Source: Armatimonadota bacterium (lineage in GTDB: Bacteria > Armatimonadota > HRBIN16). From it: a stretch of 64,000 bases of DNA. Below the pieces are notes generated by a model. That model did not search any database and was not told where the DNA came from. It saw only the letters and a list, made by a program, of their open reading frames with translations. Positions 1 through 64,000 of the stretch are shown one piece after another (positions within the stretch are counted from its first letter, which is position 1; each line of letters opens with the position of its first letter). The stretch spans positions 160,001-224,000 of the forward strand of contig OY781964.1 of assembly GCA_963677485.1 (NCBI GenBank), written 5' to 3'. The translations under genes and the position numbers were made by a program.

Positions 1-651
1 GCGAATCTTGGCCCAGACCGTGTCCGCATCGTCCGACAAGTAGATCGCATTATCGTAAGATTTGCTCATCTTGCGGCCGTCAAGCCCCGGCAGCTTTTTC
101 ACGCGCTGCACTATCGCCACAGGCTCAGGGAACAGTTCACCATAGGTATGGTTCCAACGGCGGCCTATCTCACGAGTTAGCTCCAGGTGGGGTAATTGGT
201 CTTCGCCAACCGGAACCGCATCGGCTCGGTACATCAAGATGTCAGACGCCATCAGCACCGGATAACCAAGCAGACCATAGCTGACACTGTCTTCGAGGCC
301 CAGGTTCTCTCTCTTTTCCTTGAAAGAGGGTACACGCTCCAGCCAGCCCAGGCTCGTGATCATACTCAGCATCAGGTGCAGCTCAGCATGTTCGGGCACG
401 TCGCTTTGGACGAAGACGGTCGAACGCACAGGGTCTATCCCAGCAGCGATGAAATCCGCCGCGACCTGCCGTGTGTTCGGAATGATCTGATCGGTCCGAT
501 CCTGCATCGTGGTGAGGCAATGCCAGTTGGCGATGAAAAAATAGGATTCATAGTCATTTTGTAGTTGAACCCAGTTCTTCAGTACCTCGTAGTTACCAAG
601 GTGCAGGATTCCCGTCGGCTGCATCCCGCTAAGCAGTCTTTTCTGTGCCAT
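1..651 (-). CDS. trpS: Tryptophanyl-tRNA synthetase (runs off the window start; 3' part missing)
   Basis: Minus strand reads MAQKRLLSGMQPTGILHLGNY (HIGH-type motif); KMSKS is encoded near positions 58-73. Not in the ORF track because it is truncated. Confidence 0.95.
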   Translation of the reverse strand, partial: MAQKRLLSGMQPTGILHLGNYEVLKNWVQLQNDYESYFFIANWHCLTTMQDRTDQIIPNTRQVAADFIAAGIDPVRSTVFVQSDVPEHAELHLMLSMITSLGWLERVPSFKEKRENLGLEDSVSYGLLGYPVLMASDILMYRADAVPVGEDQLPHLELTREIGRRWNHTYGELFPEPVAIVQRVKKLPGLDGRKMSKSYDNAIYLSDDADTVWAKIR

Positions 652-799
652 TACGTCTATCATCTCCCATACACAATTGAATGCCCATAAAAGAGCACCT
701 CTATATTATGCCATCTTACAAATTACTGTAGTGGGAGCATCTCCGCGCCGCATCTCACGGACTAAATTCACAATTGATAATGAGGCTAAAATCTGCATA

Positions 800-828
800 T
801 TGACATGACCCAACTCGTGCGTTAGACT
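800..828 (+). promoter_or_regulatory. Sigma70-type promoter for the GH36 gene
   Basis: TTGACA (800-805), 17-nt spacer, TAGACT (823-828). Confidence 0.7.
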
Positions 829-907
829 GTCACAAGCACAACCGATTCACGCAATCAAAACGGATATGGGACGCGTTCTGAGCGCCCACTCCATACAGAG
901 GGATAAT

Positions 908-3388
908 ATGACATTCATTCAGATATTCGTGCTGTTAGTGGTTTCTGCATTCGTGACATCATCTTGCCGGTGCGCCGCAGATGAGCGTCCAGTGACGAAA
1001 GACTGGATGCAGAAAGCCTTTCTAGCACAGCCAACCACGGCGCCGAAGCATCCGGGACTTGAACTCCTCCGCCAGGACTATGACAAACTGGGTTTCGGCA
1101 CCACTTGCGTGGCGGCACCAATAGTGTTGGGCAAAAAAAGCTACAAGCACGGATTAGGAACTCACGCTAACAGCGAAATTGTGGTGAGATTGCCCAAGCC
1201 AGGCACGGAATTCCAGGCTGAAGTCGGAGTAGATAATGGATGGCCGGGCAGTGTGTGCTTTGCTGTCGATGTAAATGGCAAAGAGATATTCAAGTCGGAT
1301 GTCTTAGAGGCTGATGGTGCTCCAGTACCGGTTCGATGCGATCTGCACGGTGTGAGCGAATTCACGATTCGCGTGACCGATGGCGGCGATGGCCCCAGCA
1401 GCGACCATGCAAGCTGGGCGGATGCTCGAGTGACGCTAGCCGACGGAAAGCAGATTTGGCTCGACGAATTGCCGCGTCAAGTTCCCTATATGGGGCTATC
1501 GACCGACATCCCGTTCTCGTTCAACTACGATGGGAAGCCGTCATCCTCATTCCTTTCGTCTTGGACGCGGTCGGAGACGAAATCCAAATCAGCAGACGGT
1601 AAAGAGAGCTGGAGCATCACATATACCGATCCTGACACCGGCTTGGAAGTGATCTGCGATGCCATTCAATACACAGACTACCCGGCGGTCGAATGGGTCA
1701 TGCACTTCCGCAATACGGGCTCGGTGGACACTCCCATCATCGATAGTGTCCGGCCGTTGAATTTGGGCGTCAACACCACGAACAGCTCCCCTGTGGTGCT
1801 CCACCATTCCAAGGGCAGCACCTGCAGCTCTACTGATTTCCTTCCAGTGAATGAAAGCATCGACCTCGGCGCCACGATCAACATCGAGCCAGGCGGTGGA
1901 CGCTCATCCGACAGTGCCCTCCCCTTCTTCAACCTCGAATGGGATGGAGGCGGAGTGGTCGGTGCCATCGGATGGTCAGGGCAATGGGCCATGAGCTTAA
2001 CCCGCGCTCAAGACGGCAAAATGAACCTGCAGGCAGGACAGAAGACAACCCACCTCAGACTGCACCCGGGCGAGAGCATTCGCACGCCGCGCATCTTGCT
2101 GGTGATGTGGCAGGGGAAGGATGCCATGCGTGGTCATAACCTGCTGAGACGGCTGCTATTGGCCCATTACGTACCAAAACAAGACGGGCAGATTGCAGTC
2201 GCCCCCACCACCTGGAACTCGTGGTTCAGCTTCGATGGTGGGAACAGCGTGGATGAGGCGAATCAACTTGACTGGATCAAACGCACGGCCAAAACAGGCA
2301 TGGAGTGCTACTGGCTCGATGCAGGCTGGTTTGAAGGCGGATGGCCAGCCGGTGCCGGAAGCTGGGTTCCTGATTCTAAGCGCTTCCCAAGGGGGCTCAG
2401 ACCATTAGGCGATGCGGCGCATAAAGAGGGCATGAAGTTTGTGCTTTGGCTGGAGCCGGAGCGTGTGAACCCAAACAGCCGGTTAGCCAAAGAACACCCT
2501 AAGTGGGTCATTCAAGATTGGGCCAAGAACAGTCAGCCAGGAGACGGTCTTCTCAACATAGGTGATCCTGTGGTGTACCGGTGGCTTACGGACTATCTGA
2601 CCAAGTGCTTTGCTGATTGGGGTGTCGATATCTACCGCATCGACTTCAATATCGCGCCGCTTGCGTTCTGGCAGTCAGCCGACACGCCGGACCGCCAGGG
2701 GATGACGGAAATCCGATATATCGAGGCACTATACTCGATGTGGGATGAGCTCATGAGAAGGCATCCTGGCTTGACTATCGATAACTGTGCGAGTGGTGGC
2801 AGACGCCTTGATCTGGAGACACTCAGCCGCAGCTATCCCTTGTGGAGAAGCGACATCCCATGCATGGGCAAGCAGCCGGTATGGGACCAGGTTCAGACAG
2901 CGGGTTTGAGTTTGTATGTTCCTCAACACACCACAGGCGTGTGGGCAATGGATCCATACACATATCGAAGCGCAGCCACAATGGGTGTGTCGATTTGCCC
3001 AGATCCCAGAGCGAAAGGCTATTCACTCGATCAGACAAAGCAGGCACTGGCTGAGGTAAAGAGGCTGCGCCTATACTACCTGGGCGACTATTACCCGATT
3101 TTCGACATCGGTTTGAGCGAACAGGGCTGGGCTGGCTGGCAGTTTGATAGGCCTGAGTTAGGCGGAGGGTTTGCCACTGTGCTGCGGCGGCCACAGTGTC
3201 CTTATGTCAGCGCAGATATCAAACTGCGTGGGCTTGAAGATAAGGCAGTTTATAAGGTCTCGTTCTATGAAACCTACAAACTCAAAACAGAACGGCAAAT
3301 GACCGGCATAGAACTGTCGAAGCTGCGCGTCACGATGGACACGGCCCCTGGCAGCCTGCTGATCGAGTATAAGAAGCTGAGCAAGTAA
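908..3388 (+). CDS. Secreted alpha-galactosidase (GH36) with N-terminal NPCBM/NEW2 module
   Basis: Signal peptide; NPCBM-like KHGLGTHANS...DHASWADA; GH36 motifs YWLDAGW, WLEPERV, RIDFN, IDNCASGGRRLD, WRSD. Start moved to ATG 908. Confidence 0.88.
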   Translation: MTFIQIFVLLVVSAFVTSSCRCAADERPVTKDWMQKAFLAQPTTAPKHPGLELLRQDYDKLGFGTTCVAAPIVLGKKSYKHGLGTHANSEIVVRLPKPGTEFQAEVGVDNGWPGSVCFAVDVNGKEIFKSDVLEADGAPVPVRCDLHGVSEFTIRVTDGGDGPSSDHASWADARVTLADGKQIWLDELPRQVPYMGLSTDIPFSFNYDGKPSSSFLSSWTRSETKSKSADGKESWSITYTDPDTGLEVICDAIQYTDYPAVEWVMHFRNTGSVDTPIIDSVRPLNLGVNTTNSSPVVLHHSKGSTCSSTDFLPVNESIDLGATINIEPGGGRSSDSALPFFNLEWDGGGVVGAIGWSGQWAMSLTRAQDGKMNLQAGQKTTHLRLHPGESIRTPRILLVMWQGKDAMRGHNLLRRLLLAHYVPKQDGQIAVAPTTWNSWFSFDGGNSVDEANQLDWIKRTAKTGMECYWLDAGWFEGGWPAGAGSWVPDSKRFPRGLRPLGDAAHKEGMKFVLWLEPERVNPNSRLAKEHPKWVIQDWAKNSQPGDGLLNIGDPVVYRWLTDYLTKCFADWGVDIYRIDFNIAPLAFWQSADTPDRQGMTEIRYIEALYSMWDELMRRHPGLTIDNCASGGRRLDLETLSRSYPLWRSDIPCMGKQPVWDQVQTAGLSLYVPQHTTGVWAMDPYTYRSAATMGVSICPDPRAKGYSLDQTKQALAEVKRLRLYYLGDYYPIFDIGLSEQGWAGWQFDRPELGGGFATVLRRPQCPYVSADIKLRGLEDKAVYKVSFYETYKLKTERQMTGIELSKLRVTMDTAPGSLLIEYKKLSK

Positions 3389-3561
3389 CGGCATCATCCG
3401 TAATTAAGTATCGAAGTATCCCCTGTCTGGGGCAGTCTATCCGCATTCACGCGGTTATAGGTAACTATAAGCCGCCCCGGACATACACAACCATATCGAC
3501 CACAAGGGATTCGTTCTGTGCATCTCGAACTATACAATAGTCACGATCTCAGGAGGAAACC

Positions 3562-5241
3562 ATGCTCGCGTTTCGTCACAGTATCAGTCTTCTGGCACTC
3601 AGCCTGCTTGCTGGCAGCGCCATGGCAAGGGATGTCATGCCCGACACATGGGTCGCCACCGATGGCGCCCAGCGCACTCTGCCCGGATATGCCCAGGCAG
3701 GCCCTGTCAGGTCCAACAAAACCGTCGGTATGTTTTACTTCAACTGGCACACACCCGGCATGCCTGGGCCATTCGACACGTCCAAAATCACCAAGGGTGA
3801 GCAGCAGTGGGGAGGCCCAGGGGCGTTTCACTGGTGGACAGAGCCTGAGATTGGGTATTACCAGACCGCCGATGAATGGGTGATCAAACGGCACTGCCGT
3901 CAACTCACCACGATGGGTGTGGATGTGATCGTGCTGGATGTCACCAACGCATTTGTCTACAAAGAGGCCTACATGGCTCTTTTCAAAGTGTTTACTGAGT
4001 TGCGGGCGAAAGGCGAATCGACCCCTCAAATCGCATTCATCGCCTGGGCAGGATCCGACAGGGTGGCGAAATCGCTATATGACGACCTCTACAGCAAGGG
4101 TCTTTACAAACCGCTCTGGTTCATGTGGAAGGGTAAGCCGTTAATGCTTGCCAACATGGAGAATATGCCAGAAGAGTACAAGCAGTTCTTCACCATGCGA
4201 GAGACCTGGGCATGGAACGGTGGCCAGCGTAAGGACTACTGGACCTGGCTGGATAACTACCCCCAAGGCGTCTGCTGGGATGAGCCTGGCGAAAAAGAGG
4301 AGCTGTCGGTCAGTGTGGGGCACCATGCCACCACCAACAAAGGGCGCAGTTTCCACAACGGCGTACAACCCTCACCAGATAAAGTCACGCCAGAACTGGC
4401 ACCCAACTATGATGAGCAGTGGAAGCGCGCCTTCGAGGTTGACCCCAAGTTCGTGTTCATCACCGGATTCAATGAGTGGATCGCCCAGCGGTTTATCAAC
4501 GATGGTAACACGCAGTTCCTGGGCAAGGCTGTCAAGGGCGAGAGCTTCTTTGTGGACAGCTACGACCGCGAATTCAACCGCGACATCGAGCCCATGAAGG
4601 GCGACTACACCGACAACACCCTCTACCAGACCATCGCCAAGGTGCGGCAATACAAAGGTGTCCGTCCCCTACCCCTTGCAGGTACTCTTAAGAGCATCAA
4701 AGTGGACGGTAAGCCGTCAGAGTGGGCTAACGTTAAGCCGGTCTTCCGCGACTGGATTGACGACACCGCCACCCGCGACAGTGTGGGATGCGGAGGTCTC
4801 AAATATATCAACAAAACTGGCCGCAACGACCTGATGGACTTCCAGGTCAGCCGCGATAACAAAAACATATACTTCCTGGCCCAAACCCGTGCGAATATCA
4901 CAGGCAAAGGCAACGGCAACTGGATGCTGTTGTTCATCGACGCAGACGCCAACTTCAAAACCGGCTGGATGGGTTATGACACCCTTGTCGATACTGGGGT
5001 GGTAAAGAAGTGGGACGGCACTCGGTTCAGTGCCTGCGGTAAAGCGGTTTATGCGGTGAAGGGCAACAGCTTGGAGCTGGCCATCCCGAAAGCCCTGCTC
5101 GGTTTAGGGAACAAGAAGAGCTTCACGCTGGACTTCAAATGGGCTGATAACATCCAAAAGATCGGCAGTGTTGAGGAGTTCTTCAATAACGGTGATGTCG
5201 CTCCCGACCGCCGCTTCAACTACAGATATCAGGTGAATTAA
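3562..5241 (+). CDS. Secreted putative glycoside hydrolase (GH99/GH71-like TIM barrel), paralog 1
   Basis: AGGAGG RBS; signal peptide; GMFYFNWH, HWWTEPEIGYY, H...GVDVIVLD, ITGFNEW motifs. Confidence 0.65.
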   Translation: MLAFRHSISLLALSLLAGSAMARDVMPDTWVATDGAQRTLPGYAQAGPVRSNKTVGMFYFNWHTPGMPGPFDTSKITKGEQQWGGPGAFHWWTEPEIGYYQTADEWVIKRHCRQLTTMGVDVIVLDVTNAFVYKEAYMALFKVFTELRAKGESTPQIAFIAWAGSDRVAKSLYDDLYSKGLYKPLWFMWKGKPLMLANMENMPEEYKQFFTMRETWAWNGGQRKDYWTWLDNYPQGVCWDEPGEKEELSVSVGHHATTNKGRSFHNGVQPSPDKVTPELAPNYDEQWKRAFEVDPKFVFITGFNEWIAQRFINDGNTQFLGKAVKGESFFVDSYDREFNRDIEPMKGDYTDNTLYQTIAKVRQYKGVRPLPLAGTLKSIKVDGKPSEWANVKPVFRDWIDDTATRDSVGCGGLKYINKTGRNDLMDFQVSRDNKNIYFLAQTRANITGKGNGNWMLLFIDADANFKTGWMGYDTLVDTGVVKKWDGTRFSACGKAVYAVKGNSLELAIPKALLGLGNKKSFTLDFKWADNIQKIGSVEEFFNNGDVAPDRRFNYRYQVN

Positions 5242-5243
5242 CC

Positions 5244-6959
5244 ATGAGAAACACCGCAGTAATCTCAGCCATCGCCTGTATGGCCTTCAGCGTAGGCTGC
5301 CTGGCGGCACTACCCGGCACACGTGACCTTTACGCTGACACATGGGTCGCCACAGACGGCATCGGTCGAACACTACCCACGGCTCCCGAGGTGCGGGTAC
5401 CTCAGGAGCACAAGACGGTCGGCATGTTTTACTTCCTCTGGCACAACGAAAACATGCCTGGCCCCTGGGACATTTCGAAAATCAACAAGGGCACTCGAAC
5501 CTGGGGCGGTATGAACGGGTTCCATCACTGGTCGGAACCAGAAGTCGGCTACTATATCTCCACAGACCCTTGGGTCTACCGTCGACATGTGCGCATGTTA
5601 AGCGATATGGGCGTGGATGTGCTCTTCATGGACGCCACCAACGCGGCTACCTATGAAACCCACTACAAGATACTGCTCGGTGTCATGCAGGAGATGCGCA
5701 AAGATGGCGAGAAGGTTCCTCAGATCGCATTCATCACCTGGAGCAGTTCGGGTAATACCACCGACCGCCTGATGAAGGCGTTGTATACACCAGGGCTCTA
5801 CAAGGATTTCTGGTTCATCTACAAAGGTAAGCCGTTGATCCTGGGTAAAGCCGAGGAGATGTCCAAAGAGGCATTGGACTTCTTCACCGTCCGGGCCGCC
5901 TGGGCTTTCGATGGCGGTAAGGCCAAGGATTATTGGACCTGGATTGACCACTACCCCCAAGGTGTGGCGTGGGATCAGCCTGGTGACAAAGAAGAGGTCA
6001 GTGTTTCTGTAGGCGGCCACCCGCATGAGAACCGAGGACGCAGCCTGGAAAGCGAGAAGCAGCCTCCGTATGAGAAGGTAACCCCAGAAAAAGGGCTGAT
6101 GTTCGCACAGATGTGGAAGCATGCACTTGACGTCGATCCTGACGTGATTTTCATCGATGGCTGGAATGAGTGGATCGCCCAACGCTTTGAGAACCAGGGA
6201 TATATGCTCTACGCAGGCCGACCAGCCAAAATCGGCGACCCCTTCTTTGTGGACACCTACGACCGCGAGTTTAACCGTGACATGGAGCCCATGAAAGGCG
6301 ACTACACCGATGCTACCTACTATGAGGGCGTCGCTGCGGTCCGTCAGTACAAAGGTGCCCGTCCCCTGCCCCTGGCAGGAGCACCGATGAGTATCAAGAT
6401 CGACGGGGATATGTCTGACTGGAAATCGGTGCAGCCAGAGTTTCGCGACCACGTGAAGGACACCGCCACGCGCAACAGCCAGGGATGGAACAAACTACAG
6501 TATGTCAACAACACCGGCCGCAACGACATCATGAACGCCAGGGTCTCGCGTGACAGCCAGAACCTTTATTTCATGGCGGAAACTTTCGGGCCGCTCAGCC
6601 CCAATTTCGGTCCAGATTGGATGCTGCTGTATGTCGATGCCGACAACGACCATTCCACTGGCTGGATGGGCTACGACTACATCGTGAACAGCGCGCAACT
6701 GGGCAGAGGTCTGGCTGAGGTCAGCAAGTGGGTCGGTCAAGGCTGGGTCAGATGCGGCCGCGCCAGTATCGCCACCAGCAGCAACTCGCTGGAGCTGTCG
6801 GTGCCGAAGTCGCTGTTGGGTCTAGCGGGTAACAGCAAGTTCACCATCGACTTCAAGTGGGCTGACAACATCCAGGACCGCACCAGCATCGAGAGCTTCT
6901 TCCTGAACGGCGACGTCGCCCCGGATCGCCGCTTCAACTACCGGTATCAAGTGAAATAG
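5244..6959 (+). CDS. Secreted putative glycoside hydrolase (GH99/GH71-like), paralog 2
   Basis: Colinear with the upstream gene (DTWVATDG, WNEWIAQRF, YDREFNRD, GDVAPDRRFNYRYQV). Confidence 0.65.
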   Translation: MRNTAVISAIACMAFSVGCLAALPGTRDLYADTWVATDGIGRTLPTAPEVRVPQEHKTVGMFYFLWHNENMPGPWDISKINKGTRTWGGMNGFHHWSEPEVGYYISTDPWVYRRHVRMLSDMGVDVLFMDATNAATYETHYKILLGVMQEMRKDGEKVPQIAFITWSSSGNTTDRLMKALYTPGLYKDFWFIYKGKPLILGKAEEMSKEALDFFTVRAAWAFDGGKAKDYWTWIDHYPQGVAWDQPGDKEEVSVSVGGHPHENRGRSLESEKQPPYEKVTPEKGLMFAQMWKHALDVDPDVIFIDGWNEWIAQRFENQGYMLYAGRPAKIGDPFFVDTYDREFNRDMEPMKGDYTDATYYEGVAAVRQYKGARPLPLAGAPMSIKIDGDMSDWKSVQPEFRDHVKDTATRNSQGWNKLQYVNNTGRNDIMNARVSRDSQNLYFMAETFGPLSPNFGPDWMLLYVDADNDHSTGWMGYDYIVNSAQLGRGLAEVSKWVGQGWVRCGRASIATSSNSLELSVPKSLLGLAGNSKFTIDFKWADNIQDRTSIESFFLNGDVAPDRRFNYRYQVK

Positions 6960-6981
6960 GCACCATACAAACCGTAAGTAA

Positions 6982-7014
6982 AACAGGGACTGGCCACTGC
7001 GGCTGGTCCCTGTT
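6982..7014 (+). terminator. Stem-loop after the GH pair (terminator-like)
   Basis: aacagggac...gtccctgtt inverted repeat; weak U-tract. Confidence 0.5.
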
Positions 7015-7046
7015 CATGTATGTCAAACTGACTTCAGGAGCAGGTA

Positions 7047-9614
7047 ATGTCCATAACTAGAACACCCGTATACATCGTGCAGCATAACCACTTCGACCCC
7101 ACGTGGCGACGGTGCTGGGACCGCACTTTTGATTACAAGGGAGACCGATATAGATCCTATGCCGATCTGGAGGAGCGGTTCATCAAGGCCTGGATAGAGA
7201 ACGCCCGTTCTGGAGCCACCTTCTCAGAAGGCCAGGCTGTGGTCATCCGCAAGTATCTGGAACGCCACCCAGAGCAGCACGATGAGATGGTCGACTTAGT
7301 GAAGCGAGGTCTGCTGGAGCTGACAGCCGCCGGCGAAACGGTGCCCGACACCAACATGGTCTCAGGGGAAACGCTGCTGCGAAACTTTGTGATGGGGCAG
7401 CGCTATTTCGAGCGAACATTCGGAGTGATCCCCTGCATCGCATGGCTGGAAGATGCGTTTGGTCAGAGTGCCCAAATTCCACAACTGCTGCGCGGTGTGG
7501 GATGTGACTCAGTTCAGGCTCTTTATTACAAGCGCGTGCCCGGCAGCTATTGGAAGGGTTTGGACGGCAGCGTGCTGTTCACCGGCATGGCACCAAACCA
7601 GCCTGGACTCGGTAACAACATTAAACTAAATCCATGCTCAGAATGTCATGGAATGGGCTGTGAAAGCTGTCATGACACTGGGCTTGGTGACCAGAGTGCG
7701 ATGTCCGACCAGCAGATACTCGATGCGCTAATGGCTCCCGAGTTGGCTGACCACCCATTCAATTTGATAGTAATCGGTGGGGAGGAGACGATCCCCAGCC
7801 TCAATCTGCCGCAGCTTGTTGCAGATGCCGCAGCGGCACGAGATGATGTGGAGTTCATCTATGGCGGCTATGACTGCATCACCAAACATATGGCTGCAGA
7901 GTTCGCCAAGATTTACGATGAAAACATCGAGGTCTCTGACCAGATGGAAGCCAACCCGGTCTCCACAGGCTGTTATGTGGACCGGATCAAGCTCAAACAG
8001 CGGGTGCGGAAGGTTGAGAATCTGCTCAACGCCGCCGAACGCTGGGCTACGGTCGCCTCGCTGCTGGGAGCCGAATACCCCACCGAGCTTCTGCTGACAT
8101 CATGGCGCAACATGGTGTTCCTGGCCTTCCATGACGCCATCACCTGCGACCATCTGGATTCCTCATATGAGGAGCTGATGGACATGCTCGATATCGCAGA
8201 AACAGGGGCGTCGACCATTCAAAGCCAGGCCTTGACACATATCGAAAGCTTGATGGCCACCAGTGCAGACCAAAAGCGGCTGGTGCTGTATAACTCCGAA
8301 AGTTGGCCACGAACCGACCTGATCACACTCACCATTCCGAACACCCAGGGGTTACCTGCCCTCATCAAGCCTGATGGCCAGCCAGTTGAGATTCTGGATG
8401 CCTCCGCCAGGGGACGCAACGTGACGGTCAGCTTCCACGCCCCTGAGGTACCCAAAGTTGGATATTGCAGTCTGAGCTTAGTGGAGGACACAGCCCCAAT
8501 CCATAACGGTGAGGTGACCTCTGGCCCTGGCAGCATAGAGAACAAGTTCTACCGGATGGAAGTGAGTGATTTTGGTATCACCTCGCTGATCGACAAACGG
8601 AGTGGCACCGAACAACTCGACACCAGTCGCTATCTGCTGAATGAGTTGATACTTGAGGAAGACATCGGACATCCCTGGGGCACGATGCAGCCGCCCAGCT
8701 TTGAAGAGGGTTTGTCAAAATACACCACCAGGGTTCAGATCCGTCGAACTCCTGGCATGAGCGAAATAGCGATCACCGGCCAGTATAAGGGCGATGACGC
8801 GGGCACATACCGGCTGAGCTGGCGGCAGGTGACACGCCTCTACAAGGGCAGCGAGCGGATCGACTTTCACACAGACGTGAACTGGGATTCCGCACAGCGT
8901 CGGCTACGGATCGCCTTCCCCACCATACTGCACGCAGCTGAGGCCGTCTATTCCATACCCTACGGCGCGATCACACGGGATCCGTATGAGCCCGAGATGA
9001 ATGTAATGTTCAGCACCAACGGCGATTGGCCGACGGTCAACTGGCTCGATATCTACGATGCAACCACCAACCGGGGCGTTGCTCTCATCAACACCGGCAC
9101 GCCCTCTCACAAAGTGATCGACGGGGTGATATACCTGTCTATTCTCAGAAGCCCCATCGATAGCTGGTGCTTGAATGAACCGGAGTTCTACGACTGCCCC
9201 GACTACGACGGTGCTAGAGATGCGGGTCAGCACGAGTTCAGATACAGCCTGATCCCTCATACCGGTGACTACGGAACGGCTGGGATAGAGAAACGGGCCA
9301 GGGAGATGAACACCCCCATCACGGCACACGTCGTGGATAGTAAGGGCACAGGATCACTGCCGGCCCGGAACTCATTCCTGGATTTTCAAGCCTCCGACAA
9401 TGTGATTATCACCGCCATCAAAAAGGCCGACCAGGGCGATGCCATCATCGTACGGTTGGCGGAGACGGCAGGATTGCCCGGTGTCGCTGTGGTATGGGTA
9501 GATGATGTATCTTCGCAAGTATCGCTGGTGAACTACCTGGAACACGGCGATCAGCCGCTATGCGGCCTCATCGACGTTGGACCATTTAAGGTGCTGACAG
9601 TGAAGCTTGAGTAA
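7047..9614 (+). CDS. Alpha-mannosidase-like glycoside hydrolase (GH38)
   Basis: HNHFDPTW zinc motif, WLEDAFG nucleophile motif, FHDAIT, C-terminal IKKAD...IIVRLAE. Confidence 0.88.
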   Translation: MSITRTPVYIVQHNHFDPTWRRCWDRTFDYKGDRYRSYADLEERFIKAWIENARSGATFSEGQAVVIRKYLERHPEQHDEMVDLVKRGLLELTAAGETVPDTNMVSGETLLRNFVMGQRYFERTFGVIPCIAWLEDAFGQSAQIPQLLRGVGCDSVQALYYKRVPGSYWKGLDGSVLFTGMAPNQPGLGNNIKLNPCSECHGMGCESCHDTGLGDQSAMSDQQILDALMAPELADHPFNLIVIGGEETIPSLNLPQLVADAAAARDDVEFIYGGYDCITKHMAAEFAKIYDENIEVSDQMEANPVSTGCYVDRIKLKQRVRKVENLLNAAERWATVASLLGAEYPTELLLTSWRNMVFLAFHDAITCDHLDSSYEELMDMLDIAETGASTIQSQALTHIESLMATSADQKRLVLYNSESWPRTDLITLTIPNTQGLPALIKPDGQPVEILDASARGRNVTVSFHAPEVPKVGYCSLSLVEDTAPIHNGEVTSGPGSIENKFYRMEVSDFGITSLIDKRSGTEQLDTSRYLLNELILEEDIGHPWGTMQPPSFEEGLSKYTTRVQIRRTPGMSEIAITGQYKGDDAGTYRLSWRQVTRLYKGSERIDFHTDVNWDSAQRRLRIAFPTILHAAEAVYSIPYGAITRDPYEPEMNVMFSTNGDWPTVNWLDIYDATTNRGVALINTGTPSHKVIDGVIYLSILRSPIDSWCLNEPEFYDCPDYDGARDAGQHEFRYSLIPHTGDYGTAGIEKRAREMNTPITAHVVDSKGTGSLPARNSFLDFQASDNVIITAIKKADQGDAIIVRLAETAGLPGVAVVWVDDVSSQVSLVNYLEHGDQPLCGLIDVGPFKVLTVKLE

Positions 9615-9692
9615 TATCTGGGCGCGGATGGCATTGGGCGGGGAGACCGCGCCCACATGACGTGCCACACCCGGGGCAGGATTAAACGACAA

Positions 9693-9735
9693 CACATATG
9701 TGACGGCTCACATATTATATCGTATGTGATATAAT
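9693..9735 (+). promoter_or_regulatory. Palindromic operator plus extended -10 upstream of the HTH gene
   Basis: CACATATGTG palindrome (9693-9702); TCACATA-N8-TATGTGA (9708-9729); TG-A-TATAAT (-10 at 9730-9735). Confidence 0.6.
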
Positions 9736-9761
9736 CGATGTGTGCGAAGGAGGAACACCCC

Positions 9762-10034
9762 ATGACCTACAAGGAGTACAAGCAGGCTGTGCTGGCGAAC
9801 GACCCCGAGCTCCGCAAAGAGTATGAGGCACTTGCCCCTCAGTACAAAATGATCAATGCCGTGATTGCCGCCCGTACCCAACAGAATATGACACAGGCTG
9901 AACTTGCAGTTCGGTCCGACACAAAACAAAGTAACATCAGTCGTTTTGAAAGCGGAAACTACAACCCGTCTGTGGAATTCCTTCTCAAGATCGCAAAAGC
10001 ACTGGGCAAACAGCTTGACATAACGCTCAGCTAG
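9762..10034 (+). CDS. XRE-family HTH protein (HigA-like antitoxin type)
   Basis: AGGAGG RBS before ATG 9762; MTQAELA...KQSNISRFESGNYNPSVEFLLKIAKALG. Confidence 0.85.
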   Translation: MTYKEYKQAVLANDPELRKEYEALAPQYKMINAVIAARTQQNMTQAELAVRSDTKQSNISRFESGNYNPSVEFLLKIAKALGKQLDITLS

Positions 10035-10131
10035 CCCCACCACACGCTTGCCTCTGCTGACGGTTCTTCTTTGGAGGCATGTTATTCATGCAAGGCCCGC
10101 GCCCCGGCGCGTCACTCCTCGCCCCTACCGA

Positions 10132-11337
10132 TTACCCGCCGGGCAGATAGCGGTTGCCGAAGCCGACCACCTGCTCGTTGCTGCGGTAAGCTGGTGGCGC
10201 AGGATTGAGCCACCTCAGCAGATCGTCCTTCATCGAGAAGGCGTAGAAGTGCGTGCCCTTGGGGTTGTAATGGCCAATGAACAGACGTCGGGCATACGTC
10301 CAGGCATCCACCCGGAAATCCTTGAAGTCCTGCACATGCTTCTCAATCGCATCGATGTAGGGATACCCGCTCTGATGCAGCCAGTCAGAGAAGCCCTGGT
10401 CGTGGCGAGGCCGTCCTTCCAACACATCGACCACATGAGCATCACCATAGCTCTGCATGATCATCAACTTGCGGTTCGTGCGTTTTGCCCATACAAAGGC
10501 CCGGTTGACGATTTCGATACTGGCACGGTGCGCATACTCGTCGTAGGTGGTTTGGTTGCTCTGCCAGACATGCTCAGGATTGTCCCACTGCAGTGACAGA
10601 CCAAACATCTCAGCCGTCTGCTTAATCTGGTCGAGTGGCACGTCGGTGCAGTGTTGCTGGACCATATACATCTGCGTCACCACATCGTATGTGAATGTCG
10701 ATTGGATGTAATCAGGGTCAGTCAGCGCATACAGCGACTGGGGTGTGGGGCAGAGGCTTTTATGCTCCTCGAGGGCACCATTTTGCGGATTGAAGCGCAC
10801 GTAGTCCCATGGGTTGCTGTGGAACATATATGCGGCTTCTTTCGCGTTGAACCACGGGATGCAGCGCATATACCGGAAGCTGTCAATGCTGCGATGGTGA
10901 TCGTCGCTGCCCCAAATGTTCAGCACCACATACTCCGCAGCCGCATCCGTGGCTTCGGTGCGCATCATGCGCCGAAACGCCTGGTACACACCATATCCCC
11001 CCACCCCAAAGTTGCGGATGGGCTCCCCAAAGTGCGCGGCCAGATACTCCTGCCAGGTCTCGCCATCGGAGACCTGATGGCACATGGTAAAGCTGTTGCC
11101 ATATGTATTGATGCGACAAGGCTGATCGCCATAATGAACCATCTGTCGCTCACCATATGGACCGTAGTTGCCAAAGGTCAAGCATTGGTCCATCCCGTCA
11201 CGAACCACGCTGTCGCGCAGGGTGTATCCCAGCTCTGGGTCAAACTTCGCCCAGTTCGGGGCCTCAGGGTCTAAAAAGTGGTCGATCTGTTCTTTACGCA
11301 GAACCAGAGAATCCAGGAATTCGCGCACAGTGGCCAT
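10132..11337 (-). CDS. SGNH/GDSL-like hydrolase, function unknown
   Basis: YGNSFT block I and NFGVGGYG block II; C-terminal GHYNPKG. Confidence 0.6.
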   Translation of the reverse strand: MATVREFLDSLVLRKEQIDHFLDPEAPNWAKFDPELGYTLRDSVVRDGMDQCLTFGNYGPYGERQMVHYGDQPCRINTYGNSFTMCHQVSDGETWQEYLAAHFGEPIRNFGVGGYGVYQAFRRMMRTEATDAAAEYVVLNIWGSDDHHRSIDSFRYMRCIPWFNAKEAAYMFHSNPWDYVRFNPQNGALEEHKSLCPTPQSLYALTDPDYIQSTFTYDVVTQMYMVQQHCTDVPLDQIKQTAEMFGLSLQWDNPEHVWQSNQTTYDEYAHRASIEIVNRAFVWAKRTNRKLMIMQSYGDAHVVDVLEGRPRHDQGFSDWLHQSGYPYIDAIEKHVQDFKDFRVDAWTYARRLFIGHYNPKGTHFYAFSMKDDLLRWLNPAPPAYRSNEQVVGFGNRYLPGG

Positions 11338-11416
11338 AGTTGTCGCCTCACGATGTAAAGAGTTCTATATGAACTGTTTTTATGGAACACATTGAACGTA
11401 CAGATCGGCCTTCAAA

Positions 11417-12676
11417 TCACGCAAGCTTGATGAGCTCACCGCCGCCAGGAGCGAGATCAAGCTCAAGCCAGCCATCGCGTGGGGGCAACGGGATGTACCT
11501 CGCCAGACGGCGGTCGTATATTGTGGATTTGATCTTCTCGCCAAGCTTCAACCGGCAGACCGCAGACTTGGTGTAGTCCTTATTGGCGATCAGTATCACG
11601 CCATTTGTGAACATCCCAAGAGTAAACCGGCCACCCTCAGCTTCACGTATGACGGCGTTGGGTTTGAAAGGCTCGACGGGTTCGGTCTCTGGCCCGACAT
11701 GCATCACCCCCAGACTCCGCTTTTGGTAAAGCAGACGTCCGATGGGTAGTATCTCCTTGTTTACATCCGCGATTTCGGCATAGTTATGCGTGCGTTTGCC
11801 GTCTTCCGTAATACAGGCGTTATGGAAGTTCCATTCATCCATACCAGGTGTCCAGTAGGTGAACCAGCACAGAGCCTTTACACCGTAGGCCAACGCCTGG
11901 TAGCAGTCCCATCGCAGCTCCGCCGGACCTGGGTCGCGGTATGGCCCGTGTGGCAACAGTAAAGTGACCACCACCATGGGCAGCCGATGTTTTTGGCACA
12001 CCTCCCAGGTGATCTGCAGGTTTTCAAGATAGCCTGGCCGGTCCAGTCCTGATCCTTTTCGATCCCAGGCGTTTTCCCAGATCGCCCGATCGCGCTCATT
12101 CAGCTCAGATGGAGGGGCCGGTGCCTTAGAATCAAGCAGCCAGTGATAATGGTCATAACTGACGACTGACGGTTTGACCGCACCAATGAATTCCTCAAGA
12201 TGGTGCCGGTAATCCACCGAACCAAGCTGCTGCGGACTGGCATAGGTCGGGAATAGGTTGATGAAGCTGAGGTGTTTTGAATCAAGCTTTTTCAACTCAG
12301 CCGTGATCTGCCCCAGACGAGGGAATATCTTCGCACTGGGTTCATCGGTTACGAAATAGGCCTCAAGAGCCGGGTGAGATCCAAACTCGTCATCAACCTT
12401 CTTCAGGTCATCGTCAATAGGTCCCTTAGTGCCTATCGCGGTATATATCCTTGGGTCGGCTAATAGCACTTTCATACCCAGATTCTTGCCGATATCGAGA
12501 AGCTTATGGTTAGTATCATCGGAGACAGTGTCTTCTCGAACGCCAGATGAGTTCATGATGCCGGTGCCAGGCGGGCTGATCATGGTAAAACCAGCATCCC
12601 GTATCTCCTTGTATCTCGCCAAAGTGGTTTCACTCGGCGGCGGGCCAAACCAATACATAATATGAAAGCGGTCCAT
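11417..12676 (-). CDS. Putative glycoside hydrolase (clan GH-A-like TIM barrel)
   Basis: YFVTDEP, FINLFPTYA, SYDHY, ALAYGVKALCWFTYW motifs; GAGGTG RBS. Confidence 0.55.
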   Translation of the reverse strand: MDRFHIMYWFGPPPSETTLARYKEIRDAGFTMISPPGTGIMNSSGVREDTVSDDTNHKLLDIGKNLGMKVLLADPRIYTAIGTKGPIDDDLKKVDDEFGSHPALEAYFVTDEPSAKIFPRLGQITAELKKLDSKHLSFINLFPTYASPQQLGSVDYRHHLEEFIGAVKPSVVSYDHYHWLLDSKAPAPPSELNERDRAIWENAWDRKGSGLDRPGYLENLQITWEVCQKHRLPMVVVTLLLPHGPYRDPGPAELRWDCYQALAYGVKALCWFTYWTPGMDEWNFHNACITEDGKRTHNYAEIADVNKEILPIGRLLYQKRSLGVMHVGPETEPVEPFKPNAVIREAEGGRFTLGMFTNGVILIANKDYTKSAVCRLKLGEKIKSTIYDRRLARYIPLPPRDGWLELDLAPGGGELIKLA

Positions 12677-12713
12677 ATCATCACCTCAGAAGTTTATTAT
12701 GACTATTATAGCA

Positions 12714-13838
12714 TTACGGTAAACTAGCAGAATTACCATACCTTCGGTCCTTCACAACTTTGATTATGCCTCTGGTTGCCAGTTTGAACGCCTTGTAATA
12801 CATCCACCAGCTCCAGCCGATTATCCATAGTATTGTGACGATGAGGAATACCGCTTTCACAGGGTCGGGCAGTCGTTCGCCCGATATTGTGCCCAGTCCC
12901 ATGAATATGCCGAACAGAACCAGCGCACGAGGGCCTTGGCCAAACACATGCGGCCTGCGCGGTGGTTCGCACACGAGGGCTTGCTGGCTGCCTCGCCAAA
13001 ATATCCAGATGAACAGTGCATACAACACCCAGATGCTGATCTGATACCGTAGTGCAGGCATGAAGGCCACCTGAATATTACTTCCTTGTATAAGGAAGAC
13101 CGCCTCAAGAGCAAGCCCCGCACCTAATAACCCTACGCCAGTCGGAAGTCCCTGCTTCATTGGCAGCATCTCGCCTCGGCTGCGACGGTTCCAGATCGTC
13201 ACCAGCAGTGCGATCAAACCAGCGTTTAAAATCATCATGACCGCAGTAAATAAGCCATTACCTTTTGGATGCGTTGTCGCGTTGAATATACCCGTCAGCA
13301 ATCCTAAAATCGCGACCGTCCAGGGTGCCTGCTTCGGATTGAGCAGCACACGGCGCAACTTGACAGGCGTCCAGAGCCTCCACTGTCCAGTGTGCAGACA
13401 GAGCGCATCAGCGACCGCCACCGGGACCAGGAAGCTCATCAGTGGATGGTAGGCCAGAATCACCCATAGAATCGCGGTCATATCGAGCCCTATCAGTCGG
13501 AAACCAGGGGTAGGGAAATAGGGGTGCCATGCGACTTTGGTGATGTATGCTTCATACAGCCCGAACACTGCACCAGCGGCTACCATCACCGCCACATGCG
13601 GCGTGCCGCGACGATGCGTCAGTGCGGCCAGGATCATCGCATGGAGTCCATACAGCGGTATCAAGGCAATCACACCCCATACTGATATCACGCCCGTGGG
13701 CGATGAGCCGGTGACGACCTCTGCGAAGAACACAGAGAGGCAGCTCAAAATCAGCCAGAATAGCCACCGCGGTGCCCCTTTCGGCACCTCAGCTTCGCCC
13801 TGATTCACCATGTCACATTTCCTTTTTGGTATGCGCAA
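12714..13838 (-). CDS. Multi-pass membrane protein of unknown function, paralog B
   Basis: About 10 hydrophobic segments; LSVFFAEVV, PLYGLH, FGLYEAYITK, YHPLMSF. Confidence 0.75.
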   Translation of the reverse strand: MRIPKRKCDMVNQGEAEVPKGAPRWLFWLILSCLSVFFAEVVTGSSPTGVISVWGVIALIPLYGLHAMILAALTHRRGTPHVAVMVAAGAVFGLYEAYITKVAWHPYFPTPGFRLIGLDMTAILWVILAYHPLMSFLVPVAVADALCLHTGQWRLWTPVKLRRVLLNPKQAPWTVAILGLLTGIFNATTHPKGNGLFTAVMMILNAGLIALLVTIWNRRSRGEMLPMKQGLPTGVGLLGAGLALEAVFLIQGSNIQVAFMPALRYQISIWVLYALFIWIFWRGSQQALVCEPPRRPHVFGQGPRALVLFGIFMGLGTISGERLPDPVKAVFLIVTILWIIGWSWWMYYKAFKLATRGIIKVVKDRRYGNSASLP

Positions 13839-14919
13839 TATTCCGGCTTCGTCGCAGCCGAATGCGATGCGGAGCTATGGCCAGCCGCAATGCTTGAATC
13901 AACATCCATAGACTCCATATGATGCCCGCAAACATGAAGGTCACGTACAGCAGGTTACGCGTCACCGCACCACTGCCGGCGAAACTAAATGAGGTCAACG
14001 TGACAACCCCTCCGAACACCAACAGGGCAACAGACGCAGCCGGCACGCGATGCACCCGAGTGGGCTGCGCAGCCCCGTAGCTCCAACGGCTACTGCGCCA
14101 CATCAACCATACAAATGCCGCATACAGCACCCAAAGGCTGATGGATCCCTGCAGGCCAGGCAGTGCTTCGGGCCGGATCGTCAGGCCCAACAGCATGTAA
14201 TAGATGAGCAGCACGACCGCACACGCCACAAGTTCCAACCCCCTTGGCAGCATGTCCCGCATAGTTCCGTTGCGGCCTTGAGCCATCTTGTGATACCACC
14301 ACACCAAGCCAACGATGAGCAGACTGTGCATACTAACCATCAACCCGGTTCCATGCCACAAGCCAGACTTATCCATCGCCCCCTGCATCACGCCATTCAG
14401 AGCTCCAAACACCACTCCCGCAAGCACGGCGAACCACAGGATGCGTTTGGGGCTCAATACCATTCGGCGTATCCATCTGGGGCTCCAAAACCGCCATTGG
14501 CCGGTGTGAAGCAGCAGTAGGTCCGCTGTCCACAACGGCAGCAGGAACGCCATCAACGGGTGCCAAAATAGAATGACAGATAACAGCGTGGGAATATGAA
14601 TGCCTAATACTACCTGCGAGGGGTCAAACGGATGAGATGGGTTCCACAGCTCCTTGGTGATGTAGGCTTCATAGAGCCCGAATATCACCCCGGCTGCCAC
14701 AACAGACGCCACGTGCGGAGTGCCTTTACGGTGCACCAGCGAACCCAAAATCACCGCGTGAAGCCCATACAACGGCAGCAGCACACCAATACCCCAGCGT
14801 GAGAACAGCCCAGTCGGCGCATAGTTACTGACCACCTCGGCGAAATAGACCGAGAGGCAGCCAAGGATGAGACAGAAGAGAACCCTCTGCCCCTGACGAG
14901 GTAAAATCTGAGTAGGCAT
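13813..14919 (-). CDS. Multi-pass membrane protein of unknown function, paralog A
   Basis: Same motifs as the neighbouring gene (LSVYFAEVV, PLYGLH, FGLYEAYITK, WHPLMAF). Confidence 0.75.
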   Translation of the reverse strand: MPTQILPRQGQRVLFCLILGCLSVYFAEVVSNYAPTGLFSRWGIGVLLPLYGLHAVILGSLVHRKGTPHVASVVAAGVIFGLYEAYITKELWNPSHPFDPSQVVLGIHIPTLLSVILFWHPLMAFLLPLWTADLLLLHTGQWRFWSPRWIRRMVLSPKRILWFAVLAGVVFGALNGVMQGAMDKSGLWHGTGLMVSMHSLLIVGLVWWYHKMAQGRNGTMRDMLPRGLELVACAVVLLIYYMLLGLTIRPEALPGLQGSISLWVLYAAFVWLMWRSSRWSYGAAQPTRVHRVPAASVALLVFGGVVTLTSFSFAGSGAVTRNLLYVTFMFAGIIWSLWMLIQALRLAIAPHRIRLRRSRNIAHTKKEM

Positions 14920-14951
14920 GAATCAACTATAGCAGATTTCAGTACCAGCCA

Positions 14952-17900
14952 TCACGGTATATGCAGTTCATGAGGGCCATTGGCGGACTCCGTCTCACCA
15001 TATGGGCTTTCCGCCATCACAGTCCAGTAATAGCGACCGGGTTTCATCTTCGGTAATACCAGCTTAAGGCCCTTCACAGCGCCGCAACGCCTCCCAGCAG
15101 CCATATCTTTACCCTGTGAGACGATCACCACCCAATGGTCTGCTCCGCTCCGCGCTTCCCAATTCAACTCGATCCCTGTTTCGCCGAAATGCGGCTCTTC
15201 GAGATAGAAAGGCGATGGTATCCGCTGCGTGCATCCAAACCATGACTGGTAATACGAGCCTGACATCCCGGCACTGGCATAGTCACAGAGTTTAAACTCA
15301 TGCCCATCGCCGTCAACTAGCCTGGTCAGCAGCCACGGAGCGTTACTTCCCTTCCACGCGACAGGCTCGATATGGGCACCTGTCATGTTGATTGGGTATT
15401 TGGAGCCCACGGATTGGCTTCTGTCATATCTGGTGTCGCATGACAACAGGATGGGTCCCTGGTATAGGCTCACCTTGTCTGCGTAGTTCTCCTCACCCTT
15501 CCACACCCTCAGCGAAAAATCCAGAGCCAAGTGCAGCACATCACCGGTCTGCCATCGGCGACGCAAGACCATATAGCTGCCAGCAACAGGCTGGGGCTGC
15601 GGTTCGCCGTTCACCGTCACGCGTGTGTGCGCCGACCATTTTGGAATCCGCAAATACACCGTGAACTCCGATGGTTCTGACACCGTAACTTGGATGTTGA
15701 TGTCGCCTTTCGCAGGATACTCAGTCACTTGCTTGAGTGTGATCCGTTGGCCTGTCTCCAGGGTGGCTGACATCGTCGATGGGCCATAATAGTTCAGCAC
15801 CAGACCATCGGACTTCCGCATCAAGGCCCAGTCCGCAATCATGCCTATCGCACGAGGAGCATTGGTAGAACAGCAACTGAGCAGTGGTCCGTCCGCTGGG
15901 CCTTGCACAAGCTCGCCATATTTCCGGCGGCCGTCGGGTTGGTTGGCATAGGCAGCATACGACCCGTCACTCGGGAACGAGCCTAACGCGCTGTTCAGCG
16001 TGCTCCACTCAAGCTCATCGGCGGCTCGTGAGTCACCCGTCAGCTTCAGCATATCTGTAGAGAGCGCAATCCATGCCACGGTGCAGCAGGTCTCGATGGC
16101 CCCTGGGGCATATGGGGTGCCTCGCAGTGCCTCGTCAGTCGTGAACCCTCCCGTGTTATGACGATCGGAGCGCAGCATCGTCCACCACAGATATTCGTAA
16201 GCCTTGCGGTAATCTGAATCTCCATTCAGCCAGTAGAGCTCTGGGAGTGTCTGCGTATTATGAACGCCCTCCCAGCGGCAAGCCGGGAACTCCACTATCG
16301 GCCGATGCTCTTTACCTAGTCTAAAATAGCTCACGCCGTCAAGCTCGTTGCTGGCCTCACTCACAATGTAGTTCGCGAAGTTCAGATAACGCGGCTCCTT
16401 TGTCTCCTTATACAGCAGTACCATCGCGTGGCTCATCGCCTCAGTGCCGCCGCCGATTTTCGGGTAGGCACCTGCCTGAGGACCGTATACCCGAATCACC
16501 AGGTCGGCGGCCTTCTGCGCCGCTTCGAGCGCAGGCTGGTATCCGGTGTCACTGTAGTAGTTCACCAAGCTGTCGATGATGGCGTAGTGGCTCCAGATGT
16601 CGATATGGCCACTGAGGTCAGCAAATGGCCCCAGATACCCATCATCGCGCTGACAGGCGATATACTCCTTCACGAAGCGGTCCATGCGTTTCTTCAAAGC
16701 TTCGTTGTGGGTCAACCGCCAGAGAGCCTGTCCCGAGTTGATATACTGCCCGCCGTAGATGCCAGCCCACGGAAGCAGATCCATCTGAGGACGCTCGCGC
16801 AGTATCCGCAGCATGCCCGGGTTCTTGTCCGGCATATCGATCCAGAACTTCACCAGTTGGTCCACACGCTCACGTAGATAGCCGTCCAGTTCGATGCGGA
16901 GGTCAGCAGGCCGCACCATCTCTGGCTGCACAACTTGAGTCTGTGTTGCCACATCCGCAGGTTTGTTCCAGTCCACGAATGTAAATCGGCGCAGCTCCTT
17001 GGATCGAACCTCACCATAGCTGTTTTTAGCGACCGCAGTCCAGTAGATTGTGGCTGCCCCCGCCTGCTCAGCGCTCAAGTCAAAGCTAGTCTGCTTGCCA
17101 ACGTCGATACTCTTGAGCAATTTCGCAGACTCTCGGTCGGCATAGATGCGTACACAGTATTCATCCGCCCCCACCGAGCCGTTCCACTCCAGCTTTTTCA
17201 CGCCCCTGTGCGCCTGCATCCCATCAAAGGGCAGACATAATGCCGGTGGGGCTGGTAAGCCAGTCGGCTTTCCCATATGCTCCAAATCGCCTGTGGTGAC
17301 CAGCGGGCAGGAATCACTCAGGCTCATGGCTGTCGCAAGAACCCAGACCTTCGGTCGCGCGGCGTTTAACAGGCGGATTTCTTCAATATCACCATTGAAC
17401 TGTGAATCAGGGGCATCTGTGACGCTGCGGCCGTAATACATCCTATCTGGCTTGTCCGCCCCAGCCGGAAGCACACCCGATGCGAATTGCGTCCCGTCCA
17501 GGCTGAGAATACACTCGCCATCAGCACGGGCGGTGAACACCACGCTGTGCCACTGATCGGGGCTCACTCGGTCAACACTCAGTTCACGCCCTGCCCGGTT
17601 TTGCAGCACCAACTTGTGGGTCTCCACAGATAGCTCATAGCGGTCGCTCGAAAACACAGTAAGGTGTCCCTCGCCTCTGGGACGGATCCGGCATGCCAGC
17701 GTGAAATCCTGACCCAAAGTTTTGACGGTCTCTGCCGATGCTTTCAGGAATCCGGGTTGGGCACGGTAAAGGCTGACCCACGGATTGTGATGCCCAAGAT
17801 ACATGCCTGGAGCCCACCCATGCTGCGCCACATGACCAGTTGGCTCCAACCGCAGGCTAATTTTCACAGCGTTGTCCACATTGTTATACAGATGGAACAC

Positions 17901-18305
17901 ACCCAGTCTATTCGCATCCCACACAGTTGCCGGCTTGGCGACCTCGGCTCTTGAATTTCCAAAGTATAGCCAAAAGAACCGATCACTTTTGAGCTTGCTG
18001 ATGCGGGGAATGCGCACACAAACCCGGATGCCCTGTTGTGACCAGGAGACGATCTCAAGCGGAAGCGTCTTACCATAGGCTGACACCGCTCTGAGGTCAC
18101 GGCCATCAGCTTGGGCTAGTGTCCGTGCGAATTGGGTGTCCTTTAACTGCATCCACAGGGTAAAGTCGGTCATGTCCTCAGCGATCTCTGGAGCATTGAT
18201 ATCCACCCGCTGGCGGTACTGCCAGTGGCCATCCCACCAACTATCAGCTAAAGATATCGAACTGCAGAGTATCATCAAGCTCACCGCCATTATCATCACA
18301 CGCAT
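14952..18305 (-). CDS. Secreted GH127/GH146-type beta-L-arabinofuranosidase-like protein with N-terminal DUF2341 and LamG-like domains
   Basis: Signal peptide; WWDGHWQYR...DGRDLR (DUF2341); FNGDIEEIRL (LamG); ETCC and CC..N zinc/cysteine motifs; LRIPKW. Confidence 0.85.
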   Translation of the reverse strand: MRVMIMAVSLMILCSSISLADSWWDGHWQYRQRVDINAPEIAEDMTDFTLWMQLKDTQFARTLAQADGRDLRAVSAYGKTLPLEIVSWSQQGIRVCVRIPRISKLKSDRFFWLYFGNSRAEVAKPATVWDANRLGVFHLYNNVDNAVKISLRLEPTGHVAQHGWAPGMYLGHHNPWVSLYRAQPGFLKASAETVKTLGQDFTLACRIRPRGEGHLTVFSSDRYELSVETHKLVLQNRAGRELSVDRVSPDQWHSVVFTARADGECILSLDGTQFASGVLPAGADKPDRMYYGRSVTDAPDSQFNGDIEEIRLLNAARPKVWVLATAMSLSDSCPLVTTGDLEHMGKPTGLPAPPALCLPFDGMQAHRGVKKLEWNGSVGADEYCVRIYADRESAKLLKSIDVGKQTSFDLSAEQAGAATIYWTAVAKNSYGEVRSKELRRFTFVDWNKPADVATQTQVVQPEMVRPADLRIELDGYLRERVDQLVKFWIDMPDKNPGMLRILRERPQMDLLPWAGIYGGQYINSGQALWRLTHNEALKKRMDRFVKEYIACQRDDGYLGPFADLSGHIDIWSHYAIIDSLVNYYSDTGYQPALEAAQKAADLVIRVYGPQAGAYPKIGGGTEAMSHAMVLLYKETKEPRYLNFANYIVSEASNELDGVSYFRLGKEHRPIVEFPACRWEGVHNTQTLPELYWLNGDSDYRKAYEYLWWTMLRSDRHNTGGFTTDEALRGTPYAPGAIETCCTVAWIALSTDMLKLTGDSRAADELEWSTLNSALGSFPSDGSYAAYANQPDGRRKYGELVQGPADGPLLSCCSTNAPRAIGMIADWALMRKSDGLVLNYYGPSTMSATLETGQRITLKQVTEYPAKGDINIQVTVSEPSEFTVYLRIPKWSAHTRVTVNGEPQPQPVAGSYMVLRRRWQTGDVLHLALDFSLRVWKGEENYADKVSLYQGPILLSCDTRYDRSQSVGSKYPINMTGAHIEPVAWKGSNAPWLLTRLVDGDGHEFKLCDYASAGMSGSYYQSWFGCTQRIPSPFYLEEPHFGETGIELNWEARSGADHWVVIVSQGKDMAAGRRCGAVKGLKLVLPKMKPGRYYWTVMAESPYGETESANGPHELHIP

Positions 18306-18445
18306 CGTTGTCAGAAGCTCCTTATAAGGCCAAATTCATTTCAGTGTATCAGCAGTAAACTGATCATACAAATCAACGGAATATGTGTCATACCAGAACC
18401 GATCAATTGCTATACTGTAATCAGTGCCACTTAGGAGGAACCGCC

Positions 18446-19291
18446 ATGAAGATCATCTCTTTCGAAAACAACGGACAAGCGTGCTGGGGATTCACCCAGA
18501 ACGACCGAATATATGACCTCAGTGTGCCTACTGGCTTCAGCAGCCTTAAGAACTACCTGGACCACGGAGGGACGCTGGCTGAATTGCATAAGCTGAGTGT
18601 CGATGTCCCTGAACTGGGAGCCTTTGACACCTACCCCCTGCTCCCCCCGGTGCCAGACGCGGGGCGTATCTTCGGCATCGGCTGGAACTATGGAGAACAC
18701 TGCGCGGAGCAGAACCAGAAGCTGCCCAACTGTCCAGCGATATTCATGATGCCCCCCACAGCACTCACCGCGCACAACGCGACGGTCACCCGCCCGGCTA
18801 TCACCAGCCAACTGGATTATGAGGGCGAACTGGCTGTGGTGATCGCCAAAACCATTAATCACGCTACCGTTGAGAACGCGCTGGATGCCGTTTTCGGATA
18901 CACCATCCTGAATGATGTCACCGCTCGTGATCTACAGAACGCGGAGGGCCAGTGGACTCGCGCCAAAGGTGCCGATGGCTTCGCTCCCTGTGGGCCTTGG
19001 ATTATCACCGCCGACGAGATCCCTGATCCGCAGATACTGAACATTGAGACCCGCGTCAATGGAGAGATCAGGCAAAAGGCCTGCACATCCGACATGCTGT
19101 TCTCTGTCGCGAAAATCATCCAATTACTCACAGAGGTCATCACACTGCAGCCAGGTGATATCATCAGTACAGGTACGCCCAGCGGAGTTGGTGCCCACCG
19201 AAACCCGCCTGTGTTCCTTCAGCACGATGATGTTGTTGACATTACCATAGATAAGGTAGGCACACTGACTTCCATAGTCGCAACCGGATGA
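18446..19291 (+). CDS. Fumarylacetoacetate hydrolase family protein
   Basis: AGGAGG RBS; [31 protein letters not shown]. Confidence 0.92.
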
Positions 19292-19361
19292 CGCCGATAA
19301 CGGGTATGCTCTATATAATGCATCTGGTTCAGCCAGTAAAATCACCTGGAGGTACACACCT

Positions 19362-21884
19362 ATGCGCGCAGTTGTGATGGCAGGTGGAGAGGGTACGCGC
19401 CTGCGCCCCCTGACCACCGGAAAGCCGAAACCATTGGTCCCCGTGATGAACCGCCCCATCATGGAACACATCTTCATGCACCTGAAGTCTTATGGAATCA
19501 CAGAGATTGTGGTGACACTATATTACCTTGCCGATCAGATTTCGGGCTATTTCGGTGACGGCTCTGAGCTCGGTCTGGATATCAAATACAGCATCGAAGA
19601 GAGCCCTCTCGGCACCGCAGGGGCAGTCAAACAGTGTGAGAAATACCTTAAAGATGACTCTTTCGTGATCGTCAGTGGAGACGCGCTAACCGATGCCCGC
19701 CTGGACCGCGCTATCAACTTCCACAGAGGGCGTGGAAGCATGGCCACGCTGTTATTAGCGCGGGTCCCAAACCCGCTGGAATTTGGTGTCGTCGTGACGG
19801 ACAACGACGGGCACATCGAGCGGTTCCTGGAAAAGCCCGACTGGAGCAATGTATTCAGCGATACGGTTAACACCGGTATGTATGTTCTAGAACCTGAAGT
19901 ATTTGACCTCATGGAGTCTGGTAAGAATGCAGACTGGAGCCAGGATGTTTTCCCAAAAATGCTACAGCAGCAAAAGGCACTCTATGGTTATGTATTGGGC
20001 GAAGACGAATACTGGTGCGACATAGGCAACCTGGAACAATACCGCGAGGCTCATGATCATATTTTCGACGGTAAAGTTAAGATCAGTATGAAAGCTGTCG
20101 AAAGCAGTCCTGGGATATGGGTTGAGCCAGGTGTCAATATACAAGCTGGTGCCAATCTGGAAGCACCCGTTTATGTCGGCAAACAGAGCATCATAAAGAA
20201 AAACGCTCACGTCGGTCCATATACAGTCATCGGTGAAAACTGCATCGTAGAAGAGCAAGCCACTGTAGAACGCAGTGTTCTTTGGGGTTCCGTTTATGTG
20301 GGCCGTGACAGCCATGTCTCCAGCTCCGTGGTCGCCTCACACAGCGTGTTAAAACGGGAAGTCACCGTGCGGGAAAACTGCGTGATCGGTGACCATGTGA
20401 CGATGGGCTCAGGCAGCACCTTGAAGGCCGGTTTGAAGATCTGGCCTGATAAGTATATTGAACGCGGTGCTGTGGTGACGATGAGCTTAATATGGGGGCG
20501 CAACTGGCAAGGATCATTGTTCCGAGCACTGGGAGTGCAGGGCATCACCAATGTCGAGCTAACCCCCGATTTCGCCAGTAAACTGGCCGCCAGTTATGGT
20601 GCCAGCCTGCGTAAAGGCAACACTGTGTTGTTAGCCCGTGACAGCCACCGCGCCTCCAGGATGATCAAACACAGCGTGTTAAGTGGGCTGCTGAGCATGG
20701 GAATGAATGTGGTGGACCTCCGCACGATGCCCGTTCCGATTGTCCGTCACTATATAAGTGTAGCCAGTGCTTCGGGCGGCATTAATATACGAGTATCACC
20801 GAATAACCCCCGTCTCACCGTGTTGGAATTCTTCGACAAGAACGGTGTTTACCTCTCAAAGCAGGCAGAACGAAAAATCGAGAGCATCTTTTTTCGCGAA
20901 GATTTCGCACGAACTGATGCCGATGCCATTGGCGAGCTGGATTACGATGCCAGAACGGTAGAGCAGTACCAAGCAGATTTCAGCAGGCATATCGAGAGCC
21001 GCCTGCTCACGGGTTCAAACTACCGCGTGGTGGTGGATTTCGCGTTTCACCGTATGGCCAGCATTCTGCCGTCCATCCTGGGCCGGCTAGATTGCGATGT
21101 CATAGCACTCAATGCCTATTCGGACCCTGATAGGGCTCCGCACAATGCAAGCGATCGGTTTAACCACATCGAGAACCTGAGCCAGATCGTGAACACACTC
21201 AACGCCGATATGGGTGTGCTGTTTGAAAGCGACGGTGAGCGCATGGTCATCGTCACACCGCAGGGCGTGGTGTTGAGCGACCAGCAACTCTTTCTGCTGT
21301 ATGCTCAGACGATGGCAAAAGCACATCGAAAGACACGTGTCGTAGCCCCCGTATATGTCAGCTCTACGCTGGAATCTATAGTCGCCCAATACGGTGGTGA
21401 AGTGGTGCGTTCGCGTTGCGATATCCGCGACATCCATGCCGTGACTCTTTCGCAGGATCCCCCGATATCACTAGCCAGTGATGGCTTCGGCGGTTTTATC
21501 CTGCCGCAGTTCCAAAATTCGTATGATGCACTGTTCGCATTTACCAAACTGCTGGAACTGCTCAGCAGAGCCAACACCACACTTCCTGAACAGGTCGCTT
21601 GTTTACCGGAACTACACATACGCCACGAAACAGTACCCTGTCCCTGGGAACTCAAGGGTATGGTGATGCGGAAACTCACCGAGCAGTATCAAGACAACCA
21701 TAATGTCGACCTTCTGGACGGGATTAAGGTCCGAGACGAAACGGGATGGAACCTGATCCTGCCCGATGCATTTGACCCGGTATTCCACATCTGGAGCGAA
21801 GATACGAATGCTGAGGATGTGGTATTTCGCGTCATGCACACGTGTGAGGTCGTCAAAGCCATCGTCGAAATCAAGGAAAAATAA
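19362..21884 (+). CDS. Mannose-1-phosphate guanylyltransferase / phosphomannomutase-like fusion
   Basis: [20 protein letters not shown]-transferase motif; hexapeptide beta-helix; C-terminal PGM/PMM domains. Confidence 0.9.
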
Positions 21885-21887
21885 GAA

Positions 21888-21916
21888 AGCGGGCTGGAAA
21901 TCACTTCCAGCCCGCT
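21888..21916. terminator. Stem-loop between convergent genes
   Basis: agcgggctggaa / ttccagcccgct 12-bp inverted repeat. Confidence 0.65.
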
Positions 21917-21959
21917 CCTCATATCTGCAGTTTCGCATGACCACAAGGGTCATCTACGA

Positions 21960-22733
21960 TCAGATCGCGTAATTCAACCGCTTCCATACCATATGCAGTC
22001 CATCCAGGGTCAGCCAGGGGTCTACATGCTCAATCAGCTTGCAGGCCTGGGCTACAAGCGCGGCGTGCCCACCGGTTGCTATCACCACAGGGTCTCCCCC
22101 CAGCTCATCAGCCACGCGAGATATCATCGCGTCGATACCACCAGCATAACTGTAGTACAACCCGCTCTGCATCGCTTCGACAGTGCTTTTACCGATGGCA
22201 TGGAGTGGCGGTTCAATGCTCACACGGGGCAGTCTGGAGGTCTTCAGGTATAGTCCTTCGGCGCTGGTCTCAAGACCAGGCAAAATTACTCCGCCGTAGT
22301 AAGCCGGTGTGGCGTCCACCACATCAAACGTCGTGGCGGTACCCAAGTCTACTACGATGGCCGGCGCTCGGTACTTCTGAACTGCTGCGACCGCATTGAC
22401 CAGCCGGTCCGCACCAATCTCCAGGGGATTAGGGTAGTTGATACCAATCCCCAAGTCCATGCTGGCGTTGATGAACAGTGGCGTGGTGCCGAAGTAAACC
22501 TCAATGGCCTGTGTCATTGTGCTGTTCAGAGGGGGCACGACGTTGCCCACGATCGCCCCTTTGATCAGCGTCGGGTGCAGGCCCACGATTTGCATCAAGT
22601 GCGTAAACAGCAGGCCATACTCGTCAGCGGTGCGCTGCCGGTCGGTACGCACACGCCAATGATGCCTCAGCCGCGAGCCGTCGTATAGTCCCAGCACGAT
22701 GTTGGTATTACCGATATCTACGGCCAGCAGCAT
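21960..22733 (-). CDS. coaX: Type III pantothenate kinase
   Basis: LAVDIGNTN, GADR, VVDLGTATT, GGVILPG. Confidence 0.95.
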   Translation of the reverse strand: MLLAVDIGNTNIVLGLYDGSRLRHHWRVRTDRQRTADEYGLLFTHLMQIVGLHPTLIKGAIVGNVVPPLNSTMTQAIEVYFGTTPLFINASMDLGIGINYPNPLEIGADRLVNAVAAVQKYRAPAIVVDLGTATTFDVVDATPAYYGGVILPGLETSAEGLYLKTSRLPRVSIEPPLHAIGKSTVEAMQSGLYYSYAGGIDAMISRVADELGGDPVVIATGGHAALVAQACKLIEHVDPWLTLDGLHMVWKRLNYAI

Positions 22734-22738
22734 CTAAA

Positions 22739-24088
22739 TCAGTCCTCTAGCTTCCCGCAGACCGCCAGCACTTTCTCAGCCAGGGCGTTAGCGACTTCCT
22801 GAACTTTTTGGGAATCACCCGCTTCTACCATCACGCGAACCTTAGGTTCGGTGCCACTGGCCCGGATGTTCACCCTGGAAGGCTCTCCAAGTTGATCCAG
22901 CCCCCACTGCTCATATTTCGCAGCTTCAGGGCTTAATGCCCACGCGTCTTTGTTCTTCACACGCATACTGAGTAGCCGTTGAGGGTATTCCTGCATGATG
23001 CCAGCAAGATCAGACATGGACTTGCCTGTCTTCTGCATGATGGCCAGCATTTGAAGGGCTGTTAAGAGACCGTCTCCCGTGGTGGCATATTCCGTAAAGA
23101 TGATATGTCCGCTCTTCTCACCGCCCAGACTGGCACTGGTGCTGCGCATCCGTTCCGCAACGTAACGGTCACCTACGGTGGTGCGCTGTACACTCACACC
23201 GCACTTCTCCATCGCATCATCAAGACCAAGGTTACTCATGATGGTGGCGACTAACAGGTTACCCTTCAAGCGGCCAGCCTCTTTAAAGTGTTTGGCAGCA
23301 ATGGCCATCATCCGGTCGCCATCTACCTCAACACCGTTTTGGTCGCCCATGATCACACGGTCAGCATCGCCATCAAAGCAGATACCGCACTGCGCACCAC
23401 GCTGCACGACGGTCTGAAGCATCGTCTCAGGATGCAGTGAGCCGCAGTTCTTATTGATGTTGGTGCCATCTGGCGAGCAGTTGATCGTGATCACGTCAGC
23501 ACCCAATGAGGCCAGCAGACGGGGTGCCACTTCGCTATTCGCTCCGTGTGCGGCATCCACCACAATCTTCATCCCTTCGAGGGTGCAGTCGATGCTCTCC
23601 CTGAGGTGCTGCAGATAGTCGCTCACCATCTCACCGCCATCTAGCACATGGCCGATCTTTTCGGCGCGCGCGTTGGCCATAGCTTCCCAGTTATTGAGTT
23701 GCTTTTCAATGGCGTCTTCAGTATCATCGGCCAGTTTACATCCGTCAGCACCGAGGAACTTGATGCCGTTGTCCGTGAAGTCGTTGTGACTGGCCGAAAT
23801 GACCACTCCAGCATCTGCACCGAACTTGCGCGTGAGATAGGCCACTGCGGGGGTAGGCACGACACCGAGCAGCGTCACATTCGCTCCCGCCGCGCATAGC
23901 CCTGCCACCAACCCGGCCTCCAGCATACTGCCAGAAAGCCTGGTGTCACGTCCAACCAAAACCATTGGAGCCGCCTCACCCGACCTCAGCACATGGGCAG
24001 CTGTCACCCCCATTTTCAATGCGAGCAGTGGTGTCAGAAGTTCGTTCGCAACGCCACGGACGCCGTCGGTACCGAATAGAGTGGCCAT
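22739..24088 (-). CDS. glmM: Phosphoglucosamine mutase
   Basis: FGTDGVRG, ISASHN, FDGDADR, GGEKSGH, RASGTEP. Confidence 0.95.
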   Translation of the reverse strand: MATLFGTDGVRGVANELLTPLLALKMGVTAAHVLRSGEAAPMVLVGRDTRLSGSMLEAGLVAGLCAAGANVTLLGVVPTPAVAYLTRKFGADAGVVISASHNDFTDNGIKFLGADGCKLADDTEDAIEKQLNNWEAMANARAEKIGHVLDGGEMVSDYLQHLRESIDCTLEGMKIVVDAAHGANSEVAPRLLASLGADVITINCSPDGTNINKNCGSLHPETMLQTVVQRGAQCGICFDGDADRVIMGDQNGVEVDGDRMMAIAAKHFKEAGRLKGNLLVATIMSNLGLDDAMEKCGVSVQRTTVGDRYVAERMRSTSASLGGEKSGHIIFTEYATTGDGLLTALQMLAIMQKTGKSMSDLAGIMQEYPQRLLSMRVKNKDAWALSPEAAKYEQWGLDQLGEPSRVNIRASGTEPKVRVMVEAGDSQKVQEVANALAEKVLAVCGKLED

Positions 24089-24184
24089 ATATTACCTCGT
24101 ATAAACATGTTTGCAGAAACTAAAATACACAGGCCAGAAATAACAGGCCAGTGTATTATGATATCAACACCAAGAACAGATCAC

Positions 24185-24781
24185 CTAATCCGCCTTGGCG
24201 ACGCCCACTTTACTGGCTCGAATCACCCGCTTATTGAGTGTGTATCCGCGCTCCAGTTCCAGCACAATGGTGTCATCTTCCACACCCTCTTCGGCAGGAA
24301 CTCGCATCATCGCTTCATGCCGGTTCGGGTCAAAAGCCACGCCGGCTGTTTCGATAACCTCGACGCCTTCATCGGTCAGTATCTTCATCAACTGAGCACG
24401 AACCATAGTGATGCCCTCAAGCACAGAGACGACGGAAGCGGTCTCAGTATCTACCTGCATGGCACGCTCAAAGTTATCGACTACGCCTAACAGCTTTTTG
24501 ACAAAACCCTCGAGTTTATACTGTCCGATCTCATCCATCTGCTGCTGCGTACGGCGTTTCAAGTTCTGGTAGTCCGCCACCTGCCTCAGGTAGGCGTCGT
24601 TCAACTGGTCAACTTTGGCACTCATCTCAGCCAGGTCAGCCTGCAACTGCGCCACATCAACCACGGGGCTGTCGTCACCCTGCGGTATTTCTGAATTGGC
24701 GGTGTCGGCAGTGGCCTGTTCTGAAGTGCCGTCAATGACCGTATCTGGATTGTTTGTTGTTCTTTTTGTATTGCGTTTCAT
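24185..24781 (-). CDS. grpE: Nucleotide exchange factor GrpE
   Basis: ADYQNLKRR, VDNFERA, FDPNRHEA, GYTLNKRVIRASKVGV. Confidence 0.95.
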   Translation of the reverse strand: MKRNTKRTTNNPDTVIDGTSEQATADTANSEIPQGDDSPVVDVAQLQADLAEMSAKVDQLNDAYLRQVADYQNLKRRTQQQMDEIGQYKLEGFVKKLLGVVDNFERAMQVDTETASVVSVLEGITMVRAQLMKILTDEGVEVIETAGVAFDPNRHEAMMRVPAEEGVEDDTIVLELERGYTLNKRVIRASKVGVAKAD

Positions 24782-24848
24782 TTGTGTCTCCTGACCATAT
24801 CCTGTTGTTGCTATTAATTACATTGTACCAACGATACAGAAAAGGCCC

Positions 24849-25898
24849 TCAATCGGCGATGCTCATCTTGTCCATCAACTGAGACAGTGCCTGGGCGATC
24901 GCCTCCACTGCGGCGATAGCGATGGGATAGTTCATCCTGGTTGGTCCCAAAACACACAACTTCCCCATGCGCTGGTCACCAGCATGGTAGGTCGTCACCA
25001 CAAAACTGAAGTGCCGAAGCTTCTCAAGCGGGTTTTCATCACCGATGGTGGTATGGGCATTGGGAGGTAAAGTCAGTTGATGAAGCAGTTTTGCCATAGC
25101 CCCAGTGTCACTGAACAGCTCCATCACAGGGCTCAGACGGTCCGAAGATTGGAACTCAGGCTGCTCAAGAAGGTATTGCAGGCCATCCCAAAACATTCTC
25201 TGCCGGTTCAAAGCCTGAACACAACTCTCCATCGCAGATTCCACCATTTGCCATACAGGTTCCAGATGATGCAGCTCATTGGGCAGCACAATCGACCCAG
25301 CCATGATCTCATCGATAGACTTACTAGCCCAGTAGTCATTTCCTAACTGGTTGAGTGTGGAAAGTTGGGGCTGGGTCAAACCAGTCTCCAGCGTGATGAG
25401 CCTGTGCTCGACCATGCCAGAATCTGCGATCACCACCAAAACCAGCTTGTCAGCCGATGGTTTTGTCAGAAGCACCTCTTTGATGGAGCCACTGCGTCCA
25501 TGAGGCGCCGTCGCCACACAAGCGGTGTGGGTGGCATCTGCCAACAGCTTACATGTAGCCGCCAACAGCCAGTCTATCTCGCCTATGTGCGAACTATGCA
25601 GCCCCATCGTACCGATATCACTAAGCTCTGGATACTCGGAAGATGGCTGCGTGGGCATCAAGCGGTCGACGAAGTATCGATACCCCATGCACGACGGGAT
25701 ACGTCCGGCACTGGTATGTGGCTGAAGGAGGTAGCCAAGGTCGCTCATTTCGGCCATTTCATTGCGTACAGTCGCAGCACGCACTCCAAGGGGGTAGCGT
25801 TCTACCAGCCCACTTGAGCCTACAGGTTCGGCCGAATGGACATAGTCATTTATAATCGCTTGAAGGATAACAGATTTTCGGCTGTCTAATATACGCAT
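24849..25898 (-). CDS. hrcA: Heat-inducible transcription repressor HrcA
   Basis: EPVGS, ATVRNEM, QPHTSAGRIPS, GPTRMNY. Confidence 0.95.
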   Translation of the reverse strand: MRILDSRKSVILQAIINDYVHSAEPVGSSGLVERYPLGVRAATVRNEMAEMSDLGYLLQPHTSAGRIPSCMGYRYFVDRLMPTQPSSEYPELSDIGTMGLHSSHIGEIDWLLAATCKLLADATHTACVATAPHGRSGSIKEVLLTKPSADKLVLVVIADSGMVEHRLITLETGLTQPQLSTLNQLGNDYWASKSIDEIMAGSIVLPNELHHLEPVWQMVESAMESCVQALNRQRMFWDGLQYLLEQPEFQSSDRLSPVMELFSDTGAMAKLLHQLTLPPNAHTTIGDENPLEKLRHFSFVVTTYHAGDQRMGKLCVLGPTRMNYPIAIAAVEAIAQALSQLMDKMSIAD

Positions 25899-26065
25899 CT
25901 AATCACCCATATATATATGTACGCCATCTTGGTAATAATGCGCAAATCTGTACGCTATGTGCTGGTAGAATAAACAGGAAGTAATTTGCTACCATCGCTT
26001 GTACGGAGTGATGGCGGTAGCGTGATAATCGATCTGCAACCTGAAAGTGATAGGAGCCTTCCACC

Positions 26066-26479
26066 ATGAAATCAGCAACAAAATATCTGTATATCAACAC
26101 GACGAAACGCCGTGAATACATCAACATCACCAACGAAGTCAGCAGTCTCGTGCGCGAGTGCGGAATACGTGAGGGGTTTGTGCTGGTGAGTGCCATGCAT
26201 ATAACCGCCGCCGTATACGTGAACGACGCAGAAGACGGCTTAATTCAAGACATAGATGAGTGGCTTGAGAAACTCGCTCCAGCTAACCCCAACTACTTGC
26301 ACCATAATACCGGTGAAGATAATGGTGATGCCCATCTGAAGTGCCTGCTGCTGCACCATGAAGTCATAGTGCCAATCACACAAGGAACACTAGACCTGGG
26401 TACATGGCAGCAGATTTACTACGCCGAATTTGACGGCATGCGCCGAAAAAGAATTATTATCAAAGCCATAGGAGACTAA
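26066..26479 (+). CDS. yjbQ: YjbQ/UPF0047 family protein
   Basis: [32 protein letters not shown]. Confidence 0.9.
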
Positions 26480-26487
26480 AATTTCAT

Positions 26488-28299
26488 ATGTCCACCTCAC
26501 AACAGGCCGTGGTGCCAGGGAACACCCTGTGTGAGATCTTCTGGAATGTCGTAAGGAGCACACCCGATCAGCCCGCTCTGGGCCGGATCGTAAACAAAAC
26601 AATCCAGTCGATCACATACCGCGAATATGGACGTCAGGTTAAGTGTTTAGCCAACGGACTCTCGCAGTTAGGCATAGGCTCAGCCACACCAGCACTTATT
26701 ATCTCCGAAAACCGAAAAGAATGGGCCATCACCGACTTGGCTATGCTATGCCTTGGTGCCATTCTAGTTCCTGTATACACCACACTGCCGGTCGGGCAGA
26801 TCGTTCATCTCGCCTCCGATTCACAGGCAACTACTATCTTTGCCAGTAGCAAAGAACTGGTAGCTAAAGCACGTGAAGTGCAGAGCCAGGTACCGTCTGT
26901 CAAGCGAGTGATTGTGTTTGAGGACTATACCGACCGTCCAGATGACGTGCTGCTGTGGAGCGATCTGCAGGAATCAGGCAGCAAATCCGCCCCTTCAGAT
27001 GACCAATTTGCCCAGCAAATTGCCCAGGTCAAATCGAATCAGCTTGCCACCATCATTTATACCAGCGGTACCACCGGTCTGCCCAAGGGCGTGATGCTGA
27101 CACACCACAACATCGTGTCAGATATGAAATCTATATTTCGAGTTATTTATCCCGTACCTGAAGACACATTTCTATCATTCCTACCATTGAGTCATGTGTT
27201 CGAACGCACAGGCGGTCACTACGTGCCGATGGCGGTCGGTGCCCACATCATCTACTGCCGTAGCCTGTTCACAGTGGCTGAAGACCTTCAAATTGTAAAA
27301 CCGACTATCATGATGGCAGTGCCCCGCTTCTTTGAGAGTATCAAGGCGCATATGTTTGACAAGGTGCGCCGGCTGACCCTTCCACAACAGAAGGCGTTCC
27401 AGTGGTCGTTGAAAATCGGGCGCACCACCTGGCAAATGAAGCGTGAAGGCACACTGACAAAAGCACAGGAGATGCTATACCACACCGCAGATAAAGCGGC
27501 GTTGAGTAAAACCCGTGAGTTTACCGGCGGCAACCTGCGTTTCTTTATCTCCGGTGGCGCAGCCATCGACACAGAGACGGCCTATTTGTTCCTGTCACTG
27601 GGCATCCCATTCATCGAAGGATATGGGCTCACCGAGACATCACCCGTGTTAACCGTCGGCACCAGCGACATCTACCGGCCAGGTACCATCGGCAAGCCGA
27701 TACCTGGTGTGGAGGTGCGCATTGCCGAGGACGGGGAACTGCTGGCACGCGGCGAGAACATCATGAAGGGTTACCATAACCGCCCTCAGGCTACCGCCGA
27801 GGCGATTGACGCTGAAGGCTGGCTGCACACTGGCGATCTTGGCTCCATAGACGATGAGGGCATCATTAAGATCGTCGGTCGCAAGAAAGAGATCATCGTG
27901 CTGGCCAACGGTAAGAATGTGGCCCCGCAGGTGGTTGAAAGCGATCTGCGACAGTCACCTTTCATCAAGGAGATCGTGCTGTTCGGCGATGAGCAGGTCA
28001 CACTAGTGGCGCTCATCACCCTGGACAGAACCAAGATGGAAGAGTGGGCGAAGCGCCAGAGGATACAAGCCGATAGCTATGAGCAGCTCCTGCAGAACAC
28101 CGATGTCATCAAACACATACGGAAAGAGCTGGAACAACGATCAAGCCAACTGGCTGACTTTGAGCGTGTGAAGAAATTCAAGCTGCTGGCCAATGACTTT
28201 ACGGTAGACGGCGGGGAGCTGACCCCTACGCTGAAGACCAGGCGGCATGAAATACGGGCAAAGTATGCAACGGAAATCGAGAGCATGTTCCGGCACTAA
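26488..28299 (+). CDS. Long-chain fatty acid-CoA ligase (AMP-dependent synthetase)
   Basis: IIYTSGTTGLPKGV, EGYGLTETSP, WLHTGDLG, ELTPTLK. Confidence 0.92.
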   Translation: MSTSQQAVVPGNTLCEIFWNVVRSTPDQPALGRIVNKTIQSITYREYGRQVKCLANGLSQLGIGSATPALIISENRKEWAITDLAMLCLGAILVPVYTTLPVGQIVHLASDSQATTIFASSKELVAKAREVQSQVPSVKRVIVFEDYTDRPDDVLLWSDLQESGSKSAPSDDQFAQQIAQVKSNQLATIIYTSGTTGLPKGVMLTHHNIVSDMKSIFRVIYPVPEDTFLSFLPLSHVFERTGGHYVPMAVGAHIIYCRSLFTVAEDLQIVKPTIMMAVPRFFESIKAHMFDKVRRLTLPQQKAFQWSLKIGRTTWQMKREGTLTKAQEMLYHTADKAALSKTREFTGGNLRFFISGGAAIDTETAYLFLSLGIPFIEGYGLTETSPVLTVGTSDIYRPGTIGKPIPGVEVRIAEDGELLARGENIMKGYHNRPQATAEAIDAEGWLHTGDLGSIDDEGIIKIVGRKKEIIVLANGKNVAPQVVESDLRQSPFIKEIVLFGDEQVTLVALITLDRTKMEEWAKRQRIQADSYEQLLQNTDVIKHIRKELEQRSSQLADFERVKKFKLLANDFTVDGGELTPTLKTRRHEIRAKYATEIESMFRH

Positions 28300-28366
28300 G
28301 CCATACCATGGGGCGTAGTTTCTGCGCCCCTCTACCCCATTTGTTTTACCGCAACGGATTATACCC

Positions 28367-28561
28367 CTACCCTAAGATCGCCTGCACACGCCCCACTTTA
28401 CCATCAGTGAGCATCACCTTGATGCCGTGCGGGTGCGTCGCGCTGCTGGTCAGCAGCCGTGCCACCACACCTTCCGTGCGTTGACCTGTTGGCTGGTTCT
28501 GCTTCTCCACGATACTCACCCGCTTGCCGGGTGTGATCTCACTACGTGCTGGTACTGGCAT
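28367..28561 (-). CDS. YwbE/DUF2196 family small protein
   Basis: LLTSSATHPHGIKVMLTDGKVGRV; AAGGAG RBS. Confidence 0.85.
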   Translation of the reverse strand: MPVPARSEITPGKRVSIVEKQNQPTGQRTEGVVARLLTSSATHPHGIKVMLTDGKVGRVQAILG

Positions 28562-28583
28562 GTTTTCTCCTTGTAGTTAACTA

Positions 28584-28670
28584 GTCGTAGGGGCATCCCT
28601 TGTGGGCGCCCGCAACAAGAACTATCGATTGATCAACGATTAGGGTGCCCACAAGGAACGCCCCTACGAC
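28584..28670. repeat. REPIN (inverted pair of GTAG-type REPs)
   Basis: gtcgtaggggcatcccttgtgggcgccc ... gggtgcccacaaggaacgcccctacgac. Confidence 0.85.
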
Positions 28671-28812
28671 ATTATAAATCTCAGCCTATGCTGCCGTGCA
28701 TGCACGGTCGGGTGCTATTTTTATACCATCAGTCATCCTCTACATAATACTCCGCTGGTAACAACACCAAAGCGGTGGTATCATACCGCTAAATACACAG
28801 CAGGAGTGGCGC

Positions 28813-29859
28813 ATGCTGAAACCCTATCTGGAAGACTTGGAATCGCGTATCAATGAGCAGGACGAGCAAGCGCTGTTCGAGGAGTGGCTGAGGTTCACCA
28901 ACGGTCAGTTCGATGGGGAAATTTTCACGCCGCATCGACATTCACCTAGCCCTCCTTCCCTACCCTGGCCCAACCCCACCGTCAACGAGGCACTGGATGA
29001 CTTCGAAGCGATGGTGCTGCAGCAGTTGGGGCCGTGCTCCGCGCAGTTAGCCGCTGCGGGAGGTTCATTGCTCAACGTGCGGGCGAACTACGGCACCCCC
29101 ATCATCCCCTCGCTGTTTGGCGTGAAGCTTTATCGTATGGCTGACGCTCTGAACACCCTTCCCGCCAGTTGGCCGCTGGACGGCATCGAGGCGATTCGTG
29201 CGGTGGTAGACGGCGGTGTGCCTAACCTGCACCACTCACTGGGTGGACAGGCACTGGAAGCCGGTGCGCGGTATGTGGAGCTGTTCCGCGACTACCCGAA
29301 GATTTCGCGTTACGTGCATATATACCACCCCGATATGCAGGGGCCCATGGACCTTTGCGAGATGATATGGGGCAGCGGGATATTTATGGACAGCTACGAA
29401 CAACCTGAGCTGCTGCATGAGCTTCTGGAGGTGATCACACAAACCTACTCCGACTACATGCACGCCTGGGAGATGATCGTACCACATCGCGCCGATGGTC
29501 TGGCGGTGCATTGGGGGATGCTCACCAAAGGTCGGTTGATGCTGCGTGATGACTCGGCCATGAACTTCTCGCCGGCCATGTATCGTGAGTTCTTTGTGCC
29601 CTACGAGCAGCGTCTGCTCACGGAGTTTGGCGGTGGGGCCATGCATTTCTGCGGCCGAGGCACCCACTTCGTGCCCATCGCCACCACCCTGAAAGGTCTA
29701 TACGCCATCAACCTCAGTCAGCCTGAATGCAACAACATGGAGGCCATCTACCAGGCCACAGTTGACCGTGGGACACCCCTCATCGGGTTCTCCGGCCCCG
29801 AGGCCCAGCGTACATTGTCTGCAGGGCGTGATCTGCATTCGCTGGTGCATGTGGCTTGA
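28813..29859 (+). CDS. Uroporphyrinogen decarboxylase / methyltransferase (URO-D-like) superfamily protein
   Basis: DMQGPMD, LRDDSA..FSP.MY.EF..PY, HFCG motifs. Confidence 0.65.
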   Translation: MLKPYLEDLESRINEQDEQALFEEWLRFTNGQFDGEIFTPHRHSPSPPSLPWPNPTVNEALDDFEAMVLQQLGPCSAQLAAAGGSLLNVRANYGTPIIPSLFGVKLYRMADALNTLPASWPLDGIEAIRAVVDGGVPNLHHSLGGQALEAGARYVELFRDYPKISRYVHIYHPDMQGPMDLCEMIWGSGIFMDSYEQPELLHELLEVITQTYSDYMHAWEMIVPHRADGLAVHWGMLTKGRLMLRDDSAMNFSPAMYREFFVPYEQRLLTEFGGGAMHFCGRGTHFVPIATTLKGLYAINLSQPECNNMEAIYQATVDRGTPLIGFSGPEAQRTLSAGRDLHSLVHVA

Positions 29860-29871
29860 ATGTGATAGGGC

Positions 29872-30260
29872 GGGGCGTCCCTTGTGGGCGCCCGCTCATT
29901 AGCTGGCTCGAATGCCAAAGTCCGGGGCGGTCTGTGCGCAGGCGAGCGGTGGCAGGAGGCTCAAGACCGCGCCGGTCTAGCGGATAGCCACCAAAGACTG
30001 GTGTCGGGAACAAGCACTCGCCCGTGAAGGCACGGCAGCCCAGGCTGCAACTGATGGTGCCGGCAAATGGCCACGGGTTCAGTCACCCCACGGGACTGGC
30101 GTCCCTAAGGGGTTTCCTCACCGCGTGGCTGATCATTAGCGGCCGGCGTCGCTTCGCTCCGGCCGGCGCAGGGCATGTCCCCGCGTCCGCTTCAGCGGAC
30201 AGCCAGATGATAAGCGACGGGTGACGAGGCCTGCTTGAGCGGGCTGATGGAACCCGTCGC
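29872..30260 (+). ncRNA. Candidate large structured non-coding element (unassigned), preceded by a single REP
   Basis: More than a dozen nested helices found by eye, with G-T pairs on the + strand; no credible ORF; lies between convergent genes. Confidence 0.45.
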
Positions 30261-30310
30261 AGTTTGGCGGCATAACTTTAATAACGACCAGTTGCTTACA
30301 GTAGCCGCAG

Positions 30311-30946
30311 TTATACCTTGGCGATGCGAAGCAGCTCCTGGATCTTCTCGTCTTCCACTTCGTTCAGAATCACGCCAGCAGCGGCGGCGGAACACATCAT
30401 CCGGCAGCTCTGCTCAAACGACAGAACGCGCATCATCAAGCCTCGCATGGTGGCATGCATACAGATAATCCCGTGGTTTGCAAGGATGATGGAATCATGA
30501 TCCACGGCCATCTCCGACACTGCGTCGGCTAACGGCTGGGAGCCAGGAAATAGAAACGGCACACGCCCTACTCGTCCCAGATATACCATCACCTCAACGG
30601 TGGCCGTTTGGTTGGGCATTAGGTCGGTACACGCCAACAGCGTGCTGTAGTGCGGGCTCAAATGCGCTACAAAATTCACCTCAGGCCGTAGTTTGTATAT
30701 TCCGAGATGCATTTGCCACTCCACACTGGGACGCGGACCGCTATTTTCAGACCCATCCATATGGCACAGGCTCATCTCATCAAGCTGCAGCTCAGAAACC
30801 CAGCTTCCACTCGCCGAAATCAAAAAAGTCTCATCGTCTATTCGGGCACTGATATTGCCAGTTGACCCCCAGGCGATCTGATTATCACGTAACACACGAG
30901 ATATCCCAAGCATATTCTGCTGGGCCTCTTCTAATTGGATACTCAC
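30311..30946 (-). CDS. Class II aldolase/adducin family protein
   Basis: GSTGNISAR, PSVEWQMHLGIY, ILANHGII; GTG start overlaps the upstream stop (GTGA). Confidence 0.85.
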   Translation of the reverse strand: MSIQLEEAQQNMLGISRVLRDNQIAWGSTGNISARIDDETFLISASGSWVSELQLDEMSLCHMDGSENSGPRPSVEWQMHLGIYKLRPEVNFVAHLSPHYSTLLACTDLMPNQTATVEVMVYLGRVGRVPFLFPGSQPLADAVSEMAVDHDSIILANHGIICMHATMRGLMMRVLSFEQSCRMMCSAAAAGVILNEVEDEKIQELLRIAKV

Positions 30947-32313
30947 TTTGCTTCCATTTCTGCCATACTCACATGCAGTCGTCGGCGCAGCTCTGCCCAC
31001 TGCTGTACAACCTGGCCAACGTCTACTATCGGGCGTGTTATTTCAGAGTTCAAATATAGGATATCACCTCGCACCATCGTCAATCGGTTGAGGATGGCAC
31101 ACCCTTGCGAAACAACATCGTACATGGGGTCATCACTAATCGATGTCACACGGTCCAGATCAATCGCACTCAGGCTGGCAATATGCCCTTCGGCTATTCG
31201 TCCACAAGGATCATCAAGATGAATCGCTAAGCCACCAGAACAGACTGCCGCCTCTAACAACTCATCGGTCGATAACAATGGATTGGCCAGCAATGCCGCT
31301 CTCATCTCCGACCACATGTCCAGGTCACCCGAACTGGCGGCACTATCAGTGCCCAAGGCCCAAGTAAGGTGATGCCTGTTCCACAGATCGGTATCGGCCT
31401 GCCCCCCGCTTAGTGCCTCGTTACTGCGAGGGCAGTGTACGATCGGAGCGTGGTGCTGCTGCAGCGTCTCCATATCGGTCTCCTCAAGGTGAACGCCGTG
31501 GATCAGTGTGGGCTCATGGTTAAAAAATCCGCGTCGGTTCAGCGCTTGGACAGGGGTAGGTTGGTATATCGGCCACTTGATGCCCCTTTGTCGATACAAC
31601 TCCGAATAAGGCCCAGACTGTGATATCAGTAACGCCATTTCCTCGGTGCTCTCGCAAAGGTGGATGCAAAACGGCAGCTTCTTCCTTGAGGCAGTGCGAA
31701 CCATGGGCATCAGCGCAGCGGTCGGCACAGTATACAGGCTATGAGCACTCAGCCCGAGTTGCACATGGCTGCCATGGATATCTAGTTCAAGCGAGTTGAG
31801 GCGGCTGTTAAGTTCCTCTTCAAACGGCAGTGAGACCATGTCAGGCATGGCCGTAAACTCAAGGTAGACCGTGGCCTCCAAACCCATATCGGCGATCGCC
31901 CGTGGTGAGGTGTCGGAGAAGCTGACATCACCCAGAGCGGTCGTTCCGGATCTGACACTCTGAATCGCTCCATACAAGCTGCTCACATAGTAGTCTTCAG
32001 CACTCATCAGCTTCCGAAGCTCCATCAGCTTGCGTATCCATGTAAAGAAGTGAGGGCATTCAATCATATCGGCGAAGGCAGTATATTCCAAGTGAGTGTG
32101 GGCGTTGACGAAGCCCGGGAGCAGCATGGCATTGCCCAGCTCCACCACTCTGTCACCAAGGGAGGCCTGTTGCGGACGAACTGCCACGATCATGCCATTG
32201 TGGATCACAAGCTCGTAGTTCATTCGCAGGCCCATGTGCGGAGAATACATCCACTCAGACCGAAGAATGAGAACCTCAGAACCTTTTGGTAGCCTGTCTG
32301 AACGGAAACGCAT
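30943..32313 (-). CDS. Amidohydrolase family nucleoside deaminase (MTA/SAH or aminodeoxyfutalosine deaminase-like)
   Basis: PGFVNAHTHLE, HSLYTV, IHLCES, HCPRSN, LGTDS. Confidence 0.8.
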   Translation of the reverse strand: MRFRSDRLPKGSEVLILRSEWMYSPHMGLRMNYELVIHNGMIVAVRPQQASLGDRVVELGNAMLLPGFVNAHTHLEYTAFADMIECPHFFTWIRKLMELRKLMSAEDYYVSSLYGAIQSVRSGTTALGDVSFSDTSPRAIADMGLEATVYLEFTAMPDMVSLPFEEELNSRLNSLELDIHGSHVQLGLSAHSLYTVPTAALMPMVRTASRKKLPFCIHLCESTEEMALLISQSGPYSELYRQRGIKWPIYQPTPVQALNRRGFFNHEPTLIHGVHLEETDMETLQQHHAPIVHCPRSNEALSGGQADTDLWNRHHLTWALGTDSAASSGDLDMWSEMRAALLANPLLSTDELLEAAVCSGGLAIHLDDPCGRIAEGHIASLSAIDLDRVTSISDDPMYDVVSQGCAILNRLTMVRGDILYLNSEITRPIVDVGQVVQQWAELRRRLHVSMAEMEAK

Positions 32314-32416
32314 GTATATGCAGCCTGCCTAATTTCGCGATTGTGCTCGATTCGGGTTATGATGTAAATACATTTTACCGAGATTCTTTCATAACTACCT
32401 CACAGGAGAACTGAAT

Positions 32417-33052
32417 ATGAATTCATGGATTGACCTGACTATACCCGTGCATGACGAAATGTTGATCTTCCCTGGTGATCCAGTTTATCGTTGGCAGCAG
32501 GTGTTATTCAAAAGTAAAGGCGATGTCTGCAACCTCAGCCGTATGGAGCTAGGTTGTCACACTGGCACCCACCTCGACTCACCTCGTCACATGATAGCCG
32601 ATGGTGCGGTGATAGAAGACTTCGATATCAACCAACTCTGCGGCACTGCATATGTCGCCCAGATTGAGGGCGGAGGCGACATCACCGCCGACTCACTTGA
32701 ACATGCCAACATACCCGCAGGGGTTGAACGGCTGCTACTCCGCACAGAGAACACAACGCGCGATCTTTTGAACCCGCCATTCCAGGCCGATTTCTGCGCT
32801 TTCGACCTCTCTGCGGCTCAGTGGCTCGTGAGCAAGGGAATTCGCGTCATTGGATTGGATTTCCTGACCATCGAACACAGTCCTGACCAAAGCTTCCCTG
32901 TTCACAAATGCATGTTGGGCTCTGGCATGGCGGTGATTGAAGGCGTAGCCACGAAAGACGCACCCCTGGGTATGGTTGAGCTGGTTTGCGCGCCTATGCG
33001 CCTACTCGTCGCCGAAGGGGCCCCATGCCGTGTGCTCGTACGCCCAATCTAA
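32417..33052 (+). CDS. Cyclase family metal hydrolase (KynB-like)
   Basis: HTGTHLDSPRH, GLDFLTIE, EGAPCR. Confidence 0.88.
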   Translation: MNSWIDLTIPVHDEMLIFPGDPVYRWQQVLFKSKGDVCNLSRMELGCHTGTHLDSPRHMIADGAVIEDFDINQLCGTAYVAQIEGGGDITADSLEHANIPAGVERLLLRTENTTRDLLNPPFQADFCAFDLSAAQWLVSKGIRVIGLDFLTIEHSPDQSFPVHKCMLGSGMAVIEGVATKDAPLGMVELVCAPMRLLVAEGAPCRVLVRPI

Positions 33053-33064
33053 CGAGGCACCTTC

Positions 33065-33700
33065 ATGCTCATTACTCCGATTACAGAACTCCACCCACTC
33101 TGGCCGCAGTGGGTGGGTCTCTATCTTGACAGCTTTCCGGTCTACGAACGCATGCGGCTCTCAGCGATCAAGGACGGCCTTGATGAGCCAGACAAAGGTC
33201 GATATGCCTTAGCCTTCACCGACAGCCACGCAGATACGACGTTGTGTGGTTTGGCTTATCTTATCATTCGCACCAATGAGCCAGTCGCCTATCTGGTGTA
33301 TTTTGCGGTAAACACCCAGATGCGTAACCGCGGATTGGGTGTGCAACTCTATGAAGCCATCTGCAGCTATTGCCGTGAGAAGGGGTGCAATAGCCTGTTC
33401 TTTGAAGTGGAGCACCCGGATGACCCGCATATGGACACACAGATGGCCAATCGGCGTATCGGCTGGTATCTGAGGCACGGCGCAGAGCTGATCACCGGCA
33501 TCGACTTATGGCAAAGAGTATCTGACGAGTTGCCCAGCATTCACTACTACATCGTGGCGCATCGGCTGGGCGATGTGGACGATGCAACCCTCACATCAAC
33601 TGCCATGAGCCTGTTTCATGGAGCGGAACAGATATCAGAACTACGCTTGTGCCGCCAATGGCCGCCCGCAGATGAGGACAGATGCCCCCGCTTACAGTAA
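33065..33700 (+). CDS. GNAT family N-acetyltransferase
   Basis: YFAV...RNRGLG acetyl-CoA motif; FEVE; RRIGWY. Confidence 0.8.
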   Translation: MLITPITELHPLWPQWVGLYLDSFPVYERMRLSAIKDGLDEPDKGRYALAFTDSHADTTLCGLAYLIIRTNEPVAYLVYFAVNTQMRNRGLGVQLYEAICSYCREKGCNSLFFEVEHPDDPHMDTQMANRRIGWYLRHGAELITGIDLWQRVSDELPSIHYYIVAHRLGDVDDATLTSTAMSLFHGAEQISELRLCRQWPPADEDRCPRLQ

Positions 33701-33736
33701 AATAGAGTGTAGTCACATAATAATTGGGGGTTTCGA

Positions 33737-34942
33737 ATGATCTGGAAACAGTCTATACGTAAGCGCATGCTTATTGGTTTTTTAATTATCGTAGCATGCA
33801 TTGGTATGTGGACCGTCATCAATGGCGTATTAAACCCCGTAGCACTTAAAGATCGTAATGTCAACACAAAGGACTGGATCGCTTTCGTCCACAGTGATGA
33901 TTCAAGTAATGAAGACATCTACATGATGCAGGCCGACGGTACCGGCCTACGCCCGATTGTGGCTGAGCCCCTGCGACAATTCGAACCCGCCTGGTCGCCG
34001 TCTGGCAACCGCATTGTATTCATGGGTGAAACCACGAGCAATGAGACCAATGACAACCGTGTATACCCCCAACTGTTTATCTCCGACCCCACCGGACAGC
34101 CTCGTAAGCCGATGACTTACTCACAGGGGGCAAAGTCCTCCCCCATGTTTGTCCCATCGGGGAAGGATGTCCTCTATGTCAACCAGGGGATGATACTGTC
34201 CGTCAACCTCACTGACGGCCGTTCAGAGCAGATACTACCCCCCATCAGCCTAAAGCAAGTCTGGAGCAATCTGCTGCCGGGCGGAAAAGTTCAGTTCTCA
34301 CAGCCATATCATAACAGTGTGTCGTCAGACATCTATGCGGTTCAGGATATGGACAACTCCCAAGCGCTGGTTATATACACTCCGTCACAAGGCTCAACTG
34401 GCCGCACGACACATGACAGTGGTTCGTCGGATGAGGCAGTGCCTGGGAAATCTTTATCCGGCAACCTGCCAAAACCGCTGATGGGTGGAGAGACATTGCA
34501 TTTGGCTCCCACAGCGGACGGTACACGCTTGGCTTTCAGTGTGCTAAGTGCGGACCACAAACAGGCGGGTATTCTGAAGCGGGAGTTGATGACCGGCGAG
34601 ATGGAACTACTGTGGAAGGGTAATTCCTCATCGATACCCGGAAAACTGGTTTGGAGCAACGATGGCAGCACCCTGGCGATAGAGATATGGCGTGAGGGAA
34701 AAGATGGCGACCTAGTCAGACAAGGCATCGGAATCCTGCAACTCGGTTCTCAGAATCTGCTCATGCCGGTGAAAGGCGAAGCCAGCAGCCCCACCCTCTC
34801 ACCCGATGGAAATCGCCTGGCCTATGTGGTATACCGTAATGGCGGTCGGGATATCTGGTGCTGCAATATCGACGGCACAAACTCCAAAAACCTCACGAAA
34901 GGCAAGGGCGATTGTTATGATCCAAAATGGTCTCCACAATAG
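33737..34942 (+). CDS. Membrane-anchored TolB-like/PD40 beta-propeller protein
   Basis: N-terminal TM segment; EPAWSPSG, SPTLSPDG, DPKWSP repeats. Confidence 0.8.
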   Translation: MIWKQSIRKRMLIGFLIIVACIGMWTVINGVLNPVALKDRNVNTKDWIAFVHSDDSSNEDIYMMQADGTGLRPIVAEPLRQFEPAWSPSGNRIVFMGETTSNETNDNRVYPQLFISDPTGQPRKPMTYSQGAKSSPMFVPSGKDVLYVNQGMILSVNLTDGRSEQILPPISLKQVWSNLLPGGKVQFSQPYHNSVSSDIYAVQDMDNSQALVIYTPSQGSTGRTTHDSGSSDEAVPGKSLSGNLPKPLMGGETLHLAPTADGTRLAFSVLSADHKQAGILKRELMTGEMELLWKGNSSSIPGKLVWSNDGSTLAIEIWREGKDGDLVRQGIGILQLGSQNLLMPVKGEASSPTLSPDGNRLAYVVYRNGGRDIWCCNIDGTNSKNLTKGKGDCYDPKWSPQ

Positions 34943-34998
34943 AATAGTGCTCTGCCAGCGCAAGGTTTTTGCCCAAAAACCGCTCATAGGAGGCACAG

Positions 34999-36243
34999 AT
35001 GCGATCGAAGCGTCGGAAGAGCCTCCTAGTATGGTTCGCTGTACTTGGCCCCGGACTAATTGCAGGTACAGCCGATAACGACCCGAGCGGGATCACCGGC
35101 TATTCAATGGCTGGTGCGCACTACGGCTACAGCATGCTTTGGATGCTGCTGCCCATCATGCTGGCCCTCATCATCAGTCAAGAGATGTGTGCCCGGATGG
35201 CGGCGGTCACAGGCAAAGGTTTAGCCGACCTCATCCGCGAAAACTTCGGCGTCAAAGTCACACTATTAGCCATGAGCACGCTGCTCGTTGCGAATGTGGC
35301 CACGTGCGTCTCTGAGTTCGCGGGAGTTGTAAGTGCATCCCACCTGATGTTCGGCCCCTGGTCACACTATATCGTGGTACCATTGGTCGCGTTAGGTTGC
35401 TGGTGGCTGGTCTCGAAGGGTGATTATCGGAAGATAGAAAAAGTGCTCCTCTACGGAGCCAGCGTCTACCTGCTTTACATCGTCTCCGCGGTGATGGCGA
35501 AGCCGGAGTGGGGCGCGGTGTTCAACAGCTTCCTACCCAAAGCGCCTGTCAAAGGGTATACGCAGGACTATGTGTGGCAAATCATCCAGATCATCGGCAC
35601 TACCATCACGCCTTGGGGACTGTTTTACATCCAAAGCGCCATGCGTGACCGCGGTGCTAAGAAGTCAGACCTGACTGATGTGCGGGTCGATGTCGGTATC
35701 GGCAGCTTCTATACCGTGTTTATCGCGTTCTTTATTGTGGTCGCCTGTGCTGCCACTCTCTACACGCATGGTATACGCATCCAAGATGCGGCCCAGGCGG
35801 CGGAGGGCTTACGTCCGGCAGCAGGTGCGCTAGCCATGGGGATATTCGCCGTGGGGCTGTTCAACGCGGGATGGTATGGGGCGCTGACGGTGCCGTTAAG
35901 CACAGCCTACGCCATCACCGAATCACTGGGGTGGGAAAGCGGCTTGGGCAGACGCGTGAAGGAAAGCCCGCTCTTTCTGGCAGTGTTCGGCTGGCAGATA
36001 CTGTTCGCTGCGGTGGTGAGCATAATCCCTCACATCAACCTGCTATTCTTAATCGTATTGCCTAATATCGTGGGCGGCGTGTTGCTGCCAATTATTTTAA
36101 TTATGATTCTACGACTGGCTAACAACCGAGATCTGATGGGAGAGCACGTCAACAGCAAGGCATTCAATGTCATTGCCTATGCGATGACCGGTGTGCTGCT
36201 TGTGCTGAGCGTGGGCCTCATCGGCCTGACCATCAAGGGCTAG
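34999..36243 (+). CDS. Nramp-family divalent cation transporter (NRMT/Mg2+-type motifs)
   Basis: GPGLIAGTADNDPSG and GTTITPW replace the DPGN/MPH motifs of MntH. Confidence 0.85.
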   Translation: MRSKRRKSLLVWFAVLGPGLIAGTADNDPSGITGYSMAGAHYGYSMLWMLLPIMLALIISQEMCARMAAVTGKGLADLIRENFGVKVTLLAMSTLLVANVATCVSEFAGVVSASHLMFGPWSHYIVVPLVALGCWWLVSKGDYRKIEKVLLYGASVYLLYIVSAVMAKPEWGAVFNSFLPKAPVKGYTQDYVWQIIQIIGTTITPWGLFYIQSAMRDRGAKKSDLTDVRVDVGIGSFYTVFIAFFIVVACAATLYTHGIRIQDAAQAAEGLRPAAGALAMGIFAVGLFNAGWYGALTVPLSTAYAITESLGWESGLGRRVKESPLFLAVFGWQILFAAVVSIIPHINLLFLIVLPNIVGGVLLPIILIMILRLANNRDLMGEHVNSKAFNVIAYAMTGVLLVLSVGLIGLTIKG

Positions 36244-36259
36244 AGTAGAATATAGATGT

Positions 36260-36618
36260 GTCTGCATGATGGGTAGACGGCTGCCGGTTCTTCGGAACGG
36301 GAGGAAAGTCGGGGCTCCACAGAGCGCGATGCCGGATAACGTCCGGGAGGGGAAACCCTATGGAAAGTGCCACAGAAAACAAACCGCCGGTCTCGGTCGG
36401 TAAGGATGAAACGGCGGGGTAAGAGCCCACCGCGGCTGCAGTAATGTAGCTGGCATGGTAAACCCCATCGGGAGCAAGACCCAATAGGGAGGCGCTAAGG
36501 TTGCTCGCCAAGTCTCCGGGTGTGGTCGCTAAAGCTTGATAGCAATATCAAGCGTAGATAGATAGCCGTCACCCTGGCAACAGGGTACAGAACCCCGCTT
36601 ATCGCCCTTCTTGCAGAC
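36260..36618 (+). ncRNA. rnpB: RNase P RNA (type A)
   Basis: GAGGAAAGTCGGGGCTCC ... GAAAGTGCCACAGAAAA ... GGTAAACCCC ... ACAGAACCCCGCTTA; P4 shows compensatory change; terminal gtctgca/tgcagac stem. Confidence 0.97.
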
Positions 36619-36679
36619 ACTTGACCTTTGCTGCCAGTCGCCCGACTGGCAGCTTATTTTAGTAACTGTGAGCGCCTAC

Positions 36680-36767
36680 CAAGTCCTACTCGTCCTACGT
36701 ATCTTACATGTCATATGAACCAGCTTTGTCATAGGACGGCTAGGATGAGTAAGACGAGTATGACTTG
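36680..36767. repeat. Inverted repeat built from 9-nt tandem units
   Basis: gtcctactc/gtcctacgt/atcttacat/gtcatatga mirrored by tcataggac/ggctaggat/gagtaagac/gagtatgac. Confidence 0.7.
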
Positions 36768-36816
36768 CTGGCTACCCGCCCCTCCTGCTCTCCTCTGCTC
36801 CTGTCTCCTGCCTCCC

Positions 36817-36858
36817 TAAAAAGCAAACACCCCCCGCAACGGATGCTGCGGGGGGTGT
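36817..36858 (-). terminator. rrn operon intrinsic terminator
   Basis: acaccccccgca / tgcggggggtgt stem followed by a T-rich run on the minus strand. Confidence 0.75.
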
Positions 36859-36868
36859 GAAAGAAAAC

Positions 36869-36986
36869 CCCTGGCGATGTCCTATCCTCCCGGAGGCTTG
36901 CGCCCCAAGTACTTTCGGCGCTGGAGGGCTTAACGGTCGTGTTCGGTATGGGAACGAGTGTATCCCCTCCGCCGTGATCACCAGGA
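36869..36986 (-). rRNA. rrf: 5S rRNA
   Basis: Reverse complement contains CCTGGTG...CCCATACCGAACAC...GCCGAAAGTACT...CGCCAGG. Confidence 0.96.
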
Positions 36987-37075
36987 GAGCCTTGACGCGA
37001 TTAGATCGCATCGGGTAGACATGGCCGCATTTCACACAACTTATCTATAGGCGGTGTGCGCCCTTAAAGTATCGG

Positions 37076-40018
<2,943 letters not shown>

Positions 40019-40312
40019 TTCGATACCTTAGAGGCGCAACACACTACATTACTGCAATGTGCCACCATCTATAGAATTCATTACAGAAGTTTCCTTCTGT
40101 GACTGTCTTGTTTGTTTTGTGAAATGTGTAGCTTCAAGTAATTAGCTTTGATTTTTGGATTATTCATCCTAAACCATAGCTTCTTAACTTAAAGATGCCA
40201 TGTCTACCCTATGCGATTTTCAATGTGCGTCTCGCCACTTTCGTGACAACTTTGCCGGATTGCAACCCGGCATTTCTTCTTACCTGCCACCCACCTACCA
40301 AAACCTAAATCT

Positions 40313-40388
40313 TGGTGGAGGATAGCGGGCTCGAACCGCTGACCCCCTGCTTGCAAAGCAGGTGCTCTCCCAACTGAGCTAATCCCCC
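40313..40388 (-). tRNA. tRNA-Ala(TGC)
   Basis: 76-nt cloverleaf, TGC anticodon, encoded CCA, located in the ITS. Confidence 0.97.
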
Positions 40389-40397
40389 AAACTTGGG

Positions 40398-40474
<77 letters not shown>

Positions 40475-40582
40475 ACGCCGCGAGACCGCGGAGACTAGGT
40501 GAAACTTGTTAAACCAAAACTAAAGAATAATAACTCGGACGACCTGAGAGATGCTCACCACTCCGAAGAGTGGGGCGCTTCC

Positions 40583-42134
<1,552 letters not shown>

Positions 42135-42307
42135 ATATCCTTTAACCCCTTACGAGGTCAAGTTCCAACTTTAGTGGATCGATTAGCTTCAAAACCGAAT
42201 TACCATTCTTGTCAGTCTTTCAACTGACGTTTGGTTCGCTGCTTCACCTAGTTTTCAAGGTCCCAACCGGCTCGAGGGGCTTACCCCGTTTCGCTCCGGC
42301 AAAGATA

Positions 42308-42336
42308 ATCATACCATGTAGAAATGCCCGTGTCAA
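42308..42336 (-). promoter_or_regulatory. rrn promoter (boxA-like GGACCTTGAAAA further downstream at about 42252-42263)
   Basis: Minus strand TTGACA-N17-TATGAT. Confidence 0.85.
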
Positions 42337-42471
42337 GCCCCACTTTATGCGAATTTTGGAAATTGGGCGAAATTGGGGTCAAAAGCCCCCATTCCAAGGG
42401 CAATGATGCACCTGGAATGTGGGCATTTCGTGCTCAAATCGGCTATTTTGAGCCAATATGAACCCAGTTTC

Positions 42472-43395
42472 CTATTTCTGTGAAATTGGCTTCTTGGCGG
42501 TGACAAAAGCACTGATAAAGCTAGACATCAACTGCGTCAGCTCCTCGGAGCTCAACTCTACGATTACCTCCGCAGGGACCAGACCATCGGCGTTCTCCGA
42601 CGTATACCTGCGGGCCACTGTCACCTGAGCGTCGGCAAACCCTGATGCGGCCAACATATCGAGGTAATCTGCCTTGACGATGGCCCCGGAGATGCAGCTG
42701 CACCACATAGAAAGATTCCGCTTGGCGATGTCCGTCAGCGGATTCTCCAGAACTACATCAGCAACCGCGAACCGGCCGCCCGGCTTCAGCACCCTGCATG
42801 CCTCACGAAGCACCTGAGCTTTGTCTGGCGACAGATTGATCACGCAGTTGCTGATGATCACATCGATGGAGTTATCGGGCAGAGGGACGTTCTCGATCTC
42901 CCCCTTCAGGAACTCCACATTAGTGGCCCCCGCCTTGGCCTGATTGCTGCGCGCCAGCTCCAGCATCTCATCGGTCATGTCTAGCCCGTATGCTTTTCCC
43001 GTGGGCCCAACCCGTTTTGCCGACAGCAGCACGTCGATACCGCCTCCGCTGCCCAGGTCCAGCACGACCTCACCCGGCATGAGTACTGCTAGTGCGTGGG
43101 GGTTGGCGCAGCCCAGTGAGGCAAGCAACGCTTCGTCGGGGATACCCTCTGCCTCCAACTCTGTGTAGATGTTGCTGGTGATCGCATCTTTGAGCGATCC
43201 GCCATCACAGCAACTTGCCTTCTGTTTGCCTGAAGCTGCTACTGCTGCCGAGGCGTACCGCTGCTTCACCGCCAGCTTGATGGTGGCACTGCCCGGCTCT
43301 CCAGACCCACAGCACGAGCTGGTACCGCTGCAGCATGAAGCGTTCTTTGCCGAGTTCACTTCGGCTTGAGTCGATTTACGTTCTTCGTCCATCAT
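42472..43395 (-). CDS. arsM: Arsenite S-adenosylmethionine methyltransferase
   Basis: SLGCANP, VLDLGSGGGID, ISNCVINLSPDK, W..CISGA; Cys-rich N-terminus. Confidence 0.9.
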   Translation of the reverse strand: MMDEERKSTQAEVNSAKNASCCSGTSSCCGSGEPGSATIKLAVKQRYASAAVAASGKQKASCCDGGSLKDAITSNIYTELEAEGIPDEALLASLGCANPHALAVLMPGEVVLDLGSGGGIDVLLSAKRVGPTGKAYGLDMTDEMLELARSNQAKAGATNVEFLKGEIENVPLPDNSIDVIISNCVINLSPDKAQVLREACRVLKPGGRFAVADVVLENPLTDIAKRNLSMWCSCISGAIVKADYLDMLAASGFADAQVTVARRYTSENADGLVPAEVIVELSSEELTQLMSSFISAFVTAKKPISQK

Positions 43396-43495
43396 ATCCA
43401 CCTGCCTTAGTTCGTAAGAATTGGCCTTATTACTTGGCATTATAGCAAAATACTATGGTCTGTGCGAGTAATATTGTGCGCGCAACTTCATGCTA

Positions 43496-43534
43496 AAATC
43501 CCTCACTGTGAAGGTTGAACACAGTGAGGGATTT
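43496..43534. terminator. Stem-loop terminator downstream of the DUF4091 gene
   Basis: aaatccctcactgtg / cacagtgagggattt 15-bp inverted repeat. Confidence 0.75.
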
Positions 43535-43560
43535 GGGATGGATTTTAGGAGCTAAAAGGC

Positions 43561-45165
43561 TTACATCGAACGCTCAATGATCTTGCACCGAGTCTTGGCA
43601 ATCCATTTTTCACTAAACGGAAACTCCGCGTAGCCCTTTATTTCATCGAACATGGGGTCATCGAGCTGCACACCTGCCGTCTCAAGCAAGGCATAGTCCC
43701 GTAGTGACTCGCCAAACACTTCCCAGCGGATGGAATCGATCGGGCCAGCCTCCCCTGGGTAGACCACAAATGGGTCGCCATATGACCAGCCCGGCCAGTT
43801 GTTGGCGGAAGCATCTACAAAGGGGTCCAGTAGCTTCTGAGAGCCTGCAGCATACCAATAGTTGTAGCCCCAGTGCAAGAAGCCCAGTGCACCCAGCTTG
43901 CGGAACAGCCAGCCATGCATACGTATCTTGGTTAGAGGAGTGTCCATAAACCGGTTGAGATACTTCCCGCGGGGGCCGCAGCAGTAGTAAACCCAGGATG
44001 GGATACCCGCCTTGGCGTACTCATGCGCCACGCCGATGGATGGCACAGGCATATCGGTGATCTTCTGCTTGCCATACTCCACTTCGCTGAGGGCATCCAT
44101 CACTTTCATCCAGGGGGCCAGCTCCAGCAGCATCTGCCTCGCCGCCTTGTAGTTACCCATGTGCTCTTCGCCGTGCGGCTCGTCGGATACATGGAAGAAC
44201 GAGCACTCCGTGATCCCCTTGCGGTCAAGGAACTGCTTGAACACAGGAAAGAGCTGCGACAGGAAGTTGCGATAGGTGTCGGAGGTGGCCGATGTCTCAT
44301 GCGGCCAGAGCAGCGACTCACGGTCGGCATTCGAACGGTAAACCCTCAACGCCCACTTCACGCCCCACTGCCAAAACCAGTGCGTCCACTCAAAATACTG
44401 CGAGCCCTGGCTCAAGCCGATGTCCACCCACTTTTCCACATCGGTGAAGTCGAACTCATACTGTCCCTCCGATGTCTCCGTCACCTTCAGAAGCTGGTGA
44501 GGCCGTTTGATGCCATCGGTGGGCGGTGTGATGATCGGCACATACAGACTGCTGCAGCCGTGCTGCACCAGATCACGCACGTAGGCCTCCAGGATCGGCC
44601 AGAACCGCTTTTCATACGGCTTTAAATGATACCAGTCACAAAGCGCATCGGCGTAGAACCACTGGATCACGGGGAATTTGGTGGGTTTGACCACCAGCGG
44701 CCGTGTATCGACGACCACCGCTAGTTGTGTGCAGACCTTACCCTCTGTGACGAACTGCACCTTCAGATTTCGGACGCCGGGTTCGATCCCCGCCGGTATG
44801 GATACGGTGACCCAAAACGCCTGTGTCTCATGGGAACCCACGAGCAGCTCAGAGCCCGGGTAGAGCGGGTCCGGTACCAAACCGGGTAGATGCTTCAGCC
44901 CTTCGATGTGCCTGCTCGGCACATCCGGCGTGAAATGAGGCAGGGGCACATAACCGACCCTGCGGATCAGCGTGCCAAGGCCATCTGCACCTTGTATCTC
45001 AAGGGATAATTTTAACGGCTGGTCACCGTTATTTCTCACGCAGGCTTGGAATGATATCTGCTCATTTCGTGCGGTGATATAGCTTATCTCGTCGCTCTTT
45101 TGCGCTTTTGAACCCGGATAAACCCGCTTGATCGAACTCTGAAGCCAGTATTTGGCGTTGCTCAT
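43561..45165 (-). CDS. DUF4091/GH123-like glycoside hydrolase
   Basis: PDPL, HVSDEP, WVYYCCGP, GFLHWGYNYW, GDPFVVYPG, SIRWE. Confidence 0.8.
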   Translation of the reverse strand: MSNAKYWLQSSIKRVYPGSKAQKSDEISYITARNEQISFQACVRNNGDQPLKLSLEIQGADGLGTLIRRVGYVPLPHFTPDVPSRHIEGLKHLPGLVPDPLYPGSELLVGSHETQAFWVTVSIPAGIEPGVRNLKVQFVTEGKVCTQLAVVVDTRPLVVKPTKFPVIQWFYADALCDWYHLKPYEKRFWPILEAYVRDLVQHGCSSLYVPIITPPTDGIKRPHQLLKVTETSEGQYEFDFTDVEKWVDIGLSQGSQYFEWTHWFWQWGVKWALRVYRSNADRESLLWPHETSATSDTYRNFLSQLFPVFKQFLDRKGITECSFFHVSDEPHGEEHMGNYKAARQMLLELAPWMKVMDALSEVEYGKQKITDMPVPSIGVAHEYAKAGIPSWVYYCCGPRGKYLNRFMDTPLTKIRMHGWLFRKLGALGFLHWGYNYWYAAGSQKLLDPFVDASANNWPGWSYGDPFVVYPGEAGPIDSIRWEVFGESLRDYALLETAGVQLDDPMFDEIKGYAEFPFSEKWIAKTRCKIIERSM

Positions 45166-45290
45166 GTCATAATCCCCCAATGGACACGTTGATATATGGA
45201 AACTGCCGTTTTGCAGCAGTTATTGACTAAACCACCACACCATTTCGTCGTTGATGATGATAATCCCTGCTCGCAAACTAGCAAGTCATG

Positions 45291-45319
45291 TTGACTATTA
45301 CCATCGGCTGTGTCAAACT
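45291..45319 (+). promoter_or_regulatory. Probable sigma70 promoter
   Basis: TTGACT-N17-CAAACT with TG extension. Confidence 0.5.
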
Positions 45320-45413
45320 GATCACATAACGAAAGAACTGTCCGAGGGGGCATCGTCCCTGAGGCACATATGAGACCATACAAAACACCTATTTCCACTG
45401 ACAGGAGAGGCAT

Positions 45414-46274
45414 ATGTTTACCAAAGGAATCTGTTATTGGTCATTCCCCGGCGGGCTTGACGGCTCCAAACCGGTTATTGAGGCGATGGCGGAGGCGAAA
45501 GAAGCCGGATTTGAGTCGATCGAGCTCTGTCTGGCCGACACGGGCGATGTCAGCTTGAAAACTACCGAAGCGCACGCACGCAAGATCGTGAAGGAAGCCG
45601 CCAACTGCGGCATCCAGATCAGCTCGGTGGCAACCGGCCTTCTTTGGGGCAAGTCACTGACCGCCAACAGTCCAGTGGTGCGTCAGGAAGCCATTGATAT
45701 CTGCAAACAGTTGATCGATGTGGCGGCCTGGCTGGATGCCGGTGCTGTTCTGGTGATCCCCGGTGCTGTGGATGTATTTTTCGACCCCAGTGCCGAGGTG
45801 AGCGGCTTTGACACCGTGTGGTCACGCGCCACGGAGGCCATTACAGCCCTACAAGGCCACGCAGAGGCCGCCAAGGTGGCCATCGGGCTGGAGAACGTGT
45901 GGAACAAGTTCCTGACCGGTCCTGCCGAATTCTGCCAGTTCATCGACCAGTTCCACTCCGAGTATGTGGGTGCCTATTTTGATGTGGGTAACTGCATGGC
46001 ATACGGCTACCCTGAGCACTGGATACAGACCCTGGGCAAGCGTATCAAGAGGGTTCACCTGAAGGACTTCCGCCGTGGTGTGGGCACCGGCGAGGGTTTT
46101 GTGGATCTGCTGGCGGGTGATGTTAACTGGCCGGCGGTGCTCAAGGCGTTTGAGGGAGCTGGATATGATGGATATCTGACCGCGGAGATGATGCCAGGAT
46201 ACGGCTACACGCGTTACCCGCAGGTGCTGATTGACAACACCTCCCGCGCCATGGACGCAATCCTGGGGCGATAG
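45414..46274 (+). CDS. Sugar phosphate isomerase/epimerase (xylose isomerase-like TIM barrel)
   Basis: GLENVWNKFL, YFDVGN, VHLKD, GDVNW, TAEM. Confidence 0.88.
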   Translation: MFTKGICYWSFPGGLDGSKPVIEAMAEAKEAGFESIELCLADTGDVSLKTTEAHARKIVKEAANCGIQISSVATGLLWGKSLTANSPVVRQEAIDICKQLIDVAAWLDAGAVLVIPGAVDVFFDPSAEVSGFDTVWSRATEAITALQGHAEAAKVAIGLENVWNKFLTGPAEFCQFIDQFHSEYVGAYFDVGNCMAYGYPEHWIQTLGKRIKRVHLKDFRRGVGTGEGFVDLLAGDVNWPAVLKAFEGAGYDGYLTAEMMPGYGYTRYPQVLIDNTSRAMDAILGR

Positions 46275-46337
46275 AACTGGGGAATGGCGAGCTCCCGATA
46301 GGTGTTCTCGCCTTCCATCCTCGGTTCTATGAGATTT

Positions 46338-46420
46338 GGGGCAGCCACAGGGGGCTGCCCCTACGGCTCGCTTGTTGCAGCCGTCCGCCAGGCAGGGGCA
46401 CCGCACGCGATGCCCCTACG
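46338..46420. repeat. Two REP-like hairpins ending in CCCCTAC
   Basis: gggcagccacagggggctgcccctac and ggggcaccgcacgcgatgcccctac. Confidence 0.65.
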
Positions 46421-46477
46421 TTCACCCTCAGCGTCTTCGCGTGACGCACCTTTCCCTCGCGCCTTTGCACCCCTGCG

Positions 46478-48358
46478 TCATTGCGTTGAAGTGGATCCCA
46501 CACCGGTACGGATGGTGTTGGATTCCACGGTGGCATCGGTCAGCGTATCGGTATTGATCGACTGGCTGGAGCCGCTGATCATATTGCCCGTCACTAGCAG
46601 CCCGCGCGAATTTTTCAGCGACAATCCCGTTGGGCACATCGCAAGGTTGTTGTTCGAAAACACGATATCCTCGCAGTCGTCTATGCCAACCCCCAGTTTA
46701 TACCGACGGAGTATGTTGCCTGTCAGAGACGCCGTTTTGCACTTCAACAGGTTGATGCCCTGAACGCCCATTTCGGCCATTCCGGTGAACTGATTGGCAC
46801 TCATTGTGATGTCTTCGCATCGGTTCATGAGCACGGAAGAGCTGTTGGTCGGCGCGAAGCGGTTGCCGCTCACGTTGATGCGCCGCACACGGTTCAGCGT
46901 CACGCCCATCGCTTGATTCTTCTCGATCAGCTTGATGTAGGTTGTCAGGTTGCCGGTGATGTTCACACCCTCCACAAACGAGCTATCCGCATCCCCGCCA
47001 ATGACTATCGGGTATGCGAAGTCCTGTATGGTGTTATTGAGTATGGAGATATCCCGCACCGCCACATCGGTGTCGAAGAACGGCTCAGTTGCTCGGATGT
47101 AAATAGCCCGCTTGCCCCCACCCGACTCTATGCTATTCCCCTGGATAGTCAGATCTCTGACATTACCCTCTACATAGAAGAAAGCCCCATCAGCCGGTGT
47201 TTTGCCAAGGCAGGTGTTGTTGGTGAACAGAATGCGGCGGCTGTGTAGCTGCGTGCCAAAACCAGGGTCGATGCCGCCCGGCTTCGGGGGCAGGTTCAGA
47301 TAAATTCCCGACCACTTCGCATCGCCCGACGGGCAAGACTGCCACAAACTGTTGATATAGCAGTGGTCGACGATCATGTTGTAAACAGGCGTCGTGGTGG
47401 GTTGTTTCGATCCACCCTCATCCACCATCTGTTTTGTGCCGTCCATGGAGATAAACTGCGAGCCGATGTAGGTGCAGTGGATCAGCTCCACCTGCTCCAT
47501 GAAGTTCCCCTCGCTCTTGAAGAAAACATTCCAAACCTTCGGCTTCGGCTCCTCAGAGTTCGGCGCGGCGGCATAGGTGTTCACATCGATGAACTTGGCC
47601 GGTCCGCCACAGGCCCTTCCCTGGTTGATATAGATAGCGTTATGCACGTGCAGGATGAACATCGTGTGGACATAGATATTCAGCCACGGCCCACGGATTT
47701 CAATTCCGATCTTGAAGGGTCGGTAATACCCATCCACGATGATGTTATTGCCCGTAGCATTGATGTTCACATTCTTGATCTGCGGGTCGGTATACCAGGG
47801 TGAAGCCGCATCCAGCACGATCGCCGACTGGTGCGGGTGCTCCTCCCAGTCCGGGTTGAGCTTGGTTTGCCTGTCGACGGACATGACTGACAGGTTCTCG
47901 ATGGTACCGTTACTGTGCCCCACCATGATGGTGGCCGGTACCGTCAAACTTTTTTGAATGATGCGGGTCGCGTTGATGCCGTCGCCGGTGATGGATTGGT
48001 TTTTCGCTGTGGTCTGGATGCTGGCCTCCCATCCGGGAGCAGCGCCATTGAAGTAATATGAGCCGGCTGGAAAGTGTATGCGACAGTATTCACCGATCTC
48101 TTTCGTGCTCATGATGACCTTCATGCGCGCCGAATTCAAGGCAGCAATCTTCGCATCATAGCTATTCGTGCTGATGATGGGCTGCTTCACGAAATGGCCG
48201 TCTGCCCGGCTCACATCAATGAACGAAGATGAATTCATACTGGGAGATGGGGTTTGTGTAGGGTCCTTCGGCTCCGCGGCGGCCAAGGTCAGAGCGGGTG
48301 TGAATGCGAGTAAGTTAACGAACAACATCGCCAACATTATCAGTGTGTAACCTCTCAT
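46478..48358 (-). CDS. Secreted right-handed parallel beta-helix protein (pectate lyase-like fold)
   Basis: Signal peptide; IHFPAGSY, ITGDG; repeated I.I.GN/NN coils. Confidence 0.75.
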   Translation of the reverse strand: MRGYTLIMLAMLFVNLLAFTPALTLAAAEPKDPTQTPSPSMNSSSFIDVSRADGHFVKQPIISTNSYDAKIAALNSARMKVIMSTKEIGEYCRIHFPAGSYYFNGAAPGWEASIQTTAKNQSITGDGINATRIIQKSLTVPATIMVGHSNGTIENLSVMSVDRQTKLNPDWEEHPHQSAIVLDAASPWYTDPQIKNVNINATGNNIIVDGYYRPFKIGIEIRGPWLNIYVHTMFILHVHNAIYINQGRACGGPAKFIDVNTYAAAPNSEEPKPKVWNVFFKSEGNFMEQVELIHCTYIGSQFISMDGTKQMVDEGGSKQPTTTPVYNMIVDHCYINSLWQSCPSGDAKWSGIYLNLPPKPGGIDPGFGTQLHSRRILFTNNTCLGKTPADGAFFYVEGNVRDLTIQGNSIESGGGKRAIYIRATEPFFDTDVAVRDISILNNTIQDFAYPIVIGGDADSSFVEGVNITGNLTTYIKLIEKNQAMGVTLNRVRRINVSGNRFAPTNSSSVLMNRCEDITMSANQFTGMAEMGVQGINLLKCKTASLTGNILRRYKLGVGIDDCEDIVFSNNNLAMCPTGLSLKNSRGLLVTGNMISGSSQSINTDTLTDATVESNTIRTGVGSTSTQ

Positions 48359-48389
48359 ACTATTTCTGTAAGTCTCCTTGAAAGTAACA

Positions 48390-48480
48390 GGTCGTAGGGG
48401 CGTCCCTTGTGGGCGCCCTAATCAATTATACTATCGTAAGAGCAACGATTCGGGCGCCCACAAGGGACGCCCCTACGACC
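48390..48480. repeat. REPIN (inverted pair of GTAG-type REPs)
   Basis: ggtcgtaggggcgtcccttgtgggcgccc ... gggcgcccacaagggacgcccctacgacc, perfect arms. Confidence 0.9.
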
Positions 48481-48563
48481 GCATCAGTTACAGCCTAGGC
48501 TGCCATGAGCTCATGAGTGGATGCTGTCTATTTTGAAGCAAGCTCAACCAAAGCCGCAAGCTG

Positions 48564-49589
48564 TCATTCCGTTTTGGCGCAACGAAAGCCGCGGTATATG
48601 CTACGAAACGTCGGGTCGTCGGTGTAGCGAGAGGCGCATTGAAAGTAGTTAATGAAGTTTCTGTAGAAACACGAGCCCCCGCGGTATACACGAGTGGTGC
48701 CGGTCCCTGGACCTCTTGGGTTTGCAGGCGGAGCCTTTGCGTAGTAGTCCTTTTGGTACCTGTCCGCGCACCATTCCCATACGTTGGCTGTCATATCAAG
48801 GCAGCCATATGGGCTCGCACCGGAAGGGATACTGCCCACCGGTGCAGTAGTATCACGCTCGCTGCCATCGGAAGAGAGACACTTGCCACGATCGAACTTG
48901 TACCCCCACGGGTAGGTGCGTCCATCGGTGCCGCGAGCCGCCTTTTCCCACTGCGCTTCAGTCGGTAGTGCTACACCCGCCCAGTCGCAGTAACTTCTAG
49001 CATCTTCCCAGGATACATTCACTATCGGGTGGTCTGCTTTCCATCCCAATTCCGGCGCATCAGGCATTTGCATCCCAACAGTTTCGCAGTACCGCCGGTA
49101 TTGAGCCACAGTGACCTCAGTTTTGTATATCCAGTATGCGTCCAAGCTCACATTCCAAGCTTTGCCTGGTTCACATGGGCCCATGATAAACTTGCCCGCA
49201 GGCACATACACCATCTCGGCACCGTCTACAGGGTTCTTCCACTTATCGCCCAGTTTCGCCTTGGCCGGTGGATTTACAGTCACGACCACCAATACTGCCG
49301 CCGCAGGCAGATACCAGAATGTCTTCTTGTCTTTGTTGTACACTGCGATTTGGCCTTTCGGGTTGACGTCCTTTACCTCACATCTGCGGCCTATGAGAGG
49401 CCTCATGCCCTCCGTCCAATCTGTACCGCAAATTGCCTTAGCATCACCCCGAACGAAGACAGTATCGCCAGCTTTCACGGCCTTATCCCCAGCCATGAAC
49501 TGAGGCCCGACTTGGGCCTGCGTTACGCAAACCGCACTCAATAGAAACATCAGCCCGAAGCTCAAAAGAACCCATTTGTATCGGCGCAT
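48564..49589 (-). CDS. Secreted FGE-sulfatase (SUMF1/CLec-fold) domain protein with an N-terminal SH3-like module
   Basis: AGGAG RBS; signal peptide; EVTVAQY, PIVNVSW, LPTEAQWEKAARG, NVWEWC, RGGS, GFRC. Confidence 0.88.
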   Translation of the reverse strand: MRRYKWVLLSFGLMFLLSAVCVTQAQVGPQFMAGDKAVKAGDTVFVRGDAKAICGTDWTEGMRPLIGRRCEVKDVNPKGQIAVYNKDKKTFWYLPAAAVLVVVTVNPPAKAKLGDKWKNPVDGAEMVYVPAGKFIMGPCEPGKAWNVSLDAYWIYKTEVTVAQYRRYCETVGMQMPDAPELGWKADHPIVNVSWEDARSYCDWAGVALPTEAQWEKAARGTDGRTYPWGYKFDRGKCLSSDGSERDTTAPVGSIPSGASPYGCLDMTANVWEWCADRYQKDYYAKAPPANPRGPGTGTTRVYRGGSCFYRNFINYFQCASRYTDDPTFRSIYRGFRCAKTE

Positions 49590-49745
49590 TTGACTCTCCT
49601 TGGCAGTCACTGTATCGTATTCATGCGATCGCTTTACATGCACTCTTCCTCGGTAAATGACGAGCTCTTGTTACTGCGCCGTCACCCGGGGTGATTCGCG
49701 AATCGCCCACTACCCGCGGTTCTCGTGGCTGGGCAGTGACCCGAT

Positions 49746-50396
49746 TTATATATCGCCATCCGTCATTCGAACACCTAGCTCGAATGCCTTTTCGCAATCC
49801 TGCGGGAATACTGTCTGGCGGCGTTCCAGCCTCTCCGCCGGATCGAAATAGTCAAAGACAACCTTACTGTAGTCCGCAAACTGCAGTGTTTCAAAGGCGC
49901 AAAGCGTCTCTGACTGCCCAAATAGGAAGGTCATCACTTTGTCATTCATTCCTATATGAACATCATATTGCGACTCTTTCATCGCACTCTCTGGAATGTT
50001 CATCGTATAGATACATGCCGTTTTGATCTTCCGGCCGAACAGTGATCCATTTGCCCGCGAATAGACCAGGTAAGGGAACCACAGCCGTTCCATAAAAGAA
50101 CGCATCTCACCCGTCACCGTGCCAAAATAGATGGGTGAACCTAGTATGATGGCGTCCGCTGTAGCTATACTTTCAAGCAATGGCGTCAATTCGTCACGCA
50201 TAGAACACTTACCGTAACTCTTTCCGTCTTTTAACTTACACGAGAAGCAACTGGTGCATCCTTTGAAACTCAGGTCGTAGAGATGCACGAGTTCGGTCTC
50301 CGCACCGGTTGATGCCGCGCCTTCCAGCGCCTTTTCCAGCATCATCGCGGTATTCCATTTCTTTCTCGGGCTGCCGTTGATCGCGATCACTTTCAT
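49746..50396 (-). CDS. Flavodoxin-like / iron-sulfur flavoprotein (NADPH-dependent FMN reductase family)
   Basis: MKVIAINGSPRKKWNT, CTSCFSC..C, GSPIYFG; GGAGG RBS. Confidence 0.88.
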   Translation of the reverse strand: MKVIAINGSPRKKWNTAMMLEKALEGAASTGAETELVHLYDLSFKGCTSCFSCKLKDGKSYGKCSMRDELTPLLESIATADAIILGSPIYFGTVTGEMRSFMERLWFPYLVYSRANGSLFGRKIKTACIYTMNIPESAMKESQYDVHIGMNDKVMTFLFGQSETLCAFETLQFADYSKVVFDYFDPAERLERRQTVFPQDCEKAFELGVRMTDGDI

Positions 50397-50581
50397 TTGA
50401 TCTCCCTCCATTTCGCAAGGATGATATCTGCCCACTCCACCCATAATATGAAAGGAAGAGTCGGGCTTCGGATGAACACACTTATACTCTACAAGAACAC
50501 TCTCGATAAGGCATTCACGTATCATGATATGTACTGGTCATGCCTGTGATTAGCCGGTGAAATATCTCACCCGCATCTTGG

Positions 50582-53500
50582 TTATTCGGCCAGGAATATG
50601 ACAGTTGAGCGCGCGTTCATGTTGTAGCAGATGGTGCCGTTGCGCAGCGCAACCTTTCGGCCAGACACCAGCTCGGTCACCCATCCAGATTGTTTTATGA
50701 AGTGGAACTGCCTTGCCCCGCCGTCCAAAGTATGCACGACCAACAGCTTGCCGCTGCTGTAGGTGATATCACCATCGGTTGGGTTGGCTATCACCACACC
50801 GGCCGACTCGGCGATCCCTCTAAGCAGTGCCGCTGGCAGCACCGGAGCCGTTGAGAAGACGGATGTCCAGCTCGGATACCTCTTGACCGCGAGCCCTGTG
50901 CGTTCAGGCATCACATCCAGTGAGCCCAGGGGCACTCCATCGGTGGGCGTGAATACGGGCCCATAACTCTCGCCGGAGCCGTAGGAGATGCTGTAAGGCA
51001 GGTATTTGTAGACTGCATCGCCTGAAGGATTCAACTTCACCCGAAGCGGTAACTCCTTGTCCAGCATATCCATGTTCATGCCTGTGATTTCAGACACCCG
51101 CGAGGCCGTGAGCATATCACCGTCGGTGATGCCAGGCGCATACACGAAAATGAGCGTCTTGCCTGCCCTCTTCAATCTTTGCTCAATCACCACCTGCTGC
51201 TCACGGGTAATTCGGAAGGTGTTGAGGAACAGGTAGCATTTGTGCTCCGGTAACTTGGCGATGTCATCCAGCAGATACATGTCAAAGCCGATGCCGGTGC
51301 GGCTGAGTTCGCGATACTGGTTTACCACCACATCCTGGTGGATGTTGCTGGCCATGCTTGTATAATAGGTCGACTTTTCATTTACGATCACCGCCAGGGA
51401 GTTGCTCTTATCTTCCGCCGTGCGGTTAGTCTTGGCCACCAGCTCATCGATCTGACGCAGCTTACCGGCTAGCTGCATCAGCCGCTTGTCGCCAGATGTC
51501 CAGCCGACACTGAAATCATAGATCTGCTCTGATGCGGCGTTCACCAGTGCGTTGGCATAGTTGCGTATCATGCCAGCTTTCGAGTCGGCCAGGCTGTTGA
51601 AATGCCCTACCCATGTGGAGTTGTGGCTACGCAGATCGGCCTGATCCACCCACACCTTGCCGTTCAGCTTCACTGAGCCGACCGGGCCCATCAATCCAGA
51701 GCCTCCCCCAATCTGGCGGTCGCTGTAGTCGGAGGGTGACATCAAAAAGTCGATATCAGGCGATTGCAGCACTTTATGCACCGCCGAATGGCCGATAAGC
51801 TGATATCGATACGGCCCCAGCACATGGGTGACATAGCCGTAGAACACCCCCACAAACTTGCTGCCTGAAGTCGCACTCTTCACAACCTTGGCGATATGGG
51901 TGATGTCATCAGCCAGTTGTTCCGCGTAATACTGGCGGTAGTCAACCTCATGGCGACTCTTTTGCGGGTCGAGGAAGGTCATCACATCAGTCTTGAGCCG
52001 TTCCTCTTTAGTTGGTATCTGGATGGCATCGAAGCTCATCAGTGCCGTATTCCAAGCTCGGTTCAGAGCGTTGACGTTCTGGTATTTGGTGCGAAGCCAG
52101 TCGATAAAAGCCTGCCTGGCCGATTCAGAATAGTCCACAAAGACCGCAGGTATGGCCACGGATGCCCACTGCTGCCATTCATATGTCACACCATTTGATG
52201 GTATGTAGCCGATCACCCTGTCGGCATACTGGCTGGATTCTACATGGGTGATCAGCTGGTTGACCAGCGAATCGGCCATCGCCAGCCAGCTCCTGGATGC
52301 CATCGACGGTGCATGGCTGGGAGCTCCGCTATAAGACGGTAAATTCACAGAACCAGTGGAGTCGCGCACCATCTGGTCAGGATGGCTCTCCAACCATGCG
52401 TTCAGCCCGGGGTTGCAGATGTTGTCCAGCGGCACAATCGGCACGATGTAGGCATCTGGGTCCTGGGTGAGAACTGAGGCGATCGCCTCATCCATCCTGG
52501 CAAAGCTGAATTTACCCGACGGCTGCCACTGCGTGCTCAGGATGTTCAGCCAGTAGACATGGATACCCGCGGCGCTCACATTCGCAATCTGCCCCGCGGC
52601 GTTGGTGTCATCGATCCAATAGTTCATCGCGGTGCGCGGTTTCCCACCAATGACAAACCGCGGGCTGCCGTTGATCATCATCAATGCACTGGGCAGGCTC
52701 TTTACGGTGGTGGTTCCAGGTTTCACAGTCAGGGGCAGCACCGCATATCCGTCTTTCACTTTGGCATCCCTGAAACCCGAGACAATCGGTATGGAATTGG
52801 TCAGGCTGATCCGCAGACTGTATTTTCCCGGGATCACCATCCTCGGTAATATGGTGCTGCCGATGGCCATGTATTTGGACAATCCGCTGACGTTAGCTCT
52901 CAACACAGCGGTTGTTGAGACGGCTCCGTCCCGCACCAAATCCACATACAACACAGAGCCCGGCGCAAACTTGCGCTCGGTCGAAACAGTAAACCGACAC
53001 TTCAGCTCCGCTCCTGGTTGAATGGACGCTGGGCAAGAGACATTACCCACAGTATATGAAACACTCTGACCAAGATAGACATAGGGAACCTGATCAGTCC
53101 AGGTGCCGGTCGGCGGTTTCGCTATCGAGATGGCGTCCTGCCAGTTTTCGGTTCCGCTCCGGCGGGCTTTCCAACTCGAATCTGTTTTCAGGAACAACAC
53201 TCTGCCGTTCCGCAGATGGATTCCCGCCTCCAGCATCATGCCAGCCGGCCCGTTGTGGTTGATAGCACTGACAGTCAGCGTGTTCCCGCCGGTCTTGAGA
53301 TACGGCTTGATATCATAGATATCGGCCTGTCGCAAGATGTTGTAATAGCGAGCAGGAGGCAGCTTTCGTCCATTGACGGCGATCGTGCATTCCTTATCGG
53401 CAGTCACGATCACCCTGGCGGTGACCACCTGACGGGCATCAGCCAGATCGAATCTCTTTTCAAACAAGACAGGAGTGGTGTCTTCTTCTTTGCTGTTAGG

Positions 53501-54544
53501 AATCCATATCCATTCACCGCTCCACGAGAAGGCCTTGCCAGCCAAAAGACTTACGATGCGTGTGTTGTTTGTGGGGTCCAACACAAGCCGGATATCATCC
53601 AGACCAATGGAGCCTTTGCCAGAGGGCGAGACGAATGATATCTCCAGCAAGCCGGTGGCTGCCAACTCAGGAACGATGAGCTGCTTACTCAGTGATGACC
53701 ATTGGCCGGCTTGAGCTAAAGCTAGCTGCCATTCCGACCGCTGCTTGATAGGGTTACCGAGAATGTCTTGGTAGATGATGCGGCAAACGGCTTTGTCTCC
53801 TTTGGCCAAGCTGATCAGCTTGTATCTCAGAGTCAACAAATAGTTGCCCGTAGTATCAAACGCAAGCGGCTGTTTGAGCGTCACCGGATTGCCAGAAAGA
53901 CACTTTATAACCGCCGATTCGTTCTGTATGGTGATGCAGCCAGCGTTGAGGGCCGGTGACACCTCCCAGCCGTCCGGCTTGTCTGGAGAATAACTCGCGA
54001 AGTCGCTGTTCCGAACCAGGTTCAACTTATCAATAGATGATGTGCCGTTCGACCGTTTGAAGGCTATTTTCGAGATATCAACATCGGTGTTCGCGACATA
54101 GATTGGATCTACACGAAGCTCATCAATGATGCCTTTCCACTCTGCGTTGGTCGAAAAGTCGATGTCATAAGTGTGATACCGGCCATCACCGATCACTTGA
54201 ATCCCTACCGATTTGCTGTCAGACAAGCCCTCACCCGCATGCTTGAAATACACACTTCCTGAGCCCGAACAGTTGGCCTTCATGGTCACCGCCAGCACAC
54301 TATATGACTGCGTATTGATGATCAAAGCTGGCGAATGCAGAAATGGGAACTTGCTGGTAGTGGCTTTGATAGCACCGCCAGCGACCTCTATCTTCATAAA
54401 ACCATCGGCAGTCCAGCCGTGCATATCAGCATCGGTGTCGAACGTCCATGAAGTCGGAGGCGCTGGGACAGCATCTGCACAATAGGCTGTTGCCACCAGC
54501 AACCCTAGAATGAATATCGAAAATAGTGTCTTGAGAGCGTTCAT
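50582..54544 (-). CDS. Large secreted multidomain glycoside hydrolase (GH42-like beta-galactosidase type catalytic domain plus CBM-like modules)
   Basis: Signal peptide; beta-sandwich modules (LRVDP, WIW, W..D.SWK); PS.AS..W, G.T.EW, GVFYGY, IDFLMSP motifs. Confidence 0.65.
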   Translation of the reverse strand: MNALKTLFSIFILGLLVATAYCADAVPAPPTSWTFDTDADMHGWTADGFMKIEVAGGAIKATTSKFPFLHSPALIINTQSYSVLAVTMKANCSGSGSVYFKHAGEGLSDSKSVGIQVIGDGRYHTYDIDFSTNAEWKGIIDELRVDPIYVANTDVDISKIAFKRSNGTSSIDKLNLVRNSDFASYSPDKPDGWEVSPALNAGCITIQNESAVIKCLSGNPVTLKQPLAFDTTGNYLLTLRYKLISLAKGDKAVCRIIYQDILGNPIKQRSEWQLALAQAGQWSSLSKQLIVPELAATGLLEISFVSPSGKGSIGLDDIRLVLDPTNNTRIVSLLAGKAFSWSGEWIWIPNSKEEDTTPVLFEKRFDLADARQVVTARVIVTADKECTIAVNGRKLPPARYYNILRQADIYDIKPYLKTGGNTLTVSAINHNGPAGMMLEAGIHLRNGRVLFLKTDSSWKARRSGTENWQDAISIAKPPTGTWTDQVPYVYLGQSVSYTVGNVSCPASIQPGAELKCRFTVSTERKFAPGSVLYVDLVRDGAVSTTAVLRANVSGLSKYMAIGSTILPRMVIPGKYSLRISLTNSIPIVSGFRDAKVKDGYAVLPLTVKPGTTTVKSLPSALMMINGSPRFVIGGKPRTAMNYWIDDTNAAGQIANVSAAGIHVYWLNILSTQWQPSGKFSFARMDEAIASVLTQDPDAYIVPIVPLDNICNPGLNAWLESHPDQMVRDSTGSVNLPSYSGAPSHAPSMASRSWLAMADSLVNQLITHVESSQYADRVIGYIPSNGVTYEWQQWASVAIPAVFVDYSESARQAFIDWLRTKYQNVNALNRAWNTALMSFDAIQIPTKEERLKTDVMTFLDPQKSRHEVDYRQYYAEQLADDITHIAKVVKSATSGSKFVGVFYGYVTHVLGPYRYQLIGHSAVHKVLQSPDIDFLMSPSDYSDRQIGGGSGLMGPVGSVKLNGKVWVDQADLRSHNSTWVGHFNSLADSKAGMIRNYANALVNAASEQIYDFSVGWTSGDKRLMQLAGKLRQIDELVAKTNRTAEDKSNSLAVIVNEKSTYYTSMASNIHQDVVVNQYRELSRTGIGFDMYLLDDIAKLPEHKCYLFLNTFRITREQQVVIEQRLKRAGKTLIFVYAPGITDGDMLTASRVSEITGMNMDMLDKELPLRVKLNPSGDAVYKYLPYSISYGSGESYGPVFTPTDGVPLGSLDVMPERTGLAVKRYPSWTSVFSTAPVLPAALLRGIAESAGVVIANPTDGDITYSSGKLLVVHTLDGGARQFHFIKQSGWVTELVSGRKVALRNGTICYNMNARSTVIFLAE

Positions 54545-54562
54545 TGCTGCATGTCTCCTAAG

Positions 54563-56210
54563 GCGGCTTAGCCGCAACCAAAAAAGGAATGATTGCATTC
54601 GCCACGTAATATACATTCAAACACCCTTTCGTGAGGTTGCCCAGAATGACATCACTTCAAGAACGCTATGCAAAGCAGATAGCTGGGGTATATTCATGCT
54701 TCGACCGCATAGTTATCACCGGTACAATCCCAGGCTGGTGTCATAGCGACGGAATGGGCATCTATCTTCATCAACGCAACATCAGGCTATTTGACTTTCC
54801 TAAGGAATTTGCCGAACCTCTACGAGATGAGATCAAAGCCAATGCGGAACGCCTTGCCGTTACCAACAGCATTGAAATTGAGTATATACGCCGTGCCTCT
54901 TCATTTCGAAAAGAAGACCGCATCAAAGAGATCATTAGTAGTCGAGGGTGTCACCCCGGTCTCGTCCACATATTCTCAGTGTTGGAAAAATGTCCTGCAT
55001 ACACCCCGTGGCACGACAAGATTACCCACAAAACCCGGCTGAATATCAAGGAGACCAAGTGTCTTCATTACTACTTCTATTTCATCGATGCAGAGTTTGG
55101 ACTGTGCTATCTACGAGTTCCGACCTGGGTGCCCTTCCGTCTGCAATTCTATTGTAATGGACACAATTATCTCGCGCATTGCCTTCAATCCGAGGGAGTA
55201 GTTTTCACTCCACTGGACAACGCCTTTGTAAAAATCGACGACTTTAGCTGTGCTCAGAGGCTGGCAGACGCTTTTCCTGCTGATAAGCTGCACCATGCGC
55301 TGGATGCATTTGCCAGAATGTATTGCCCCGTGATACGGCTTGCTGACAATTCATATCATTGGTCGCTAATGCAGGTGGAATATGCTACAGACATCGTGTT
55401 CAAACGCGCCGAAGACCTCAAAGCCATCTACGATAATCTAGTCAAAACAGCGATACATACGGTAACGCCAGAGTCTATCGCGATGTTTCTTGGTAAGAAA
55501 CTTGATGGGCGAACACTCGCTGAGATCGGCACTGACTACAAGTTCGATCGCCGCATACAAGGCACGCGCATCAAACACTACATGGGATGGGCTTCTATCA
55601 AAATGTATGACAAGCAAGGGATAATCTTGCGTATCGAGACGACTGTGAATGACGTCTCTGAATTTAAACACTACCGTGAGGTAGAACATCATGATGGGAC
55701 GACTGAGATTAAATACGCCCCTATGCAAAAGACCATCTACAGCCTTCCTCCATTGAGGGAACTGTTATTATCTGCAAACAACAGATATCTTGACTTTCTT
55801 TCCGCCCTTGATGACAACAGCGATGGTGAACATCAGATCATCAAAATCGCGACCTCGACCACCCGTGATCATCGCTCGTATCGAGGATTCAACCTTTTCC
55901 TCAAGAAGGATTTGGAATGTCTCATTGCACTTGCTCGCGGAGAGGGATGCATCAGCGGGATCACAAACCGTATGCTTCAAAAAGCCTTACCGCAGATGTC
56001 CAGCTCTCAGATATCATACTTCATCAAGCGATGCCGAGTATTCCGGCTCGTTAAAAAATGCGGTAAACGCTACAAATACTACCTCACTGCACTTGGCAAG
56101 CGTATCATCATGGCAGCACTTGCTATTCGCCAGATCGTTGTGCCTAACGCTTTGTGTGGTGCGTAATATCAGAATATTCTATACACCGTGTTCAAAATAT
56201 GGTTGGTAAG
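54563..56210 (+). mobile_element. Putative atypical insertion element (ends tentative)
   Basis: Single lower-GC ORF; left-end hairpin gcggc-tta-gccgc; imperfect inverted ends; sits immediately upstream of the RBS of the GH gene. Confidence 0.5.
54646..56166 (+). CDS. Putative transposase with Rep_trans-like motifs and a C-terminal winged HTH (MarR-like)
   Basis: FDRIVITG, HYYFYFID, NGH, QVEYATD, IKMYDK, LRIETT; C-terminal Y.LT.LG wing. Confidence 0.6.
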   Translation: MTSLQERYAKQIAGVYSCFDRIVITGTIPGWCHSDGMGIYLHQRNIRLFDFPKEFAEPLRDEIKANAERLAVTNSIEIEYIRRASSFRKEDRIKEIISSRGCHPGLVHIFSVLEKCPAYTPWHDKITHKTRLNIKETKCLHYYFYFIDAEFGLCYLRVPTWVPFRLQFYCNGHNYLAHCLQSEGVVFTPLDNAFVKIDDFSCAQRLADAFPADKLHHALDAFARMYCPVIRLADNSYHWSLMQVEYATDIVFKRAEDLKAIYDNLVKTAIHTVTPESIAMFLGKKLDGRTLAEIGTDYKFDRRIQGTRIKHYMGWASIKMYDKQGIILRIETTVNDVSEFKHYREVEHHDGTTEIKYAPMQKTIYSLPPLRELLLSANNRYLDFLSALDDNSDGEHQIIKIATSTTRDHRSYRGFNLFLKKDLECLIALARGEGCISGITNRMLQKALPQMSSSQISYFIKRCRVFRLVKKCGKRYKYYLTALGKRIIMAALAIRQIVVPNALCGA

Positions 56211-56426
56211 ATACTAATCAGCTACCGGCTTCATACTAATCCGTGTTATCTCGGCTCGCTATAGTTGGAGTTTACACGAAGATTGTACCCTTATCCATTA
56301 GCTAAAGATCATCAAGTAGCTCCGTTGAACAGACAGACTGAGCTGCACTTGACGGGGTATGTAAAGCTATGCTACAGTGACGTATCACAACACACCGCAA
56401 TATGGTTAAATATGAGGAATCGTTCG

Positions 56427-57557
56427 ATGAAAACAGCGTCAAGTATCCTGTTGGTATTAGCCTGTGTACTCCACGCGCCTTCGGTTTACCCGCAGTCGCA
56501 GCCAGTCACCTCGCAGCCAGGTAAAGTGGTTGTGCCCACGGTCTACGATGAAGTCTATGATATCAATGATGGTATAGCACTGGTGGAACGTAATAAGCTT
56601 TGGGGCTATGTGGACAAAACCGGGCTTGAAGCGATCCCATGCAAATACGAAAGCTATTTCCCTACCGAAGGCATTGCCGAAGGGTTGGCCTGTCTGGCTG
56701 AAGACACCTGGTTTGGCTTCTTGAATAAGTCAGGGCAGCAGGTCATCCCGTTTAAATATGATGAAGCCTGGCCTTTCAAAGACGGATATGCGATGGTAAA
56801 ACTCGATGACAAATGCGGGTTTATCAACAAGCAAGGCCGCGTCGTCGTTCCACTGAAGTATGAGCTGGTTTTCCCATTTTCTGCTGGCATGGCCGCCGTC
56901 ATGGCGAACAAACAGTGGGGCTTTGTGGGCACAAATGGCAGTGAGATCATCCCATTGAAATATGAAGAGGCCGATTCGTTCTGCGAAGGTCTAGCAGCGG
57001 TCAAGCTGAACAAGCTCTGGGGTTTCATTGATCTCAAGGCGCGTGAAGTCATCCCGTGTCAATATGACCTGGTGGAGTCGTTCAAAGAGGGTATGGCCGG
57101 TGTGGAGACCAACGGGAAGCTGGGGTTTGTGAACCCCTCTGGAGCGGTGGTCGTTCCGATGAAATACACCTATACATACCCATGTGGGCGCTTCTCGGAA
57201 GGCATGGCGGTCGTCTGCCTCGACAAGAAATGGGGATTCGTCGACAAAAAGGGGCGAGAACTGGTTCCGTTGAAATACACTGGTGCTGATGACTATCATG
57301 AGGGTTTGGCGAAAGTGCAGCTTGCGGGCAAATGGGGATTTATCAACAAAGCCGGAGCCCCAGTGATTCCGCTGCGGTATGACAAAGCAAACTCCTTCAG
57401 CGAAGGGCTGGCCGGCATCAAGCGCGACGGCAAATGGGGTTACATCGACAAAACCGGCCGTGAAGTCATCCCACCCACCTACGATGAAGCACTCGGCTTC
57501 CACGGCGGCTTGGCCGGTGTGAAGTTGAACGGTAAGTGGGGATTTATCAGCAAGTAA
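56427..57557 (+). CDS. Secreted WG-repeat (WG_beta_rep) protein
   Basis: About 10 repeats of F.EG.A.V....KWGF.DK.G..VIP..Y; signal peptide; TTGACG...TACAGT promoter-like sequence upstream. Confidence 0.92.
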   Translation: MKTASSILLVLACVLHAPSVYPQSQPVTSQPGKVVVPTVYDEVYDINDGIALVERNKLWGYVDKTGLEAIPCKYESYFPTEGIAEGLACLAEDTWFGFLNKSGQQVIPFKYDEAWPFKDGYAMVKLDDKCGFINKQGRVVVPLKYELVFPFSAGMAAVMANKQWGFVGTNGSEIIPLKYEEADSFCEGLAAVKLNKLWGFIDLKAREVIPCQYDLVESFKEGMAGVETNGKLGFVNPSGAVVVPMKYTYTYPCGRFSEGMAVVCLDKKWGFVDKKGRELVPLKYTGADDYHEGLAKVQLAGKWGFINKAGAPVIPLRYDKANSFSEGLAGIKRDGKWGYIDKTGREVIPPTYDEALGFHGGLAGVKLNGKWGFISK

Positions 57558-57570
57558 CCGATGGTATCAC

Positions 57571-57599
57571 CTGGCACGGCAGCTCAGGCTCCGTGCCAG
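57571..57599. repeat. Hairpin between convergent genes (REP-like or terminator)
   Basis: ctggcacgg...ccgtgccag; core matches the module at 30030-30046. Confidence 0.55.
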
Positions 57600-57629
57600 A
57601 TTTAGACCATATGTAGCCGCTCACTGAGA

Positions 57630-58838
57630 TTAAGGCTTCATCCCTATGCAACACGACATATCAATACCGCGAAGGCCAGTGTCGACCAGTATACGCGACG
57701 CCTGTGCTGCATCGAGCGGTTGAAGCCAACACTTTTGCCATTCGGTATCAAACCCCTGCGATGTGCAGCTTTGGCTTTCAATAAGTAGGGCAGGTTGACC
57801 AGGCACCCAACCGAAGAGTGAATGCGTGTTGTCTTCGCCTGGCGAATTACCGAGTGTGGTTTCCCATTTTGTGACGAACCTGGTTGCAGCCGTCTGTGCA
57901 TCTGTCACCCAGAGTTTTTCAACTACCTCGGCATAGACACCACTCGATGTGGTCGTGTACAACACTGCAAGCCGGCGGCCATCGGCCGAAAAGGTCATCT
58001 CCCCAGAGGGCAGCCCCTCGGCAACCGGAATCGCCAGTTGGTGCAAGATACGCCCTGTAGAATTCACAATACAAAACCCGCGCTTGTCCCCGATGGCTAT
58101 CTGCTTTCCATTCGGGCATATCGCCGCTGTGAAGACATAGCCAGGGTGCGTAAACGAGTTTTTGGCTTTGCCGTTCAATGATAGTATTGTGAGACGAGAG
58201 GTTGAATCTTTGGGCTGATTCACCACAAGAATGCCGGTGGAGTCCATACACCATCGGGCTAGTGTGAAATTTGGGATACTAGATATCTTACGTATTTTAC
58301 CGGTTGCTGCGTCATATACTTTTATAGACGTATTTCCCGTATCATAATTCGCGACGCACAGAAGCAACAACCTTCCTCTCGGTGACCATGCCGTCGAGTC
58401 GATGCTTTCATGCTCGGTTGCGGAGTATATCTTCTTTAAAGACCCGTCTGCCCGTGTCCATAACCAGTAGCCACCTTTGAATTGGTCTGTGACATTCTCA
58501 TCATTAATCGTCGTATAACCACTGCCCAGTTCGATATGAGTGGCTCCGGTTTTGGCGTCTTCGATAGTGACGCCATCGCTTTCCTGCAAAAGCAATAGAT
58601 TCCCGTCTGCGGAAGGCAGCACGTGCTCTATTCGCCCTCCGAAACCCTTCGGAAGTATGGTATGGGATATCAGCAGCTTCGCTTCACCGCCAGACAGCTT
58701 CTGTTCAAAAACATCAGCAGGGGTATCAGTGGAATCTCCACACACCTTTACATAAAACACGCTGCCTGGTATGTTCGCGGCAGAAACCCCGTTCGCAGCG
58801 AACAAAGAGAGCAACATCAGACACAGTAAACGGCGCAT
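57630..58838 (-). CDS. Secreted beta-propeller-like hypothetical protein
   Basis: Signal peptide; WSPRG, CPNGK, FSADG blade motifs. Confidence 0.65.
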   Translation of the reverse strand: MRRLLCLMLLSLFAANGVSAANIPGSVFYVKVCGDSTDTPADVFEQKLSGGEAKLLISHTILPKGFGGRIEHVLPSADGNLLLLQESDGVTIEDAKTGATHIELGSGYTTINDENVTDQFKGGYWLWTRADGSLKKIYSATEHESIDSTAWSPRGRLLLLCVANYDTGNTSIKVYDAATGKIRKISSIPNFTLARWCMDSTGILVVNQPKDSTSRLTILSLNGKAKNSFTHPGYVFTAAICPNGKQIAIGDKRGFCIVNSTGRILHQLAIPVAEGLPSGEMTFSADGRRLAVLYTTTSSGVYAEVVEKLWVTDAQTAATRFVTKWETTLGNSPGEDNTHSLFGWVPGQPALLIESQSCTSQGFDTEWQKCWLQPLDAAQASRILVDTGLRGIDMSCCIGMKP

Positions 58839-59044
58839 CGTGACACCTCGTTATTGGGTTATTGGCGGAATTCTTCGTTATGATCGTTCAATCTTGCCTG
58901 ATTTAAGAGTATCCAAGATGCCATCAAGAATCGAGCCACACCGTGATCTGATCGAAAATCGGACATGGTGGGTATGATGAACTGTCTGAAGACTGAGTTT
59001 GAAGTCCCGATGATATCACCATGCTCGATGCGCCACACTCTGAC

Positions 59045-62000
59045 CTATTCTACCATCACCTGGTAATAGACATTCCCTTGACCACCGGAGTTCAATGCTC
59101 CCGAGAACTGCCACTGTATAGCACCTGTATCACCAACGGGAGGGGCAACTATAATACAACCGGACAGCGACAATGGCAGCGGGTCATATGATGCGGAATA
59201 GTAGCTGGTATAGTTCGGTGTATAGTCATTGATTAACAGATTGGAAAGACTAGTCAAACTCGTATTATTATACTTGATGGTATACGTGATGATATCACCT
59301 GATGCAGCGCTTATACGATCCACGCTCTTCAGTAGCGATAACCCACTATCTTTGGCCACGGTCGTCGTGTCTGTATGTGTATATCTCACCTGTAAAGATG
59401 GGTCCGCATTAACATATGTAAATGAGGCTAGTACTGTAAGCTGGTGTTGTGCATTCATAGGCGCATTAGCAGGCACATACACCCGTATGAGTATCGGCAC
59501 CACCTGTTCACCGCCTGTAAGCGTCAAAGCACCCGTGATTAGTGGGTCGCCTGTATCGATCACTCCGTTATTGTTTAAATCAAGGTAAATCGCTTCACTC
59601 CATTGAATAGACGCCGGTATAGCCGTGTGGTTAAGTGTGAATGTTAAGTAACCAGCCGTGTAAGCAACATATGTGTGACTATATGTGACTACACTTCCGG
59701 GCATTGTGGTCTGCGATCCATCCGTTGTGAATAAGTTGGTACCGACATCCCCGAAATTCAAGTTTGTATATTGAATCAGAGGGTTATTCGTGAAGGTGAG
59801 AGAATCTGTTGTCCGATCATAGCTGCCGCATGAGTTTCCAACATATCCACCTGTTGAAATGAACCCACTCAAGTTTTTCTCTGTGATAATCAACTGGGTC
59901 TGGCCAACTGTATATGGTACCCACAGTATGTAGCGCCCATCACTGGCGGTCACGTAAGTGTCCAGAACCGCTCCTCCCGAATCTCCCACTTTCACCGTAA
60001 TGCTAGATAAGCCGGTCTCACCACCATTCATCATGCCATCATTCGCAACACCCCCACCGGTCCCGTTATCGGTAAACACATATCCTGTCACTGTGTTGCC
60101 ATGGAACATCCCAAAGTTCTGGTTGACGACATTTTGCCCGGACATTGTGACGCCTGTCCGTATCTGGTTTGCCGTCTCAGTGCCTATCCATCCTGACGGT
60201 AGATAAGGGATCGTATCTGTAATAGTAGTATTATCATCGGTGATGATAGAGTAAACCCCAGTGGCTACTCCTGTGAATTTGAACCCGCCTGTTGCCGGAT
60301 CCACACTAACGGCATCAACAACAGTGCCTGATGATGATATTAGTTTGGCTTTCAGTGTTGAAACCGCAGTTCCCGTTTCATTTGAATCTTTATACGAATT
60401 ATGATTCACATCCTGGTAGACGAATCCAGAAATATCACTACCGGCTGTACCAATAGTATCTGTATCAATGGCAGTGTTGTTTTCCAAATCTGGGTCCGTA
60501 ATACCGTTTATAGCAGTCACAGTAACAGAATTGACCAAACTGCCGCTGGCGGCCAGGTCAACAGTTCCAGTGATCGTAAGAGTCACTGTTTGACCGGCAA
60601 GAAGGACCAAGCCGTTCCACGTACCGTTGCTTTCGTTGTATACACCGTTGGATGGTTTATACGTAGTGACCAGAAGGGACTTCGGAAAAGTCTCGACCAC
60701 AGTCAGACTGTTTACTGCACTCGAACCCAGGTTTTTGACACTGATGACATATATGATGGTGTCGCCTGGCATTGCTGAGGTTCTACCGTCCGTCTTTGTC
60801 ACTTCTAAATCAGCTTGGGGAACCAGGGTATCCGTATCAGATGACGTATTGTTATTAGCATTTGTATCTTGAATACCAGGGGACGGACTAACAACCGCCG
60901 ACACGGTCACAGGGTTGATTTCGGAGGCTCCAATGACACCATTTATCGTCAGGATGATGCTTTGACCTGAACTCAAGAGCAATCCGGTCCAGTTGCCTGT
61001 GGCAGCATCATAAGTACCGCTGCTGGCACTATATGTGACACTAGTAAATGATGAAGGTATGGTTGGTGACACAATGCAGCTGATCACTGCATCAGGTCCA
61101 TTATTGGTCACCGTGACAGTGTAGCTGTTCGCTGCTCCAGGAATGGCCGTGGTCTTCCCGTCAGTAATACCAATAGTCAAGTCTGCTTGAACTGGAGGGT
61201 TAGTGACGATGGCGTTAATCGACGGGGCTGGGCTGCCGCTGCCATCAGGGTCAACCACTGCTGTGTTTGTGATAATCAATGGCGGATTTGCACCAATAAG
61301 GACATTGAACGTCACAACGGCTTGCTCACCTATATTAATCTGGCCAGCCGCCCTGCCTGTGCTATAAACCTTAGTCTCAATGGTATAAGGCATCTTTCCA
61401 CTAACATCGGCAACAGCAACACCATTAAGTTTCGTACTTCCAGCAACATAACTGGTTCCGGTGGGAATCTGATCAATAACCGTGGTTCCGGCACTGTTCA
61501 CCGTTCCTGTGTTCTGAACGGTTATGGTGTATGTGACCACACTACCTGAAGTCACCCTACTTGGAGGGTTGGCTGTTTTCTGCGCCTGTATCCTCGGTGT
61601 ACCCGTCACTACTGCGTTTGTTGTGACAGAGCCACTGTTGAGAGGTAACTGTGGACAGCTCTGATAGCTATATGTCCACGTTCCGCTGTTGCTATACTGA
61701 GCGGTTGATGGCTGCACCGGAATTGAGTTTACGCGGAGTTTGAGCGTCACCGTCACCAGTGAACCTGCGGCGACCGTGCCAATCGGAACTCCTACTGTGG
61801 GATCTGCAGATGGTTGAGCTACACCGTTGATGGTAAATGATCCCGCGATAAATGAAGTGCCTGTTGGTGGAGCATCTGTAAACACCACACTGGTGGCGTC
61901 AGCCGTACCTAAGGTATTGTCCAGCTTAATCGTGTAGGTCAGCGTATCACCGATATAGGTCGAAGTTTTATCTACTGTTGTGACGGTTGCCGGGAATGCA

Positions 62001-63100
62001 GGGGCTCCGACGTCAATCTGCAGCCCTACAGAATTTATAATGTAACGATCACCCGTAGTAGTTCCTTTAGCATATGCTGTACTCATTCCGTTCAACATCC
62101 GCGCCGAAACATCTACGTTCGTGATATCCCAGCCTTGACGACCACCACTGGTGGCACCTCCGGGAGTATGGTTGGTGGTGCCAAATGATCCTGTTGTATC
62201 GCGCGTGCCATCGTCCTTGTTAATCTGAGAACAAAAAAAGTTAGTCAACGGGTTATTGGGTCCTGATACTGCCCCCGTCGTGGTAGCTGTTGGCCCAAAC
62301 TGCATTTGGTCACCAGTGATATTACTATCACCCTCTAGTGCACTTACCATCATCCGAGCATGTATGGCACCAACTTGGGGCGTACAGAAACCGGTCACTG
62401 ACGAAGTCGGACTTGCCGATGAGTTCGTCAACTCGCCTCCTACGAATACAGTCATGTTACGCGCAGGCAGTGTTGAGTTTCCATACACTACCGCTAGAGT
62501 CCATCCTCCAGCATTCGCACTATTTTCAGACGAAATTGTTGTAGCAGGCACTTTTCCAGTAACATAGACTCCAGCTCCTGCACTCTTCACCAAGTTAGTT
62601 ACGTCTGCCGAACGTACATAATAGTAGTCGCCAGTTAACGTGGTCGCACTCGCTGGATCAGGGCTGACGGTATATGTACCAAGTGGTGTTATGAACGAGA
62701 TTGCATTATTTATGCTTGTAGTGAGGTTTTGCGTGCCATACCGGTAACTGCCTCCCCAGATAAGTTCCGCATACAAAACAGTGCTATTGGCCGGAATGAC
62801 AAGGCTGGCCTTTGAAAAGTCTTTAGTCCAGTCTAGTGTTGTGCCTACAGGATAGGTTCCAACCTTAAGTGTTGTATCGGTTGTAATCAAAGCACCAATA
62901 GATCCATTGGTGCCTGGGTTGTTGGAACCGGTTGCCTTCGCTAATCCCAGGGTATTGCCAGTAAATGTCATGGCACCATTAGCGATTGTAGTAAAGCGCT
63001 TGATATAGACAGCATGTACTGGAATAATGACCACAAGCAGCCATGATAACACCAACGCCAGGTATAACCCAGGCCGGAATTGTCGATTGCGAGTGTTCAT
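59045..63100 (-). CDS. Large secreted DUF11-repeat / SdrD-B-like surface protein (adhesin-like)
   Basis: Signal peptide; repeated GD.LTYTI...N.G, ADL..TKTD, ISGFVYQDVN..; Thr/Ser/Val-rich. Confidence 0.85.
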   Translation of the reverse strand: MNTRNRQFRPGLYLALVLSWLLVVIIPVHAVYIKRFTTIANGAMTFTGNTLGLAKATGSNNPGTNGSIGALITTDTTLKVGTYPVGTTLDWTKDFSKASLVIPANSTVLYAELIWGGSYRYGTQNLTTSINNAISFITPLGTYTVSPDPASATTLTGDYYYVRSADVTNLVKSAGAGVYVTGKVPATTISSENSANAGGWTLAVVYGNSTLPARNMTVFVGGELTNSSASPTSSVTGFCTPQVGAIHARMMVSALEGDSNITGDQMQFGPTATTTGAVSGPNNPLTNFFCSQINKDDGTRDTTGSFGTTNHTPGGATSGGRQGWDITNVDVSARMLNGMSTAYAKGTTTGDRYIINSVGLQIDVGAPAFPATVTTVDKTSTYIGDTLTYTIKLDNTLGTADATSVVFTDAPPTGTSFIAGSFTINGVAQPSADPTVGVPIGTVAAGSLVTVTLKLRVNSIPVQPSTAQYSNSGTWTYSYQSCPQLPLNSGSVTTNAVVTGTPRIQAQKTANPPSRVTSGSVVTYTITVQNTGTVNSAGTTVIDQIPTGTSYVAGSTKLNGVAVADVSGKMPYTIETKVYSTGRAAGQINIGEQAVVTFNVLIGANPPLIITNTAVVDPDGSGSPAPSINAIVTNPPVQADLTIGITDGKTTAIPGAANSYTVTVTNNGPDAVISCIVSPTIPSSFTSVTYSASSGTYDAATGNWTGLLLSSGQSIILTINGVIGASEINPVTVSAVVSPSPGIQDTNANNNTSSDTDTLVPQADLEVTKTDGRTSAMPGDTIIYVISVKNLGSSAVNSLTVVETFPKSLLVTTYKPSNGVYNESNGTWNGLVLLAGQTVTLTITGTVDLAASGSLVNSVTVTAINGITDPDLENNTAIDTDTIGTAGSDISGFVYQDVNHNSYKDSNETGTAVSTLKAKLISSSGTVVDAVSVDPATGGFKFTGVATGVYSIITDDNTTITDTIPYLPSGWIGTETANQIRTGVTMSGQNVVNQNFGMFHGNTVTGYVFTDNGTGGGVANDGMMNGGETGLSSITVKVGDSGGAVLDTYVTASDGRYILWVPYTVGQTQLIITEKNLSGFISTGGYVGNSCGSYDRTTDSLTFTNNPLIQYTNLNFGDVGTNLFTTDGSQTTMPGSVVTYSHTYVAYTAGYLTFTLNHTAIPASIQWSEAIYLDLNNNGVIDTGDPLITGALTLTGGEQVVPILIRVYVPANAPMNAQHQLTVLASFTYVNADPSLQVRYTHTDTTTVAKDSGLSLLKSVDRISAASGDIITYTIKYNNTSLTSLSNLLINDYTPNYTSYYSASYDPLPLSLSGCIIVAPPVGDTGAIQWQFSGALNSGGQGNVYYQVMVE

Positions 63101-63172
63101 TGTTGTGCAGTTCCTTCAGTCGTCTGTATGGTCAGGTGTTCAGATATCCTTACATATTGATAAGGTTCAGTA

Positions 63173-64000
63173 TCAGTGCGCCGCGGGTGTTTCAACACTC
63201 GAACCAGCCTTCGCAGGTGTCTGCACCCCCATGATCGACTCATCGAATTTGAACCTCAGGCGCACATACGGACCCTTGCCTGTGTAGTTCCCATCAACCA
63301 GCAGATCATCGTCAAAGCCCGAAAAGTTATAACCTGCACTCAGCCAAAGATTGCGGTGCAGCATGAAACCACCTTCAATCCCGATGGAGTTCATATCGCC
63401 ACCAAGCGAATCGTTCCAGTAGTTACTCGAGATGAATGACAGCTGAGTGCGAGGCGTCAGGTTGAGACTAAACCGCTGCTGCAGCAGCATCGCCTTGGTT
63501 GTTGTGCTTAACGGTCCAAGTGTATTGTCCGAAATCCTCATCGCGAGATGCGTACCGCTCTCGATACATCGCGAGGGTTGGTAGTTGATATCCGTAGAGA
63601 TGATGTGGGATCGTTCAGTCCCACCATCTGGTCTGTCAGGGGCACTATCATAGCGCAATTCGTATTTTGCTAACCCATTCCATCGATCACGGCTAGACTC
63701 ACGGTAAGCCACACCCATCATCAACCGAGCTTGTGTCTGGGTGTCTACGTCCGACTTCGATATCTGAAGAATCGCTTTATCTAGTGCGGTCCAATCTTCC
63801 GATATCTTGACCGCAGTTCCTAAAGTGGTCAGCCAGCTTGTGTTCCCCGAATTGATCCGGTATTCAACACGGGCCGAACCCTTCCATTTCTCAGAGCCAG
63901 TGTACTCCACCGCACTCGTCACTGCAGTCGAAGAGCTCGTAGTCTTGCCGTCCACAGGCTCTATACGCTCTAAACTAGCGTTTATCCGCAATCCACGGTT
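63173..64000 (-). CDS. C-terminal part of a large outer-membrane beta-barrel protein (5' end outside the window)
   Basis: Alternating amphipathic strands; NLWLSAGYNFSGF.D and GPYVRLRFKFDE terminus; upstream of the DUF11 gene. Confidence 0.7.
   Translation of the reverse strand, partial: NRGLRINASLERIEPVDGKTTSSSTAVTSAVEYTGSEKWKGSARVEYRINSGNTSWLTTLGTAVKISEDWTALDKAILQISKSDVDTQTQARLMMGVAYRESSRDRWNGLAKYELRYDSAPDRPDGGTERSHIISTDINYQPSRCIESGTHLAMRISDNTLGPLSTTTKAMLLQQRFSLNLTPRTQLSFISSNYWNDSLGGDMNSIGIEGGFMLHRNLWLSAGYNFSGFDDDLLVDGNYTGKGPYVRLRFKFDESIMGVQTPAKAGSSVETPAAH

What the first reader, a model, noticed from the sequence alone, without database searches (positions are those of the whole stretch)
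29896..30260. Candidate novel ~370-nt multi-branched structured RNA between convergent genes
Seen in sequence: the 450-nt gap between the URO-D-like gene and the aldolase has no credible ORF but folds by eye into a nested structure. Closing helices: tcat..ctggct (29896-29908) with agccagatga (30201-30210); cgggg..gtct.tgcgc (29923-29939) with gcgca.gggc..ccccg (30166-30183). Domain 1: ggcgag/ctcgcc (29941/30017), ggtggc/gccacc (29948/29987), agaccg/cggtct (29964/29973). Twin hairpins: cgtg-aagg-cacg and gcagc-ccag-gctgc (30023-30048). Domain 2: ctgatggt/atcattag (30051/30132), ggccacg/cgtggct (30069/30124), acccc/ggggt, gggac-tggc-gtccc. Further hairpins: cggccgg/ccggccg and gtccgc-ttca-gcggac. 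3' domain: gcgacgggt/acccgtcgc (30214/30252) enclosing ggcctgc-ttga-gcgggct. Non-Watson-Crick pairs in these stems are G-T on the + strand, as expected if the + strand folds. I see no tmRNA, SRP, 6S, RNase P, group I or group II hallmarks. Inference: an unannotated large ncRNA, or the single-stranded form of a non-autonomous mobile element; a REP sits at its 5' edge (29872-29893).
Basis: partly seen in the sequence, partly recalled or inferred. Interest (0 to 1): 0.85.

Follow-up and report, generated by a model that had tools for sequence, protein, structure and literature searches.

The report
Mosaic of palindromic repeat elements
The supposed 370-base structured RNA is a patchwork of short hairpin-forming repeats that occur hundreds of times in this genome and are missing from the same spot in a sister species, so it is inserted repeat DNA of a familiar kind and not a new RNA gene.

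Summary
The region folds better than shuffles, but on both strands (z -3.74 and -4.10), and no Rfam family matches.

It is not a single-copy RNA gene. It is a chain of at least five interspersed repeat modules. In the own genome their copy numbers are A 341, B 111, C 113, D 85 and E 7, spread over 307 clusters.

- **Module A** is one half of a roughly 162-bp inverted doublet with 75 copies. Its arm is the commonest 16-mer in the genome.
- **C+D** is a roughly 190-bp unit made of two inverted hairpins. In sister species G001, five copies of it flank a single-copy Y1 (IS200-like) transposase gene, which is the REPIN/RAYT hallmark.
- **Orthologous site:** in G001 the same two genes lie about 60 bp apart, with no mosaic between them.
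- **Long-range helices:** across the five full composite copies the outer helix is not kept, the inner one is kept only by sequence identity, and there is no covariation. Local hairpins do show compensatory changes across the family.

Interest is low.

The parts
28813..29859 (+). Flanking gene: URO-D-like ORF (348 aa)
   Evidence: ORF. Pfam URO-D E 5.8e-06, 26 bits against a cut-off of 23.9. Ortholog in G001 at 82% nt identity.
29866..29895 (+). Singlet REP hairpin of a GTAG-headed family, sitting just after the stop codon
   Evidence: Sequence. The family has 141 sites at <=4 mismatches, 60 as inverted pairs. Doublets of the same family lie in the window at 28583-28670 and 48390-48480.
29885..29912 (+).
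   Evidence: My reading of the alignments, where other copies carry TCGCCTCTATTGCAGCCAAGCGT before the TGCC start. Here the similarity is only loose, so this part is an inference.
29913..30014 (+). Module A: one half of the ~162-bp A inverted doublet, a hairpin with arms CCGGGGCGGTCT / AGACCGCGCCGG
   Evidence: 341 nhmmer hits. 75 A+/A- doublets of mostly 159-164 bp with ~19-21-bp terminal inverted repeats. The arm motif has 801 sites at <=2 mismatches, and the top genome 16-mer (224 copies) lies in this arm. RNAalifold pairs the two arms with each other.
30009..30055 (+). Module B: the two small 'twin' hairpins
   Evidence: 111 nhmmer hits. B follows A 15 times, precedes A 12 times and precedes C 14 times. 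B is the sharp left end of the 292-bp B-E composite.
30064..30262 (+). C+D unit (C 30070-30173, D 30183-30259): a REPIN-like element with two related terminal hairpins in inverted orientation and two small central hairpins
   Evidence: C has 113 hits and D 85. The CD model gives 157 non-overlapping hits, 77 of them full length, and the unit also hits its own reverse strand. The termini match 16 of 20 when one is reverse-complemented (my count from the strings printed). Compensatory changes occur in local stems. The DNA fold has z -3.44. Five copies flank a Y1 transposase gene in G001.
30260..30300 (+). Module E: the tail of the composite, ending in the 'beta' terminus (CCAGTTGCTTACA) also seen outside A doublets
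   Evidence: 7 nhmmer hits, all directly after D. It forms the sharp right end of the composite in 10 aligned copies. The resemblance to the right outer flank of A doublets is my reading.
30311..31000 (-). Flanking gene: class II aldolase (229 aa)
   Evidence: ORF. Pfam Aldolase_II E 3.6e-34. Ortholog in G001 at 80% nt identity.

Best explanation
Window 29866-30300 is a mosaic of genus-specific palindromic interspersed repeats of the REP/REPIN type. It arrived in, or grew within, the 3' intergenic space between two convergent genes in this lineage. It is not an RNA gene. From left to right it holds a singlet GTAG-type REP, the left half of an 'A' doublet, a small twin-hairpin module B, a complete ~190-bp C+D element made of two inverted hairpins, and a tail E.

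Most likely mechanism (inferred, not shown): the hairpin units are non-autonomous elements that are cut and pasted as single-stranded DNA by single-copy Y1 (HUH) transposases of the RAYT type. For C+D the cognate enzyme is the Y1 gene that sits between five C+D copies in sister species G001. The own genome has lost that gene, or never had it. Larger blocks (B-E, 292 bp; A-E, ~388 bp) then spread or were duplicated as units, including as a tandem trio, probably through recombination or replication slippage between shared end motifs.

The long-range 'closing' helices arise by chance from GC-rich arms that happen to be juxtaposed in this one copy.
For: - Repetition: blastn of window:29860-30300 against the own genome gives 73 matches. 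At word size 9 there are 453 HSPs in 273 places, with sharp module borders at 29913, 30014, 30055, 30070, 30173 and 30259. Two rounds of nhmmer give A 341, B 111, C 113, D 85 and E 7 hits, in 307 clusters. 16-mers with >=5 copies cover 77% of 29896-30260.
- Independence of the modules: A occurs 75 times as an A+/A- doublet without B-E, and C+D are adjacent 22 times.
- Empty orthologous site: in G001 the two flanking genes match at 82% and 80% identity. They are separated by about 60 bp that hold one GC hairpin.
- Distribution: matches were found in 3 of 41 genomes searched, namely the own genome and both other species of the genus. They were found in 0 of the 38 genomes outside the genus. An exact 22-mer scan of 185,579 species genomes found it only in one metagenome chromosome record.
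- REPIN/RAYT hallmark: the G001 Y1_Tnp ORF (144 aa; Pfam Y1_Tnp 63.9 bits against a cut-off of 23) is flanked by 2 + 3 C+D copies.
- Structural constraint on local hairpins only: pair 30186-30199 is C-G in 40 copies and T-A in 36; pair 30073-30126 is G-C in 42 and A-T in 26; pair 30232-30241 is C-G in 38 and T-A in 21.
- Long-range helices: the outer one is 34-50% paired, and there is no covariation.
- No strand logic: both strands fold equally well. Module orientation relative to the neighbouring gene is balanced (A 86 same, 74 opposite; C 23/25; D 13/20; B 28/25).
- Location: only 10 of 307 clusters fall inside a gene call. Convergent gaps are enriched, at 93 of 307 clusters against 483 of 3286 gaps genome-wide.
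- Both junctions with unique DNA appear in contigs of two public runs with 0 differences, so the mosaic is not an assembly artefact of this record.
Against: - None of the three Y1 transposase genes in the own genome is directly flanked by A, B or C+D. Their immediate flanks are other repeat families with 35-130 copies. The G001 enzyme has no ortholog here; the best matches are 36-39% identity to the three resident genes.
- Even so, the B-E composite copies are 90-94% identical, which looks fairly recent. This leaves open who moved them.
- No enzyme at all is linked to A. No target-site duplication was found at 69 anchored doublets. The 5 A+...A- intervals of 2.5-4.5 kb hold no transposase family: 0 of 10 ORFs, 2 of them without any Pfam match.
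- NCBIfam's REP-associated tyrosine transposase model is missed by all four Y1 proteins (no hit to 31.3 bits against a cut-off of 80). They are RAYT-like by context, not by that model.
- Transposition was not observed; only one empty site was compared. The intergenic hairpins of the two species differ, so exact insertion borders cannot be read.
- Metatranscriptome contigs of two runs carry pieces matching C and D, so transcription of some copy cannot be excluded.
Confidence: 0.85

Rival explanations
1. A single novel large structured non-coding RNA gene: the plus strand of 29896-30260 is transcribed and folds into one nested multi-domain RNA.
For: All listed helices exist. The plus strand has z -3.74. 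There is no Rfam match, so it would be new. The centroid fold includes both long-range helices.
Against: The interval is built of modules repeated 85-341 times and is absent at the orthologous site in G001. The outer closing helix is not kept in the other 4 composites, and there is no covariation. The minus strand folds equally well. No promoter-like site was found, and the single terminator-like site is at shuffle level.
Confidence: 0.02
2. A multi-copy family of functional RNA elements: the C+D or B-E units act in transcripts, for example as 3' stabilisers, terminators or small RNAs. The hairpin covariation would then reflect RNA structure, not DNA structure.
For: Compensatory changes keep local stems intact. 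The clusters are enriched between convergent genes, that is at 3' ends. Contigs of two metatranscriptome runs match 30081-30173 and 30183-30240, some with 0 differences. The literature describes REP effects on mRNA turnover (abstract of PMC3479197 in the listing).
Against: There is no orientation bias relative to neighbouring genes or in 14 composite copies. The unit is quasi-palindromic, so either strand folds. The RNA contigs do not reach unique flanks, and the tool warns that RNA libraries may contain DNA. Five copies flank a transposase gene in G001, which points to DNA mobility. This reading can be true in addition to the main one.
Confidence: 0.08
3. Module A and the alpha/beta-bounded composites are classical MITEs, moved by a DDE transposase of an insertion sequence and not by a Y1 enzyme.
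For: A doublets have ~19-21-bp terminal inverted repeats and a uniform length of 159-164 bp. No Y1 gene is flanked by A in either genome. The genome carries at least one 22-copy ~1.65-kb element with a 511-aa ORF of unknown family.
Against: No target-site duplication of 2-9 bp appears at any tested border offset in 69 doublets. None of the 5 candidate intervals holds a parent element with A termini. Each half is itself a hairpin, as in REPs. The ends of the 22-copy element were not compared with the A termini.
Confidence: 0.1

Closest known systems
REPINs (REP doublets forming hairpins) with their RAYT transposases, as described in Pseudomonas and enterobacteria (PMC3116915 and PMC3337134: abstracts seen in the listing; PMC5581495: passages read)
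   Same: Both are extragenic, occur in hundreds of copies and consist of two related palindromic units in inverted orientation (A doublets; C+D). The commonest genome 16-mers belong to them. They are confined to one genus, which is what vertical inheritance would give but does not show it. The single-copy Y1 transposase genes are flanked by their repeat family.
   Different: The units are longer (about 162 and 190 bp) and contain nested or optional hairpins. The Y1 proteins miss NCBIfam's REP-tyrosine-transposase cut-off. The cognate gene for C+D is present in G001 but not in the own genome, and A has no linked gene. The 16S rRNA is at most 77.8% identical to any plasmid-borne 16S of Proteobacteria, Firmicutes or Actinobacteria, so the host lies far from the groups where REPINs were characterised. 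That last clause rests on my recall of the literature.
BIMEs (bacterial interspersed mosaic elements) of E. coli; recalled, no paper read
   Same: Both are clusters in which REP-type palindromes combine with other short conserved motifs in varying order and number, often tandemly, in intergenic space. Here that means A, B, C, D and E in several combinations and arrays.
   Different: The sequences are unrelated, the modules are much longer, and the composites of 292-388 bp are themselves dispersed as units.
Modular MITE-like repeats such as pneumococcal BOX elements and Neisseria Correia elements; recalled, no paper read
   Same: Both are small, non-coding, hairpin-rich and have terminal inverted repeats. 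The build is modular, with variable internal parts, for example the optional GGGAC...GTCCC hairpin tip in C.
   Different: No target-site duplication was detected and no parent insertion sequence was found. C+D is associated with a Y1 transposase gene.

Membership tests
REPIN/RAYT system | Short extragenic repeat present in many copies in the genome | tested here: met
   Hits: A 341, B 111, C 113, D 85. Only 10 of 307 clusters fall inside a gene call. 131 of 657 hits lie >50% in a crude ORF call, 113 of those in ORFs under 600 nt.
REPIN/RAYT system | [quoted passage not shown] | tested here: met
   75 A+/A- doublets. The C+D termini match 16 of 20 in inverted orientation, and the model hits both strands at the same place. 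In the window itself A is only a half doublet.
REPIN/RAYT system | A single-copy Y1 (IS200-like) transposase gene flanked by the same repeat family | tested here: inconclusive
   Met for C+D in G001: ORF L063:1411-1845 lies between 2 + 3 copies. Not met in the own genome: 0 of 3 Y1 genes have A, B or C+D as the immediate flank, and the G001 gene has no ortholog. Not met for A in either genome.
REPIN/RAYT system | The transposase belongs to the curated REP-associated tyrosine transposase family | tested here: not met
   NCBIfam NF047646 scores range from no hit to 31.3 bits against a cut-off of 80 for 4 of 4 proteins. All 4 pass Pfam Y1_Tnp (63.9-79.3 bits against 23), and 2 of 4 pass the IS200 equivalog.
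REPIN/RAYT system | Mobility: insertion polymorphism between related genomes | tested here: met
   The site is filled in the window and empty in G001. Only one site was compared, and the enzyme-dependent mechanism was not tested.
Structured non-coding RNA gene (any Rfam family, or a new one) | Match to a curated covariance model | tested here: not met
   No gathering-level match in the interval. The best match at E<=10 scores 15.7 bits against a gathering score of 35.
Structured non-coding RNA gene (any Rfam family, or a new one) | Covariation supporting the proposed global fold | tested here: not met
   2 pairs have double changes against 2.0 +/- 0.8 in shuffles. The outer helix is 34-50% paired. 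The RNAalifold covariation term is +3.48. Only 5 sequences were available, so power is low.
Structured non-coding RNA gene (any Rfam family, or a new one) | Conserved at the orthologous locus in relatives | tested here: not met
   Absent between the same two genes in G001. In G002 the two genes lie on different contigs, so nothing can be said there.
MITE (DDE-transposase dependent) | Terminal inverted repeats | tested here: met
   The ends of the A doublets form ~19-21-bp inverted repeats.
MITE (DDE-transposase dependent) | Target-site duplication | tested here: not met
   No excess of 2-9-bp direct repeats over shuffled pairings at 12 border offsets in 69 of 75 doublets.
MITE (DDE-transposase dependent) | A parent insertion sequence with the same termini | tested here: not met
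   5 intervals bounded by outward-facing A ends: 0 of 10 ORFs hit a transposase family. The ends of the 22-copy element were not compared.

The most novel reading that the evidence does not exclude
In this genome a REPIN family (C+D), fused with other modules into 292-388-bp composites, has kept spreading: about 12 composite copies at 83-94% identity, including a tandem trio. Yet its cognate Y1 transposase, present in the sister species, is missing, and the orthologous site is occupied by a 22-copy element. That would mean either trans-mobilisation by a non-cognate RAYT or a transposase-independent way of copying composite repeats. It would be a natural case of REPIN persistence after RAYT loss, in a bacterial phylum far from those where REPINs were studied.
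Probability: 0.2. Interest if true: 0.4.

Novelty: new member of a known kind. Interest (0 to 1): 0.18.

Why it matters
The main value is as a correction. A long, GC-rich, hairpin-dense intergenic stretch with a good folding z-score looked like a new large RNA, but it is inserted repeat DNA. Copy number in the own genome and the orthologous site in a sister species settle the question in a few steps.

There is also a modest positive result. An uncultured genus, known only from metagenome-assembled chromosomes, carries an unusually rich set of REPIN-like families: at least six, with 4% of the genome in 16-mers of five or more copies. It has several single-copy Y1 transposases, modular composites, and one family whose cognate transposase is present in one species and absent in another. 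That makes the genus usable material for studying how REPIN populations behave after their transposase is lost. It does not open a new kind of system.

Tried and rejected
- **Rfam:** no family at gathering threshold over the whole window or at E<=10 over 29800-30350.
- **TnpB/omega-RNA idea:** I asked whether the sharp 3' end of the composite marks a guide-RNA scaffold. The Cas12f1-like_TNB family (PF07282) gives only one sub-threshold match in the own genome (22.1 bits against 26.3). Dropped.
- **Parent insertion sequence for A:** five A+...A- intervals hold ordinary genes (RadC, glycosyl hydrolases, glyoxalase, dehydrogenase, BNR sialidase-like) and two ORFs without a family. None is a transposase.
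- **Target-site duplication at A doublets:** none found.
- **Promoter/terminator scan of 29700-30450:** 0 promoter-like sites, and 1 terminator-like site on the minus strand, which is at shuffle level.
- **Consistent gene context of the composite:** the downstream gene is co-directional in 10 of 14 copies, but three of those are one tandem trio and the gene calls are crude. I did not take this as a signal.
- **Expression:** The look-up of sequencing runs listed 23 runs. Five hold 0.80-0.89 of the sampled words, and three RNA runs hold 0.05. I laid X1, X2, X18 and X19.
  - The two DNA-type runs are contig sets that break inside the repeat, but they cover both unique junctions with 0 differences.
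  - The two metatranscriptome runs have contigs over parts of C and D only (6 and 8 of 30 bins) and none over the flanking genes.
  - These are contigs of a multi-copy repeat, possibly from DNA carry-over or from relatives, so they show neither transcription of this locus nor its absence.
- **G002:** the two flanking genes lie on different contigs, so there is no information about the site.
- **First RNAalifold runs on pooled module alignments:** these gave weak or empty structures for A and B because the copies are heterogeneous. I used anchored alignments instead.
- **Coarse placement of the organism by 16S against plasmid-borne rRNA genes:** this gave only <=77.8% identity, and no phylum was assigned.
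Supplementary files of papers were not requested.

Full report
**What is at the coordinates.** The URO-D-like ORF ends at 29859. The class II aldolase ORF runs 30311-31000 on the minus strand. The gap between them is 451 nt and holds only ORFs of 41-77 aa. Four of these were scanned and none matched Pfam at E<=1. All 105 pairs are Watson-Crick or G-T. The interval 29896-30260 folds to -181.6 kcal/mol on the plus strand, against -160.6 +/- 5.6 for dinucleotide shuffles (z -3.74). The minus strand gives -174.9 against -151.4 +/- 5.7 (z -4.10). The structure is therefore real and non-random, but it is not strand-specific. Rfam has no match at gathering level anywhere in the interval. At E<=10 there are only four chance-level matches of 11.7-15.7 bits.

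**It is repeated DNA.** A search of the organism's own 5.22-Mb single-contig genome with window:29860-30300 returned 73 matches. A more sensitive blastn gave 453 HSPs in 273 places. HSP starts and ends pile up at 29913, 30014, 30055, 30070, 30173 and 30259, which means the interval is a chain of separable modules. Two rounds of nhmmer gave these counts:

| Module | Window coordinates | Hits |
|---|---|---|
| A | 29913-30014 | 341 |
| B | 30009-30055 | 111 |
| C | 30070-30173 | 113 |
| D | 30183-30259 | 85 |
| E | 30260-30300 | 7 |

Together they cover 45,687 bases, or 0.88% of the genome, in 307 clusters. The commonest 16-mer of the whole genome (224 copies) lies in the arm of module A. 16-mers with five or more copies cover 77% of the finding and 4.05% of the genome. 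Summed contig depth in two public runs rises from about 9-12 in the flanks to 3,154-4,275 over the A core, as expected for a high-copy repeat.

**Anatomy of the modules.**
- **Module A.** A is one half of a very uniform element. It is followed 75 times by an inverted A within 40 bp. This gives doublets of mostly 159-164 bp whose ends are ~19-21-bp inverted repeats. Each half is itself a hairpin with arms CCGGGGCGGTCT / AGACCGCGCCGG. This arm motif has 801 sites at <=2 mismatches.
- **C+D unit.** C and D together form a second doublet-type unit of about 190 bp.
  - A model built on 30062-30262 finds 157 non-overlapping hits: 140 in the own genome and 17 in G001 loci that I supplied. Of these, 77 are full length.
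  - The model also hits the reverse strand at the same places.
  - The two termini match 16 of 20 when one is reverse-complemented (my count).
  - As single-stranded DNA the unit folds into two large terminal hairpins plus two small central ones (z -3.44).
  - Subfamilies differ by an optional hairpin tip and by a replaced central hairpin.
The REP at 29866-29895 is a singlet of yet another family, with a GTAG head. That family has 141 sites, 60 of them as inverted pairs. Doublets of it lie elsewhere in the window.

**Composites.**
- The block B-E (30009-30300, 292 bp) has sharp ends in ten aligned copies. It occurs seven times on its own at 90-94% identity.
- The whole block A-E (~388 bp) occurs five times at 83-88% identity, three of them in tandem.
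- Outside the A doublets there are two kinds of weaker outer extension. One of them precedes A in the composites. The other resembles the last bases of E.
- My inference is that the composite is an A-type element whose right half was replaced by B, C+D and E while the outer ends were kept.

**Tests of the global fold.** On the five full composites:
- The outer closing helix (29896-29908 with 30201-30210) is paired in only 34-50% of cells. Its 5' arm lies outside the repeat.
- The second closing helix (29923-39 with 30166-83) is 91-96% paired, but 11 of its 14 pairs never vary.
- Overall, 2 pairs show double changes against 2.0 +/- 0.8 in shuffles.

RNAalifold gives a covariation term of +3.48, which is a penalty. 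With five similar sequences the power is low. The decisive points are that A exists about 340 times without the C end it is supposed to pair with, and that the whole block is missing in the sister species.

The larger C+D family does show compensatory changes in local stems:

| Pair | Main state | Alternative state |
|---|---|---|
| 30186-30199 | C-G in 40 copies | T-A in 36 |
| 30073-30126 | G-C in 42 copies | A-T in 26 |
| 30232-30241 | C-G in 38 copies | T-A in 21 |

These stems are 77-99% paired, against 10-78% in slid controls. The short hairpins are therefore under constraint and the global fold is not.

**Orthologous site and distribution.**
- In G001 (same genus, closed chromosome) the URO-D-like gene matches at 82% identity and the aldolase at 80%. 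The two matches lie 37 bp apart, and the intergenic stretch is about 60 bp with a single GC-rich hairpin and no mosaic.
- The repeats were found in the own genome and in both other species of the genus. They were found in 0 of 15 genomes of the same family and 0 of 23 of the same phylum.
- An exact 22-mer of module C occurs in only one record among the 185,579 species genomes scanned, a metagenome chromosome.
- G002 carries mainly a 63-bp sub-module of C.

**Link to a transposase.**
- The own genome has three Y1_Tnp genes. Each is a different sequence (25-54% identity to each other). Each is tightly flanked by inverted copies of other repeat families with 35-130 copies. This is the arrangement described for RAYTs and their REPINs (passages of PMC5581495; abstracts of PMC3337134 and PMC3116915).
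- None of the three is directly flanked by A, B or C+D.
- G001 has four Y1_Tnp matches. One of them, a 144-aa ORF, sits between two C+D copies on one side and three on the other.
- That protein has no ortholog in the own genome (best 36-39% identity).
- At the orthologous place the own genome has a ~1.65-kb element present 22 times, with a 511-aa ORF that has no Pfam match. It also has a 149-aa ORF without a match and, by my reading of the sequence, a C+D remnant.
- All four Y1 proteins pass Pfam Y1_Tnp, but none reaches NCBIfam's REP-associated tyrosine transposase cut-off.

**Context.**
- Clusters lie between convergent genes 93 times, between tandem genes 157 times, between divergent genes 47 times and inside a gene times. 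The genome background is 483, 2319 and 484 gaps (gene calls are my crude longest-ORF calls).
- Module orientation relative to the neighbouring gene is balanced.
- The composite has no consistent context.
- No promoter-like site was found, and the one terminator-like site is at shuffle level.

**Conclusion.**
- The finding is a lineage-specific mosaic of REP/REPIN-type elements. The ncRNA reading is refuted.
- What is shown: repetition, modularity, the empty site, hairpin constraint, and the transposase association of C+D in G001.
- What is inferred: single-strand transposition by Y1 enzymes, the way the composites arose and spread, and the loss of the cognate enzyme in this genome.
- What remains unknown: what moves A.
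- The organism is an uncultured bacterium whose 16S is at most 77.8% identical to any plasmid-borne 16S in the collection. I did not assign a phylum.

Noticed in passing
G000:C1:376078-376404, 2992049-2992381 and 4121913-4122239 (loci L011-L013), outside the window: Three different single-copy Y1 (IS200-like) transposase genes. Each is tightly flanked by inverted copies of its own repeat family with 35-130 genome copies, which is the classic RAYT/REPIN arrangement. These families differ from those in the finding.
   Followed up: partly
L063:930-2490 (G001:C1, around 2078630-2078953): In the sister species a 144-aa Y1 transposase ORF lies between 2 + 3 direct copies of the ~183-nt C+D element. 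The own genome has no ortholog of this gene.
   Followed up: yes
G000:C1:3157615-3159260 (L065:216-1860): A ~1.65-kb element of lower GC, present 22 times in the genome, with a 511-aa ORF that matches no Pfam family. It occupies the site where G001 has its C+D-flanked Y1 gene. It is probably an insertion sequence of an unrecognised family.
   Followed up: partly
window 28566-28698 and 48373-48507: Two ~130-bp copies (79-83% identity) of a repeat containing an inverted doublet of the GTAG-headed REP (arms 48390-48423 and 48447-48480, 97% complementary). The singlet at 29866-29895 belongs to the same family. Partial module B hits lie at their ends (28682-28716, 48483-48508).
   Followed up: partly
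G000:C1:2362485-2363883: A 1.4-kb array with three tandem full A-E composites plus one extra A. Many other arrays alternate A with an unidentified ~90-bp spacer module at a period of roughly 140-210 bp, for example C1:3271957-3272534 and 3076804-3077383.
   Followed up: no
window 3643-4886 and 5337-6583: Two adjacent ~1.2-kb stretches at 71-86% identity with a spacing of 1694-1697 bp. This looks like a tandem gene duplication and is unrelated to the finding.
   Followed up: no
window 36265-42134: RNase P RNA (class A, 302 bits) lies about 250 bp from a complete rRNA operon on the opposite strand (5S, 23S, two tRNAs, 16S).
   Followed up: no

Follow-up and report, generated by a model that had tools for sequence, protein, structure and literature searches.

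A CCTAW-targeting insertion sequence of an Armatimonadota bacterium encodes a putative transposase with a TBP-like fold resembling Rep_trans initiators

IS91 and ISCR elements have GTTC/CTTG as their target. The rolling-circle model of IS91 transposition is described in the available part of PMC5714925, from which the definitions of the Rep_trans motifs used here were also taken. The available part of PMC13107129 gives D46, D142, Y191 and E214 as the residues concerned in the initiator RepDE, and presents Rep-Arvir (DUF7845) as the protein that initiates replication in archaeal viruses and plasmids (episomes), with its tyrosine in the sequence KHYYM. Transposase is absent from the Rep_trans functions listed in the available parts of both papers, and a literature search, with supplements outside its range, retrieved no transposase of the type reported here. 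We analyzed a window of 64,000 nucleotides from an Armatimonadota genome (contig OY781964.1), and all coordinates below refer to this window unless stated otherwise. With a probability of roughly 0.7, positions 54557–56217 represent an insertion sequence that is active, has expanded recently and belongs to a very large, unclassified family; its transposase combines a Rep_trans-type TBP fold with a winged helix.

The repeated unit is 1661 bp in length (54557–56217, + strand) and a total of 22 copies were found in the 5.2-Mb genome, with 16 of the 22 being letter-identical over 1661 bp; three of the other six are identical over 1660 bp, two have one mismatch and one is at 99.2%. Comparison of the copies, together with the loose ends at 54557 and 56218 in contigs from the sequencing runs, did not bear out the edges of 54563–56210 drawn in a first-pass annotation of this DNA. 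A single terminus position is common to all 22 copies, no read-through copies carrying flanking DNA were seen, and open frames were retained in all 12 genomic matches scored by protein search. The G+C content of the element is 46.4% vs 54.0% for the adjoining hydrolase-like gene, in agreement with the earlier remark that it is more AT-rich than the neighboring GH gene. Rfam returned no match within 54400–56400 (E ≤ 1). No empty-site or circle-junction joints were reported in the contigs of four sequencing runs, contigs being blind to rare forms. In the window, 12 nt lie between the copy and the start codon of the large hydrolase-like gene downstream of it, and the copy probably separates this gene from its promoter.

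The family shows a patchy distribution. At least 6547 relatives were obtained at 50% clustering, which are named hypothetical, MarR or ArsR and carry no database label of mobility; the family is mostly bacterial, with one archaeal MAG contig. Matches were found in 9 of 121 Armatimonadota genomes, the source genome included, and in none of nine other genomes of the same family, namely the other genus member and eight further ones, by protein search. DNA searches with four of the genome's copies found no copy in the sister species (a complete genome of the same genus), where two alignable flank pairs adjoin each other; two of these four copies gave repeated-gene matches only and no usable empty site. 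A single-copy gene kept in synteny across relatives, which the first-pass annotation had named as speaking against a transposon, is thus not what was found: the gene is multi-copy (n = 22) and was detected neither in the sister species nor in the nine other same-family genomes.

Uninterrupted paralogous sites in the same genome revealed that the insertion target is 5′-CCTAW-3′ and that the net DNA gain at the target is 1656 bp, e.g., 54561–56216 if the crossover is placed after CCTA. Two intact paralogues read ...aaaca-CCTAT-actcagc, and the filled counterpart reads ...aaaca-CCTAA[...]GATACTAT-actcagc. The left junction is CCTAA in 22 of 22 copies, and the right junctions are ACTAA (17 copies), ACTAT (four) and ATTAA (one, the 4186307 copy, through a C-to-T change). 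In the window, CCTA at 54557–54560 (+) forms the left part of the target, with at least its first base being target-derived, and the A at 56217 (+) is the W of the target, likewise target-derived and no part of the element; this base is A in 18 of the copies and T in the other four. CTA is therefore present at both junctions, inverted repeats are absent, and the target CCTA^W resembles the right end ACTA^. The earlier statement that there is no target-site duplication stands in that no true duplication occurs, but the empty sites place the element inside the CCTAW target with CTA at each junction. The weakly inverted ends proposed at the same time are not a feature of the family.

These junctions also bear on a strict IS200/IS605-type "peel and paste" route, carried out by a non-HUH enzyme and inserting 3′ of a CCTAA that lies wholly outside the element. 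Such a route would account for the constant left CCTAA, the subterminal hairpin described below and the absence of inverted repeats or duplication. However, where a copy ends in ...ACTAT, its empty site is CCTAT and not the CCTAA that this route requires, which means that the final base of the target comes to lie to the right of the element. In addition, the conserved hairpin was shown at the left end alone, and both points make this a most improbable account.

Both ends are conserved across phyla. The left end follows the arrangement CCTAA-N-hairpin (5-bp stem)-AACCAAAMAGG, with CCTAA also at the left junction in most relatives. In the window, the hairpin GCGGC-TTA-GCCGC occupies 54563–54575 (+), one base past CCTAA, where the first-pass annotation had located it, and it is included in the minimum-energy fold; a second mini-hairpin suggested beside it (ctaag-gcgg-cttag) is not conserved in relatives. 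Across 47 distinct family members the hairpin is retained, and two of the five stem pairs show compensatory changes (CG 42, UA 3 and GC 2 in one, CG 38 and UA 9 in the other, unpaired 0), giving 14 double-change cells, a value reached by 0 of 500 shuffles. Single-strand folding of the ends was no better than that of shuffles (z −1.3 left, +0.3 right), so support for the hairpin comes from covariation, and it was obtained for the left end only. The hairpin is followed on its 3′ side by the conserved single-stranded tract AACCAAAAAAGG (54576–54587, +; family consensus AACCAAAMAGG), in which AACCAAA is invariant in the left-end alignment, and an AACCAA anchor precedes the ORF in 59 of 70 loci. 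The right-end motif GGTAAGATACTA (56205–56216, +) has the family consensus TAAGRNACTA, matched in 58 of 73 loci by pattern search, and the DNA of the element stops at or within the final CTA. A plasmid copy from Paraburkholderia, a cultured host, has ends identical in type to the left and right ends of the family. We propose that the left-end hairpin is a recognition element adjoining the nick site.

The sole gene of the element, encoding the putative transposase, lies at 54646–56166 (+) and comprises 506 aa plus stop, in line with the ~506 aa of the first-pass annotation, with relatives of 505–508 aa. Its ATG lies 9 nt after GAGG, and an alternative GTG start at 54631 would give 511 aa. The 506-aa protein has no Pfam match (E ≤ 1) and no NCBIfam match, consistent with the earlier view that it bears no recognizable transposase or recombinase signature, and the enzyme resembles none of the known transposases. 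PDB sequence searches, using either the protein or the profile of its family, matched the winged helix weakly and nothing else, and an ESM Atlas search gave unnamed clusters only. The winged helix-turn-helix (residues ~395–506; 55828–56163, +) scored Z 8–10 by VIA against MarR/HxlR/ArsR-type chains and gave a profile match to MarR 3bj6 with E 0.012, and HVO_A0261_N matches 30 of 68 family members. The MarR and ArsR labels in databases result from this C-terminal winged helix, a misleading effect which had been foreseen for MarR. A plain MarR/ArsR regulator was rejected, as the winged helix covers residues ~395–506 only and the gene belongs to a 22-copy mobile unit.

The remaining part of the protein (residues 1–390; 54646–55815, +) is predicted to form a TBP-like double-repeat catalytic domain (AF2 pLDDT 95.8; VIA, Foldseek), with pLDDT ranging from 93 to 96 overall. 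The best PDB matches in Foldseek were the Rep_trans structures 4cij, 4cwe and 4cwc (probability 0.93–0.99), with RepSTK1 4cij as the top match of the catalytic domain (E 5.7e-4, probability 0.98); 4cij and 4cwe headed its match list at probability 0.98–0.99. In BFVD, Foldseek matched the viral protein A0A345MNV4 (E 9.6e-5, probability 1.00), which the available part of PMC13107129 names as a Rep_trans-domain protein. By VIA, the catalytic domain gave Z 9.0 with TBP (180 aa, 3.9 Å), Z 7.3 with RepDE 4cwc (179 aa, 5.5 Å) and Z 7.0 with RepSTK1 4cij (190 aa, 4.9 Å), so the Rep_trans scores are middling (Z 7.0–7.3, rmsd 4.9–5.5 Å, TM 0.22–0.36). TBP, which is not an enzyme, outscores Rep_trans, and the fold alone is therefore no proof of nickase function. 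The fold is not the RNase H/DDE fold that the first-pass annotation had set against its own reading: it consists of a TBP-like double repeat, and among enzymes it matches Rep_trans initiators best. A DDE/RNase H transposase was accordingly rejected on the fold, and an HUH enzyme (Y1_Tnp of IS200/IS605 or Y2 of IS91/ISCR) on the fold and the lack of Pfam or NCBIfam matches. A serine or tyrosine recombinase was rejected because the protein has no such domain, and no Pfam match to the Tnp_20 of an IS110/IS1111 DEDD (RuvC-like) transposase was obtained.

Candidate active-site residues occur in the same order as the Rep_trans motifs N′, I, III and IV. D20 (FDR; codon 54703–54705, +) is the candidate counterpart of motif N′ (RepDE D46), and E245 (QVEYATD; 55378–55380, +) that of motif I (RepDE D142), both being proposed metal ligands and invariant in 68 sequences. 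The proposed catalytic tyrosine, Y321 (IKMYDK; 55606–55608, +), would correspond to the YxK of motif III (RepDE Y191), and R329-I330-E331 (LRIE; 55630–55638, +) to the RxE of motif IV (RepDE E214). Related loci were gathered with an 11-sequence alignment, and conservation was scored in a separate alignment of 68 relatives (28–77% identity), in which E245, D249, K319, Y321, K323, R329 and E331 are invariant or ≥90% conserved; Y321, R329 and E331 are invariant, K323 is ≥90% conserved, and residues 316–323 form a predicted beta strand (AF2). Motif I is QxE, not RxD, and motif III is without the downstream E.

The profile–profile homology to Rep_trans is not significant. With hhalign, the family profile against a small Rep_trans alignment (13 sequences from plasmid records, eight diverse and five close) gave a probability of 1% and E 0.056, with D20 paired with RepC D46, and against RepC alone the probability was 0.1%. 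The catalytic half by itself gave a weak 11% (E 0.0027), pairing E245, D249 and Y321 with D142, D146 and Y191 of RepC, respectively. The three motifs on which the first-pass annotation had based the Rep_trans resemblance (QVEYATD, IKMYDK and LRIE) are present and are the conserved ones, and this weak alignment pairs them with RepC D142, D146 and Y191 in the way it had suggested. Pfam Rep_trans (PF02486) had no match in the genome at E ≤ 0.01, with the Bacillus subtilis control matching, and none in the protein at E ≤ 1; neither PF02486 nor DUF7845 appears among the 25 listed of 56 families matched by the 68 relatives.

The standing of TBP, a pure DNA binder, as the best structural match (Z 9.0) would suit a protein that is a DNA-binding factor only, a TBP-like saddle with a winged helix, in a non-autonomous element cut by a host enzyme or an unlinked transposase; the MarR or ArsR labels of the relatives and the lack of a significant sequence link to Rep_trans point the same way. 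We find this quite improbable, as each element, over many phyla, has kept this one ORF and no other, always between the same conserved ends, and a common second gene could not exist across hosts so diverse. The invariant D, E, E and Y-x-K in Rep_trans order are, moreover, not a DNA-contact pattern, and the letter-identical copies (16 of 22) and the open frames of all 12 protein-search matches also argue against it.

The orientation of the insertions agrees only weakly with the replichores (15 of 22, two-sided p 0.13) and so does not speak for the lagging-strand template as the target. The lack of a significant link to replication direction fits conservative site-specific recombination of a double-stranded circle, in which a CTA or CTAA core would recombine with CCTAW on both strands, as in IS110/IS1111- or integrase-type systems, and the hairpin would be a protein-binding palindrome. 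CTA at both junctions resembles an att core, and the sequence-specific target and the absence of inverted repeats agree with this as well. Against it, DEDD, serine-recombinase and tyrosine-recombinase domains are all missing from the protein, the fold has its matches among single-strand nickases, and only one motif-III tyrosine is conserved. The stem also covaries as a folded strand would, though a palindromic duplex bound by a dimer could covary too. On these grounds we hold such recombination to be unlikely.

On the best reading, the element belongs to a new IS family, and a tyrosine nickase similar to Rep_trans moves it in single-strand steps that resemble a rolling circle. The winged helix and catalytic domain would recognize the left-end hairpin and the AACCAAA tract, and Y321, with a metal held by D20, E245 and E331, would nick a single strand, inside CTA or directly behind it and next to the hairpin, and become joined to the 5′ phosphate. 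The nicked strand might then peel away, or be displaced as synthesis extends the free 3′-OH, until a second cleavage at the right-end ...ACTA would free it. Joining of its ends would yield a single-stranded circle, whose junction, ACTA-A-hairpin, would restore the nick site, and the same chemistry could open the CCTA^W target and paste the strand in. Such a mechanism would account for CCTA-[element]-W junctions that have neither inverted repeats nor a true duplication. The analysis itself establishes the copy number, the junctions and target, the conserved and covarying ends, the fold, the invariant residues and the patchy distribution; that the tyrosine is catalytic, which strand and which bond are cut, that a circle is formed, and whether the move is copy-out or cut-out are matters of inference.

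It appears fairly probable that this element is the founding example of a new prokaryotic transposase class, a tyrosine nickase of TBP fold that is related to Rep_trans and shares no homology with DDE, DEDD, HUH, serine, tyrosine-recombinase or Cas1 enzymes, and that it drives a very large, multi-phylum, CCTAW-targeting IS family invisible to annotation. If so, the Rep_trans superfamily independently gave rise to transposons, as the HUH superfamily did; transposases would gain a class founded on the other family of rolling-circle nickases, the non-HUH one, and both nickase folds would have been recruited for replication, conjugation and transposition. Thousands of genes labeled hypothetical, MarR or ArsR would then encode transposases, and an unrecognized cause would lie behind many of the assembly breaks and disrupted genes of environmental genomes. 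The element is compact, with one protein, a left end of ~30 nt, a right end of ~12 nt and a 5-nt target, which makes biochemical testing easy, and cultured hosts exist, such as that of the Paraburkholderia plasmid copy; a native copy is available in Paraburkholderia phytofirmans OLGA172.

Compared with known systems, the element is like IS91/ISCR in having one gene, no inverted repeats, no true duplication, a short specific target resembling an end, two distinct ends (origin-like and terminator-like) and a proposed tyrosine nickase akin to rolling-circle initiators. Unlike those HUH Y2 elements, its enzyme is not HUH and has a TBP-like fold, its target is CCTAW, not GTTC/CTTG, and no read-through copies of it were seen. 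With IS200/IS605 (IS608, ISDra2) it shares insertion at a specific sequence, the absence of inverted repeats, a precise junction and a subterminal hairpin, which here adjoins the proposed cleavage site. However, it has neither a Y1_Tnp domain nor a tnpB partner, it splits its target (CCTA | W) whereas the IS200/IS605 target lies wholly on the left, its protein is about three times larger and includes a winged helix, and its hairpin was shown at the left end only.

The closest enzymes are those of Rep_trans/MOB_T (PF02486: pT181 RepC/RepD, RepSTK1, NicK and RelSt3), which, as far as the available parts of the sources go, likewise have a TBP-like double repeat, a YxK tyrosine on a beta strand and a hairpin by the proposed nick site, and whose acidic triad, from the first strand of each repeat and the RxE strand, may have its counterpart in D20, E245 and E331. 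The element protein differs from them in having no Pfam match, no significant profile homology and a QxE motif I, in ~130 extra residues inserted as helices plus the C-terminal winged helix, and in belonging to a chromosomal multi-copy insertion sequence instead of a plasmid, phage or conjugative element. Rep-Arvir, as described in the available part of PMC13107129, is an initiator of archaeal episomes, whereas the present family is bacterial, forms a chromosomal IS and carries its tyrosine in KMYDK; nevertheless, in both a TBP-like catalytic domain at the N-terminus precedes a winged helix of MarR-like type, both possess an invariant tyrosine and acidic residues, and both are tied to Rep_trans by structure only, with Foldseek matching the same A0A345MNV4.

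The insertion element at window positions 54557-56217 is mobile and recent. Blastn within its own genome delimited the repeated unit at 1661 bp, and a DNA search of that genome, a single contig of 5.22 Mb, located it at 22 positions. Sixteen of these copies are identical over the full 1661 bp and three over 1660 bp, two differ by one base, and the most diverged one shows 99.2% identity. Every copy starts with CCTAAGGCGGCTTAGCCGCA (22/22) and terminates on the right with GGTAAGATACTA, or in one copy with GGTAAGATATTA, the following base being A in 18 copies and T in four; terminal inverted repeats were absent from the ends of the 22 copies compared. Contigs from public runs stop, or continue into different flanks, precisely at 54557 and 56218. 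In the same-genus sister species (complete genome), DNA searches with four copies and their flanks detected the flanks without the element, and the flanks adjoin each other for two of the four. There, the sister species reads GTCT-CCTGA-TCAGC vs GTCT-[CCTAAGG...ACTAA]-TCAGC in the own genome, and ...CCCTCA-TTATG vs ...TGT-[CCTAAGG...ACTAA]-TTATG. A protein search gave matches in 9 of 121 Armatimonadota genomes, the own genome included, and none in nine other genomes of the same family within that set. Two arrangements of copies were also observed: an inverted pair at G000:C1:5217906-5219566 (+) and 391-2051 (-), separated by 864 bp across the contig start if the contig is circular, and a direct pair at 3219951 and 3224646, 3 kb apart, which could be a composite unit or a substrate for rearrangement.

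The element has a G+C content of 46.4% vs 54.0% for the neighbouring gene and, from the ORF table and the sequence, carries a single long ORF on the + strand. Its start is likely the ATG at 54646, 9 nt downstream of GAGG, from which 506 aa are encoded, a length shared by nearly all relatives. To the left lies a large hydrolase-like gene on the minus strand, whose listed ORF (1344 aa, 50582-54616) overlaps the element by 60 nt (window 54542-54616). This gene probably starts at an ATG with its first base at 54544 (MNALKTLF..., a signal-peptide-like N-terminus), which would put the element 12 nt upstream of the start codon, and the element probably lies between the gene and its promoter. The right-hand gene (56265-57557) encodes a secreted protein with ~12 KWGF/WG-type repeats and is conserved in the sister species at 76% DNA identity. 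There, the corresponding intergenic space (G001:C1:4845051-4845577; ~526 bp vs ~125 bp) is filled with GC-rich palindromic repeats, hairpins of the CCCACGAAGTGGG type that resemble REP-like families of the genus.

Two copies sit in sequence of which uninterrupted paralogues exist elsewhere in the own genome. At 824515 the occupied site has the sequence ...aaaca CCTAA[GGCGG...GATA]CTAT actcagc, against ...aaaca CCTAT actcagc in its two empty paralogues, whose flanks are 100% and 99.3% identical. For the copy at 2412984, the paralogue (93%/83% identical) shows CCCTAA at the insertion point. From these filled and empty sites, the insertion target is CCTAW, each insertion adds 1656 bp, the base following ...ACTA is derived from the target, and the crossover lies somewhere inside C^C^T^A^. 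The first-pass annotation, which had reported no target-site duplication, is therefore corrected: insertion occurs within CCTAW, and CTA is present at both junctions. The own genome holds ~9100 CCTAW sites. The most diverged copy of the element (99.2%; G000:C1:824365-826325) lies within another repeated sequence, of which two more copies, at G000:C1:109418-109709 and 2854889-2855180, are intact; their identities of 100% and 99.3% hold over the 138-150 bp that matched in each 150-bp flank.

The encoded protein, P0001, is matched by no Pfam or NCBIfam model, including the NCBI family models that name IS transposases, and a full-text literature search returned no transposase described with this fold. 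Its relatives number at least 7998 at 90% clustering, among 8000 scored candidates, and at least 6547 representatives with E<=0.001 at 50% clustering, at least 659 of which reach E<=1e-30; the databases label them as hypothetical, MarR or ArsR. Residues D20, R21, G105, Y143, Y145, G152, P163, N171, N192, E245, F252, K319, Y321, R329 and E331 are invariant across 68 full-length relatives that share 28-77% identity. On a plasmid of cultured Paraburkholderia phytofirmans there is a copy with 47% identity, labelled ArsR, whose ends are the same.

A scan of species genomes confirmed 227 relatives, and 80 loci, many on contigs of 1.6-2.3 kb, were kept from Armatimonadota, Chloroflexota, Acidobacteriota, Gemmatimonadota, Desulfobacterota, Gammaproteobacteria, Bacteroidota, Planctomycetota, Nitrospirota, Actinomycetes, a Parcubacteria MAG and one Bathyarchaeia-type MAG. 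Copy pairs within five genomes have ends resembling those of the window element. At the left end, an AACCAA anchor was found in 59 of the 70 loci with sufficient upstream sequence. After three chance anchors, four truncated or aberrant rows and six same-genome duplicates were dropped, 46 loci and the window aligned without gaps as nnnCCTAA-C-CCGGC-nnA-GCCGG-AACCAAAMAGG. The stem covaries: pair 10-22 is CG in 42, UA in three and GC in two, and pair 11-21 is CG in 38 and UA in nine, with none unpaired at either; the 14 double-change cells were matched by 0/500 shuffles. The anchor is missing in 11/70 loci, so that, judged by sequence, one subgroup of the family has a different left end. Among these loci, a Gemmatimonadales pair starts with CCTTCGCCCC, although its right end is the usual TAAGGGACTA followed by a variable base. 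At the right end, TA[AG][GCA]N(1-4)[AC]CTA, a search pattern that is partly self-selecting, occurs 48-86 nt past the stop codon in 58/73 loci, and 14 of the other 15 show a one-off variant by eye. Directly after CTA, 43 of 51 distinct sequences have A, with no conservation further out. One full-length relative with the common left end (53% identity) is located on a 20.6-kb contig (WRNB01000034.1) of a MAG titled Candidatus Bathycorpusculum grumuli, an archaeon by its name; either the family has spread between domains or the contig was misbinned.

The AlphaFold model of P0001 (pLDDT 93.1 overall, 95.8 for residues 1-390) predicts two repeats in residues 1-390, each strand-helix-four strands-helix, and a winged helix at residues ~395-506 (Z 8-10 to HxlR/MarR/ArsR chains). 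With VIA, residues 1-390 matched TBP (Z 9.0; 180 aa, 3.9 A), RepDE 4cwc (Z 7.3; 179 aa, 5.5 A) and RepSTK1 4cij (Z 7.0; 190 aa, 4.9 A), and just 2 of 48,161 chains reached Z 8. Rep_trans structures ranked best in Foldseek against the PDB (E 5.7e-4 to 4e-3, probability 0.93-0.99), and the viral library yielded 15 matches with E<=0.001, among them viral TBPs and A0A345MNV4 (E 9.6e-5, probability 1.00), which excerpts of PMC13107129 describe as an Inoviridae protein bearing a Rep_trans domain. On a first-repeat strand lies HYYFYF (residues 141-146, window 55066-55083), with Y143 and Y145 invariant, possibly an additional tyrosine site or a surface for base stacking.

The Rep_trans motifs set out in portions of PMC5714925 are N' (D), I (RxD), II, III (YxKxxE) and IV (W/LxRxE), with the tyrosine on a beta strand, and the catalytic residues of RepDE in the consulted sections of PMC13107129 are Y191 with D46, D142 and E214. 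By counting, these positions fall on SFDAMT, RLDLAFD, IRIYNK and WRVE of pT181 RepC. The P0001 counterparts are FDR (D20), QVEYATD (E245, D249), IKMYDK (Y321, K323) and LRIE (R329, E331). In the predicted model FDR is on strand 1 of the first repeat, and the other three are on strands 1, 4 and 5 of the second; D20, E245, Y321, R329 and E331 are invariant in the 68 relatives, and D249 and K323 at least 90% conserved. Hhalign gave a probability of 0.1% for the family against RepC alone, 1% against a 13-sequence Rep_trans alignment (pairing D20 with D46), and, when restricted to the catalytic half, 11% (E 0.0027), with E245-D142, D249-D146 and Y321-Y191 as aligned pairs; profile-level sequence support is weak. 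The Pfam Rep_trans model matched neither P0001 nor appeared among the listed families matched by the 68 relatives. P0001, a putative Rep_trans-like enzyme, thus probably works like Rep_trans proteins and is probably of common stock with them; it falls outside the Pfam family of that name.

The data are consistent with a nickase recognising [A/C]CTA^ at the left junction next to the hairpin, at the right end and in the target. Under a scheme of the rolling-circle or peel-and-paste type, the element's enzyme would nick the left end, the element strand would be displaced, and the enzyme would cleave the right-end ACTA; joining of the ends would form a single-strand circle in which ACTA-A-hairpin is rebuilt, and strand transfer to CCTA^W would give the junctions seen. 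Insertion orientation relative to the replichores, set by GC skew (origin near 2.15 Mb, terminus near 4.75 Mb), was in one sense for 15 of 22 copies (p 0.13), which is neutral on single-strand targeting. The functions of Rep_trans proteins given in extracts of PMC13107129 and PMC5714925 are replication and conjugation. Comparison of filled and empty paralogous sites ruled out an IS608-like pentanucleotide target lying wholly to the left: in IS608 the pentanucleotide stays wholly on that side, whereas the last base of CCTAW ends up to the right of this element.
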